Shown here piece by piece: positions 1 to 64,000 of a DNA stretch of 64,000 nt. Position numbers and translations under genes: made by a program. The notes beneath the pieces were generated by a model. That model made no database searches and was not told where the DNA came from. It saw only the letters and a list, made by a program, of their open reading frames with translations. This stretch comes from an uncultured Chlamydiales bacterium. Its GTDB lineage: Bacteria > Chlamydiota > Chlamydiia > Chlamydiales > JAAKFR01. The stretch lies in contig OY969414.1 of the NCBI GenBank assembly GCA_963699155.1, positions 1,739,757 to 1,803,756 of the forward strand, read 5' to 3'. Position 1 is the stretch's first letter. The number at the start of each line of letters is the position of its first letter.

Positions 1-803
1 CCACGATGAATTGAAAAGCCGCGGCAAGAAAAAAGGGGGATGGCTCGGTTCTCAAAATCAGCGAAGAGGGGGTCATTTTCCGCTCCTATCGCGATGGCGC
101 CAAAATTGAACTCACCCCAGAGAGTTCGATCCAGACCCAAAAAGCGCTAGGCGCCGATATCATCATTCCTCTCGATGAACTGCCCCCCTACCACATCGAG
201 CAGGAGGATCTCAAAAAGTCACTCGCACGTACCCACCGTTGGGAGCGGCGCTCCCTCGAAGAGCACCAACGTAATCCGCAAAATCAAGCGATCTATGCGG
301 TCATCCATGGCGGTGTCGATCAAGAGCTGCGCCAGCTGAGCTGCGCCACCTTAACCGAGCTCCCCTTCGACGGCTTCGCGATTGGCGGCAGCGTCGGCAA
401 AAACAAGAAAGAACTTGAAGAGGTTGTCGCCTTTACCCGCCCCCTTCTGCCTGATGACAAACCCAACCATCTCCTCGGCATCGGCGACCTTCCTTCGCTC
501 TCTACCCTCATTCCCCACGGTATCGATACCTTCGACAGCTCCTACCCGACCAGAGCTGCCCGCCACGGCCTTCTTCTCACCCACACCGGCGGCCTCAAGA
601 TCGAACAGCTCAAATACCGCGACCACTTCTCTTCCCTCGATTGCCCCTGTCCTACCTGCCAGAAATTCTCCCTCGCCTACCTCCACCACCTCTTCAAAGC
701 CAAGGAGCTCACTGCCCTTACCCTCGCCTCCATCCACAATCTCCACTTCATGGTCCACCTGATGGCAGACTACCGCGCACAGATTCTCGCTGATGAACTT
801 TAG
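1..803 (+). CDS. tgt: tRNA-guanine transglycosylase (queuine tRNA-ribosyltransferase), 5'-truncated by the window edge, with an apparent +1 frameshift at 29-39
   Basis: Not in the ORF track. Manual translation of frame 3 from 39 gives DGSVLKISEEGVIFRSYRDG...QKALGADIIIPLDEL...YAVIHGG...FDGFAIGGSVG...HLLGIGD...GIDTFDSSYPTRAARHG...CPCPTC...SIHNLHF, stop TAG 801-803. The Zn-binding CxCxxC...H is present. The upstream HDELKSRGKKKG is in frame 2. Confidence 0.95.
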
Positions 804-818
804 GTTAAAAGACTTGGC

Positions 819-2006
819 TTAGGCGTCTGCCGGAGTTTCTGTCAGGCCAGACCGGCGCAAGGGGGAGAGAATGAGATATTTGCAGACTTCGGAATCTCCA
901 GCTTCATCTGCTTTGAATTCTACTTTGATGGAGGATTTCCAACTGGGAAGATCGTCTATCGTCGTATCTAAGGTATGAGAGAAGATGAGGAGCCCTTCAT
1001 TTTCGATCTTAATCTCCCAACGCACAATGAGAGTGATCTCTTCCTCAAGAAGAAATTTTAATCTGATATTCTTAACAGTATAGTTCTGTTGGAGTGCTAC
1101 GTCAAAGAGAGCTGTGATCTCTTCGGTTGGAGTGAGGTAAGTGGCTTTCTGGAAGCTTAAGAGAAGCTGTAACAGTTTGCTCCTATGATACTCTTCTTTA
1201 TATGAAAGGGTTTCAAAAAATTTCTTTAAACAGAGCTGGAAACTCTTATTGTCGATCTCTTTTGTTCTAGCATTTGCTACCTCATTATTCCAGACCTCGA
1301 CTATCTCACCCCAAATTTGCTCTCTGAGTCCTGGCATAGTAACGGCTGAAGAGAATAGTTTGAGGAGCTTCAAAAATTCTTGGCATTTTTCATCGAAATT
1401 CTCCTCTTCTATAGCCGAAAAAGTGTGGTCATCCATCCCTACCATGACCGTTGTTCGTTCCAAGTTGGCAGAAATCTCTGTCCCGAGGGTAAGGTCTAAG
1501 TTTTTAAGGCGTCGGCGCATCGACTCTTCAATGAGCGAAACAAAGATGGGATCTTTGGCTCCGCCCCTCATGCGCTCTGCTTTGGTATCCATTAAGATCC
1601 GCAGTTCAGAATCATTCAAACTTTTTACATTCTCTATCGTCGGTTCCCCAGCTGCGGCCAGTTTTTCCTTAGCTAACAAAGGAAGAGCCCTGCTGGAGGC
1701 TTTAGTGATCCTATCTCGAGTAGAAAAAGTTCGCTTTCTTGGGCTGGGATCCTCTACTGCTCCCGCTGAGCTGGAACGCTGCCTCGCATGCCCACTCCCA
1801 GCGCTCTTGCTAGAGGAATCAGAGCTCGACTGCTTCTCGCTCTTAATCTCACTAGGGGGGTTGTCAGAAGGTGGGCTAAACAAGCCAGTGAAGAACTGAG
1901 CAGCTTTGCCCTCGCTGCTGCGTCTTTCTTTCTCTTCTACCTCACTGGGTATCGAAGAAGTTGTGCCAGAGCTAAGAGATGCGGAACCTGCAACAGATTT
2001 TGACAT
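819..2006 (-). CDS. Hypothetical protein, Ser-rich N-terminus, candidate secreted effector (paralog of 2102-3202)
   Basis: 395-aa ORF with a low-complexity Ser/Glu N-terminus. The C-terminal ~220 aa align by eye with the neighbour (ANLERTTVMV, FDEKC.EFLKLL.LF, EEITL.V.WE.KI..EG.L.FSHTL). Confidence 0.8.
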   Translation of the reverse strand: MSKSVAGSASLSSGTTSSIPSEVEEKERRSSEGKAAQFFTGLFSPPSDNPPSEIKSEKQSSSDSSSKSAGSGHARQRSSSAGAVEDPSPRKRTFSTRDRITKASSRALPLLAKEKLAAAGEPTIENVKSLNDSELRILMDTKAERMRGGAKDPIFVSLIEESMRRRLKNLDLTLGTEISANLERTTVMVGMDDHTFSAIEEENFDEKCQEFLKLLKLFSSAVTMPGLREQIWGEIVEVWNNEVANARTKEIDNKSFQLCLKKFFETLSYKEEYHRSKLLQLLLSFQKATYLTPTEEITALFDVALQQNYTVKNIRLKFLLEEEITLIVRWEIKIENEGLLIFSHTLDTTIDDLPSWKSSIKVEFKADEAGDSEVCKYLILSPLRRSGLTETPADA

Positions 2007-2037
2007 AATAGTTAAAAAATTAACAACTTGTGATCAA

Positions 2038-2066
2038 ATTTTATCCATTCCTCATTAGTTTATCAA
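2038..2066 (-). promoter_or_regulatory. Sigma66/sigma70-type promoter of 819-2006
   Basis: Minus strand TTGATA (2066-2061)-N17-TAAAAT (2043-2038). The same arrangement occurs upstream of the paralog. Confidence 0.65.
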
Positions 2067-2101
2067 GTGAAAAATAATTTCATAAGAAGAGGCAGATCTG
2101 C

Positions 2102-3202
2102 TTAACTCTCGATCAACCCAGCCCTGCGCAAGGGGAGGAGATATTTGCTGCCATCGGATTTTCCAGGATCATCTGCTTGAAACTCTACGCTAAGGGAGGA
2201 ATCCCAATGGGGAAGCTTTTCTCGTGAAGTTTCTAAGGTATGAGAGAACAAGAGAGTGCCTTCATCTTGGATCTTAACCTCCCAACTCACAGTGAGAGTA
2301 ATCTCTTCATCAAGATGAAATTGTAATCTGACATTCTCAGGGGAATAGCTCTTTTGGAGGTCGGAGTCAAAGAGAGCTGTGATTTCTTTTGTTGGAGAGA
2401 GATAAACCGATTCGAGGAAGCTTAAGAAAAGCTCTAATAGCTTCTCCCTATGAGGCTCATCTTTCCAATCCAGTTTATCAATAAATTTTTCTAAACAGAG
2501 AGTGAAGCTCTTATCATTTGCTTGAGCATATGCTTTACAACTACTCCAGATCTCGAGCAAATCATTCCAGACATGCTCTCTAGTTTCTGGAAGTGTGACG
2601 GCGGTGCAGAATAGTTCTAAGAGCTTCAAGAACTCATGGCATTTTTCATCAAACTGCTCTTCATTTAAAGCTAAAAAGGTCTCTTCTTCTCCACTTACCA
2701 TGACCGTCGTTCTTTCCAAGTTGGCAGCAATATTTGCGGCGAGCTGCTCAAAGCTAAAGGTTTGAGGGCTTCGGCGCACCAACTCTTTAATCAGTGGAAC
2801 AAAGCGGTGATCGGTACTGCTTGCCTTGATTTTCTCCCTTGAGGCAGTAAGGTGGGCGTGAAGTTCGTCATCACTATGGCTTTTTAATTTCTTGTCATGG
2901 CGTCGGCGCACCAACTCTTTAATCAGTGAAATAAAGAGGGGATTGCTATCTCCACCTTTGTTTCCCGCCTTTGCGGCAGTAATGAGGGCTTGAAGTTCTA
3001 TATCACTATAGCTTTTTAATTTCTTTGGAGTCACTTCCCTAGAGATTACCAGTGTAGACTCTGGAGGATCGGTAATCACATTTACGTAGAGCTGGGAAGC
3101 TTTATCGTCGCTGATGCTTCGCTCTCTCTTTTCTACCTCACTGGGTATTGAAGAAGTTGTGCCTGAGCTATAGGATGTGGAAACTGGAGCAGATTTTGAC
3201 AT
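2102..3202 (-). CDS. Hypothetical protein, candidate secreted effector with an internal ~44-aa duplication (paralog of 819-2006)
   Basis: 366-aa ORF. N-terminus MSKS...SSGTTSSIPSEVE is shared with the neighbour. The KKLKS.SD.EL...LIKELVRR motif occurs twice. Confidence 0.8.
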   Translation of the reverse strand: MSKSAPVSTSYSSGTTSSIPSEVEKRERSISDDKASQLYVNVITDPPESTLVISREVTPKKLKSYSDIELQALITAAKAGNKGGDSNPLFISLIKELVRRRHDKKLKSHSDDELHAHLTASREKIKASSTDHRFVPLIKELVRRSPQTFSFEQLAANIAANLERTTVMVSGEEETFLALNEEQFDEKCHEFLKLLELFCTAVTLPETREHVWNDLLEIWSSCKAYAQANDKSFTLCLEKFIDKLDWKDEPHREKLLELFLSFLESVYLSPTKEITALFDSDLQKSYSPENVRLQFHLDEEITLTVSWEVKIQDEGTLLFSHTLETSREKLPHWDSSLSVEFQADDPGKSDGSKYLLPLRRAGLIES

Positions 3203-3234
3203 AAATACCTAAAATATTTAAATTTATGATAAAA

Positions 3235-3263
3235 AGTATACACTTTCTTCATTAATTTATCAA
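3235..3263 (-). promoter_or_regulatory. Sigma66/sigma70-type promoter of 2102-3202
   Basis: Minus strand TTGATA (3263-3258)-N17-TATACT (3240-3235). Confidence 0.7.
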
Positions 3264-3316
3264 GTAAAAAAATTCATTATGGTATACACAGCAATGAAAT
3301 AGGACTGGTTTTTTTG

Positions 3317-3829
3317 ATGATTCGGTTTTTCTGCCTCGTGATTTTTCTTTTTACTAGCTCTTTACAGGGAGCCCTGTTTGAGGATCTCAACCACGCCTAC
3401 TCTGTGGAGTTTCCCGATGACTGGGCTGTCAAAGAGAAGGAAAAGGATGAGATTGCCTGGGTCATCGCCACTTCATCTGAAAAAGAGGGTAATGTTCAGA
3501 TGACCTATAATGAACGCACTTCAGATAACACCCTCAATGAATATCTCCCAGAAATGCTCCGCTACATGAAGGAGAAATATGCCGATGTTATCATCGGTGA
3601 AATCGAATCGGCCACAGTGGATGGAAACGAAGCCAAGGCGATTTTCTTTAAAGCGAAGGGCCCTTCCCCCTCAGGAAAGAAGATTTCTCTTAAAGCTCTC
3701 CACTACCTTCTCGTGGTCAACAAACATCTGATGATGGTTCTCTGTGTTGCTCCCGAAAAGAACTTTTCGGAGTGGCAACCCACCTTTGAAAAAATAGTCG
3801 CTTCGATCAAGCTTGCCAAGCAGAGTTAA
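3317..3829 (+). CDS. Exported PsbP/DcrB-like protein
   Basis: Signal-peptide-like N-terminus (MIRFFCLVIFLFTSSLQG), YSVEFPDDW, VDGNEA and C-terminal F..W.PTFEKIVASIKL, a pattern typical of the PsbP/Mog1p/DcrB fold. Confidence 0.6.
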   Translation: MIRFFCLVIFLFTSSLQGALFEDLNHAYSVEFPDDWAVKEKEKDEIAWVIATSSEKEGNVQMTYNERTSDNTLNEYLPEMLRYMKEKYADVIIGEIESATVDGNEAKAIFFKAKGPSPSGKKISLKALHYLLVVNKHLMMVLCVAPEKNFSEWQPTFEKIVASIKLAKQS

Positions 3830-5058
3830 TGCTTCTCCTCTTTCTCCTCTAAAGACTGGTAGGAGGGTGTCGCCGGTGTCAACTGGGTGTTATGGAAGGA
3901 AGGGGCACCCACCACCTTAGACCAGGCGCAGATCACCGAGACATTGTCTGTGCTTGTTTTGAGCGCATATTCGACAATTTTCTCTGGCATGTGTCTGTGT
4001 TCCCAATGGGGCTTAATGACATCTCTGATCAAATTTTCTGGTGTGACAAAGTCCCAAAGTCCATCGCAAGCCAATAGCACTAACATGTCACTCTCCAAAT
4101 CGATGATTTTTGTTTTGGGGATGTGACTGATCGCGCTTTTCCCTTTGAAGGTCCAATCTTTGTCTCCCAGAGCATGGCTCACATTGACACCTTGGGTATG
4201 GATCTTCCCTGGATTTTTTGGATCGGTGACCACTGGAAAGTGGGGAAAACGGCGCTGCTTGGTGGGCCAAGCTTTCCACGTTTCAAAGAGATCATCACCT
4301 AAGACCTCCCTTACTTTAGCCTCTTCATCTGGAGTGGACCAGTTCATCTCCTCAATGAGCCATTCATAGGTGATTTCCTCTTCCATTTTTTTAAAGAGCA
4401 TCGCTCTAGTATCACCCAAACCGGCAATTGTCCCTTTACGTCTCACGGTATCAAAGACAATGGCCAGCGCAGTCGCCCCTTGCATGGGCACCGTGACATG
4501 TTTCTGAAAATGGTCAAAAAGATTGATGATGATCTCATCTGATTTCTCAGGATTTCTTGGAATTAATTTCGGCAGCTCCTTTTTAAGAAATCTGGCAGCT
4601 TTATTGGCAAGTTTCACTCCGCCATGGCCATCTAAAATCACCGCCGCCGAACCAACACCTGGGATCTTACAGTCAAATTCGGCATCTTCGTTGGCCGGTC
4701 TCAATCCTTGTGCCGTTTTCGAATAGAAACGCATGTCAAAAGGTTGCTCCACCAATTCGGCAGCCTCTTCCGCCTCCTCAACCTCTTCTGCCAAGATGGC
4801 ATGAGCCAAGGCATCTACCTCATCTTCTAAAAGCTGCTGTGGCTCCAAGGAACCGCTGCTTTGCGAAAGCTTGAGCCAACGGGGCGGTGTTATCTGTCTC
4901 GAGAGTCCTAGAGGAGGTGAGGGACTGTCCGAAGCTTCCTCTAAACGCACTCTTTTAGCCTCCGGCTCCCCTTCCACAGGCCCAGACGCTACTCTCTTTA
5001 AGATGGGCGAAACTGCAGGTTGGCCCGAAAAGCCTATTGGTTGAACTCCTCTAGTCAT
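3826..5058 (-). CDS. PP2C (PPM)-family Ser/Thr phosphatase with a disordered N-terminal extension
   Basis: PPM motifs NED, ILDGHGG, GATA, AGLGDTRA, VSHALGD, LACDGLWD and DNVSVI. ATG at 5058 (alternative GTG at 5064). Confidence 0.9.
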   Translation of the reverse strand: MTRGVQPIGFSGQPAVSPILKRVASGPVEGEPEAKRVRLEEASDSPSPPLGLSRQITPPRWLKLSQSSGSLEPQQLLEDEVDALAHAILAEEVEEAEEAAELVEQPFDMRFYSKTAQGLRPANEDAEFDCKIPGVGSAAVILDGHGGVKLANKAARFLKKELPKLIPRNPEKSDEIIINLFDHFQKHVTVPMQGATALAIVFDTVRRKGTIAGLGDTRAMLFKKMEEEITYEWLIEEMNWSTPDEEAKVREVLGDDLFETWKAWPTKQRRFPHFPVVTDPKNPGKIHTQGVNVSHALGDKDWTFKGKSAISHIPKTKIIDLESDMLVLLACDGLWDFVTPENLIRDVIKPHWEHRHMPEKIVEYALKTSTDNVSVICAWSKVVGAPSFHNTQLTPATPSYQSLEEKEEKH

Positions 5059-5280
5059 AGACACCTCCTCAAGGTTGATAAAGAGAAGATAAAGGAATGT
5101 GCGAATTTTTGGCTACAACCACTCGAGTTCATAGAGGTCAAGCTCCATATAGGAACGATAAGGCTGTGGGCTGATAAATCGCCTCTAGCGCGTAGCGCTT
5201 GCTGAGGGAAAAGAAGAGAGGCGCCTACCACTAGTTTTCGCTTTGCATCAATTTGGCGATGGCATATATCTGATCTCTAA

Positions 5281-5358
5281 ACACAGGGGTGCCAAGAATG
5301 GCTTGGCTGAGAGAGTCCCTAAGAACCTGATCTGGATTATACCAGCGGAGGGAGTGTA
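5281..5358 (+). ncRNA. TPP riboswitch (THI box)
   Basis: Consensus segments GGGGTGC...GCTGAGA...CCCT..GAACCTGATCTGGATTATACCAGCGGAGGGA immediately upstream of thiM. P1 is ACAC (5281-84) pairing with GTGT (5354-57). Confidence 0.95.
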
Positions 5359-5359
5359 C

Positions 5360-6166
5360 ATGATCGATGCTCAAAGCATCTGGAGTGATCTCCAGGCTAT
5401 TCGAAAATCTTCGCCACTCATTCATAATATCACAAACTATGTTGTCATGGAGCAAACTGCTAATGCGCTATTAGCAATCGGTGCTTCTCCTATCATGGCC
5501 CATGCGCAGGATGAAATCAAAGAGGTGGTAGCCTTAGCACAAGGTCTTGTCCTCAATATCGGGACAGTGAGCCGATTGTGGCTTGAGGCGATGCACGAGG
5601 CCTTAGAGGTCGCCTATGCAAGAGGGATTCCTATTATCTTAGATCCTGTCGGCTCGGGGGCAACTCAGTATCGGACCAACAGCTCTATCGTTTTATTAAA
5701 GCAAGGAAAAATTTCTGTTATTCGTGGGAATGGTTCAGAAATCGTCTCACTCCTTGGAGTTCATTCGGAGACTAAAGGCGTGGATAGTCTTTTGGATTCT
5801 TCTAGCGTGATGAATGAAGCCAAGCAGCTGGCATTGCAACACAGGTTGATTGTTTGGATGAGTGGGGTTACCGATCTCGTGACAGATGGCAGCGGTTGTT
5901 TTCTCATCAATAATGGAGATCCTCTCATGGCAAGGGTGACAGGAATGGGATGCACGGCGACAGCGCTCACAGCTGCTTTCCTAGCTGTCAATCGTAACTC
6001 TCTTTTGGCCTCTGCTCATGCTGCCTGTCTCATGGGGATTTGCGGAGAATTAGCTGCTAGAGCAAGTGTGGGGCCAGGTACTTTTAAAATGCGCTTCCAG
6101 GATGCCCTCTACAACGTCTCCTTACATGATCTGGAAAACAACATGAAAATGAGCTTCCATGCTTGA
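5360..6166 (+). CDS. thiM: Hydroxyethylthiazole kinase
   Basis: PLIHNITNYVV, ANALLAIGASPIMA, LNIGT, LDPVGSGAT, IRGNGSEI, VTGMGC. Start moved to ATG 5360, which follows GGAG. Confidence 0.95.
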   Translation: MIDAQSIWSDLQAIRKSSPLIHNITNYVVMEQTANALLAIGASPIMAHAQDEIKEVVALAQGLVLNIGTVSRLWLEAMHEALEVAYARGIPIILDPVGSGATQYRTNSSIVLLKQGKISVIRGNGSEIVSLLGVHSETKGVDSLLDSSSVMNEAKQLALQHRLIVWMSGVTDLVTDGSGCFLINNGDPLMARVTGMGCTATALTAAFLAVNRNSLLASAHAACLMGICGELAARASVGPGTFKMRFQDALYNVSLHDLENNMKMSFHA

Positions 6167-6782
6167 CTTAAGCCTTTACTTAGTGACCCCTACATGCATG
6201 GCAATTGATAATTTGCTTAAAATCGTTCAAGAGGCGGTTGAGGGGGGTATAACGATCGTACAATTTAGGGAAAAAGAGCGAGCAGCTCGTGAGATGGTTA
6301 CCATTGGAAGAGCCCTCCTTTCATTTTTAAAGCCGCTAGGCATACCGCTCATTATCAATGATCGAGTGGATGTGGCTCATGCAATCGGAGCGGATGGAAT
6401 TCATTTAGGACAGGCAGATCTCACTGTGAGCCAAGCGCGCCAGATTTTGGGAAAAAGGGCAATCATCGGCCTCTCTGTGGAGTCGCTGGAGCAACTTGGT
6501 GAGGCTTTTCAGGAGAAGGTCGATTACCTCGCAGCAAGCCCTGTTTTTAAGACAGAAAGTAAAAAGGACCACGCTCCACCATGGGGTTTAGAAGGGTTAC
6601 GTCATCTTTGCAAACGCTCCCCTTTCCCAGTGGTCGCCATTGGCGGGATTCATCAGAATAACGTTCACGAAGTGATGAAGCAAGGCGTTGCTGGGGTTGC
6701 CGCCATTTCTTCCATCTGCCATGCAGCTTCTCCCAAAAAAGCAGCACAAAACATGAAAGAAGAGATAATCAATGCAAAATAA
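6159..6782 (+). CDS. thiE: Thiamine-phosphate synthase
   Basis: LYLVT, VQFREK, LIINDRVDVA, GIHLGQAD, VAIGGI. Overlaps the thiM stop. Confidence 0.95.
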   Translation: MLDLSLYLVTPTCMAIDNLLKIVQEAVEGGITIVQFREKERAAREMVTIGRALLSFLKPLGIPLIINDRVDVAHAIGADGIHLGQADLTVSQARQILGKRAIIGLSVESLEQLGEAFQEKVDYLAASPVFKTESKKDHAPPWGLEGLRHLCKRSPFPVVAIGGIHQNNVHEVMKQGVAGVAAISSICHAASPKKAAQNMKEEIINAK

Positions 6783-7590
6783 GAAAACCGTTAATGTGTT
6801 AACGATAGCCGGTTTCGACGGGAGTGGAGGGGCTGGCCTTCAAGCAGATCTGAAAACTTTTTCCGCTCTAGGATGCTATGGAGCGTCAGTTCTAACAGCC
6901 CTTCCTGTTCAAAACACGCAAGGCGTTCGTGCTATTTATGACATCCCAAATTCCTGCATCGAAGAGCAACTCCACGCCATCTTAGAGGACATCGAAATTT
7001 CAACAGTCAAGATAGGGATGCTCCACAGTCCCGATGTGATCCGATTAGTCGGCGCAGTTTTGTCTCGATATCCCATCGAAAAAGTGGTTTTGGATCCTGT
7101 TATGGTAGCAAAGAGTGGTCACTGCCTTCTACAACCTGAGGCGATTGCTGAGCTCAAAAAATTTGGGTTTTCAAGAGCGACAGTCCTTACTCCCAATCTT
7201 CAAGAGTGCTCTCAACTCCTCGGCAGGCAAATTATGACAAAGGAAGATATGGAAAAATCTGCTTTAGAATTAGCGAAAATGGGGTCTCAATCTGTGATTG
7301 TCAAAGGGGGCCATTTGACTGGGGAATCTTGTGAAGACTGTCTTGCCTTTCCAAACGGTGAAACTTACTGGTTTTCTTCTCCCCGAATTACTACCAAAAA
7401 CTGTCATGGAACCGGATGTACCTTTTCTTCTGCCATTGCTGCCTATTTGGCAAAAGAATGCACAATCCTTGAAGCTGTTCAGAAGGCAAAGATTTATCTG
7501 ACGAATGCCTTACAAGCTAGCGCAGATTGGGAGCTGGGCCATGGGCATGGACCCGTGCATCACTTCCACTACTTGTGGAATTTCCTATGA
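6772..7590 (+). CDS. thiD: Hydroxymethylpyrimidine/phosphomethylpyrimidine kinase
   Basis: LTIAGFDGSGGAGLQADLKTF, VKIGML, LDPVMVAKSG, TPNL.E, HGTGCTFSSAIAA, GHGPVHHF. Confidence 0.95.
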   Translation: MQNKKTVNVLTIAGFDGSGGAGLQADLKTFSALGCYGASVLTALPVQNTQGVRAIYDIPNSCIEEQLHAILEDIEISTVKIGMLHSPDVIRLVGAVLSRYPIEKVVLDPVMVAKSGHCLLQPEAIAELKKFGFSRATVLTPNLQECSQLLGRQIMTKEDMEKSALELAKMGSQSVIVKGGHLTGESCEDCLAFPNGETYWFSSPRITTKNCHGTGCTFSSAIAAYLAKECTILEAVQKAKIYLTNALQASADWELGHGHGPVHHFHYLWNFL

Positions 7591-8264
7591 CATTTTCATC
7601 CGCTCTTTGGAAAAAGCACGAATCAATCTACAAGCAGATCCTCAGTCACCCGTTTAATATGAAGTTATCAGACGGCACTCTAGATCAAAAAAATTTCCTC
7701 TTCTATCTCGAGCAAGACGCCTCTTTCTTGCTGAGTTTTTCCCAAACTCTTGCGCTCATTGCTGCGCGTTCGAATTCATCGCAGCGGATCATTTCAATTT
7801 TAAAATTGGCTCTTGACGCTATTGAGAGTGAGAGGCAACTGCATGTTCATTTACTGGGAAAAATAGACTCTTTTTCTGAGCCTACTTTTTCTTGCTTCAG
7901 TTATATGCATTACCTATTAGCCACAGCGGCTCTCTCTCCTCTAGAAGAGGCCATAGCCGCCATTTTACCCTGCTTTTGGGTCTACCGCGAAATCGGATAC
8001 CATATGCTATCATCTACACACAGTCATCATCCCTATGCCCTCTGGATTAATAGCTATTCTCATCCTGATTTTTCTTTAGCGACCGAAAGTGTCATTTCTC
8101 TTTTAAATGACACTGCCATCGCATGCTGCCCCGACCAATTAGCAAAAATGGATAAGGCCTTTAAAACCAGCATTGAACTAGAATGGCACTTCTGGAACGA
8201 CGCTTACCATTTTAATCTATTTTCCATAAATGGAAACAATGGTCTTGGATGCAATCCAAAATAA
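7587..8264 (+). CDS. tenA: TenA (thiaminase II / aminopyrimidine aminohydrolase)
   Basis: HPFN..L.DGTL, FYLEQDA, LPCFWVY (catalytic Cys), WINSYS, ELEWHFW. ATG 7587 forms an ATGA overlap with thiD. Confidence 0.9.
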   Translation: MTFSSALWKKHESIYKQILSHPFNMKLSDGTLDQKNFLFYLEQDASFLLSFSQTLALIAARSNSSQRIISILKLALDAIESERQLHVHLLGKIDSFSEPTFSCFSYMHYLLATAALSPLEEAIAAILPCFWVYREIGYHMLSSTHSHHPYALWINSYSHPDFSLATESVISLLNDTAIACCPDQLAKMDKAFKTSIELEWHFWNDAYHFNLFSINGNNGLGCNPK

Positions 8265-8344
8265 TGGGATTTATCACTTCGTGCTGGCAAAGTATTTTAT
8301 AATGTGTAGGTTTCTTGCAGTAAGGAGAGCTCCTTGTGCCTTTT

Positions 8345-9733
8345 TCACCATACTTTTTTGAAAAAAATGGGCGCCATTTTGGGGCTTTTCAAGACAATGC
8401 CATCTGTCGTGCGCTCGATCCAATCCCCTGCAGGTCCCCGATAAACAACCGGGTTCTCCTTCTCCTTGGTTGGAACCAAGTCTACTATGAGAAGCGATCC
8501 GCCTTCTGCTTGCAGCAGAGAGAAGAGCAAAATGGGTACTCCATTATCATCTCTGGCATCGATTCTGTACCGTAAACCTAATGCAGGGCTTTCATACACG
8601 CCTTCATAGGGCCTGGCTTCACTCATTGAAGCCTTGATTGGAATTGTAGGCGGTGACAACTCTGAGAGCTCGTCCAGCTCGATGCGTACATCTTTGCCCG
8701 CCAGAACCTCTGCGACTTCTTCTGCCGTGCTCAGCACAAGCGGCATATTATTGGTATTTGTCGCTAGGAAAAATGCAAAAGTTTTGCTTGCATCCGTCAT
8801 GTGCTCATAACGCATAAATCGAGTGCAAAAACCGTTGATAGAACCTGTGTGATAAACCACGCGATAATCGTCAATATAGGCCACTTTTAGTCCTCGACAG
8901 TAGACCGATTTACCATATGGCACTGTGACATTCTGCGGTGGCGACATCAAGCTGTCCCATTCACCACTTCCTAAAGATTTGTTCCATTCTGCCATGTCAC
9001 TCGGAGGCCCCACAATACCAAACGCTCCAGAGACATGTCCCTTAAAGGTATCTAGTTGAAAGTTGCTGTTATATCCATCGACTGTTTGCGGGCAATGAGG
9101 ATCTACAGAATAGCGGCATTCCATATGAAGCGGCGAAAAAATTTGATCTCTCACGAAATCTACAAAAGGTTTTCGTGACACCCGTGCAACAATTTCTGCC
9201 AGCAAAATGTAGTTGTCATTGCTGTATATTTGTTGAGTGCCCGGCTCAAATAGCAACTCAGGACAGTGAGCAAACAATTTCAGCCTATCATCCATATTGA
9301 GCATAATATCGTCTTGGCCGGAAAAAGCCGCCCAAATCCCTATCTCCGACAACCCACTCCTCATATGAGCGAGGTCATCAATAGTCACCTTCTGCGGCTG
9401 TGACTCCCACCTAAATTCTGGCAGTTCAGGAAGATATTTGCGGATATCATCCGTCCATTTAATTTTTCCCTGGTCGACTAATTTGGCAATGCATGCAGCT
9501 GTAAACTGCTTCGAGACAGATCCCCAGTGTTGAGGAGCATTAATGTCTAACTTTCCACCATTCAAACATAGAGGTTCCACTCCTGGCTGCATGATCACAA
9601 GATTACATCCCACAGGCGTTGTGCTCGGCATCGACTGGCACGCCCTGTCGATGATAGATTGGACTCTTTGCGTTTGAAGCTGAGGAGTCGGGCTAACCCC
9701 TCCTGAGCGACCTGTAGGAAAAACTTGAGACAT
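8345..9733 (-). CDS. Serine hydrolase, beta-lactamase/AmpC-like family
   Basis: SxxK (GSVSKQF), L.HMRSGL, FEPGT..YSN (YxN) and HTG motifs. No hydrophobic signal peptide. Confidence 0.85.
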   Translation of the reverse strand: MSQVFPTGRSGGVSPTPQLQTQRVQSIIDRACQSMPSTTPVGCNLVIMQPGVEPLCLNGGKLDINAPQHWGSVSKQFTAACIAKLVDQGKIKWTDDIRKYLPELPEFRWESQPQKVTIDDLAHMRSGLSEIGIWAAFSGQDDIMLNMDDRLKLFAHCPELLFEPGTQQIYSNDNYILLAEIVARVSRKPFVDFVRDQIFSPLHMECRYSVDPHCPQTVDGYNSNFQLDTFKGHVSGAFGIVGPPSDMAEWNKSLGSGEWDSLMSPPQNVTVPYGKSVYCRGLKVAYIDDYRVVYHTGSINGFCTRFMRYEHMTDASKTFAFFLATNTNNMPLVLSTAEEVAEVLAGKDVRIELDELSELSPPTIPIKASMSEARPYEGVYESPALGLRYRIDARDDNGVPILLFSLLQAEGGSLLIVDLVPTKEKENPVVYRGPAGDWIERTTDGIVLKSPKMAPIFFKKVW

Positions 9734-9838
9734 AATTCGGATTATTCACCCACCCCATTAAATTACAATTGACTTCAGGTAAAATGGAAGCCTCCCGAGA
9801 CCATTCGGCTTTAGTTGGCTAGATTGCTGATCTGTTTT

Positions 9839-10640
9839 TCAGCTATTTGGCGGGCCTCTCGCTGCGTTAGCATGAAGATCGGGAACCAACCCTACGCCAT
9901 CCCAGTTCTTTTCACCTTTTTTCAACACATAGTCGCCAAAAGAAAGTGCGAGATAGAAGTCCGTGTTGACCTCGAATAGTTTGTTAACGTGAGCGCCGCC
10001 TCCTGTGGTTTCTCCAATGACGATAGCTTTGCGATGCTCCCTCAGATGATAGGTCAAGGCTTCCGCGGCTGAAAAAGTGTCATTGCTGGTCAAGATAAAG
10101 ATAGGCTGGTCGAGCATTCTTTCGCTTGAAGGGAGCTCTTCCTCAGAAAGCGTTTTTACAGGAGCTGTAGGGAAAGTTTGGAGTTCATCTTCAGTGATTG
10201 GGTCTCGGTAGGTATTCTGACCTAAAGTAATGTTTGGGGGGATAAAGTGGCTCGCGATATAGGCCATCGTATGCAGCGCGCCTCCCCCATTCTCTCGCAA
10301 GTCTAGGATAATGGCTTTAGGGTTTGCTGTTCTGATCTGTTCGAGCGCCGGTTTAAAGCCTTGAAGAGACTTCCCAAATTGTGTGAATGCAAAATAGCCA
10401 AAATGGGGGTGCACTTCTATTTTTAATTCATTCTTTTCTTCGGCGGTTTGGATATTTTCTTGGCGATCAACTAAGAAAATATGCCGGTCTTTGCTGATTT
10501 CTCCCAGCAGCGCTGTTACATCATTTACAAATTCGGCCCTGTCGAAACACTTTTCAAACTTCCTAGAGCTAAAATGTCCCTCCAATTCGCGCGCAATGAT
10601 CAACCCTTTTCCTATATCCACATAGTGTCGAGCGATCAAC
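9839..10640 (-). pseudogene. S41 (IRBP/tail-specific-like) peptidase, 3' fragment of an IS21-interrupted gene
   Basis: IILDLRENGGG, TFSAAE (catalytic Ser), IGETTGGGAH, WDGVGLVPD. The ORF begins inside the target-site duplication. Confidence 0.85.
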
Positions 10641-10782
10641 TGATCTGCGACAATTAAATCTCCGCTTCAGCGACAATTAAAATTCCTGTCCGACGACAAT
10701 TATTTTTCCCTTCGGACGACAATTAAAATTCCCTTCGCTGAGACTTAAGAAGATAATCCTTTATCTCGTAAGGAGGTAAAGG

Positions 10783-12255
10783 ATGATTTCTAAAACACAG
10801 TATAGGAGATTGTGTAAAATGATTAATGAGGGAAATAATCTTAAAGATTCAGCTGCCAAAGCTGGCATAGATCCTAAGACAGCAAGAACTTACTTAAAGA
10901 ATGATAACCCGCTGTTGCCAACAGATCATAATTGGAAAACAAGAACGGATCCGTTCGATTGCGTTAATTCCGAAATTGAAAGCATGCTAGAGCTTCAACC
11001 ACGACTCGAAGCAAAGACAATTTTTGAGTATTTAGTAGAGAAATATCCGGGCAAATTTCAAGAAGGGCAATTGCGGACCTTGCAAAGAAAGGTCAAGAAA
11101 TGGAAAGGACTCCAAGGACCACCTAAGGAGGTATTCTTTGCACAAATCCATAAGCCTGGGGATCTTTGCTCTTCAGATTTTACACATATGGAAAATCTTA
11201 AGATTACAATCCAAAGGAGCCCATTTCCTCATCTTGTTTATCACTTTGTTTTTACCTACTCGAATTGGGAGAGTGTAACTATTTGTTTTTCCGAGAATTT
11301 TGAAAGTCTAAGTGAGGGGTTTCAAAATGCAGTCTGGCAAGCAGGGGGCTCTGCCTTACGACATCGCACAGATCGTTTGACGGCAGCAATGTCAAATTTC
11401 TCGAATAATCCTAAATTTGGTGCACGGTACCAGGCTCTTTTGGATCACTATGGTATTACAGGGACAAAAATACAAGCTGGTTGCCCGAATGAGAATGGCG
11501 ATGTTGAACAGGCTCACCATAGGCTTAAGAGGGCTGTTGAGCAGGCACTAATGTTACGTGGTAGTCATGATTTTGAAACCGTTGAGGAATATCGTGGTTT
11601 TCTGAGAGATCTGGTGATAAAGCGTAATGCGGCAAGAAGTGTTCGTTTTAAAGAAGAACAAGAAAAGCTCAAAGAATTGCCTCCAGGAAGACTCCAAGAT
11701 GCCACTGTTCATAGATTAACTGTAGGTAGAGGAAGTACAATCCGTTTAAAAGATAACACTTATTCTGTACCGAGTCGTTTGATTAACGAAGAGGTAGAGA
11801 TACATCTTTTAGGAAGTATTGTAGAGATCTGGTACCAAGGTCAAAAAGTGGAGGAGTTTCCGCGCATGGTTGGGGCCCACAAGGCCCAGATTGATTATCG
11901 TCATATAATAGATTGGTTGATAAAGAAGCCTGGAGCATTTGAGAATTATCGCTATAAGGAAGAGTTATACCCTACAAGTACTTTTAGGGCAGCCTACGAT
12001 GCTTTAAAAATTGGATCGCCTCAACGCTATGTGAAGGATTATCTAGGTATTTTGAAAGCAGCTGCACAAGATGGTGAGAGACGTGTAGGAGGGGTTTTGA
12101 AAAGTCTGCTTGTTAAAGATCAAATGATAACTCTTGAAAGCGTTTTACAGATACTTCGAAAACCAGAAAAAATATTTTCTTTAATGGATGTAGCTGTCTC
12201 TACAGTGGATTTATGTGTTTATGATTTAGCTTTGTTAAAGGAGTCACAATCATGA
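10783..12255 (+). CDS. istA: IS21 transposase
   Basis: N-terminal HTH (AAKAGIDPKTARTYL), WKTRTDPF, DDE residues in SDFT / RTD / ENGDVE, and YSVPSRLI. Confidence 0.93.
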   Translation: MISKTQYRRLCKMINEGNNLKDSAAKAGIDPKTARTYLKNDNPLLPTDHNWKTRTDPFDCVNSEIESMLELQPRLEAKTIFEYLVEKYPGKFQEGQLRTLQRKVKKWKGLQGPPKEVFFAQIHKPGDLCSSDFTHMENLKITIQRSPFPHLVYHFVFTYSNWESVTICFSENFESLSEGFQNAVWQAGGSALRHRTDRLTAAMSNFSNNPKFGARYQALLDHYGITGTKIQAGCPNENGDVEQAHHRLKRAVEQALMLRGSHDFETVEEYRGFLRDLVIKRNAARSVRFKEEQEKLKELPPGRLQDATVHRLTVGRGSTIRLKDNTYSVPSRLINEEVEIHLLGSIVEIWYQGQKVEEFPRMVGAHKAQIDYRHIIDWLIKKPGAFENYRYKEELYPTSTFRAAYDALKIGSPQRYVKDYLGILKAAAQDGERRVGGVLKSLLVKDQMITLESVLQILRKPEKIFSLMDVAVSTVDLCVYDLALLKESQS

Positions 12256-13004
12256 ATACAATAGAGCAGGTTTCAGAAGGTTTAAAAAGGCTGTTACTTC
12301 CAAAAATGAGTAAAAGCTTTTTTGAGTATGCTGAGAAGGCAAGAAAAGAAGAATGGGGCTATGAAGAGTACTTGTTGGAGCTTGTAAGGCAAGAGGTTGA
12401 ATCCAGAGAGAATAAACGCATCGAGAGATGGTTGAAAGAGTCAAATCTGCCCATTTCTAAATCGCTTGCAAATTTTGATTTGAGCAGATTACCGAAGGGA
12501 GCTCAGCATCAGTTCAATGCCTTACGTGATGGCAAATTTCTAGAAAGAAAAGAGAATTTGTTATTATTTGGGACACCTGGTGCTGGGAAAACGCACTTGA
12601 TGTGTGGTTTGGCCCAGGAGATGATAGGTAAGGGGTACAAGGCGTGCTTCAGTTCGTGTTCAGCACTGTTACAAGATTTGCTTATTGCGAAACAGGAACT
12701 GAAGCTGAACAGATTGATGAAAAAGCTGACAAGCTACGATCTGCTTGTTATTGATGAGATTGGCTATGTGCAGCAGGAAAAGGAAGAGATGGAAGTGCTC
12801 TTTACCCTGTTTACATGGTGCTATGAAAGCACAAGTATTTTGCTGACCAGTAATTTGCCCTTTTCGAAATGGGAAGGGATTTTTAAAGATGCTATGATGG
12901 CTGCGGCGGCTATAGATCGTCTAGTGCATCACAGTGTAATACTTGAGTTAAACTTAACAAGTTACCGACTCGAGAAATCGAAAGCGAGGAAAGAAGAAAA
13001 ATAA
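12252..13004 (+). CDS. istB: IS21 helper AAA+ ATPase
   Basis: Walker A GTPGAGKT, Walker B LLVIDEIGY, TSNLPFSKW, AAIDRLVHH. ATGA overlap with istA. Confidence 0.95.
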   Translation: MNTIEQVSEGLKRLLLPKMSKSFFEYAEKARKEEWGYEEYLLELVRQEVESRENKRIERWLKESNLPISKSLANFDLSRLPKGAQHQFNALRDGKFLERKENLLLFGTPGAGKTHLMCGLAQEMIGKGYKACFSSCSALLQDLLIAKQELKLNRLMKKLTSYDLLVIDEIGYVQQEKEEMEVLFTLFTWCYESTSILLTSNLPFSKWEGIFKDAMMAAAAIDRLVHHSVILELNLTSYRLEKSKARKEEK

Positions 13005-13307
13005 GTGGTTTGCAAAGGAGCAAGCTCCTTTGCCGGGGTTTGGGGCAGAGCCCCATGAAAGATTGGGGGGCTGGGGGATTTATCCCCCAGAGAGAGAAAG
13101 TGCTTATGATGGGAGAAGAAAGTATTTTTCAACATAAGGAGTGGAAGAGGCGTCGTTTAACTTTTCCCTCAAGAGCAAAAAAAATGACCGTTATGAAGAT
13201 GGAACTGCAGTGAAGGGAAAAATAATTGTCGTTAAGGAGGAATTTTAATTGTCGTTACGCTAAGGATTAAAATTGTCGTTGAAGGGAAAAATAGTTGTCG
13301 TTAATCA

Positions 13308-13417
13308 ATCAACTGTGGGATATGGATCACGGATGACTTTAAATCGAACGGCCTTGCTCCAGAAGCCCCCAGGTATAGCAATGTGGAGGGTTTTGAAGAA
13401 AGAGGAGAAAGAGCCAT
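13308..13417 (-). pseudogene. 5' fragment of the IS21-interrupted S41 peptidase gene
   Basis: ATG 13417 gives MALSPLSSKPSTLLYLGASGARPFDLKSSVIHIPQL. This joins in frame to IARHYVD... when the IS and one TSD copy are removed. Confidence 0.8.
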
Positions 13418-13479
13418 AATTAAAAAGTTTATAACATATTTGGACTAAAATGTAAAAAAGATTTATATAAGCCTATTCT

Positions 13480-14001
13480 TCATAGAGGAGATAGATCTTT
13501 TTTTAGCCATAAAATCAATTCGTCATCGAGAGGATAGCTTTCGCCAGGAACCGTGGGCTGATACTTATAGGTGACGCCATGGCCATCGGGTGAATATCCC
13601 AAATGGAAGTAGAGCTTTTGTGCCGAACCATAATCAGCATAAAGCCCAACACCGATTCCGATTTGTTTGTATCCTTTTGCTATTGCGATTTCTTCAAGCC
13701 AGCCGATTAATTTGCTGCCAAAGCCTTTTCCTCGAAATTCTTCATAGATCCACAAGTCATTAATTTCAGGAAAATCATGAAAGTGAGGATATTTTGATGT
13801 GAGCAAAAGACTTCCATAACCAAGTATGTTTTCCCCTAGCTCCGCAATTCCAACTGTCCTGATGCCCTCTTGTTGATCTCTGTAATAGTGTTGCCACCTC
13901 TCTTTGGTTTCTTGGATTGTTGACCAGGGCGGACAGCGGTTGACAGTTATGAAGTCAATATCATTTTCGCGCATAGGACGAATGATAATTTTATCAGACA
14001 T
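13480..14001 (-). CDS. GNAT-family N-acetyltransferase
   Basis: IIIRPM, EINDLWIYEEFRGKGFGSKLI (acetyl-CoA motif A), GVGLYADYGSAQKLY..LGY.PDG. Confidence 0.9.
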   Translation of the reverse strand: MSDKIIIRPMRENDIDFITVNRCPPWSTIQETKERWQHYYRDQQEGIRTVGIAELGENILGYGSLLLTSKYPHFHDFPEINDLWIYEEFRGKGFGSKLIGWLEEIAIAKGYKQIGIGVGLYADYGSAQKLYFHLGYSPDGHGVTYKYQPTVPGESYPLDDELILWLKKDLSPL

Positions 14002-14029
14002 CAACTGTTTTTGCCTCTCATAGTATTTT

Positions 14030-14707
14030 TCAACAGCCTCTTCTTGAGAATTGGGAATAATTCGTTGTTCGTTTACTTAGCGAGGAGATCCATTCTTCTC
14101 GAAGTTGCCAGATTTCATCGAAGCTAAATCGTTGATCTAAATTTTCTCGATAAAACCATTTTCTCAAATAGTTTTGGTGAATTTTGACTTTGTAATCGCC
14201 AATCTCCTCGGGCAGAATAGTATGAGCTTCCAGAATCTCTGCTTTCAACGTAGCGCTTTGATCAGGAAAAGTCACGTCGATCTGAAGCTCGTTGGTTTGA
14301 AGGTAACAGTGGGCCTCGGGAAAAAAAGAAATCCCAAGCCGATCAAGTAGCGGCGCTACTTTTGGCTCCAGGTAGGTGTCTAGCTTACAAATCGCAACTT
14401 TCAGTCGGACCGGAAAGCCATTTTCTTTTGCAAGAGCTGCTAATGCAGCATGTTTAGTACTACAACTCCCCTTAAGTTCTGAAAAAATCAGCCTGTAGTT
14501 GGCTCGGTCAGAATTACGCCCATAAGGGAGAGCATGGACCCATTTTATTGCCTGATCATACCTTTCAACCCCAACTCTCCGAAAACATTTCGAAATCTGT
14601 TCTTCAGAGTTCAGATTCCAGCACATACAGCCATATTGTTTCATATGATAGAGCGAATTATCTGCCTTGAGTTCATTTAATTCTCCTGAAAATTGCCCTT
14701 TTCGCAT
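14030..14707 (-). CDS. Hypothetical protein, transglutaminase-like Cys-His-Asp family
   Basis: LPYGRNSDR, GSCSTKHA, PEAHCYL, IDVT. Start uncertain; ATG 14707 is preceded by GAGGA. Confidence 0.6.
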   Translation of the reverse strand: MRKGQFSGELNELKADNSLYHMKQYGCMCWNLNSEEQISKCFRRVGVERYDQAIKWVHALPYGRNSDRANYRLIFSELKGSCSTKHAALAALAKENGFPVRLKVAICKLDTYLEPKVAPLLDRLGISFFPEAHCYLQTNELQIDVTFPDQSATLKAEILEAHTILPEEIGDYKVKIHQNYLRKWFYRENLDQRFSFDEIWQLREEWISSLSKRTTNYSQFSRRGC

Positions 14708-14737
14708 ACCATCCTCACAAATATTTGGAGGCTTGGG

Positions 14738-15154
14738 GTGGCTTTTGATCATGTTGCACTGGGCTTGAAAGAAAAGAGAATGGTTGTCTATACGGCTATG
14801 TCGAAGCATTATTTTTACTATCGAATGCATATTTCAAAATTCGTTCTTGAAAAGAAGATGGTGCCCTTAAATCCCTTCATGCTTTTCGATTATTTTCTGC
14901 TCGACTCGGTTGAGAGAGACTTGATACGAGAAGCGAATAACTCCTTGGTTCTTCGTGCAGATGAATTATGGACATTTGGACCCATTTCAAACGGTGTACT
15001 TGCAGAAATTTTACTAGCTCAAGAAGCAGATAAGCCGATCCATTATTTCAAAATCATTAAACCTCATAAAGTCATTCCTGCGAATAGGATTGAAATGGAA
15101 GAAGAGGTGGAACAATTCAGACATCTTTTAGCTCCTGTAGAGATCCAAAATTGA
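14738..15154 (+). CDS. Hypothetical protein, nucleoside 2-deoxyribosyltransferase-like fold
   Basis: VVYTA, VPLNPF, RADELWTFGPISNGVLAEI..A....KPI is the NDT/DUF4406-like pattern. GTG 14738 follows GGAGG (alternative ATG 14780). Confidence 0.55.
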   Translation: MAFDHVALGLKEKRMVVYTAMSKHYFYYRMHISKFVLEKKMVPLNPFMLFDYFLLDSVERDLIREANNSLVLRADELWTFGPISNGVLAEILLAQEADKPIHYFKIIKPHKVIPANRIEMEEEVEQFRHLLAPVEIQN

Positions 15155-15167
15155 GACGCATCAAGGC

Positions 15168-16004
15168 ATGCCAAAAAAGTTAAATACAGAACTTGCTGCA
15201 AATGTGAAGAAACAAATTCATAAGTGCATCAATTTAGCTAAGGAAGTTTTTGGACAAGATCTGCTTGGAATATACTTATACGGATCATCAATATTAGGGG
15301 GGCTTCAAAAATATAGTGACATTGACTTATTCGTTGTTTCCAATAGAGCCTCAACACGTAAGGAAAAAGCTAAGCTAGCGGCAGCCTTGCTTAAAATTTC
15401 CGGCATTTACATGAGAAGCAAAAAATTACCTATCGAAATGACAATAGTTGTGAAATCTGAAATTAACCCTTGGCACTATCCCCCTAGATTTGATTTTCAA
15501 TATGGTGAGTGGTTACGAAAACAATTTAAACACGGAAATATAGAGCCCTGGCCCACTAAAGAAATGGCTGATCTTGCATTACTCATCACTCAAATTTTAT
15601 TAATCAGTAATACATTAATGGGTGTCGATCCTGATCAATTACTTAGCAAGGTTCCTTATAAAGATTTTAAGATCGCTCTTATAGCTACTTTACCCAATTT
15701 AATGTCGGAGCTTGATAGCGATGTGCGCAATGTTTTATTAACGTTAGCTCGAATCTGGACCACTGCTGCAACAGACGCGATCTGTTCCAAACCAGCAGCG
15801 GCAGATTGGGTTATTCAGCACCTGCCAGAAAAATATCGCCCAGTGATGGAGAGGGCAAAGGCAATTTGCCAAGGGGAAGAAAAAGAAGCTTGGGATGATA
15901 TAGAGGAACTTATAAAACCCTGTGCGGATTTTATGTTGAGCGCTGCAAAGAATAAAATTAATGAAAGTTTGTTATTGGATGATCCGAATAGGTCTATTAA
16001 ATGA
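15168..16004 (+). CDS. Aminoglycoside nucleotidyltransferase, ANT(9)/ANT(3'')-like
   Basis: GIYLYGSS..GGLQKYSDIDLFVV (NTase motif), PIEMTIV, PWHYPPRFDFQYGEWLR, DVRNVLLTLARIW.T, SKPAAADW. Confidence 0.88.
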   Translation: MPKKLNTELAANVKKQIHKCINLAKEVFGQDLLGIYLYGSSILGGLQKYSDIDLFVVSNRASTRKEKAKLAAALLKISGIYMRSKKLPIEMTIVVKSEINPWHYPPRFDFQYGEWLRKQFKHGNIEPWPTKEMADLALLITQILLISNTLMGVDPDQLLSKVPYKDFKIALIATLPNLMSELDSDVRNVLLTLARIWTTAATDAICSKPAAADWVIQHLPEKYRPVMERAKAICQGEEKEAWDDIEELIKPCADFMLSAAKNKINESLLLDDPNRSIK

Positions 16005-17319
16005 TTCGTTTGTCCCAGGGGCCGTAGTGTTCTTTGATTTTGCCGCGGGGGAGGGAGAGGAGGATCACGAGGATGGCGACGATGGTGCTGTGGAGCATGA
16101 TGGCTGGGGAGCTGGGGATGATGTAGGAGGCGAGGGCGAGCCAGAGGGCGAGGAGGATGTTGAGGAAGCGGAGGGCGCGGGTCACTTCGGCCCAAGCGAT
16201 AATGGAAAAGACGACGATCAGGGCACCGCAGACATCGGAGTTATGGGCGAGAAAGCCGGAGTAGCCCATCAGCTTGTCGGCAAAGAGAAGCCAGACACCG
16301 AGAAGGGCTGTGAGGAGAAGATTCCATCGTATGGTAACTCCCCAAAACATCGATTTGACATTGGTCCAGAAGCTATTGTGGAAGGAGGGAGTTCTGGGAT
16401 CGATGCTGTCCTGATCATACTCTGAGCCCTTGAAGAAGATGCGCCAGAAAGGCTTTTTTTCGCGGCGCACTTTGATTAGGTATTGGCAGACTGCCAATAC
16501 TTCGTCAACAGTGAGCGCCAACATGATCAGCATGCAGGCTGCGATGATGAGACAGAGGCCGCACCAAGCACCGACTGCTATGGGTTGCATCATCACGAGG
16601 AGAATACTGATGAAGCCGAGAGGGACAACGAGCAGGCCGAAGATCACGACGATCCAGGGCATCGTATGCCACCGTCTGACTCCACCTTTCGCACCCATGA
16701 TCGCCTCCAAAGAGTAGGCCAACGCCCCGAGACCTGCGTCTGGGACAGGAAATCTCTGGGAGATCATCGAGGTGATCACCTTTTCGGTGCCGTGACCGAA
16801 GAAAGGGTCCCAGACGGTGGAGATATAGTGGAGTTGGAAGGAGGCGAGATAGCGGGCAACAAACCAGCCGACCACTGCAAAGAAGATGACTGGGATCCGC
16901 TGCTGCCAGGAGGAGGGATTGTAGGTCCATCCTGGAGGGATGCGGGGGCCGATTTCGAATTCGGTTGGTCTCAAAGGAACAAGCACGCAGAAGGCGATGG
17001 CTAAGACACCGATGAGAGTGTCGTTGTCGTAGACCACAGGCTCCCGCGCCCAAAAAAGAAGGGGAGCAAACTGGAGCCAAATACCCACAACGCATCCTCC
17101 CCAAATCCAGCCTCTCCAGCTGCGCTTCATCGAAATGAGACCGAAGAGGACGAGTAAGAGACCCGAGATCCAGTCGCTATAGCGGGAAGGAAGGTGATTG
17201 TATCCGAAGGTCTCGGGACTTGCGAGAAGCCAAAGTCCCAGAAAAATGGTCCCAAAACGGGTCCAAATCATCTTTTCATGGAACTGCTTCTCTATTTTCT
17301 CACGAGATTCGGAACTCAT
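15997..17319 (-). CDS. Vitamin K epoxide reductase (VKOR)-family membrane protein with SPW repeats
   Basis: Multi-TM protein. LGLWLLASP / IWLQFAP SPW-like repeats, PPGWTYNPSSW.QR, VWDPFFG, PVPDAGLGA, and CxxC (AWCGLCL). Confidence 0.85.
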   Translation of the reverse strand: MSSESREKIEKQFHEKMIWTRFGTIFLGLWLLASPETFGYNHLPSRYSDWISGLLLVLFGLISMKRSWRGWIWGGCVVGIWLQFAPLLFWAREPVVYDNDTLIGVLAIAFCVLVPLRPTEFEIGPRIPPGWTYNPSSWQQRIPVIFFAVVGWFVARYLASFQLHYISTVWDPFFGHGTEKVITSMISQRFPVPDAGLGALAYSLEAIMGAKGGVRRWHTMPWIVVIFGLLVVPLGFISILLVMMQPIAVGAWCGLCLIIAACMLIMLALTVDEVLAVCQYLIKVRREKKPFWRIFFKGSEYDQDSIDPRTPSFHNSFWTNVKSMFWGVTIRWNLLLTALLGVWLLFADKLMGYSGFLAHNSDVCGALIVVFSIIAWAEVTRALRFLNILLALWLALASYIIPSSPAIMLHSTIVAILVILLSLPRGKIKEHYGPWDKRII

Positions 17320-18413
17320 TTGCTCTTGAATCGCTTCTTCAGGTGGTTGGGCATCGGAATCTTATGCCGTTTATACCAGGCAACTGGATCTTCTTTCAGG
17401 TTGTTAACCATGAGAGGGAGAGTTTTGCGCAATGATCGCTTCGGTGACCATCCTAAAATCTTTCTCGATTTTTCCATGGTAAATTCATAGTTATCATCAG
17501 CCAAATCGATCATCCAAGGCAGAATAAAAGGGGGTGGACCCCACGGAATGAGCCCTTGAGCCCAGGCGCCAAACTTGGCGAACCATTTGGGAATCCAGAT
17601 CATCGGATAGCTGTCTTTACCAAGGATCAATTTTCCAAAAGCTGTTTGCAGATCGCGGTAGCTGACTGAATCCTCTTCACAGCAGAGGAAGGTCAGCTCT
17701 TTAGGAAGTTCTTTGCGTTTTTCAAGAAGGAGCAGGACCATGTCGACAAAGTCTTCGAAATGGGTATAGGGAACCCCGTTGTGGACGTTCCCTGGGAAGA
17801 GATAGCCAGCCAATTGCTTTTCGTAGACGCGGGCGATGTGCTGGGAGATTGGCACGCAGTTGCACTGCTCATCATAACAGCCGGCAATCCGTAAGATCAC
17901 ATAAGGAATGTTCTCATGCTCCTCTCGGATCACCTTCTCGGTGCGTACTTTAGAGGCGGGATAGTGCCATTTTCCACGGATCGGTGAATCTTCGTTTTGT
18001 ACCACACCCCTTTTGGTTGGCTCATGGACAAGCATAGTACTGGTGAAGATAAACTGTTCGACTTCAAATTTCTTCGCTTCGCGCAGGATTCGGCGTGTGC
18101 CATTGACGGTAATGGCATCATACAATTCGAGATTTTTCCCTTCAAAACTATAGAATGCCGCTAAATGGATGATGCAAGCGATCTTACCTCCATAGGCGTA
18201 ACGGACTCGATTGAAGGCAGCTTCGACACTAGCATCTGAAGCTAAGTCGACATAGATAAATTCCATCTCCGGTCTCTTCGATGTGATCCCTATAAAGTCC
18301 ATACCGATAGGTTGATAAGCCTCATTAAGCCTTTCGATGACCCGTGTCCCGATCCTGCCGCTCGAACCTGTGACAATGACTACCTGCTTCTCTGTCGCCA
18401 TACTATCCCTCAT
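17316..18413 (-). CDS. NAD-dependent epimerase/dehydratase (extended SDR)
   Basis: VTGSSGRIG Rossmann motif, IIHLAA, FTSTMLVH, YPASK (YxxxK). Overlaps the VKOR start. Confidence 0.9.
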   Translation of the reverse strand: MRDSMATEKQVVIVTGSSGRIGTRVIERLNEAYQPIGMDFIGITSKRPEMEFIYVDLASDASVEAAFNRVRYAYGGKIACIIHLAAFYSFEGKNLELYDAITVNGTRRILREAKKFEVEQFIFTSTMLVHEPTKRGVVQNEDSPIRGKWHYPASKVRTEKVIREEHENIPYVILRIAGCYDEQCNCVPISQHIARVYEKQLAGYLFPGNVHNGVPYTHFEDFVDMVLLLLEKRKELPKELTFLCCEEDSVSYRDLQTAFGKLILGKDSYPMIWIPKWFAKFGAWAQGLIPWGPPPFILPWMIDLADDNYEFTMEKSRKILGWSPKRSLRKTLPLMVNNLKEDPVAWYKRHKIPMPNHLKKRFKSK

Positions 18414-18483
18414 CTAACAACTATTTATTAGAATAATAACAATATTTTCAAAATATATACATGTTTTTTTATTATTGGAAATA

Positions 18484-18849
18484 ATGAGAACTATCGCATT
18501 TCTGTTTGGTCTGATTTTGATCGCTTTGAGCATCGCTGGGTATCTCTCCCCGGAAGGACTCCTTTTTGGGGTGTTCCGCGTCAACTTTTGGCTCAATCTC
18601 TTCCACGGCTTGACAGGAATCTTTGCTTGCCTCATAGCTTTCTTAAAGATAGAGTGGGTTCGTCTCTACTTCCAACTCTTCGGTGTTGCCTATGCGATCT
18701 TGGCAATATTGGGATTTGTCTATGGAGAGCGAGACATTTTTGGAATCTTTGCCAGCAATCTCTCCAATACGTGGCTCCATGTCATCATCGCCACGAATGG
18801 GCTGATTCTGGGATATGGGTCTGATAATCTTGAAAGGGAAAGACGATGA
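18484..18849 (+). CDS. Small 4-TM membrane protein (DUF4383-like)
   Basis: LFGVFRVN..LNLFH.LTG, FG.AY.ILAILGF, N..NTWLH. Confidence 0.7.
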   Translation: MRTIAFLFGLILIALSIAGYLSPEGLLFGVFRVNFWLNLFHGLTGIFACLIAFLKIEWVRLYFQLFGVAYAILAILGFVYGERDIFGIFASNLSNTWLHVIIATNGLILGYGSDNLERERR

Positions 18850-20930
18850 GTGAGATCAAAGATAGTGCCAGTAATGCCAACCATTTAAAACAGGATGAAC
18901 TGGTCATCAATACGATCCGCACCCTGGCGATGGATGCGGTTCAAGCAGCCAATTCGGGCCACCCAGGCACTCCGATGGCCTTAGCTCCTGTGGCCTATTG
19001 TCTCTGGAACCGTTTCCTTAGATTCGATCCCGAACATCCGATTTGGCCCAACCGAGATCGTTTTATCTTATCCAATGGCCACGCCTCGATGCTCCTCTAC
19101 TCCCTATTGCACTTGAGCCGCGTGAAGGCAGTGAATGAGAAATATGAGAGTGTCGGCCGTGAGACGGTGACTCTCGATGATATCAAAAAGTTCCGGCAGC
19201 TCGATAGCAAATGCCCAGGACACCCGGAGTATCGCTGGACCTCAGGTATCGAGACGACGACAGGTCCTCTCGGGCAAGGGGTAGCTAACAGTGTGGGGAT
19301 GGCGATCGCCAGCCGCTGGATGAGCACCTACTTCAACAGGCCAGGCTTTGAGATGATCAACTTCAATGTCTATGCGATATGCGGCGATGGGGACATGATG
19401 GAGGGGCTCTCCTCAGAAGCTGCCTCTATCGCTGGCCATCTCAAGCTTTCCAATCTCTGCTGGATTTATGACAACAACCGGATCACCATCGAAGGGCATA
19501 CCGATTTAGCCTTTTCGGAGGATGTCGCCTGCAGATTCATGGGCTACGGCTGGAACGTTTTACGTGTTGCCGATGCCAATGACCTCCAAATGCTCGACCG
19601 TGCCTTTCACACCTTCTTAGAGACGCATGACCGTCCCACGCTCATCATTGTCGATAGCCACATCGCCTGGGGCTCTCCACACAAACAAGATACCCATGGA
19701 GCACATGGGGAGCCACTCGGGGAAGAGGAGGTCCGACTGACCAAACAATATTATGGCTGGCCCGCCGATGCAAAATTCCTTGTTCCCCCAGAAACCTACG
19801 AAACGATGAAAAAGGGGCTCGGAGAGAGAGGAGGCAGCGCAAGAGATAGCTGGATGGCGCTCTACGATCGCTATTCGCAAGAATATCCGGAGCTAGCAAA
19901 GCATCTCTTTCAAATGCAGCACCGGGGACTCCCCGATGGTTGGGATCAAGATCTTCTCTCCTTCCCTATAGATGCTTCGGGCATTGCGACCCGCGACTCC
20001 TCAGGAAAGATCCTCAACTCACTCGCTAAAAACTATCCATGGCTAATGGGAGGCGCTGCCGATTTAGCCCCCTCGACGAAGACGCATCTCAATGGAGTTG
20101 ATAGCTTTGAAGCAGAAAGCTACAACGGGCGCAACTTCCATTTCGGGATTCGGGAGCATGCGATGTGTTCGATTTTGAACGGACTCGCTCTCTGTAAAAT
20201 TCGCCCCTTCGGCTCTGGCTTTTTGATTTTCAGTGATTATTGCAGAGCGCCGATCCGTTTGAGCGCGATCATGGAGATTCCGGTGATCTTTATCTTCACT
20301 CATGATTCGATAGGTGTCGGCGAAGATGGCCCGACCCACCAACCTGTCGAGCAGCTCGCTGGCTTGCGAGCGATCCCAGGGCTCACCACCATCCGCCCCT
20401 GCGATGCCAACGAAGTGGTCGAAGCGTGGCGCTATATCGCACAGCTCCGCCATGAGCCGGTCGCGCTTGTCTTGACACGTCAGAAGGTGCCGACACTCGA
20501 TCGGAAGAAGTATGCTTCGGCTGCAGGACTCAATCGGGGCGCCTATATCCTTGCAGACTGTGAGGGGAAGCCTGAGATTATTCTCATGGCAACAGGCAGT
20601 GAGGTCTCTCTCTGTCTCTCCGCCTATGAACAGCTGAAACAGGAAGGGATCCAATGCCGCGTCGTCAGCATGCCCTCATGGGAAATTTTTGAACATCAGG
20701 ATCAAGCCTACAAAAATCAGGTGCTCCCACCTGATGTTCCCCTCCGATTATCTGTGGAACAGGCGGCCACTTTTGGGTGGGATCGCTATGTGGGACTTCA
20801 AGGGCGCAGCATCGGAATGAAGACCTTTGGCGCCTCAGCTCCCCTCAAGGAGTTATTACAAAAATTTGGATTTACCGTCGAAAAAATCGTCCAGCAGGCG
20901 AAAGAGTTGTTGCAATTGACTCATAAATAG
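18846..20930 (+). CDS. tkt: Transketolase
   Basis: SGHPG.PM, NRDRFILSNGHASMLLY, GHPEY, TTGPLGQG, GDGDMMEG (TPP motif), FGIREHAM, THDSIGVGEDGPTHQP. Confidence 0.97.
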   Translation: MSEIKDSASNANHLKQDELVINTIRTLAMDAVQAANSGHPGTPMALAPVAYCLWNRFLRFDPEHPIWPNRDRFILSNGHASMLLYSLLHLSRVKAVNEKYESVGRETVTLDDIKKFRQLDSKCPGHPEYRWTSGIETTTGPLGQGVANSVGMAIASRWMSTYFNRPGFEMINFNVYAICGDGDMMEGLSSEAASIAGHLKLSNLCWIYDNNRITIEGHTDLAFSEDVACRFMGYGWNVLRVADANDLQMLDRAFHTFLETHDRPTLIIVDSHIAWGSPHKQDTHGAHGEPLGEEEVRLTKQYYGWPADAKFLVPPETYETMKKGLGERGGSARDSWMALYDRYSQEYPELAKHLFQMQHRGLPDGWDQDLLSFPIDASGIATRDSSGKILNSLAKNYPWLMGGAADLAPSTKTHLNGVDSFEAESYNGRNFHFGIREHAMCSILNGLALCKIRPFGSGFLIFSDYCRAPIRLSAIMEIPVIFIFTHDSIGVGEDGPTHQPVEQLAGLRAIPGLTTIRPCDANEVVEAWRYIAQLRHEPVALVLTRQKVPTLDRKKYASAAGLNRGAYILADCEGKPEIILMATGSEVSLCLSAYEQLKQEGIQCRVVSMPSWEIFEHQDQAYKNQVLPPDVPLRLSVEQAATFGWDRYVGLQGRSIGMKTFGASAPLKELLQKFGFTVEKIVQQAKELLQLTHK

Positions 20931-20970
20931 CTATAATCCATGTGTTTAAACCACAATAGGATGGTTATTT

Positions 20971-21567
20971 GTGAAAAAATTACTTTTATCTCTTCTCCTT
21001 CTCACCGGCTGCCTCCCCTTAGCTGCTTACCCCAAACACTCTCCTGAGTTGACACAGCTCGTGCAAACCCTCTATCGCTTCGAGGATACGAAGCAGCTTC
21101 TCGCTCAAGCTGAGGAAGAGGGCCCCTTCACCATCCGGACCGCTAAAATGGGCCAGCAGGCTCCTGAAGCTTCTTGGATGGTCTATCCGCGGCTGATCTC
21201 GATCAATACCTCTTACTACCGTTCGTATGGGAGCATGATCACCTCTCTGGTCTTTGAACTTCATAATGTACTGAGCACAAAGCAATTTGATGATTATGAC
21301 CAGTTAGCATTATCAGGCAAAATCAATCGCGAACAGTTTATTCGTGGAATCGAAGAGATCGAATATTCTAATGCTCGAAAAACCTCTTATCTCCTCTGGA
21401 AAGGGGTACAACAGGGCCTATTTCCTAGAGATGCCGCAATGCCGATTCCCCACAATTTTGAAGATCACTTCCGCCTTCAGCTCGATTCAGGCCATTCCTC
21501 TTTAATCGGATCTATGTATGATGATCTGATGCGAGAGGGATCTGGCAATCTCGCAGATAATGGTTGA
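20971..21567 (+). CDS. Exported hypothetical protein
   Basis: Signal-peptide-like MKKLLLSLLLLTGCLPLAA. VFELHN...IEEIEY resembles a degenerate zincin-type helix. Confidence 0.6.
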   Translation: MKKLLLSLLLLTGCLPLAAYPKHSPELTQLVQTLYRFEDTKQLLAQAEEEGPFTIRTAKMGQQAPEASWMVYPRLISINTSYYRSYGSMITSLVFELHNVLSTKQFDDYDQLALSGKINREQFIRGIEEIEYSNARKTSYLLWKGVQQGLFPRDAAMPIPHNFEDHFRLQLDSGHSSLIGSMYDDLMREGSGNLADNG

Positions 21568-21932
21568 TGATTTCGAAAGAAAAAAAAGATGAGCTCGCTG
21601 CCCGCATGGAAAGTCTCCAGATCCGAGAAGAGGATCTCTTGGAGAAATTCATTCTAGGCAGCGGGCCAGGTGGCCAAAAGGTCAATAAGACAGCCTCCAC
21701 AGTCTACCTCAAACATCTCCCGACAGGGATCGAAATCAAATGTTCCAAAGAAAGGTCTCAAGAGCTTAACCGCTTCTTCGCACGCCGTATGCTCTGCGAG
21801 CAGATCGAAAAGCAGCACTACGGAATGCAAACGGCTAAAGATAAAGCCATCGAAAAAATCCGCAAACAAAAAAAGAGAAAAGTGCGCAAACTAAAAAGAA
21901 AATTAGATACAAATCCAAAAGATAACTTATAA
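21567..21932 (+). CDS. Class I release-factor-like GGQ protein (ArfB/mtRF-R-like ribosome-rescue peptidyl-tRNA hydrolase)
   Basis: GSGPGGQKVNKT...HLPTGIEIKC..ERSQELNR, with a basic C-terminal tail and no codon-recognition domain. Confidence 0.85.
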   Translation: MISKEKKDELAARMESLQIREEDLLEKFILGSGPGGQKVNKTASTVYLKHLPTGIEIKCSKERSQELNRFFARRMLCEQIEKQHYGMQTAKDKAIEKIRKQKKRKVRKLKRKLDTNPKDNL

Positions 21933-21965
21933 TTTGTAATAGATAATAACTAACTATTACAAATC

Positions 21966-22640
21966 ATGCGTGATGTTAAGCCCCCAAGAGCCTTACTTTC
22001 TGTCACTTTTGCGATTTTATTCGCCCTCTCAAGCCTAGTTTATTTTTATTCAAAAAGTCAGCTCCCTCCCTCGATTCAACTAGAAACTCAAGGACAACCC
22101 ACTATTGGCTATGCCCAAGCTCGTGTGCATGTGGTTGTTTTTGAAGAGCCTAAATGTTCCCATTGCCGTGATCTTAACATTGAGCTCTTCCCCTCTTTGA
22201 AAAAAGAATATATCGACACCAACAAAATCCAACTGACTCTCGTTCCCGTCTCTTTTCTTCCCGGTTCGATGCCAGCTGCGGAAGCGGCACTCTGTGTCTA
22301 CAATCAAAATGCCCGTTATCCCAATAACGAGCTCTTTTTCAAATATGTCGATTACATGTACCGCCACCAAACCCACGGCAACTGGGCGACGACCCAAAAC
22401 CTTGTCAATTTTGCGCGGGCCACCTCACCTGCTATCGAGCTCGATCAGCTCAGGCATGGGATCGAAACAGAAGAATACCGGGTCCAGATCGAACAGAACA
22501 CCGACTACGCCAAGCATATCCTGGGGGGAAAAGCGACAACCCCTGCCATCTTTGTCAACGGCATTCAAGTGAGAGAGATGTCCGTTGATGGAATCGTCAA
22601 ACTGATCAAATTGGTTCTAAAACATGAGGGGATCGATTGA
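21966..22640 (+). CDS. DsbA-family thioredoxin-fold oxidoreductase
   Basis: N-terminal TM, GQPTIG, FEEPKCSHC (CxxC), TPAIFVNG (cis-Pro loop). Directly upstream of dsbB. Confidence 0.88.
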   Translation: MRDVKPPRALLSVTFAILFALSSLVYFYSKSQLPPSIQLETQGQPTIGYAQARVHVVVFEEPKCSHCRDLNIELFPSLKKEYIDTNKIQLTLVPVSFLPGSMPAAEAALCVYNQNARYPNNELFFKYVDYMYRHQTHGNWATTQNLVNFARATSPAIELDQLRHGIETEEYRVQIEQNTDYAKHILGGKATTPAIFVNGIQVREMSVDGIVKLIKLVLKHEGID

Positions 22641-23104
22641 TGCTCATCAGAAAGTATGGTCTCTACACAGCTTGGTTACTGACGACATTCGGCATGATGT
22701 TTTCCCTCTATTTTAGTGAGATCAAAAAAGTGGAGCCTTGCCATCTCTGCTGGTATCAACGGATCGCCCTATTTCCCCTCTTTATTATCCTAGGGATTGC
22801 TGTCTATCGCGGCTTCCTCGACATCTGCCGTTATCTTCTGCCCCAAATTGCCATCGGTTTTCTCTTTGCCATCTATCAGATAGCCATTCAGGAAATCCCA
22901 GGATGGAATCCTATCGATATGTGCGGCGGCGGACCGAGCTGTTCTGAAAAAATTCTTATCGGGATCGGCCCCATCACCATTCCGATGCTCTCTGCAGTCG
23001 GCTTCCTCTGTATCGGCCTCCTTTTAGCCGCTGTCTGGTTTTCCGATTACCGTTCGCGTATGCTCTATAAAAACATCAAAGTTGAATCAAGAAATTCTAT
23101 TTGA
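22640..23104 (+). CDS. dsbB: Disulfide bond formation protein B
   Basis: SLYFSE, PCHLCWYQRI, second Cys pair C.GGPSC, ITIPMLS. Confidence 0.92.
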   Translation: MLIRKYGLYTAWLLTTFGMMFSLYFSEIKKVEPCHLCWYQRIALFPLFIILGIAVYRGFLDICRYLLPQIAIGFLFAIYQIAIQEIPGWNPIDMCGGGPSCSEKILIGIGPITIPMLSAVGFLCIGLLLAAVWFSDYRSRMLYKNIKVESRNSI

Positions 23105-23110
23105 TAAGAT
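23082..23110 (+). promoter_or_regulatory. Probable sigma66 promoter of the RRM gene
   Basis: TTGAAT (23082-87)-N17-TAAGAT (23105-10) with an extended TGn, ~100 nt upstream of ATG 23217. Confidence 0.5.
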
Positions 23111-23216
23111 ATGAATATGTCAGTTACTCTTATTGGCATGTGTTTTTTGAAGACACAAATATGAGTTTACCACATGGTAAACAAAACTTTTGAACTTAAA
23201 GAATTTAGGTAGAACA

Positions 23217-23558
23217 ATGAGATTATATGTTGGCAATTTGCCCTATTCGTGCTCTGAAGATGATTTAAAAAATCTTTTTTCTGATTTCAATACAAGCAGC
23301 GTCAAGCTGGTCATTGACAGAGAAACAGGCAGATCTAAAGGGTTTGGCTTCGTGGATATCGATTCCAAAGAAGAAGCAGAGAAAGCAATTAACGTGCTTG
23401 ATAAGAAAAATGTCGAAGGTAAAACCCTAGTCGTCAACGAAGCGCGCCCTCTCCAGAAAAGAGAAGGTGGTGGTGGTGGTGGAAGAGATGATCGCGGAGG
23501 CCCAAGTGGTCGCCCTTTCAACAAAGGTCCTCGCCGTTTCGGCAACAGCAGTCGCTAA
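23217..23558 (+). CDS. RRM-domain RNA-binding protein with a Gly/Arg tail
   Basis: RNP2 LYVGNL, RNP1 KGFGFV, DRETGRS, VNEARP, glycine-rich tail. Confidence 0.93.
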   Translation: MRLYVGNLPYSCSEDDLKNLFSDFNTSSVKLVIDRETGRSKGFGFVDIDSKEEAEKAINVLDKKNVEGKTLVVNEARPLQKREGGGGGGRDDRGGPSGRPFNKGPRRFGNSSR

Positions 23559-23582
23559 TTGATTAAAATCATTTAGACTGAT

Positions 23583-23623
23583 ATACTAAGACCTTTTTGT
23601 AAATAACTTAAAGGTCTTAGTAT
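23583..23623 (+). terminator. Strong inverted repeat between the RRM gene and adk
   Basis: ATACTAAGACCTTT / AAAGGTCTTAGTAT form a 14-bp perfect stem that ends 1 nt before ATG 23625. Confidence 0.55.
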
Positions 23624-23624
23624 T

Positions 23625-24422
23625 ATGATCAAATTCCTATCGCTCCTTGCCCTACTTGCTCTCATAATCGTTCTCAGCAACCGACAACTCATTGGTGCAG
23701 AACATTGCAACCGACAGCTACTTGGAACAGAACAATCGGTGATGATGGCCAATAAACAAAATCAACAAACTGTTTTCATTATGCTCGGCGCCCCTGGTGC
23801 AGGAAAAGGGACTCAGGCGATCCGTCTCAGTGACCGTTTTGCCATCCCCCAAATCTCCACAGGAGACCTTTTCCGGGAAAATCTGAAGAAAAATACGCCT
23901 ATTGGGCAAAAGGCCAAAAGTTACATGGATCAGGGGAAGCTGGTTCCCGATGAGCTTGTTCTCGATATGCTCTTTGACCGCCTTGCGAAGGCTGACTGTG
24001 AGAAAGGGTATATTCTCGATGGCTTCCCACGCACGATCCCACAAGCAGAAGCGCTCACCGAGCGTCTCTCAAAAACAGATGCGAAAGTGATCGCCCTCAG
24101 TTTGGAAGTCCCCGATGAGATGATCATCGAGCGCCTCACTGGCCGTCTGGTCTGTGATTCTTGTGGTGCTCCCTACCATAAAATCTCCTCACCTCCCAAA
24201 GTGGCTGGTATCTGTGACCGCGATGGCGGCACTCTCATCCAGCGCAAAGATGATAGCCTGGAAGTGGTCTCCGAACGGCTCAAAGTTTTCCATGAGCAGA
24301 CAGAACCTGTGAAAGGTTTTTTCCAGAAAAAAGGAGACCTCCTCCTAGTCGATGGAAGCGTTTCGAAAGAGCAGACGATCGCTCAGGTCGACAGCTACCT
24401 CGCAGAAGCACTTAAGAAATGA
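23625..24422 (+). CDS. adk: Adenylate kinase (zinc-type LID) with an N-terminal hydrophobic extension
   Basis: LGAPGAGKGTQA, ISTGDLFR, GKLVPDE, GYILDGFPRT..QA, LID CDSC...CDRD, QRKDD. Confidence 0.95.
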   Translation: MIKFLSLLALLALIIVLSNRQLIGAEHCNRQLLGTEQSVMMANKQNQQTVFIMLGAPGAGKGTQAIRLSDRFAIPQISTGDLFRENLKKNTPIGQKAKSYMDQGKLVPDELVLDMLFDRLAKADCEKGYILDGFPRTIPQAEALTERLSKTDAKVIALSLEVPDEMIIERLTGRLVCDSCGAPYHKISSPPKVAGICDRDGGTLIQRKDDSLEVVSERLKVFHEQTEPVKGFFQKKGDLLLVDGSVSKEQTIAQVDSYLAEALKK

Positions 24423-24450
24423 GAAGGCCTGATCCCTTCTCTCTATCCGA

Positions 24451-26118
24451 TTAAGCCACACCATTCATCGTGCCAGCACGTTTTTTGATCTCTAGTGGGA
24501 ACAAGGCTGTTGAAACGACTGTAGCGTCTTCTCTCATTTCAAATGGAGAGACAGTATCAGAAATTTTTGTCGTCGGTAAGGTGAGCGGGAATTCAAATAT
24601 AGGCTGCTGTCTGAACAAAAACCTTCGATATTCTGCCAAAGTGACAATGGCGTCATAGCCCTTCTGAGTGTTGAGAGCCTCTTGGACTTTTGTGAGGTAG
24701 CGTTCGATTGAGGTTTGAAATAACGCCTGCCAATTAGCTTTTTGAACTATCTGCCAGTTATTTAAAAAGTCATTTTCAGCGGTTCCAGAAATCTCGGCTT
24801 TATCCGATTGCTTCACTGCTGCAACAAAACTATTTGTGAGATCCGCGGCGCTTAACATAGTGGTAGGCAGATAGTGCATCAATGCCTTCCTTTTCAGTGA
24901 GTAGATGCTATTAGGAAAATCGACCATCAAAAGAGCTGCTGCAAATGGAGTTTCGATGATCTTCGTTTTGAGCAACTGCCCGAGAAGATCTATGTCTTCA
25001 GCTGTAGGTGTCGGGACTAAAAAGGCAAATTGTGTCTCCCCCTTTTGCCAGGTTACTCCCCCATCGACGAGGCGAAAATCGAAATCCTCTCTGTTTTTTA
25101 GGTAAATGGTTCCTTTGAGCTTTAATTGAGCATGTTGACTGACAATGCCTACTTTTCTCAAACCATTGTCATTGACGAAAAAATTCAGCGGTAAAATGAA
25201 TGTAGTCTTCTCTTCCACATTAGCGCTGACTTGCTTACTGCTCGCTAAATTGATTGTGGTGGTATCTAGTATCTGCCGCATAAAGGGCAGTGGAGAGAGA
25301 GCGGGGGTGACCTCGGACAGTTGTTGAGTCAATTGTGTCACTCGAGATCGATTCCAAAGTTGAATATTTGCTTTAATAATAGGCTCCAATAACTCTGCTT
25401 TTACTCTCCCTTTAAAAAAATCACTCTGAAGAAAGGGATCATCTGGATCAAATGCATCTTCTGTAATTCGAGAATCATTACTATGCCAATGCGTCCAAGG
25501 TTCTTCGAGTTCCTTCATGACAGGACTTCCATTGACATGACCCGAAAAGGGGCCTTTACCTCGTGTATCTGGCTCTAAAGCATCTTTGGAATTGCCTGCC
25601 AGGAACCAGCTCTCCTCATTGCGCAAATAAAAATTAAATACTCCCAGGCTTCTATCCCATGCCATTAACTGCAAAAACTCCTCTGTAGAGTCAATATCTT
25701 TGGAAGTTGTGATAAAAATAGGATCCCCTTCAACTGTCAATTGAATGGCCATCCTAAAAGTACGTCTTAGATCAGTGGTTTGTTCAGATTGGGCAATCTG
25801 TCCATCTTCTGCCACATGAAAAATATTTTGCTCTGAAGCAATGGCCACTAAACTTCTCATGAGTGATGAGAGGTTGAGAGGTAGAGGAGAGTCACTTCCT
25901 AAAATCTTGGCCGCAAAGGGATCGTGCACTTCACTGGGATTTAGGGGAGTTGGAAATTTGTCTCGCCCTACAATCAATCGAAAGACTCTATGCGTCACGG
26001 ACTCTTCTGTGGTAGAAGAAAGAGCAGCTTCTCTTAATAAGCTCAAGCTGGGTTCTGCGAAGGAAGTATGAATGGGAGGTCGATAGGGTTGTCCATATTG
26101 AACACGAAGATGAGCCAT
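24451..26118 (-). CDS. Uncharacterised protein
   Basis: 555-aa ORF with enzyme-like conserved-looking segments FLQLMAWD....FNFY, GPFSGHVNGSPVMKELEEPWTHWHS, FAFLVP, LLMVDFPN.IYS..R. Confidence 0.8.
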   Translation of the reverse strand: MAHLRVQYGQPYRPPIHTSFAEPSLSLLREAALSSTTEESVTHRVFRLIVGRDKFPTPLNPSEVHDPFAAKILGSDSPLPLNLSSLMRSLVAIASEQNIFHVAEDGQIAQSEQTTDLRRTFRMAIQLTVEGDPIFITTSKDIDSTEEFLQLMAWDRSLGVFNFYLRNEESWFLAGNSKDALEPDTRGKGPFSGHVNGSPVMKELEEPWTHWHSNDSRITEDAFDPDDPFLQSDFFKGRVKAELLEPIIKANIQLWNRSRVTQLTQQLSEVTPALSPLPFMRQILDTTTINLASSKQVSANVEEKTTFILPLNFFVNDNGLRKVGIVSQHAQLKLKGTIYLKNREDFDFRLVDGGVTWQKGETQFAFLVPTPTAEDIDLLGQLLKTKIIETPFAAALLMVDFPNSIYSLKRKALMHYLPTTMLSAADLTNSFVAAVKQSDKAEISGTAENDFLNNWQIVQKANWQALFQTSIERYLTKVQEALNTQKGYDAIVTLAEYRRFLFRQQPIFEFPLTLPTTKISDTVSPFEMREDATVVSTALFPLEIKKRAGTMNGVA

Positions 26119-26144
26119 AATGATTTCCTTTAAATAAAATAGAG

Positions 26145-26166
26145 GGCCTCCTGCTAAGAGGAGGCC
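26145..26166 (-). terminator. Hairpin between the two uncharacterised genes (possible intrinsic terminator or stabiliser)
   Basis: GGCCTCCT-N6-AGGAGGCC, followed on the minus strand by CTCTATTTTATTT. Confidence 0.55.
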
Positions 26167-26181
26167 AAAGATATTGTTTAA

Positions 26182-27345
26182 TTAAACATGCACACGTGTA
26201 GCGCGGCTTGGCGGACGAACCGTTTCATCCGTTGCTTCTACTGACATGAGTGTCGCTGATGAGGCATCAGCCATCAAGGCATGTGTATGTGTGGCTGAGA
26301 GAGAACTTACATCATCCGTACACCCATCGATCACATGAACTGTTCCACCATAGCCTTGCGCTATGGCTACCAGCTTAATTCTAAGAGACTCTGTGACTTG
26401 ACCGCCGAAGTTAATAGGTTCTCCTAAGACAGTAATATCACTTACAGTATAGCCCTTTCCGGGAGGCACTTCAAAGACAGCCCTTACAGGAAATTCCGTT
26501 GTCCCACGCACAATCTTGAAGAAATCTCTCGGATCGTCAGCCGGATTGGGCATCACCCAACCTTTTGGGTCAAATTTCCCTAAATAAAGCCCCACCGGAT
26601 TTTGGAAGCTGATGGAAGCACCTTTGCGCGCTTGTTCATTCACAGCAGCACCGATAGTGGGATCACTATTTCGCCTCTCATCGCCATACTGACTACACAT
26701 AATCAGTTTATCTTGTTCTTTGAGGATATGACCATCTTTTCTTCTGACAATGGAAGCGCCGGCGCCCAGTTCAATTTCTGCAAACAAGTTGTTAGGATCG
26801 CTGATCAAATGCATCAAACTACCCGTCGTTGAATCATTCCATTTGCTTCTGTAGTTATATTCATCACCATCAAAAAGATCTTCAGCTTTGACATCAGGAC
26901 TGACATAGGTGTGATAAAGAGAGAGAATGGTGCTCCTTCCTTCTGCACTCTTTGCTAGAAAAATGTAATGATCGCGAGGTTCGCTGGTGAATGTGATGCG
27001 CGTAATTTTCCCTTCACCATTTCTCTGGACGCTCCATTCACAATATTCATCCTGAGAATCGCGACTCTCATCGGCTACTCTATATTTATCTGCTCCTGCA
27101 GTATCGCTCACATATTTTGGAAAAGCGGGCCAATCCACAGGAAGAGGAGTAAAGTCGCTTTTTTTAGAGACCTTTGTAGGATCAAAGAATTGAGGCCGAG
27201 GACCATTATTATATTTGCTGAAGCTCACGCGTTCTGCAAAAATCTTTTGTAAATAAATATTCCAGTCGCTTTTTTGCGCTGGTAAGAAATCTGGTAAGAA
27301 TCCGACAGGATCAAAATGGGAATAAATAGGACCCGATGCTGCCAT
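26182..27345 (-). CDS. Uncharacterised protein
   Basis: 387-aa ORF with QDEYCEWSVQRN..GKITRITFTSE, LMHL..PNNL.AEI.LGA, CSQYG...RNSDPTIGAAVN, NPVGLY, FEVP..KGYTVSDI. Confidence 0.8.
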   Translation of the reverse strand: MAASGPIYSHFDPVGFLPDFLPAQKSDWNIYLQKIFAERVSFSKYNNGPRPQFFDPTKVSKKSDFTPLPVDWPAFPKYVSDTAGADKYRVADESRDSQDEYCEWSVQRNGEGKITRITFTSEPRDHYIFLAKSAEGRSTILSLYHTYVSPDVKAEDLFDGDEYNYRSKWNDSTTGSLMHLISDPNNLFAEIELGAGASIVRRKDGHILKEQDKLIMCSQYGDERRNSDPTIGAAVNEQARKGASISFQNPVGLYLGKFDPKGWVMPNPADDPRDFFKIVRGTTEFPVRAVFEVPPGKGYTVSDITVLGEPINFGGQVTESLRIKLVAIAQGYGGTVHVIDGCTDDVSSLSATHTHALMADASSATLMSVEATDETVRPPSRATRVHV

Positions 27346-27406
27346 ATAATCACTTCCTTGTAAGTATTATCTAAACATCTTCTGCACTATACAGAGATTG
27401 CCGAAA

Positions 27407-27434
27407 ATCTTAATAGAAAATTTAAATTTGTCAA
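27407..27434 (-). promoter_or_regulatory. Probable sigma66 promoter of the 27345/26118 operon
   Basis: Minus strand TTGACA (27434-29)-N16-TAAGAT (27412-07). Confidence 0.55.
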
Positions 27435-27526
27435 CCCTCGAATCAGCGCCAGTAAAGTAAGGGCTATCTGCTTGACCATCCGAGAAGCAGGGTAGTCCAT
27501 AGGGCTTTCATTGCAATAAAGTTATT

Positions 27527-28135
27527 TCACTCTTTCTTTAGACTAAGGTCAAGATTAGAAAACAGCGAAGATTGTAAGGCGTCCAATTTTGATTCGAAAA
27601 ACGTTTTTACTTTACGGAGCTGCTCCATTCCTTCTGGTGAGTAATGAGTTGAAGGAGAACTCAGTTCTTTCTCAATGCTGACAATTTTTTGCGCTAAACG
27701 CGCTCTGAAGCTATGAACCTGGGCATCATCTTTCATTTTATCGACATCAGGCTCTCCCTTTTCCAATGAAAGAATAACATATACGCCAACGGCTCCACAG
27801 ACACCAAAGATGGTCCCTAAACCGAGCGTACCTACCTTTATATAAGTAAAAATTCCAACTTTTATGCTGCCCGGCAAATAGTGTAGATAAGCTGCAGTAC
27901 TTGACAGAAACCCGACAAATGAACCAACTCCAGCACTATAGAATCCAGCCATGGTAGCAGGCAAAAGCCGTACTACCCTTGGCATTCTTTGAGATAAGTT
28001 AGAGGCAAACTCAGTGACACTTTTTTGGGCCTCTTGTTTGGCACTCTCTTCGTCCTGATCCATTTTTTTTAGAAAAGGAGAAAGGGTCTCACTCACTGCA
28101 GTTCGTGCATAGAGATCACTGGGTTGAATGGCCAT
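27527..28135 (-). CDS. Inc-like membrane protein (central bilobed hydrophobic domain, coiled-coil C-terminus)
   Basis: Two Gly-rich hydrophobic segments joined by a short loop. Likely start MAIQ at 28135. Confidence 0.6.
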   Translation of the reverse strand: MAIQPSDLYARTAVSETLSPFLKKMDQDEESAKQEAQKSVTEFASNLSQRMPRVVRLLPATMAGFYSAGVGSFVGFLSSTAAYLHYLPGSIKVGIFTYIKVGTLGLGTIFGVCGAVGVYVILSLEKGEPDVDKMKDDAQVHSFRARLAQKIVSIEKELSSPSTHYSPEGMEQLRKVKTFFESKLDALQSSLFSNLDLSLKKE

Positions 28136-28220
28136 AGAAAACTCCTTCAGAAAAAACATATCGCATAAGAGTTTTTTTTAACGTTAAATCTGATATAAAA
28201 CTCGCTCGTGTCTGGTAACT

Positions 28221-28868
28221 ATGGCTTCTATAACAGGTTTAAGTTCATACAATCCTTTGGCGGATTCTGAAGAATTAAAGAATATTCTTGCCCCTGGCGA
28301 TAAAGAAAAAATTGCTTTTGATCTTCTCGTCAAAATCTTTCAGCCAGGCGCTCTTCCGATTGATGAGCTTCATCCCGATGTTTCTTCTAAAAAAACAGAA
28401 GAAGCGCTCCTTGGCAGAATTCAAGACAAATTTTCCAAAGCTCTCGAAAGTTATAGAAAAGATTATGAAGAGGCCAAAAAATTGGATGAAGCCAGGTTCA
28501 AAGAGATAGATGCTAAGCTCCAACAAGGAATCAATGAGACTCATTTTGCGAGAAAATATGCCTTCTTAGGATTACTACTGGCCGGTATAGGAGCTATCCC
28601 GGGCTATTTCATTGGAAGAAGTTGGGATGAGGATGTGATCAATCGATTAAAAGAGAGCGCTATGAGAGAGAAGTATAGTTACCGAAGATTTTGGCTGATA
28701 AAAGTGGATATTCTTGAAAAAGAACGCATCGTTCAAAACCTCAAGGATATCAAAATGATAGTGAATACGCTGACTGAGCAAATCTCAAAGCTTCTCCCTG
28801 GTAAGGAACTGGCCGTGAAGGAAGCTGAAATGGGAAAACTGACAAAAATTTTAAGAAAGTATTCCTAA
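28221..28868 (+). CDS. Hypothetical single-TM coiled-coil protein
   Basis: 215 aa with one hydrophobic segment (YAFLGLLLAGIGAIPGYFIG). Its stop abuts the ATG of the next gene. Confidence 0.7.
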   Translation: MASITGLSSYNPLADSEELKNILAPGDKEKIAFDLLVKIFQPGALPIDELHPDVSSKKTEEALLGRIQDKFSKALESYRKDYEEAKKLDEARFKEIDAKLQQGINETHFARKYAFLGLLLAGIGAIPGYFIGRSWDEDVINRLKESAMREKYSYRRFWLIKVDILEKERIVQNLKDIKMIVNTLTEQISKLLPGKELAVKEAEMGKLTKILRKYS

Positions 28869-31800
28869 ATGTCTATTCGTGCATCCTGCGGCCGACCAGC
28901 CTCACCAGTTAATGAGCATCCACTTTTAAGAGTTTCTCCTCACGTCTCCTCAGAAACGCTGTGGAAAATATTAGCTCCCCTTATGTTTATCCCTATCACC
29001 TATCCCAACAAAGATTTACAGGGGAGAACTTTGCAACTCTGGAAATATAAAAATTCTCTACGCGGCACTCTCATCGACGCTGAAGGCCATATCCGCTTTT
29101 TTTCGGGAAAAAAAATCCGCAACCCTTGCGCTCTCGACGGAGAAGATCTCCATCTTTTAGCCAATCTAGAGAGCTCTGGCCTGCGCCAATGGCACCTGGG
29201 TTACTCTGAAGCTGCTGGTGAAATCTATATTTTCCCCTATTTAACCGCCGCAGGAAGAAAAGGGGATGTCGATCTGAGTCAAGGCAACAAAAGTCTCATA
29301 CAGGAGTTCAGAGGACGCTTTTCTGCTGCCATCGAACACCTCAAGGCGCGAGACTTGAGAGCGGCTCAAAGAGAAATAAAGGGTGAGGTTGTAAAATGGA
29401 ATAGAAGGGATGATTTCATCAAGTACAGAGGAGCAGATGGTAAAACAGCCAAACTACCTATCCCTGGAATAAAAAGAATAGAACCCTATCACCATTGGAA
29501 AGAAGTTCAAGAGACACAAAAAAATCTTGGAAAACGAGTAGAGGAACTAAACACATTATTAAAATCTTTCCAAAATAAAGAGAGAGGATACGCTCAAGAA
29601 GAATTCAACCAGACTAAACGCCTGCATGAAGATTATACCCATTTGCTGCGCCAAACTTATCGGTTTGTTCCTCCAGATGCCAAACCTCCTGACGGTTTCG
29701 AAAAAAGAACGCCGCTTCTACTCACCCACACGAAAGGTGGTGGTGATTCGCTGAGCACCAAACATTTTGAAAATATGCTCAGACAAACGGGGCTGATGGA
29801 TAGCTATAAGAGCAGTAATCCTCAGGCCTCATTTTCGGGAGGCGGCAGAGCAGATATTGGAGGTGTGGCGTGTAGCCCAGCCTATATCCAGGGATTGTTT
29901 GATCCCCCTGAAACTCTATTTGAAAGAGAGCACTATTTTGCTTTTCCGGTGGCTGGGAGCTCACCGCCATTTTCCGATGAGGAGTTGCGGCAGATCTTAC
30001 AGGAGCTAGCAATCGGAATCTATGTACATGATACCATCCCCTTTTTCAGCCTCCATTTTGATAGAGATTCCAACCTTTTTCCAGTGATTCACCCGGTGTA
30101 CCGCCACACATTAGTGGGCAGGGTGATCAGCATGCTCGACTATATGATGAAAGGCTATCTGAACGGAGGCGTTTTTCATGAGACCTTTATCGATGATTGG
30201 GCCAAAAACCCCCACTGGCCTGCTCAGAAGGAAAAGGGACGTCAAGAGCTGATCGATTTCCAAGACTATTGTCTCAAAGAACTGAACGACGGGGATCAGT
30301 CTTACTTTTCACTGAGAACCTTGAAATTGAGAAACTTGGAACTAGGAGAGTCTGATAAACCTGCTTCCCAAACCGACTTTTCAGGCTTCAGGAACTCTTT
30401 CCGTATTATCGGCAAGCAGAAGAGCTATCAGAAAGAGGGGCCTCTTTTCACCGTTGATACCGATTTTGATGTCCTTTATACGATCTCTCCTCCTGCTACC
30501 TATCAAGCAACAGATGGCAAAGCAGCCCCAGGCTATCAAGAACTGGAGGGACTTTTTAAAGAAATGGTCCAACGCATCCATGATCACATGCCTAAGATAC
30601 CTATCTGCAGAAGGTATTTTGAGATGCTCTCTGTCATTAACTTTTTTTCCGCCTATTTTTCAACAATGAAGCGTCATCGGAAAATTCCCAATCTTCTTCC
30701 CGCTATCTCGACAGGGAAAAGCAATGGCTGCCCTACCCTCTTTCCCCATTTGCCTATCCAGAAGTTCAGTCAAGAATTCATCCAGGCTAATTTCTTTGAT
30801 CTCATTCAATCGGCTCAAAGAGCCATTCAGACATTTGGACAAGATATCTATCTCTCACAACAGGCTAAACAAGATTTAACTGCCCTTCTGGAGATCAATA
30901 AAAAGGCTCTTCTACGTCAATTGAAGATGGCTCTTCAGTCTGAGATTTTAAAACGAGCGAGTAGACCACTGAGGATCTATTTTGAAAGCCAAAATCAGAA
31001 ACTGGGAGAGATAGTTGATAAGAATGAGGATATGTTAAGGAAAATAGTTTTGACCATCTTTGAGTTCTATCAGAAAAATCTAGCTAAACAAAAATCAGAG
31101 ATCGAAGCTCAAGCTCAAAAACTAGTGGTCCTCTTTGAACAAGAAAGACAACAGAAAATCACACAAGAACTGCATAAAGTATTTAACGAACTATGGCCAG
31201 AGTTGCTAAAGAGAATGGCTGATCACAATCAGGTAAAGAATCTCTATTCTATTCGCTATACAGTCTCCTTGCTTGAGTCAGATTTAGCTTCAGGAGAAAT
31301 CGAGATCGAGTATGGTAAGCGGGTTGTTGGTGGCTGTGGACTTCGGTTAAAAGAGCGGCCTTTGCACCCCTCATTTCAAGGGGCGCTCTTACTTCAACAA
31401 CAGGAAACTGCTTTACAAGAGATGCTAGAAGAGCGTTGGACCCTCTTAAATGGCGTAGGAAGCTCCTTTGCTACTTTGCGACTCAGTTTTGACGAACTCT
31501 CTCCAGGAGAGGCTAATGACTACTCCTGGATGAGGGATTGGCTATCGCCAGAAGCAGAAATGACCACTGATTCTGTTGAGCTATTGAGTGCTTTCGACGA
31601 TCCCTCCTCTCTGAAACTCCTGATCGAAAAGGGTCTACAGCCTGATCGCCCTGATTCCGATGGCTATACGCCTATTCATCTTGCTGCAATGCATGGAAGT
31701 CAAGCTTGTGTGCAACTTTTATTACAAAAAGAGCCTCGCTGCTTAAATGTAAAGAGTGTTCAGGGGCTCACTCCGCTGCTCGTTGCTATCGAGCACAATC

Positions 31801-34800
31801 AACTCTCCGTTGCACAGTTGTTAGTTGCCAATGGAGCCGCTTGGACGGTAACGAGAGAAGGGTATAATCCCCTTCATGTGGCTTTACAACTGGGCCATCT
31901 TGAAATGACTGAACTGCTTTTGACCTCTCCTCACCTGCGTTTTTTTATCAACGAAGATAGCGAGGAAGGTGGAACTCCACTCATGCTTGCCTCTGCATTA
32001 GATAATCCCGATCTCGTAGAAGCTTTAATTGCAAAAGGTGCTAACGCCGCCTATCAAACTAAAACGGGTCAATCGGCTACAAGAGTCGCCTTACGCAGGA
32101 AATGTCTCCCTGTCTTGAAAGTGTTATGTCAGCAGGAGCGGTCGACTTCTGAGTCCATTCATTTTGCTTGCGCAGAAGGGAGTGTAGAGATCATTGAAAT
32201 CATGAGAATTCAAGCAAACACACCCACAAATGCTTCTGGGGATACAGCGCTCCATACCTCGCTCCTCTCTGGCAACCTACGAGTGGCACTTCATCTCATC
32301 AAAAATAGACCCAGTGGCCAGGTATTAGACAATCCGAATCATCAGGGGGTCACTCCCATGCAGCTGGCCCTTAGATGGGGATTCTGGGAAGTGATCGACC
32401 TTTTAGCAGCCCAGGGGATTCCATTCTTTCTGATTGAAGCGATGCGCCTACACTATCATCCTCTTTTAAAGAAGCTCGTTCAAAATGAAGAGTATTCTCA
32501 AAAGGAGCTTCAAGCAGCTTTGGAGCGAGCGATTCGATGCCGTAACTACGAAGCGATCAGTCAGGTCTTAATTCCCAAGGGGGCAGATATTTACACCTTC
32601 CAAGATGCGCAGGGTCGAAGGCTCATCCACTATTTAGCCGCCTCAGATGGGATTCATCTATTTAAAGAATGGCTTTCTAAGAGAATGGAGGATCTAACGC
32701 TGATTCATACGGGAAAAACTCTGCTCTACATCGCTGCAGAAAATCGAAGTCATCGCATTTTTTCTTACCTTTTAGGTTTGGTCAAAGAGAAAAGAGCCTC
32801 CCTACAGCCTAAAGGGGCTTTTCACCCCTTACAGGCAGTCGCTGAGTCAGGTGACAAAGAACTTTTCGATGAGCTAGTCACCTCTTTTCCCGATCAAAAC
32901 CTGCCCAATCATGTTTTAGATGATCGTGGCACAAGAGCCAGCCATATTGCAGCAAGAAAGGGACACAAAGCCCTCTTTGATCTGCTAAAAGCTCAAGGAG
33001 CTGAAGCCGCAGCAACCGATCGCTCTGGAAAATCGGCTCATGATTATGCGATCGAGAATGGTCATGCTGCGCTCTTTTCAAAAGAGCTAGAGGGAGCCGC
33101 CCTTTCCAGTGAATCCCTTCTGAAATTAGCAGAAGAGGCCAACCTATTATTACTCCAGTCAGCGATCCAATTACCCCATACTCAGAAAAACTATGACCAC
33201 TCTCTGATCTTGGCTGCTCAATACAATTCCAAGCTGGCCTTCATACGACTTTGGGGGGCTGGAAAACCTTCAGAAAAAAGTGTGAGAGAAGCTTTTCTCA
33301 TTGTATCCAGACGAGGTCATTTTGAACTTTTAGAATTCATGTTAATGCAAAACCCAACCCTGGCTCAAACCTCGTCTGGAGAAGAATTCAATCCTGTAGC
33401 GGAGGCTGAAAAAAATGGACAGACACGCTGTGCCTTACGTCTCCAAGGGAAAGATTTCCCTAAAAGCAAATACCAACTCTCCATTGAAGCTGACAATTGG
33501 GAAACAGTGACTTTAAAACTATTTCAAGCATTGTCTCAACGCCCTTTCAACGAAGAGTTAGAGGTGGTCGTGTTTGGACAAAGCTGGTGGGGAACTCCTC
33601 TACAACTCTTATTCCAAATTCATGCGAAAAAGGAGGCTTTAGATCTGATTGAATTGAATAAGGAAAAAATAGATCCCAACCGCCAAGACAGCAATGGAAA
33701 TACCTTAGCTCATCTGCTTCTTTTACATCAGATCGATCCCACCTTTCTCACCAATATCGACTTCACCAAGAAAAATTATCAGGATCAAACACTGGCTCAT
33801 TTAGCTGCAAAAAAAATGCCTACAGAAACTTTAGAGGCTATTTTTAGAGAAAATCCTGATTTGATTCATGCGAAAGATCGTCAGGGGCGGGCACCTCTTG
33901 TTTATAGTTTGGAGGCCGACTCAACAGAAAACTTGGTCTATCTGATTGAAAAAAGAGGTGTAGAATTAACTCCCGAGCTCCTTTTGGCTTGCTGTAAAAA
34001 AGGAAAAATCAACCACGCGAGAGTACTTATTGAGCATGGTCTGATTCCTGACCCTTCTTGCCTTCAGAATGCCCTTCAACAAGAAAATGAGAAGCTAGTC
34101 CATCTCTTATTGGAGTATGGAGTGAAAGTAGATCAGCCATTTTCCGATGGCAGCTCTCCCCTTCATCTAGGAGCTCGTTCAAAAGATCTACGTCTCTTGC
34201 GTCTACTCGTTGCAAAAGGAGCTATCATTGAGGCAATAGATTCCAGAGGATTTCAACCGATTCATATTGCGGCCCAACAGGGTAATAGTGAAGCTGTCGA
34301 AGAATTGGCAGAACTCCAAGGAGAAGGGATAGATGTCTGCACTCAAAAGGGAGAAACTCCTTTACACCTATCTGCGCTCCATGGTCAAACAGAAACAGTG
34401 GAAAGAGAGTTGCTGCTCGGAGCCGATCCTGAGAAGAAAACGACCCAAAAGCAGGATGTGCTCTCTTTTTCAGCAGCCGGGCAAAGAGCTGCTCCTACCC
34501 TAGAGCTATTTTTGCCCTATAAGTTTTCTCAAGAGTTGGATCGACTCGGCCCAGCACTTGTGCAAGCGATTAGAAATGATAATCTTGATGCAATGGTTGC
34601 CTTATATAATCGAGGGATCTCTTGCATCTCTTCTCTGATCACTGGATTAAATATCACTGGTTTGCATATCGCCAGCGAAAGTGGGGCTCTCTTGTGTACG
34701 CAATGGCTTCTTGAACAAGGTGTAGATCCTCATCTTCAAAATCATGAGGGAGAGACAGCCTATACTCTAGCAGCCGTCAATCGCTCTTCAGAGCAGTTTA

Positions 34801-35276
34801 GATTGCTTCTCGAATATAGCGATTGGAATCGGAAGAAAGAGGAAAGGCTGCTCCATCTGGCTACCCAAGCAAATAATCTACAGCATGTTCTCATACTCAT
34901 CTTAATGGGTGTCGAGATCGATGCAAGGGATCTGCGTGGGAACACGGCCCTGCACATAGCCATCAAGCATGAACGTAAAGAGATGACACGCCTTTTACTC
35001 TGCCTTGGAGCTGATTTTGCTTTGCCTGATCAAGAGGGCATGACCCCGCAAATAAGGAGACCTGAATGGAAGCAGTTGTTTGAAGAGGCGATGAAGCAGT
35101 CCGATCTTTTACTCCGTTCTGTTGAAATGCAATGTCTGGCTGCTCTCTTGTTTCATTCCCAAGCGGAAGCTGTTTTTGATGAAAAAGGGAAAGGGAGTGA
35201 GGCCATCGCTTTAGCTGAAAGTATGGGGCTGAAAAAAATTCACTTCCTGCTCCTTCAACAAAAGTCCAGGTTTTAG
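28869..35276 (+). CDS. Giant ankyrin-repeat protein with an N-terminal Ntox28-like motif and a central unknown domain
   Basis: 2135 aa. Many ANK motifs from ~31600 onward (GYTPIHLAA, GLTPLLVAI, GGTPLMLAS, GETPLHLSA, GNTALHIAI). N-terminal EHL..RDL.AA.REIKGEVV...HWKEV motif. Confidence 0.85.
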   Translation: MSIRASCGRPASPVNEHPLLRVSPHVSSETLWKILAPLMFIPITYPNKDLQGRTLQLWKYKNSLRGTLIDAEGHIRFFSGKKIRNPCALDGEDLHLLANLESSGLRQWHLGYSEAAGEIYIFPYLTAAGRKGDVDLSQGNKSLIQEFRGRFSAAIEHLKARDLRAAQREIKGEVVKWNRRDDFIKYRGADGKTAKLPIPGIKRIEPYHHWKEVQETQKNLGKRVEELNTLLKSFQNKERGYAQEEFNQTKRLHEDYTHLLRQTYRFVPPDAKPPDGFEKRTPLLLTHTKGGGDSLSTKHFENMLRQTGLMDSYKSSNPQASFSGGGRADIGGVACSPAYIQGLFDPPETLFEREHYFAFPVAGSSPPFSDEELRQILQELAIGIYVHDTIPFFSLHFDRDSNLFPVIHPVYRHTLVGRVISMLDYMMKGYLNGGVFHETFIDDWAKNPHWPAQKEKGRQELIDFQDYCLKELNDGDQSYFSLRTLKLRNLELGESDKPASQTDFSGFRNSFRIIGKQKSYQKEGPLFTVDTDFDVLYTISPPATYQATDGKAAPGYQELEGLFKEMVQRIHDHMPKIPICRRYFEMLSVINFFSAYFSTMKRHRKIPNLLPAISTGKSNGCPTLFPHLPIQKFSQEFIQANFFDLIQSAQRAIQTFGQDIYLSQQAKQDLTALLEINKKALLRQLKMALQSEILKRASRPLRIYFESQNQKLGEIVDKNEDMLRKIVLTIFEFYQKNLAKQKSEIEAQAQKLVVLFEQERQQKITQELHKVFNELWPELLKRMADHNQVKNLYSIRYTVSLLESDLASGEIEIEYGKRVVGGCGLRLKERPLHPSFQGALLLQQQETALQEMLEERWTLLNGVGSSFATLRLSFDELSPGEANDYSWMRDWLSPEAEMTTDSVELLSAFDDPSSLKLLIEKGLQPDRPDSDGYTPIHLAAMHGSQACVQLLLQKEPRCLNVKSVQGLTPLLVAIEHNQLSVAQLLVANGAAWTVTREGYNPLHVALQLGHLEMTELLLTSPHLRFFINEDSEEGGTPLMLASALDNPDLVEALIAKGANAAYQTKTGQSATRVALRRKCLPVLKVLCQQERSTSESIHFACAEGSVEIIEIMRIQANTPTNASGDTALHTSLLSGNLRVALHLIKNRPSGQVLDNPNHQGVTPMQLALRWGFWEVIDLLAAQGIPFFLIEAMRLHYHPLLKKLVQNEEYSQKELQAALERAIRCRNYEAISQVLIPKGADIYTFQDAQGRRLIHYLAASDGIHLFKEWLSKRMEDLTLIHTGKTLLYIAAENRSHRIFSYLLGLVKEKRASLQPKGAFHPLQAVAESGDKELFDELVTSFPDQNLPNHVLDDRGTRASHIAARKGHKALFDLLKAQGAEAAATDRSGKSAHDYAIENGHAALFSKELEGAALSSESLLKLAEEANLLLLQSAIQLPHTQKNYDHSLILAAQYNSKLAFIRLWGAGKPSEKSVREAFLIVSRRGHFELLEFMLMQNPTLAQTSSGEEFNPVAEAEKNGQTRCALRLQGKDFPKSKYQLSIEADNWETVTLKLFQALSQRPFNEELEVVVFGQSWWGTPLQLLFQIHAKKEALDLIELNKEKIDPNRQDSNGNTLAHLLLLHQIDPTFLTNIDFTKKNYQDQTLAHLAAKKMPTETLEAIFRENPDLIHAKDRQGRAPLVYSLEADSTENLVYLIEKRGVELTPELLLACCKKGKINHARVLIEHGLIPDPSCLQNALQQENEKLVHLLLEYGVKVDQPFSDGSSPLHLGARSKDLRLLRLLVAKGAIIEAIDSRGFQPIHIAAQQGNSEAVEELAELQGEGIDVCTQKGETPLHLSALHGQTETVERELLLGADPEKKTTQKQDVLSFSAAGQRAAPTLELFLPYKFSQELDRLGPALVQAIRNDNLDAMVALYNRGISCISSLITGLNITGLHIASESGALLCTQWLLEQGVDPHLQNHEGETAYTLAAVNRSSEQFRLLLEYSDWNRKKEERLLHLATQANNLQHVLILILMGVEIDARDLRGNTALHIAIKHERKEMTRLLLCLGADFALPDQEGMTPQIRRPEWKQLFEEAMKQSDLLLRSVEMQCLAALLFHSQAEAVFDEKGKGSEAIALAESMGLKKIHFLLLQQKSRF

Positions 35277-35286
35277 GAAATTTAAA

Positions 35287-38200
35287 GTGGCCATCCAAGA
35301 AAGTCTCAGGCTCTTTTTCACCTCCGGTGAGCTGGACAACATCGACCGATTACCAAAGAGAGTGCAGGAGCATTACTGCACACGTTACCAAGGAGTTGAC
35401 CAACTTGATGAGTTAGAACTCAAAATCCTCAAGCTGATTGCTGAAGTGGTCCCATTGTGCAAAGATCGAGCGTTAGCAGAGGACTTTTTTTTAACTCTGG
35501 ATAAAGGCAGTCCAGAACAGACTCTGAAGAAATTGTCACTGTTAAAAAAAATCTGTCAGGAGGGTCAAAATCAACGGATAGAGGCTCTTTTGCAATGTGC
35601 AGTGACTAGGAAAAAGGAGTATTACAACACTGCTGCTCTTTCCCAGATGATCGAGGCATTTGATTCATTGAAAGAAGAAGCTCAAAGAAGCTTACCCACC
35701 CCCTTTCCTCCTTATGAAGCAGGTGGGAGAGAGCTTTTACTTCAATTAAAATGGGGGATTTGTGTCAGAGGTGCCCCTTCCAGGTTGCAGAGAGGCATGT
35801 GGGATTCATTTTACAATGCCTCAGATCCTCCACAGAAAATCAAAACTCTTGCGCTTCAACTTCTTCAACTTTTACCTGAAAAACAGAGAGTTGACTTAGA
35901 ACTCTATCGCACTTTTTTCAACAAAATTCTTACAGAAAATAAATTAAGAGCCCCTTCTAAAGCTTTTTTAATCAAACTGACGGTATTGACCACGACGGTG
36001 GCAGATAAAAAGTCTGCAGCCCCTCTCTTTTTTTGGGATGATTTTCAAGAACTTTTAGCGGAAACCGTCGCTCTCGTTAAAGTAGTAGGTGAAGAGGGTT
36101 TTGAAGCCATTGCTGAGAGTTTCTTGGCAGAAGGGGATAAAAATTTTGAAGATCTTCGATCCATCATCTCTTTAGTGACCTGGTTTGGCAACCAATCAGG
36201 TCAATGGGAATGGTTAAAGCAGAAGCTACAATCGATTAGAAATAGAGAAAAAAAGCTCAATGCCTTCCTCTCTGACTTGGAAGAGTGCTTTGTTGAGCTG
36301 CGTAGTCAAATGCCGGTCGGCTTGCCTAGCAATATAGAAGTGCTACTCAAACGCTTTGAGCTTCCTGATCCCCGTTGTGTCCAGTATCCATTGTCAAAGG
36401 ATAAAATCGAATGTATAAAAAAACAGTATCAAGCGATCCACAAGTTATGTGTGGCTCGCAATGGTTGGCATCTCTCGCGATGTGCTCAGCGTGTACGTGA
36501 GATCCAGAAAAAAGGAAAATTAAATGAGGAGGATATCCATGAGTTGATGGCCTCCGCTTATTTGGTGATTCGCATTAAATTTCAAATCGATCTTCACCCC
36601 ACTCAAATTTTAGCGGTTTTAGCTCTTCTTGCTTGTTCTCCAAGGGGCTTTGCCCAAATTAAAACCGGTGAAGGTAAGACATTCGATGTGACCCTTCTCG
36701 CCTTCATAATGGTGATGCATCTTATGCGGGTTCATATTGTCACCTCTTCACGCCCTCTTGCCATCCGTGATCAACGCCAAATGGCCTCCTTCTTTCACAT
36801 ATTTGCTATTACCACAGATCATATCTGTGAAGACCAGAGAGCGGCACAGCACTACCAGGCGCAAATCATCTATGGAACCGCTTATGACTATGAGTTCTCT
36901 CTGATGCGAGAAATGCTCTATTCAATCACACTTTTTCCACCTAAACGAACCGGCGAACAACCTTTCGATTGTGTGATTGTGGATGAGATGGATAATTTGA
37001 CTATCGATACCGCTTCAGATTCTGCACGCCTTTCAATGCAAGTGGAAACAACCTTCGAATGGATCTATCACGCAATTTACCGCTTTATTTCACGAGAACA
37101 AGATCCCTCTTTCCCATCACTTTGTGCCTACCTCAGGGAGCATCATGCCACTCAATTCACCCTATTCACCAAAGAACAGGGAATATTAAAAGGGGGAAAA
37201 AAGTTGATGACCTTGCTGGGTGCCGCCCTCTATGTGCGCGACAAGTGCCATGTGAAGGAGGATTATGTCCTACTTCCCAATGAAGAGGGGGAAATAGAAG
37301 TTGTCATTGTCGACAAAAAAAATACCGGACAATTGAAAATAAGTAGCCGCTGGTCCTACGGAATTCATGAATTTATAGAGGTCAAACACGATTTAAAGGT
37401 GAGGAGAGAATCGCGGACTCCTATTTCTCTCTCTCATGCTGTTTTTTATTCTTTGTATGAATGCTTTTTTGGGCTATCAGGCACAGCAGGTTCTGAGGGA
37501 GACAGAGAAACCCTCAAGGAGGTTTACCAGGTGGAGATTTTTGATGTTCCTACCGAGAAACCTCCACAAAGAGAAGATCTGCCTATCCGCTTTTTTCCAG
37601 AGAGGACGGATCTGCTGGTTGGAATTAAACAAAGAATCGAAGAAATGAAGGCCCGGAAGAGACCCAGCTTAATTCTTTGCGAATCAATCGAAGATTCGGA
37701 ATCTGTTGCAAAATTCTTACAAGACAACCATATCACTTTCGAACTGTTAAATGAATTACAGGAAAAGGGCAAAGATGAAATTCTAGAAGGGGCTGGCCAT
37801 CCTGGAGCCCTGACTGTTGCAACTAACAATGCCGCACGAGGGGAAGACATTAGGCTCAGAAAGGAGAGCGAAAGTCAGGGAGGGCTCTACGTCCTATTCA
37901 TTTTCTATCCTGAGTCAGATAGAGGTGAAGGTCAAGGAAGAGGAAGAGCAGGGCGTCAAGGGCAGCCAGGTACTTCCGAAATCTATCTTGCTAAAGACCG
38001 TTTAAAAATTGAGACTAAAGGGCTCTCAGACGATGAAATCGTGCAAAAGCTAACTGAAAGCAGAAAGGAAAAGGCAAAAAGTGGCCATTTAGCGTTAAGG
38101 CGAGGGAAAATTGAAAAAGAGCTCTTCAAAAAAGCGAAACAATTCTTTGAAAGAGTCAATCATTTTCACCGCATCATGACCGAGGAAAAGACCCTGCGGA

Positions 38201-44941: not shown

Positions 44942-46693
44942 ATGTCTCTCACCAATTTTATTTGGAAATTTGTAAGAAGGCAGAAGTGGATTTTTTCTGC
45001 CATACTTCTCCTTTCCATGATGTGGGTTTTCGAAACACTGTTTTGGCCCTACTTTCTCCGCAATCTAGTCGATGTTCTGACAGACTTCGATCACGACCGT
45101 CTGTCAGCTTGGCCTATTTTGAAAGTGCTCCTACCTGTGGGCGCCGTCGCATGGATTTTCATGGATGGTGGCTTCCGCTTGAGGGATTACCTGCAAGCGC
45201 GCGCTTTTCCTAAACTTGAGGCCGACATCCGTATGGAGATGTTTGACCATGTCCAGCACCACTCCCCTAAGTATTTCAGCGAAAATTTTTCCGGAAGCCT
45301 CTCCAATAAAATTGGGGATATGGTTTTGGCCACCACGGTGATTTTGCGCAATGCGTTTGTCCTCTTTTTCCCCTGCATCCTCACTTGCATTGTGACGATT
45401 GCGATTTTTGCCCAAATTAACTTCTATTTGGCTCTCATCGTGGGAGTTTGGATTGCCGCCCACTTCCTGCTTTCCTGGTTTTTCACCCTGAAATGTGCCC
45501 ACTATTCCTTCCTCCACGGTGAGACGCGTAGCATTTTGGCGGGAAAGATTGTCGATAGTCTTTCCAACAACTTCATCGTCAACCTCTTTTTCCGCTTCCG
45601 CTTTGAAAAAGAGCAGATCCAACGCTTCCAAAAAGAGGAGTTGAAAGCGAACGATCGCGCCCAAGCCTATTCTGTAAAAATGTTCACTTCGCTCTGCGTT
45701 CTCCTCGCTCTTGAAATGTTTGTTCTCACCGGTTTTATCATTTACAGCTGGACCCAAGAGCGTTTTTCAACTGGTGAGGTGGTTCAAGTTCTCTATACGA
45801 TCTGGAATTTGAGCATGGTGGTCTTGCATGTGGCCGACCGCGCGCCTGAGGTCTTCCAATCGATGGGAATTGCAAAGCAGGCTTTGTCGATCATGAATGA
45901 TCCGCAAGATATTCTCGACCCTCCTCAAGCAAATCCTCTTTCGGTCAAAAAAGGTGAAATTATCTTTGACAATGTCTCCTTCTGCTATGGGGAGAAAAAG
46001 ATTTTCCAGAATAACAGCTTAAAGATCGCTGCCGGTGAAAAAGTGGGCCTTGTCGGCTTCTCTGGAGCGGGAAAATCGACTTTCATCAATCTTATTCTCC
46101 GCTTTTTCTCAGTGCAGAATGGAAAGATTTTGATCGACGGACAAGATATCTCCTCGGTGACCCTCAAATCACTTCGAGAGAATATTGCCCTGATTCCTCA
46201 AGATCCCCTCCTCTTCCACCGCTCTCTTGAAGATAATATCCGCTATGGACAGATCGAGGCTTCACATAAGGAGATCATGGCCGCTGCAAAGCTGGCTCAT
46301 TGCGATAGCTTCATCAAAAAATCATCTGCAGGCTATAGGGCAGTTGTCGGAGAGCGAGGTGCAAAACTTTCCGGTGGTGAGCGGCAACGCATTGCGATCG
46401 CCCGTGCGATGCTTCTGAAAGCCCCTATTCTCATCCTCGATGAAGCGACCTCGGCACTTGATTCGGTGACTGAAAGCTACATCCAGGAGAGTCTCGAAAA
46501 GTTGATGACCAACCGCACCACGATTGTCGTCGCCCATCGCCTTTCCACACTCTCCAAAATGGACCGCATCCTTGTCTTCGACCAAGGAAAAATTATCGAG
46601 CAGGGCAGCCACACCGAGCTACTCAAGAAGAATGGCCACTACGCTCAGATGTGGCAGATGCAAGCCGGCGGCTTTCTGCCAGACATTCCTTAA
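44942..46693 (+). CDS. ABC exporter, fused permease/ATPase (MsbA/MdlB-like)
   Basis: N-terminal TM domain, GFSGAGKST, LSGGERQRIAIAR, ILDEATSALD, VAHRLST. Confidence 0.95.
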   Translation: MSLTNFIWKFVRRQKWIFSAILLLSMMWVFETLFWPYFLRNLVDVLTDFDHDRLSAWPILKVLLPVGAVAWIFMDGGFRLRDYLQARAFPKLEADIRMEMFDHVQHHSPKYFSENFSGSLSNKIGDMVLATTVILRNAFVLFFPCILTCIVTIAIFAQINFYLALIVGVWIAAHFLLSWFFTLKCAHYSFLHGETRSILAGKIVDSLSNNFIVNLFFRFRFEKEQIQRFQKEELKANDRAQAYSVKMFTSLCVLLALEMFVLTGFIIYSWTQERFSTGEVVQVLYTIWNLSMVVLHVADRAPEVFQSMGIAKQALSIMNDPQDILDPPQANPLSVKKGEIIFDNVSFCYGEKKIFQNNSLKIAAGEKVGLVGFSGAGKSTFINLILRFFSVQNGKILIDGQDISSVTLKSLRENIALIPQDPLLFHRSLEDNIRYGQIEASHKEIMAAAKLAHCDSFIKKSSAGYRAVVGERGAKLSGGERQRIAIARAMLLKAPILILDEATSALDSVTESYIQESLEKLMTNRTTIVVAHRLSTLSKMDRILVFDQGKIIEQGSHTELLKKNGHYAQMWQMQAGGFLPDIP

Positions 46694-47865
46694 TTTTTTT
46701 TAAAAATCATGACGTGGAATGCCGTTCTCACCTCTAATTGATTTGAGGGAAGATCGAAGCTGAATTCACGATGAAGGAGGCCGCCATGTCTTTGATGATA
46801 AATCAAACGATTATAAGATTTGCCCTCATTGTGTTGAAAGCCGAGATCGGGGTGTGGGATAGTTACAGAAACTTCGATGAGATTGGCGAAGAGAGTTTCG
46901 AAATGGTGGGTTTCAAAGGCTGCTGTGACATCTTGACGATAGCTTTCGATGCTCTGAAGAGTCGTTGCGCTATTGGCAGTTAAAAGGTCTAAAAAATTGC
47001 AGAGAGAAAGACCCTTAAAAAAGCTTTTTCTTAAAAAGCACTGCCGTTGAGCGGCTGTGAGGGCAGCTAACTTATTAAAGAAGTTTGTGTATTTCACCCC
47101 TAAGCTGCTGAGTTCTTGTTCGACCTTTTCTACAGGTGTCACTTTGACCCCTTGAATGACCCGAAATTTTTGATCGAAGGGACTCTCTTCTATATAAGGG
47201 AATACGCAACTCTCAGCTTGGCTAAATTTGGCAAGCAGAGGAATCAGGTCAATGGGTCGATCAGCAAGAATGAGACAATGGCCCCCACTTCGCAGCAGCT
47301 GATGGGCACCAGAAGCAAACTGTCCCAACTCATGGCGTGAAATGACGTCAGCCACATTGATGGCAATGAGGCCATCTTGCGACTCAAATAGTGAGGGATC
47401 AGGACTTCTCAAATCGACACAGTGGAATGGTCTCCTAGTTTTGGGGGCTTCCTCTTCAACTACTGAAGGGATATAGTCAGAATAAGACAAATTTTGTTGC
47501 AGCTGTTGCGGCAACAAAAAAGCGAGATAAGAAAGCCCATTTTCATCGAGGAGATTTGAGCCAATTTCTAGAATTTGAGAAGTTCGGGAGAAATAGCGCG
47601 CGCAGAGAGCATGAACCAATTTCATCGAAGCGGCTTGCACCTGAACACGCTCCTCGACTGCCGTATCCCACTCAGAGATCGTTTCCATCCTGAAATGGCG
47701 ATAGTCGGAATAGTTGGCTCGAGGCTCTCGAAGGGCATGCGCCGTCTTGGAACGAGAAAATTTTTCCAAAGCAGCTTCCCACAGCTTCAGCTCTTTCTTC
47801 CCTATCGCCCTCAGTTGAGACTGTCTATCTACAAAAGAAGAGCTGCCTTGAACCCTCAGTGCCAT
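46690..47865 (-). CDS. Hypothetical protein, possible class I SAM-dependent methyltransferase fold
   Basis: ILEIGS (motif I-like), SYSDY, CVDL, DGLIAINVADV and LLRSGG follow the Rossmann MTase order. Divergent. Confidence 0.55.
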   Translation of the reverse strand: MALRVQGSSSFVDRQSQLRAIGKKELKLWEAALEKFSRSKTAHALREPRANYSDYRHFRMETISEWDTAVEERVQVQAASMKLVHALCARYFSRTSQILEIGSNLLDENGLSYLAFLLPQQLQQNLSYSDYIPSVVEEEAPKTRRPFHCVDLRSPDPSLFESQDGLIAINVADVISRHELGQFASGAHQLLRSGGHCLILADRPIDLIPLLAKFSQAESCVFPYIEESPFDQKFRVIQGVKVTPVEKVEQELSSLGVKYTNFFNKLAALTAAQRQCFLRKSFFKGLSLCNFLDLLTANSATTLQSIESYRQDVTAAFETHHFETLFANLIEVSVTIPHPDLGFQHNEGKSYNRLIYHQRHGGLLHREFSFDLPSNQLEVRTAFHVMIFKKN

Positions 47866-47871
47866 ATGAAG

Positions 47872-48372
47872 CTATTGATGATCTTTTAGGTGAGTTTGCA
47901 CTTGAACTCTTCTTGCGAATAGTTTTGTGCATTTCGGACAAGTGTAACCCTTTACCCTGGATTGATCTTCGAAAAATCGGGTGCCAATTAAGTGAGAGCC
48001 CTTATGTTCATTCAAACCTCTTTGGGTTCGATATCCCTTTGTACATGTAGAGACTGGGCAAGGAAAACGTTTACCCTCTTTCATCAAAGTGGCCAGGCAG
48101 ACCAGATCTTCAGGATGGCTCTCACGGAGATGGTCGGCGAGCCCATCTTTATAGTTATAACCTCTCTTACACCCATTAATGGGACATAAAAATGGTTTGA
48201 CGCCCTTCTCGACCGACAGAGGAGCTCTCTGCATCCATAAAGCAGACACTCTAGGGTCATAGCTGGACCTAGAGGCTGTCTCAATTGCCCTTTGTCCCCA
48301 TTCATCTAAAGAATCCTCTTCAGAACTCAGATTGTGCCGAAAAGTCTGGAAATTGTAAAAAGTTATAGCCAT
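47872..48372 (-). CDS. C2H2 zinc-finger protein (3 fingers), copy 2
   Basis: FLCPINGC...LADHLRESH, FPCPVSTC...LNEHKGSH, YTCPKC...VQTHLKDH. Start MAITF at 48372 by homology with the neighbour. Confidence 0.88.
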   Translation of the reverse strand: MAITFYNFQTFRHNLSSEEDSLDEWGQRAIETASRSSYDPRVSALWMQRAPLSVEKGVKPFLCPINGCKRGYNYKDGLADHLRESHPEDLVCLATLMKEGKRFPCPVSTCTKGYRTQRGLNEHKGSHLIGTRFFEDQSRVKGYTCPKCTKLFARRVQVQTHLKDHQ

Positions 48373-48974
48373 ATGAACTACTGATGATCTTCTCTTAGAT
48401 GAGTTTGCACTTGAACTCTTGTTGCGAATCGTTTTTTGCACAACTCAATGGGACAGGCATAAATTTTTGTCTTGGGAGTTTGATAGCTCTCGGAAAGAAT
48501 CATATAATGTTGGCCATCTCTGTGAGTTCTCATATGTAGATTAAAAGTGCTAGGTAACTCATAACCTCTTTTACATGTTGAGATGGGGCAAGGAAAGGTT
48601 TTACCCTCTTTTAGCAAAGCTGGTATGCGAACCCTATCTTCAGGATGCTTCATGTGGATATGATCGATGAGCCCCTTTCTACCCTGGTAAACTCTCGTAC
48701 ATCCCTTAATGCCACAAAAAAAAGATTTGACCATCTCTTCTACCAATTTTTGTGGGGGCGCACGTTTCTTCCTCAAAATCTTTTTCTCGAGGCTAGGGGC
48801 CTCTTCATTTTGGGGATTCTGCGTCGGTTTCTGCATCCATAAAGATGACACTCTAGGGTCATAGCTGGACCTAGAGGCTGTCTCAATTGCCCTTTGTCCC
48901 CATTCATCTAAAGAATCCTCTTCAGAACTCAGATTGTGCCGAAAAGTCTGGAAATTATAAAAAGTTATAGCCAT
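48229..48974. repeat. 144-bp direct repeat (48229-48372 and 48831-48974) covering the 5' ends of both zinc-finger genes
   Basis: Manual alignment shows 3 mismatches in 144 bp. Confidence 0.9.
48378..48974 (-). CDS. C2H2 zinc-finger protein (3 fingers, basic NLS-like segment), copy 1
   Basis: FFCGIKGC...LIDHIHMKH, FPCPISTC...FNLHMRTH, YACPIELC...VQTHLREDH, plus KKILRKKR. Confidence 0.88.
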   Translation of the reverse strand: MAITFYNFQTFRHNLSSEEDSLDEWGQRAIETASRSSYDPRVSSLWMQKPTQNPQNEEAPSLEKKILRKKRAPPQKLVEEMVKSFFCGIKGCTRVYQGRKGLIDHIHMKHPEDRVRIPALLKEGKTFPCPISTCKRGYELPSTFNLHMRTHRDGQHYMILSESYQTPKTKIYACPIELCKKRFATRVQVQTHLREDHQ

Positions 48975-49684
48975 AGTTCATTATTTTTAAACACTATATA
49001 TAATTATCAGATTTTATCAAAACAAAAGAGTTTAGAAAAACGACATAAATGGACCAACGATCGGCTAACTGGGTTGTTACACAACCCCAATTTAACGCCA
49101 GTTTAATTTAACAAGATACGCGCTAACGCGCTACAGGATCGCTGCCTTTGGCAGCGGCAGGATGGGTTGTGCAACAACTCCTCGGCTAACGAAAATTCAT
49201 TGAATTCTGGCAGATAAAGGGTGTACAGCATCAGAAGTTCAGTCGCTGAATAGCCTTCCATCTGAGATTTACCAATCTGAATTAAATAGTTATCAAAGAT
49301 TGCGGATCTTAAATCTCGGTGCACCTGTTTTTTGTGGGATTGCTCTTTTCGCCAGTGGAGATCTGATGAGCGCGATTTGTGTGATTTTCCTAGGGCTGGC
49401 AAGTTTCCCAATTGGTGAAAAGTTCTTTAAAGACAATACTTTTCGAATATATCAATTTCCAGCTGAAAACCATCAAAGAAATCCAGCAACTGCCACACGC
49501 CCCTTCTGTTCTGATGATTTCCCACCATTTTATCGATGAAGCGAAAGAGAAGCTGAAGGTTCATCAGGAAATCGAGCTGTAATAGAGTCATGTTGCAAAT
49601 ATTGGTTACATAAATATTTTAATTTGTATCATTTAATGAAAAGATAAGGTATAATGTGTCGAAACAAAACGCATATTAGGAAAA

Positions 49685-50944
49685 ATGTCTTTTAAAAATC
49701 TAGGCCTTCACAGTGAAATCGTTCAAGCCATCGAAGAAAAAGGCTACACAGAAGCTACTCCCATCCAAATCAAAGCGATCCCTCTTGTTATTAAGAGACA
49801 CGATATTTTAGCCAGTGCGCAGACTGGTACTGGAAAAACTGCTGGTTTTACCCTGCCCCTCTTGCAAGTGTTGATGGATACCAGAAAAAATGGAGATAAG
49901 CATGCCACACGAGCCCTTATCCTAACCCCTACGCGCGAGCTTGCCGCCCAAGTTGGCGACAGTGTTAAAACTTATGGAAAGTACCTTCCTTTTAAGACTC
50001 AGGTGGTTTTTGGTGGTGTCAATATCAATGAACAGATCCGGAAGCTGAGAAGTGGAGCCGACATACTCATCGCAACGCCTGGAAGGCTTTTAGACCTCGT
50101 ATCACAGCATGCCGTAGATCTTTCCCAAGTAGAGATTTTAGTCCTCGATGAAGCGGATCGGATGTTGGATATGGGCTTTATCCATGACATTAAGAAAGTC
50201 CTTCGATTATTGCCTGCACAGCGACAAAATTTACTTTTTTCAGCCACTTTCAACGAAGAAATCAAGAAGCTCGCAAGCGGCATCTTAAAAAATGCTCAGA
50301 CAATCGAAGTCGCCAGACAAAATGCGCCCACAGAGCTTGTAACGCATATTGTTTATCCCGTCGACAACAAGCGCAAAAAAGAGCTTCTCTCATTTTTAAT
50401 CACTACAAATAAATGGGAACAGGTTTTGATCTTTACCCGCACAAAACATGGGGCCAACAGGTTAGCCAAGCAACTCACGACTGATGGGATTATCTCTGAG
50501 GCCATCCACGGCAATAAAAGCCAATCTGCGCGGACAAAGGCGCTGGCCGATTTTAAAAAAGGGGTACTTAGAGTGCTCGTTGCGACCGATATTGCCTCCC
50601 GTGGCCTCGATATCGACCAGTTGAATCACGTAGTAAATTTTGAACTCCCCAACGTCCCAGAAGATTATATCCACCGCATTGGCCGTGCCGGTCGCGCAGG
50701 CAACGAAGGGTGGGCCTACTCACTCGTTTGCGTCGATGAAAATGGTCTTCTGGCTGACATTGAAAAGCTCCTCAAGCAGAAGATTGTAAAAAAACTTGAG
50801 CCAGGCTTTGATGTCGATCCAAATATCGCCGCTGAGCCCATCCAAAATGGGAAGAAGACCCATTCTCACTCCCCCCGCAGATATGACTCTCGCCCCAAGA
50901 GATCGACTAAGCCGAAATTCGACCCTAGATCCAAAGCTAGATAA
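49685..50944 (+). CDS. rhlE: DEAD-box RNA helicase
   Basis: Q motif [43 protein letters not shown]. RhlE-type GGVNIN.Q and DMGFIHDI. Confidence 0.92.
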
Positions 50945-50961
50945 CCTGCTACTATCTCGCT

Positions 50962-52284
50962 GTGTTTATTGCTCTTTTGGTTTTTCTAGTGGCTCATATC
51001 TCTGGTCACTCTGAAGTGAATGTGATTTTTAAATCACCGAGTGAACTTCAAAATGCTCTAAAGCCTTTGAGGGTGGAGGAGCTTTTCCAGCGCATCGCAA
51101 AATCAGATAAGATTCGGCTTAAATTTTGCTACGATGAGAGGTTGACATCGTCAAATGTAACCTCTATGCGCCATAGAAGCCTAGGTAACCTGTTACAGCA
51201 TGAGCTGCTGAGGAGAGAGCTCCTCACAGTTTACTATCCCGAAACTCCGCGGGTGCCCCACCATTTAACGATCGCTTTTAACCGACGGGAGTTCAAAGGG
51301 ATTACGGAGTTGAGCGAAGAGGAAAATAGAGAGCTCTTCGCGACCATCAAAAAAATGGCTGAAATATATCAGACGCTTGCAATTCACGGCTTTGTAATTG
51401 CTCAGTATGAATCGCCTCAGACAGGTCATAGGGATCGTTGTGTGGTGGAGATCATTCCCCATCTTCCTGGATTTCACGAGATTAAGAATTTAGTCGATAA
51501 GATGGAAAGCTATCGGTATGTGCTGTTTAGAAGCGCTAATCTGACAGCAGCTGAGTATCTCATCACAGACGAAGAAATTGAAAGTCATCGTTCATTTTGG
51601 CAGAAGGCATTTCAAGAGAATTCAAGCCCGATCCCGACAAGCGCCACCCAAATTTCTTTCCCCTATCTACGGAAAGAATCTCATCAAATCGAAGCAGATG
51701 CTCTCCTCTTTCGTCAGGTATTCGATTTTCTTGAAGATAAGGGGGGCAAGATTATCGACGCCCCGCCGTGCAACCCAGTAATGCCCACCGCCCTTCCAGA
51801 GAGGCCGACAACAGTCAAAGTAGAGCGCTGTTTCTTCTGTGACTCAGCTATCTTGGAGCGTCAACTCGTTTTCGAGTATGACGATGTCCAACTCTTGTAC
51901 AATATCCGTAAAGATGCGCGGGTGGGTTCCTCCTTTCTCATCCTGCCAAGAAGGCATACTGAAAAAGTCTATGGGCTGACTGCGAGTGAAATTGACCAGA
52001 TCTATGAAGTCAGAAAAGCTCTCGTCGAGCTGCTCAAGGAGAGCCACCCTGGCTGCGAGGTCATCGTCTACACGCAAGATAATCCTGCAGTGGGTCAAAC
52101 AGTCTTTCATGCCCACGAGCAAGTGGTCGTTGTTGACCCTCAAACCTTCCCTCTAACTTGGAACCTGATGCAGCTTTATCCTTCTGGCACCGTTTCCAAC
52201 GAAGAGATGGCTGATGTTTGCAAGACTTTTGGTCAAAAACTGAGTGACAAATTCGCTCAGCACTCCCAAGAAAAAGCAATTTAA
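50962..52284 (+). CDS. Tandem HIT-domain protein with a hydrophobic N-terminus
   Basis: C-terminal HIT: CFFC, FLILPRRH, QDN.AVGQTVFHAHEQ. Degenerate N-terminal HIT: PRVPHHL...TELSEEE..EL...EIIP. Confidence 0.7.
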   Translation: MFIALLVFLVAHISGHSEVNVIFKSPSELQNALKPLRVEELFQRIAKSDKIRLKFCYDERLTSSNVTSMRHRSLGNLLQHELLRRELLTVYYPETPRVPHHLTIAFNRREFKGITELSEEENRELFATIKKMAEIYQTLAIHGFVIAQYESPQTGHRDRCVVEIIPHLPGFHEIKNLVDKMESYRYVLFRSANLTAAEYLITDEEIESHRSFWQKAFQENSSPIPTSATQISFPYLRKESHQIEADALLFRQVFDFLEDKGGKIIDAPPCNPVMPTALPERPTTVKVERCFFCDSAILERQLVFEYDDVQLLYNIRKDARVGSSFLILPRRHTEKVYGLTASEIDQIYEVRKALVELLKESHPGCEVIVYTQDNPAVGQTVFHAHEQVVVVDPQTFPLTWNLMQLYPSGTVSNEEMADVCKTFGQKLSDKFAQHSQEKAI

Positions 52285-52315
52285 CGATCGGCACACCATT
52301 TGCTTTCCTTCTGTT

Positions 52316-52651
52316 ATGGTGGGAAAGCTTTTCTTATTAATTAGAATATTGGTCCGATTTGCGATCATTCTGCTACCTCTCTTCGCTGCTTTACGTAAGA
52401 GTGGCATCTTAAAAGGTTTACGAAAAAAGAGAAGCTCTCTCAAATTTGAAGAGGCCTTAAGCAAACTCAAAGCAGACAAACGGGCCAAAGCGATTTCCCG
52501 AAAAAATGGTGATTTTCAACTGAAAAAAGAAGTGGTAGACGGCGAAGTGAAAATTGTGAAAACAGCCAAAGAGTCTGACATACCACTCAAGAGCTATCAG
52601 CTCTCCGAAGAGGATCTCCAAGCCCAAGATTGGGAGATTCTTACAAAATGA
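52316..52651 (+). CDS. Small membrane-anchored hypothetical protein
   Basis: N-terminal hydrophobic helix and C-terminal LSEEDLQAQDWEI. Stop overlaps the coaD start. Confidence 0.6.
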   Translation: MVGKLFLLIRILVRFAIILLPLFAALRKSGILKGLRKKRSSLKFEEALSKLKADKRAKAISRKNGDFQLKKEVVDGEVKIVKTAKESDIPLKSYQLSEEDLQAQDWEILTK

Positions 52652-53124
52652 GAGCTGCTATCTATCCAGGAACCTTTGATCCACCTACTTTGGGCCATCT
52701 GAATATTATTCAAAGAGGCTCGAAACAGTTCGACCGCCTGATTATCGCCATCGGTAAGAACCCAGCCAAATCTCCCCTCTTTTCTGTCGAAGAAAGAGTT
52801 GCCTTTTTGAAAGAGATCACCAAAGAGATTCCCCAGATCGAAATTTGCCCTTTCGATGGGCTTCTAGTCGATTTTGCCAAGTCAAAGAAGATCGACACAA
52901 TCTTGCGCGCTATCCGCACCATATTTGATTTTGAAAATGAAACACTCCAAGCCCAAATCAATCACAAACTGGGCAATCTTGAGACCCTCTACCTTGTTGT
53001 CGATGAGAAATACCGGCTGATCAGCTCCCAACTCGTCCGCGAAATCGCTGCCGGCGGCAAACGGCTCTCCGACTTCGTCCCCCCTGCCATCGAAGCCGAA
53101 GTTTTTAAACGTCTCTCCCAATGA
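52648..53124 (+). CDS. coaD: Phosphopantetheine adenylyltransferase
   Basis: AIYPGTFDPPTLGHLNII, K.PLFSVEER, GLLVDFA, ISSQLVREIA..G. Confidence 0.96.
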   Translation: MRAAIYPGTFDPPTLGHLNIIQRGSKQFDRLIIAIGKNPAKSPLFSVEERVAFLKEITKEIPQIEICPFDGLLVDFAKSKKIDTILRAIRTIFDFENETLQAQINHKLGNLETLYLVVDEKYRLISSQLVREIAAGGKRLSDFVPPAIEAEVFKRLSQ

Positions 53125-53220
53125 AATCCTACTGTAAATTCTTTAGGCTTGCCCCATATTTATTATCTCTTTAAGATCCTCGACCAATAAAGCGAACCCT
53201 TGAACTAAAGGATTAAATTT

Positions 53221-54600
53221 ATGGCTATTAGACCTGTTCCACCCGCTGATATTTTTTGCGTCAATCTGGTTAAGGAAATATTCACACGAAAGAGTCGATG
53301 TTTGAGCAAATGGCTCGTGTCTGCTCATGTGAAGGAATTAACCGGCAGATTTGCCAAAGTAGATGGTAAGTTTCAGATGGGTAAAGTCACCATCAAATTC
53401 ACTTCAGGTCACACATTTACTGGTAATCTTGGACAAGATAAGAGAATAGGTAGAATAGCCAAAGGCTCTTGTTCTTTGACCTATCCTTCAGGGATGCGTT
53501 TTGAAGGAAACTTTGAGAATGGGTATCCAAGCGGCAAAGGAAAATTGAGCTTTCCCAATGGCATGAACTATTTTGGATCCTGGCATGCGTTGGAGAAGAG
53601 ATTTGTTATGAAGACAACCTACCACGAATATACTTCATACATTTTTGAGGATGGCGGTAAAGGACGCTCAACCGGTTGTTATGTTGTTGAGCTTAATATC
53701 CTTGGAGAATTTGACCCATCTGGTAGACTTCTAGGAGAGGCCACCATTCAAACCCAAACTGGGGTTGGGCTAAGAGGCTACTTTAGTCAAGATACCCTAA
53801 TCGGAACTTTCACCTATTCCGAAAATGCAATCTATAACAAATTTGAAGGCACGATGCGCTCTGCTTTTCATGACTCTAAATCTCTTTATGGATGTGACTT
53901 TTGGGAGAATAGCTTGGTTCAAGGTGTGGTCACTTTTCGTCATGGCTGGTATGGCCTTTCTGATGAAGCTGTTTATGAAGGAGGATTCGACGGACAATTT
54001 CCTCATGGTGTAGGCAAAGCGATTTCAGATGGTATTGCCTATCGAGTCCTCTATGACCATGGCAATTTAATTCAGCAAACCCGAGAAAATCCACCTCCAC
54101 CGCCCCCTCTACCGCAAATAAATCAAGAAAAAGAGAACCAAGCCAAAGAGCTTAAAAGTGCTCAAGATGCCAAAATTGAAGCCGAGAAAAAAGTGAAAGA
54201 GTTGCAAGAGCAGCTTGCAAAAGCACCTGCGCAGCCTCCTGCTGCTGTAAAACGTCCGTTGCCTGCCGCAACAAAATCCCCAGCTGTCACGCGCACTGCA
54301 AGTGCTCAACGGCTGGGAGAGACGATCACCTTGCCAGATGGAAGCAGCTACACAGGTCTCACCAAAGAGGGTAAACCGCATGGTAAAGGAGTCCAAATCT
54401 TTACTGGACATACCCAGTTTAAGAAGTTTGATGGTGAATTTAGTGAAGGCCAGTTTGTCAATGGGACGATCACATTTATAGATGGCAGTAGCTATGTCGG
54501 TGATGTAAATAATCCTAAAGGGAAAGGCATCCTGAACACCATTGAAGGTGAAAGCATTAACGGTAATTTTGAAGACGGCCAGTTTAAAGAACAAAAATAA
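53221..54600 (+). CDS. MORN-repeat protein with a central polyproline/coiled-coil segment
   Basis: MORN-like YPSGMRFEGNFENGYPSGKG, YEGGFDGQFPHGVG, LPDGSSYTG..KEGKPHGKG, plus PPPPPPLP. Confidence 0.8.
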   Translation: MAIRPVPPADIFCVNLVKEIFTRKSRCLSKWLVSAHVKELTGRFAKVDGKFQMGKVTIKFTSGHTFTGNLGQDKRIGRIAKGSCSLTYPSGMRFEGNFENGYPSGKGKLSFPNGMNYFGSWHALEKRFVMKTTYHEYTSYIFEDGGKGRSTGCYVVELNILGEFDPSGRLLGEATIQTQTGVGLRGYFSQDTLIGTFTYSENAIYNKFEGTMRSAFHDSKSLYGCDFWENSLVQGVVTFRHGWYGLSDEAVYEGGFDGQFPHGVGKAISDGIAYRVLYDHGNLIQQTRENPPPPPPLPQINQEKENQAKELKSAQDAKIEAEKKVKELQEQLAKAPAQPPAAVKRPLPAATKSPAVTRTASAQRLGETITLPDGSSYTGLTKEGKPHGKGVQIFTGHTQFKKFDGEFSEGQFVNGTITFIDGSSYVGDVNNPKGKGILNTIEGESINGNFEDGQFKEQK

Positions 54601-54620
54601 AGCTTACAAAGGGAAAATTT

Positions 54621-64000: not shown

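Follow-up and report, generated by a model that had tools for sequence, protein, structure and literature searches.

Ntox28 domains are known from free-living proteobacteria, where they form the toxic C-terminal tips of contact-dependent inhibition proteins. The closest described toxin is CdiA-CT EC536, an anticodon-loop tRNase from uropathogenic E. coli 536 (PDB 5J43, 5J5V, 8ZYC), whose membership in Ntox28 (Pfam PF15605) is stated in the available text of PMC5562914. According to the available portion of PMC11724271, residues D155, K170, W176, H178 and E181 of this toxin are required for toxicity and tRNA cleavage, and Asp155 is a Mg2+ ligand. The Ntox28 signature is given in the available sections of Zhang et al. 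2012 (PMC3482391) as D, K[DE], [DN]HxxE and E. The same sections describe ankyrin effectors of endosymbionts, with Tox-REase-8 joined to ankyrin repeats in Wolbachia and Amoebophilus and with OTU/UCH domains in Waddlia and Protochlamydia.

We analyzed a window of 64,000 nucleotides from an uncultured Chlamydiales bacterium, in which an Ntox28-like motif had been predicted at the N-terminus of an ankyrin protein. Full-text literature searches found no work linking Ntox28 to Chlamydiae or describing the architecture reported below, as judged from the titles and abstract openings of the matches listed. Among these matches, both search terms occurred together only in Zhang et al. 2012, and none of the listed papers containing "Ntox28" was on Chlamydiae by its title.

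Architecture of the giant ankyrin protein

The window contains an intact open reading frame (ORF) of 2135 codons (28869..35276, + strand, as are all features given with coordinates) encoding a 2135-aa protein composed of a head, a core and an ankyrin array. This giant is single-copy within its own genome and has 93 full-length relatives, mostly from Chlamydiae. Its N-terminal ~38 residues (28869..28982) are poorly conserved, with 35-40% identity to relatives over 16-26 residues. No hydrophobic signal peptide was visible in their sequence, and a role as a secretion signal is conjectural. They precede a conserved beta-rich leader domain (aa 39-131, 28983..29261), which AlphaFold2 modeled as strands and one helix (pLDDT block means mostly 77-97).

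The leader ends in IFPYLTAAG (aa 121-129), as originally read. The motif FPYLTAAG (29232..29255) at this junction corresponds to the family consensus WPxLxAAG[KR] in our alignment of 24 heads, where P123 and A127 are invariant and L125 and G129 are ≥90% conserved. The AlphaFold2 model drops to pLDDT <50 at model residues 90-101 (aa 125-136), and the stretch after the motif is predicted to be disordered. A suggested analogy with LxGG-type cleavage motifs was rejected because what the family conserves is WPxLxAAG[KR] and because we detected no protease domain; for the latter reason, cleavage at the junction remains a guess.

The Ntox28-like cassette (aa 132-267, 29262..29669) was delimited by profile searches, alignment and the AlphaFold2 model, which predicts four helices (aa 136-157, 160-170, 209-235 and 239-264). 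It lies inside the protein, close to the N-terminus, and not at the extreme C-terminal tip, so the unusual placement that had been pointed out is real. The helical region is followed, again as predicted, by a P/G-rich linker (aa 268-295, 29670..29753), where the model ends with pLDDT block means of 48 and 38.

The conserved core domain (aa 296-640, 29754..30788) has 40 invariant columns in alignment A2 and includes the motifs IGGVACS, PFFSLHF and LDYxMKGYLNGG. Its invariant residues include His355, Glu379, Ser394, Asp424, Lys428, Arg512 and Asp532. It had no match in Pfam, NCBIfam or PDB sequences, and the ESM Atlas gave no usable lead. The core is also found in giants of Legionella, Mycoavidus and Holosporaceae. 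A less conserved helical region (aa 641-900, 30789..31568; 22-40% identity to relatives) leads into the ankyrin-repeat array (aa ~901-2135, 31569..35273), which is matched by Pfam Ank_2 in 11 stretches at 312.9 bits, the first best stretch being aa 910-992. One family member (P0081) has a UCH domain at its C-terminus.

Relationship of the cassette to Ntox28

Searching Pfam for Ntox28, as had been proposed, gave a divided result. PF15605 was the best family for aa 118-264 (E 3.1e-5), but its 24.5 bits fell under the gathering cut-off of 25; the scores were 24.5, 23.6, 22.9 and 17.1 bits depending on the fragment scanned, and the match was limited to 21 residues (aa 156-176). Such a short, sub-threshold match is what would be expected if the Ntox28 likeness were a chance match of helical, charged sequences and the region an unrelated helical linker. 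The relatives speak against this. PF15605 matches all 24 aligned heads at E ≤ 1e-3 (best E 2.9e-22), and no other family does so. Seven of the nine short relatives scanned pass the 25-bit cut-off, at 28.0-67.2 bits, and in four of them the match runs from profile position 14-20 to position 107-110 of 113. PF15605 is also a precomputed annotation on 17 of the 92 other full-length relatives.

We then used a leave-out family profile, built from the cassettes of 20 relatives with the window's giant and its three nearest relatives excluded. It matched aa 154-252 of the giant at 43.5 bits (E 8e-13 among 481 window ORFs), compared with 4.2 bits for the runner-up ORF, so the likeness goes beyond chance. 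When the family profile was compared with the PDB, the top match was 5j5v_B, "tRNA nuclease CdiA" (E 0.0034, 20.3 bits), and the catalytic His, Glu and Asp line up in this alignment. The chance-match reading is strongly disfavored, and we consider it very improbable. Weak Pfam matches of the giant to GLTSCR1, DUF5882 and Snapin were set aside, as not one of them turns up again among the heads of the 24 relatives.

The AlphaFold2 model of the head (mean pLDDT 83.7) has four helices and an inserted strand region. A proposed structural comparison with EC536 held in part: the model superposes on the EC536 toxin over 95 of 96 residues at 2.9 A, but generic or unrelated helical bundles score equally. 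Foldseek of the model against the PDB returned nothing at E ≤ 0.001, with 5j5v_B at rank 24 (E 0.73). With phmmer, aa 118-344 of the giant retrieved no CdiA chain from the PDB and only two chance matches (E 0.75 and 1.6). Profile similarity, transitive homology and a consistent modeled fold support homology of aa ~132-267 to Ntox28/CdiA-CT EC536. Significant similarity to the profile across the domain places the cassette in Ntox28 and, judged from its sequence, it is a genuine yet strongly diverged member of this RNase fold.

Putative catalytic positions of the cassette

The two strings on which the motif had been based are present in the translation, IEHLKARDLRAAQREIKGEVV at aa 155-175 and YHHWKEVQETQKNL at aa 207-220, and the insert between them adds ~30 residues to the alpha2-alpha3 active-site loop (aa 177-206, 29397..29486). 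This insertion was recognized from alignment gaps and modeled as short strands; most relatives have a short loop there. In the 5j5v_B alignment, the segment from Asp162 to Arg168-Glu169 (29352..29375) aligns with EC536 Asp155 and Lys162-Asp163, and Tyr207-His208-His209-Trp-Lys-Glu212 (29487..29504) aligns with Trp176-Asp177-His178-x-x-Glu181. Among Asp162, Glu169, Tyr207, His209 and Glu212, four align with EC536 residues required for tRNA cleavage. Compared with the published signature, the cassette has D162, R168-E169 (R for K), H209 and E212; it has H208 where the signature has [DN], and the last E is without a counterpart.

Conservation across the family differs between these positions. His209 is invariant in the 24 aligned heads, and of the 45 cassettes with a residue at that position 44 have it. 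Glu169 is kept in 44 of 50. Position 162 is H in 18, D in 16 and T in 6 of the 50 cassettes, the window's cassette having D. Because this Mg2+-ligand position is not conserved in the chlamydial clade, the EC536 chemistry may not transfer.

Several features would suit a true Ntox28 descendant that has lost its nuclease activity and acts instead as a helical spacer or binding module. Position 208 is D/N in 39 of the 50 cassettes, and the window's cassette is the sole one with His in place of [DN] before the catalytic His. The distal LLDxSE acid of relatives is gone, the corresponding residues being LLRQTY, and the active-site loop carries the insertion. Against loss of activity, His209 and Glu212 of the predicted HxxE motif are both kept, together with Asp162, Glu169, Tyr207, Pro206 and Gln217, and the ORF is unbroken across all its codons. 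Loop length also varies among cassettes that have partner genes, and one relative (P0011) has retained a tandem partner gene despite lacking both the [DN] and the HxxE Glu.

Cassette exchange and mosaic ancestry

The family shares a layout in which a leader ending in WPxLxAAG is followed by a swappable cassette, the conserved core and the ankyrin array, with a SecA-like gene downstream. Among 171 collected proteins, the leader was found in 144 and the start of the core in 131; the stretch separating the two is variable and 93-234 residues long. A search for proteins sharing the leader with other downstream domains, suggested in the original prediction, was positive: one relative carries Ntox50 in the cassette slot (44.2 bits), and we distinguished 12 cassette groups among 124 non-redundant giants. 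Mapping these groups on the core tree required 57 changes, where the minimum is 11. Ntox28 alone required 22 changes, at least 14 of which are forced by well-supported branches. The giants thus carry interchangeable toxin domains on a conserved scaffold, as polymorphic toxins do, with Ntox28 and Ntox50 identified. The other cassette types had no credible Pfam match (13 cassettes scanned, E ≤ 0.1). We note that single-linkage clustering of the raw inserts over-merged Ntox28 with a type that we call "HxD", because the two share their distal helices.

Leader and core of the window's giant resemble different relatives most. Its leader is 62-67% identical to those of three proteins (P0032, P0011 and P0094) to which its core is only 43-45% identical. 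Other proteins match it at 52-55% identity in the core but at only 31-38% in the leader. These comparisons, which rest on sequence identities, show a mosaic ancestry of the head. The cassette is only 24-33% identical to the cassettes of proteins with 60-65% identical leaders, a further point that would fit a loss of nuclease activity. However, P0032 and P0011 have 72% identity in the leader and 33% in the cassette, and by this measure fast cassette divergence is normal in this subclade. Separately, three loci (L030, L053 and L061) contain additional leader or Ntox28 fragments along with additional partner genes and resemble orphan modules.

Upstream partner genes

Cassette types have their own upstream partner genes. 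For Ntox28, the partner is a HEAT-like protein (family F2), found at 13 of 15 loci. The 33 unique loci comprise 11 with both Ntox28 and F2, 2 with Ntox28 only, 1 with F2 only and 19 with neither, where one locus (L038) was typed and counted as Ntox28-positive by the preset HMM rule although its match covers the distal helices only and its partner is an LRR protein. Two more metagenome loci have both. A conservative phylogenetic test of the association gave 5 independent pairs, 3-4 of them concordant and 0 opposite (p 0.125). An upstream family of its own accompanies cassette type c1 in 6 of 6 loci, and LRR proteins are encoded upstream of the "HxD" type in 5 of 7. The partner gene covaries with the cassette type. 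The ESM Atlas proteins that F2 resembles are HEAT-repeat proteins (feature score 0.95, TM 0.59-0.68); the F2 profile found nothing better than E 0.4 in the PDB, and no CdiI chain. The F2 protein would protect the producing cell, as an inhibitor or immunity partner.

The assumption that the domain has no immunity context did not hold for the family, as Ntox28 relatives nearly always have the upstream HEAT-like gene, whereas the window's genome is without it. A profile search of this 100%-complete, single-contig genome did not find the gene. As a control, the same profile found F2 in three of five genomes, which are the three with Ntox28-type giants. The window's locus has no recognized adjacent cognate immunity gene of the kind expected for a polymorphic toxin. 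In the slot of the relatives' cassette-specific partner gene lies a 215-aa ORF with one predicted membrane helix (28221..28868), whose TAA (28866-28868) abuts the ATG of the giant at 28869. It is unrelated to those partners, has no Pfam or NCBIfam match, and has one homologue among 301 genomes of the phylum, located there downstream of the C-terminus of a giant. We considered it as a diverged F2 and rejected this (F2 HMM score -0.1). A promoter and terminator scan did no better than on shuffled sequence (15 versus 16.6 expected, and 12 versus 13.2 expected).

Given the missing HEAT-like partner, the cassette may be latent, guarded by the unrelated upstream ORF, or inactive. If nuclease activity were lost, the producer would need no inhibitor, and the absence of F2 from a complete genome is thus in line with lost activity. 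Weighing this with the substitutions, the loop and the divergence on one side and the kept residues, the intact ORF and the tolerant relatives on the other, we regard loss of activity as rather unlikely.

The SecA-like neighbor and delivery

The gene downstream of the giant encodes a divergent SecA-like ATPase of 1098 aa (35287..38583; SecA_DEAD 122.1 bits, P-loop_SecA 86.9 bits), which scores 242 bits against the NCBIfam SecA model PRK09200, far below its cut-off of 862. It is a conserved operon partner: of 11 related loci, 10 have a homologue immediately after the giant. In one relative (P0007) the ATPase is fused to the C-terminus of the giant, and another (P0093) carries the same precomputed SecA families. 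Pfam detected no recognized trafficking domain of a T5SS, T6SS or T7SS in the giant, and we identified no secretion signal, protease or delivery system.

The target of an active cassette could be the eukaryotic host or rival bacteria in the same host cell or vacuole. Cassette-specific upstream partners and frequent swapping are hallmarks of interbacterial toxin-immunity systems, the orphan-like fragments and partner genes at L030, L053 and L061 point the same way, and an RHS-repeat gene lies 4.3 kb downstream within the window. The partner gene does not settle the target, because an RNase with a universal substrate needs a producer-side inhibitor either way. An array of ~1200 ankyrin-repeat residues points to action inside host cells, the family is confined to bacteria that live inside eukaryotic cells (Chlamydiae, Legionella, Mycoavidus and Holosporaceae), and the giant lacks the trafficking domains searched for above. 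In its available sections, Zhang et al. 2012 (PMC3482391) takes toxin domains linked to ankyrin repeats in endosymbionts as anti-host. An active RNase aimed at rival bacteria instead of the host is, in our assessment, unlikely.

Proposed function and significance

The best explanation of these data, which we hold to be moderately probable, is that the giant carries a diverged Ntox28 cassette in an exchangeable slot and that this cassette cuts RNA after delivery, by analogy with EC536. The giants of this family, which occurs in intracellular bacteria, consist of a short unstructured N-terminus, the leader, an exchangeable toxin-like cassette, the P/G linker, the core and an ankyrin array of ~1200 residues. 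The head, that is leader and cassette, would be exchanged between bodies by recombination along with the cassette-specific gene immediately upstream. After presumed delivery into a target cell, either into the host cytosol or into a rival bacterium, the cassette would cleave tRNA or another RNA. By analogy with EC536, Asp162 would bind a metal ion, the transition state would be stabilized by Tyr207 and the general acid would be His209, and the cleavage would block translation. In this model we infer catalysis, substrate, delivery route, junction cleavage and the immunity role of the partner.

More tentatively, and with somewhat less than even confidence, the giants may be an undescribed class of polymorphic toxins of obligate intracellular bacteria, with head exchange, repeat-protein inhibitors and SecA-like export. 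The unit of exchange in such a class would be the whole head, comprising partner gene, leader and toxin cassette. The upstream repeat proteins would be the cognate inhibitors (HEAT-like for Ntox28, LRR for another type), and the dedicated SecA-like ATPase would aid export of a protein of >2000 residues. At least five further cassette types that Pfam does not match would represent new toxin folds. The giant of the window would then be a natural experiment, in which the HEAT-like inhibitor was lost and a different, membrane-anchored upstream gene was gained.

The same Ntox28 fold appears to occupy an N-proximal, exchangeable slot of giants common to Chlamydiae, Legionella, Mycoavidus and Holosporaceae. 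Provided that the cassettes are active, the RNA of hosts or rivals would be cut with a rapidly diversifying arsenal. The family would then offer for study a number of toxin domains not yet named, two families of candidate inhibitors and a highly conserved, uncharacterized core.

Comparison with known systems

Like CdiA-CT EC536, the cassette is a small helical domain, here with a modeled fold, and both have Asp, [KR][DE] and aromatic-x-His-x-x-Glu in register. The EC536 domain sits at the C-terminal tip of the CdiA filament, whereas the cassette is internal and N-proximal in an ankyrin protein. EC536 has a free C-terminal tail that is inserted into CysK and is required for activation (PMC11724271, available portion). 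The cassette has no such CysK-docking tail, and because ~1870 further residues follow, it has no free C-terminus unless the protein is processed. It differs further in its loop insertion and in the His that replaces Asp177, and no CdiB, CdiI or HEAT-like partner is encoded nearby. Chlamydiae are absent from the Ntox28 phyla in the available sections of Zhang et al. 2012.

The likeness to polymorphic toxins (CDI, Rhs, LXG; Zhang et al. 2012, PMC3482391, available sections) extends to interchangeable toxins drawn from the same pool (Ntox28 and Ntox50) on a conserved scaffold, a junction marked by a conserved motif, an adjacent gene family that changes along with the toxin type, and orphan-like remnants at some loci. 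In contrast to polymorphic toxins, the variable module of the giants is N-proximal with conserved sequence on either side, the partner gene lies upstream and not downstream, and the leader moves with the cassette. Their scaffold is an ankyrin array with an uncharacterized core, and the linked ATPase is SecA-like and outside the T5SS, T6SS and T7SS.

Finally, the giants share with the ankyrin effectors of endosymbionts (PMC3482391, available sections) the fusion of toxin-pool domains to ankyrin arrays and a presumed action inside the host, and the C-terminal UCH domain of P0081 adds to this resemblance. Those effectors are described, in the same sections, as being without immunity genes and non-polymorphic, whereas the giant family has cassette turnover and type-specific partner genes.

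A Ntox28-like domain near the N-terminus of a giant ankyrin protein

The original prediction described a Ntox28-like motif in an ankyrin protein. The observation is real: all of the sequence strings on which it drew occur in this protein where they were said to be. The 2135-aa ORF (28869..35276, forward strand; hereafter the query) contains a leader (aa 39-131), a cassette (aa 132-267), a P/G linker, a core (aa 296-640) and ankyrin repeats, which Pfam places from ~aa 910 to the C-terminus. The sole further low-E Pfam match is a weak one to Ntox28 (PF15605). When aa 118-264 were scanned alone, they scored 24.5 bits (E = 3.1e-5; cut-off 25), with the match limited to aa 156-176, corresponding to positions 26-46 of the 113 in the profile, and a single-sequence PDB search with the query returned nothing relevant.

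We aligned 24 heads (leader plus cassette) and found that they share a domain whose consensus reads L..xDL.AA.RE..GEVV...G.PYDH..EV...Q.GLK. In this domain His209 never varies, and Glu169, Pro206, Val213 and Gln217 are conserved in at least 90% of the sequences. PF15605 was the only family that these heads matched, all 24 of them at E ≤ 1e-3 (best 2.9e-22). Seven of nine short relatives scanned passed the PF15605 cut-off (28.0-67.2 bits), and in four of these the match begins at profile position 14-20 and ends at 107-110. A profile of 20 cassettes, made without the query or the three relatives nearest to it, was searched against 481 ORFs of the window; the best match was aa 154-252 of the query, with 43.5 bits (E = 8e-13), and the runner-up scored 4.2 bits. 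Against 177,635 PDB sequences, the top match of the 24-head profile was 5j5v_B, “tRNA nuclease CdiA” of E. coli 536 (E = 0.0034, 20.3 bits), a toxin (EC536) assigned to Ntox28 in the consulted section of PMC5562914. The Ntox28 assignment is thus well supported, and we consider it highly probable that the query cassette is homologous to this family.

Cassettes are exchanged within a family of giant proteins

A word-indexed search with aa 1-900 identified 93 proteins of 1353-3176 aa. Their named sources are nearly all Chlamydiae (Protochlamydia, Neochlamydia, Rhabdochlamydia, Simkaniaceae and Rubidus), with one row labelled Halioglobus, and Ntox28 is precomputed in 17 of the 92 other proteins. 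An exhaustive HMMER search of aa 1-344 against 1.84 billion representatives returned 126 proteins at E ≤ 0.001, with matches on the leader or where the core begins, and in no case on the cassette alone. Query coverage in the 93-protein set is bimodal (~95% or ~66%) because, as BLAST of the head revealed, almost all members have aa ~40-130 and aa ~296 onward in common but differ between them. Among 171 collected proteins, the leader is present in 144 and the beginning of the core in 131; the variable stretch that separates them is 93-234 residues long.

Proteins that share the leader but carry other domains downstream of it, for which the original prediction had suggested a search, do exist: we assigned 12 cassette labels, and the slot of P0009 holds Ntox50 (44.2 bits, full profile length). 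Clustering of the slots of 124 non-redundant giants gave 36 Ntox28 cassettes (after typing), 28 of a type we call “HxD”, further groups of 21, 13, 11, 5, 3 and 3, and four singletons. Thirteen representatives of the non-Ntox28 types had no credible Pfam match at E ≤ 0.1. The common HxD type, itself lacking a Pfam match, bears the motifs GSPLRY..EE.., HxD and EPxHxD (L020, L021, L027, L030 and L036).

On a FastTree phylogeny of the core, the 12 labels require 57 changes (minimum 11; shuffled mean 75.9). The Ntox28 label alone requires 22, at least 14 of which are forced by well-supported branches, and several strongly supported sisters carry unlike cassettes (P0073/L023, P0075/L050, P0049/P0066, P0003/P0034 and P0002/L033). 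The query is itself a mosaic. It shares 62-67% identity with P0032, P0011 and P0094 in the leader and 43-45% in the core, and the proteins with the nearest cores (52-55%) have leaders just 31-38% identical to its own. This mismatch indicates that leader and cassette move together. Cassettes in this head lineage diverge much faster than leaders: P0032 and P0011 share 72% identity in the leader and 33% in the cassette, and the query shares 60-65% and 24-33%, respectively, with these proteins. The placement of the Ntox28 domain is indeed unusual, since it fills an exchangeable slot in polymorphic ankyrin-bearing giants with type-specific upstream partners.

The leader end had been likened to LxGG-type cleavage motifs. 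The conserved motif is instead WPxLxAAG[KR], nearly invariant among the 24 heads and followed by a segment that is disordered in the structural model (junction aa 125-136, pLDDT < 50). This arrangement is consistent with both a domain boundary and a recombination junction.

Predicted structure and putative catalytic residues

An AlphaFold2 model built from the 24-head alignment (mean pLDDT 83.7) has a beta-rich leader (aa ~40-122), four cassette helices (aa 136-157, 160-170, 209-235 and 239-264), a strand-rich insertion (aa 177-206) separating helices 2 and 3, and a disordered terminal P/G linker. Foldseek comparison with 350,542 chains gave none at E ≤ 0.001 and ranked the EC536 chains 5j5v_B and 5j43_B 24th and 48th. 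The fold is consistent with the Ntox28 assignment but is no proof of it, since generic helical bundles reach equal structural scores.

Profile alignment to 5j5v_B pairs Asp162 of the query with Asp155, Arg168-Glu169 with Lys162-Asp163, Tyr207 with Trp176, His208 with Asp177, His209 with His178, Glu212 with Glu181 and Lys218 with Arg187. According to the excerpted text of PMC11724271, EC536 toxicity and tRNA cleavage require D155 (Mg2+ ligand), K170, W176, H178 (general acid) and E181. The Ntox28 signature is given as “D, K[DE], [DN]HxxE, E” in the portion of Zhang et al. 2012 consulted (PMC3482391), and Chlamydiae are absent from the Ntox28 listing in its table. Across 50 non-redundant chlamydial cassettes, position 162 is H in 18, D in 16, T in 6 and E in 4; position 168 is R in 25 and K in 12; position 169 is E in 44; position 208 is D in 26 and N in 13; position 209 is occupied in 45 cassettes, 44 of them with H; and position 212 is E in 21, D in 13 and K in 10. 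The query retains D162, E169, H209 and E212. Against this, no other cassette has His at 208, the acid of the distal LLDxSE is missing from the query, and its loop insertion is the longest among the cassettes. Weighing these residues, we predict catalytic activity only tentatively, at slightly below even chances.

Upstream partner genes switch with the cassette

In 7 of 11 related whole-genome loci, a gene of the F2 family (~200 aa) lies directly upstream of the giant, and these are exactly the seven loci with Ntox28 giants. Enlarging the comparison by 57 loci from genome records gave a set of 33 unique loci, each with 700 nt or more of upstream sequence. F2 precedes 11 Ntox28 cassettes and is missing from two (the window and L038, whose Ntox28 match is confined to the distal helices); it precedes one other cassette (L053, which matches the Ntox28 profile at E 0.004-0.006) and is missing from 19. 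A metagenome scan yielded 27 loci, 11 with the leader; the 11 include two further Ntox28 loci, each of which has F2. Other cassettes have their own partners. Family U1 lies upstream of cassette type c1 in 4/4 loci and 2/2 metagenome loci, and family U2 upstream of type c2 in 3/4; the partner in the exception, L068, is unlike U2 and recurs beside a similar cassette in L091. An LRR protein is encoded just upstream of the HxD cassette in 5/7 loci, a possible parallel to LRR ribonuclease inhibitors.

On the 33-locus tree, the partner switches with the cassette in five well-supported sister contrasts (L023 vs L022 + L024, L038 vs L041, L018 vs L029, L015 vs L033 and L016 vs L034). The association is strong but not statistically settled: a conservative independent-pairs test gave five pairs, 3-4 concordant and none discordant (p = 0.125). 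F2 has no match in Pfam, NCBIfam or PDB sequences and resembles HEAT-repeat proteins in the ESM Atlas (features 0.95, structure TM 0.59-0.68). “ImmHEAT” HEAT-repeat immunity proteins appear in the tables of Zhang et al. (PMC3482391). We infer that the upstream genes encode putative cassette-specific inhibitors.

The window's locus is an exception to this pairing. Neither the F2 profile (E ≤ 0.1) nor a single-protein F2 query found a match in its genome (single contig, 100% complete), which has one head and one core only. In control genomes, the profile gave 1-2 matches in each of three with Ntox28 giants and none in two without them. The partner slot is filled by a 215-aa ORF (28221..28868, forward strand) that has one hydrophobic helix, is unrelated to F2 and ends in a TAA stop directly abutting the giant's ATG. 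Across 301 genomes of the phylum it has a single homologue, which follows a giant's C-terminus rather than preceding a head. In divergent orientation lies a 210-aa ORF (27527-28159, reverse strand) without a family match, whose long two-lobed hydrophobic segment we take to be like those of chlamydial inclusion-membrane proteins.

Downstream genes

Ten nucleotides past the giant gene begins a divergent SecA-like ATPase (1098 aa, 35287-38583, forward strand; SecA_DEAD 122.1 bits; NCBIfam SecA 242 bits vs a cut-off of 862) with a unique ~370-residue N-terminal extension. In 10 of the 11 related whole-genome loci, the giant is likewise followed by a homologue of this ATPase gene. In P0007 the giant itself carries these domains, fused at its C-terminus, and the same SecA families are precomputed for P0093. 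In several relatives, small ORFs resembling part of the SecA-like gene sit between it and the giant. On the reverse strand, an RHS/YD-repeat protein (689 aa, 39614-41683) has a signal-peptide-like N-terminus and stops within repeats, with no recognisable toxin tip; two mutually paralogous small ORFs follow on the same strand (39077-39559 and 38600-39064). Possibly, these three ORFs represent a Rhs toxin locus that has been truncated.

Distribution of the core and comparison with known toxin systems

The core (~345 residues, 29754-30788, forward strand) carries the motifs IGGVACS, PFFSLHF and LDYxMKGYLNGG and is without a match in Pfam, NCBIfam or PDB sequences. Of 301 genomes sampled from the phylum, 39 encode it (23 of 165 genera), and it is also present in records whose titles name Legionella worsleiensis, L. 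moravica, L. nautarum, L. drancourtii, Mycoavidus cysteinexigens and Holosporaceae “Namur”. Core identity is 28-39% in these and other non-chlamydial-titled loci (L055, L063-L075, L078, L079 and L082). Both proteins inspected among these, from L. worsleiensis and Mycoavidus (L068 and L082), are likewise ankyrin giants of >2000 aa. We regard the core as a likely effector domain, widespread and so far uncharacterised. Our full-text literature search found no paper linking Ntox28 to Chlamydiae or describing this giant architecture. Zhang et al. 2012 (PMC3482391) state in general terms that ankyrin proteins of endosymbionts borrow domains from polymorphic toxins.

Many chlamydial Ntox28 cassettes end distally in xSEG[FY][IL] or xSEK[FY]; the query has TYRF. 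In EC536 the free C-terminus docks into CysK, whereas the distal motif is internal in the giants, so CysK-type docking would need cleavage directly after it. Some giants are preceded by extra leader fragments, an extra Ntox28 fragment or duplicated partner genes (L030, L053, L061, L041 and L022), and such upstream extras are reminiscent of the orphan remnants of toxin-immunity modules at CDI and Rhs loci.
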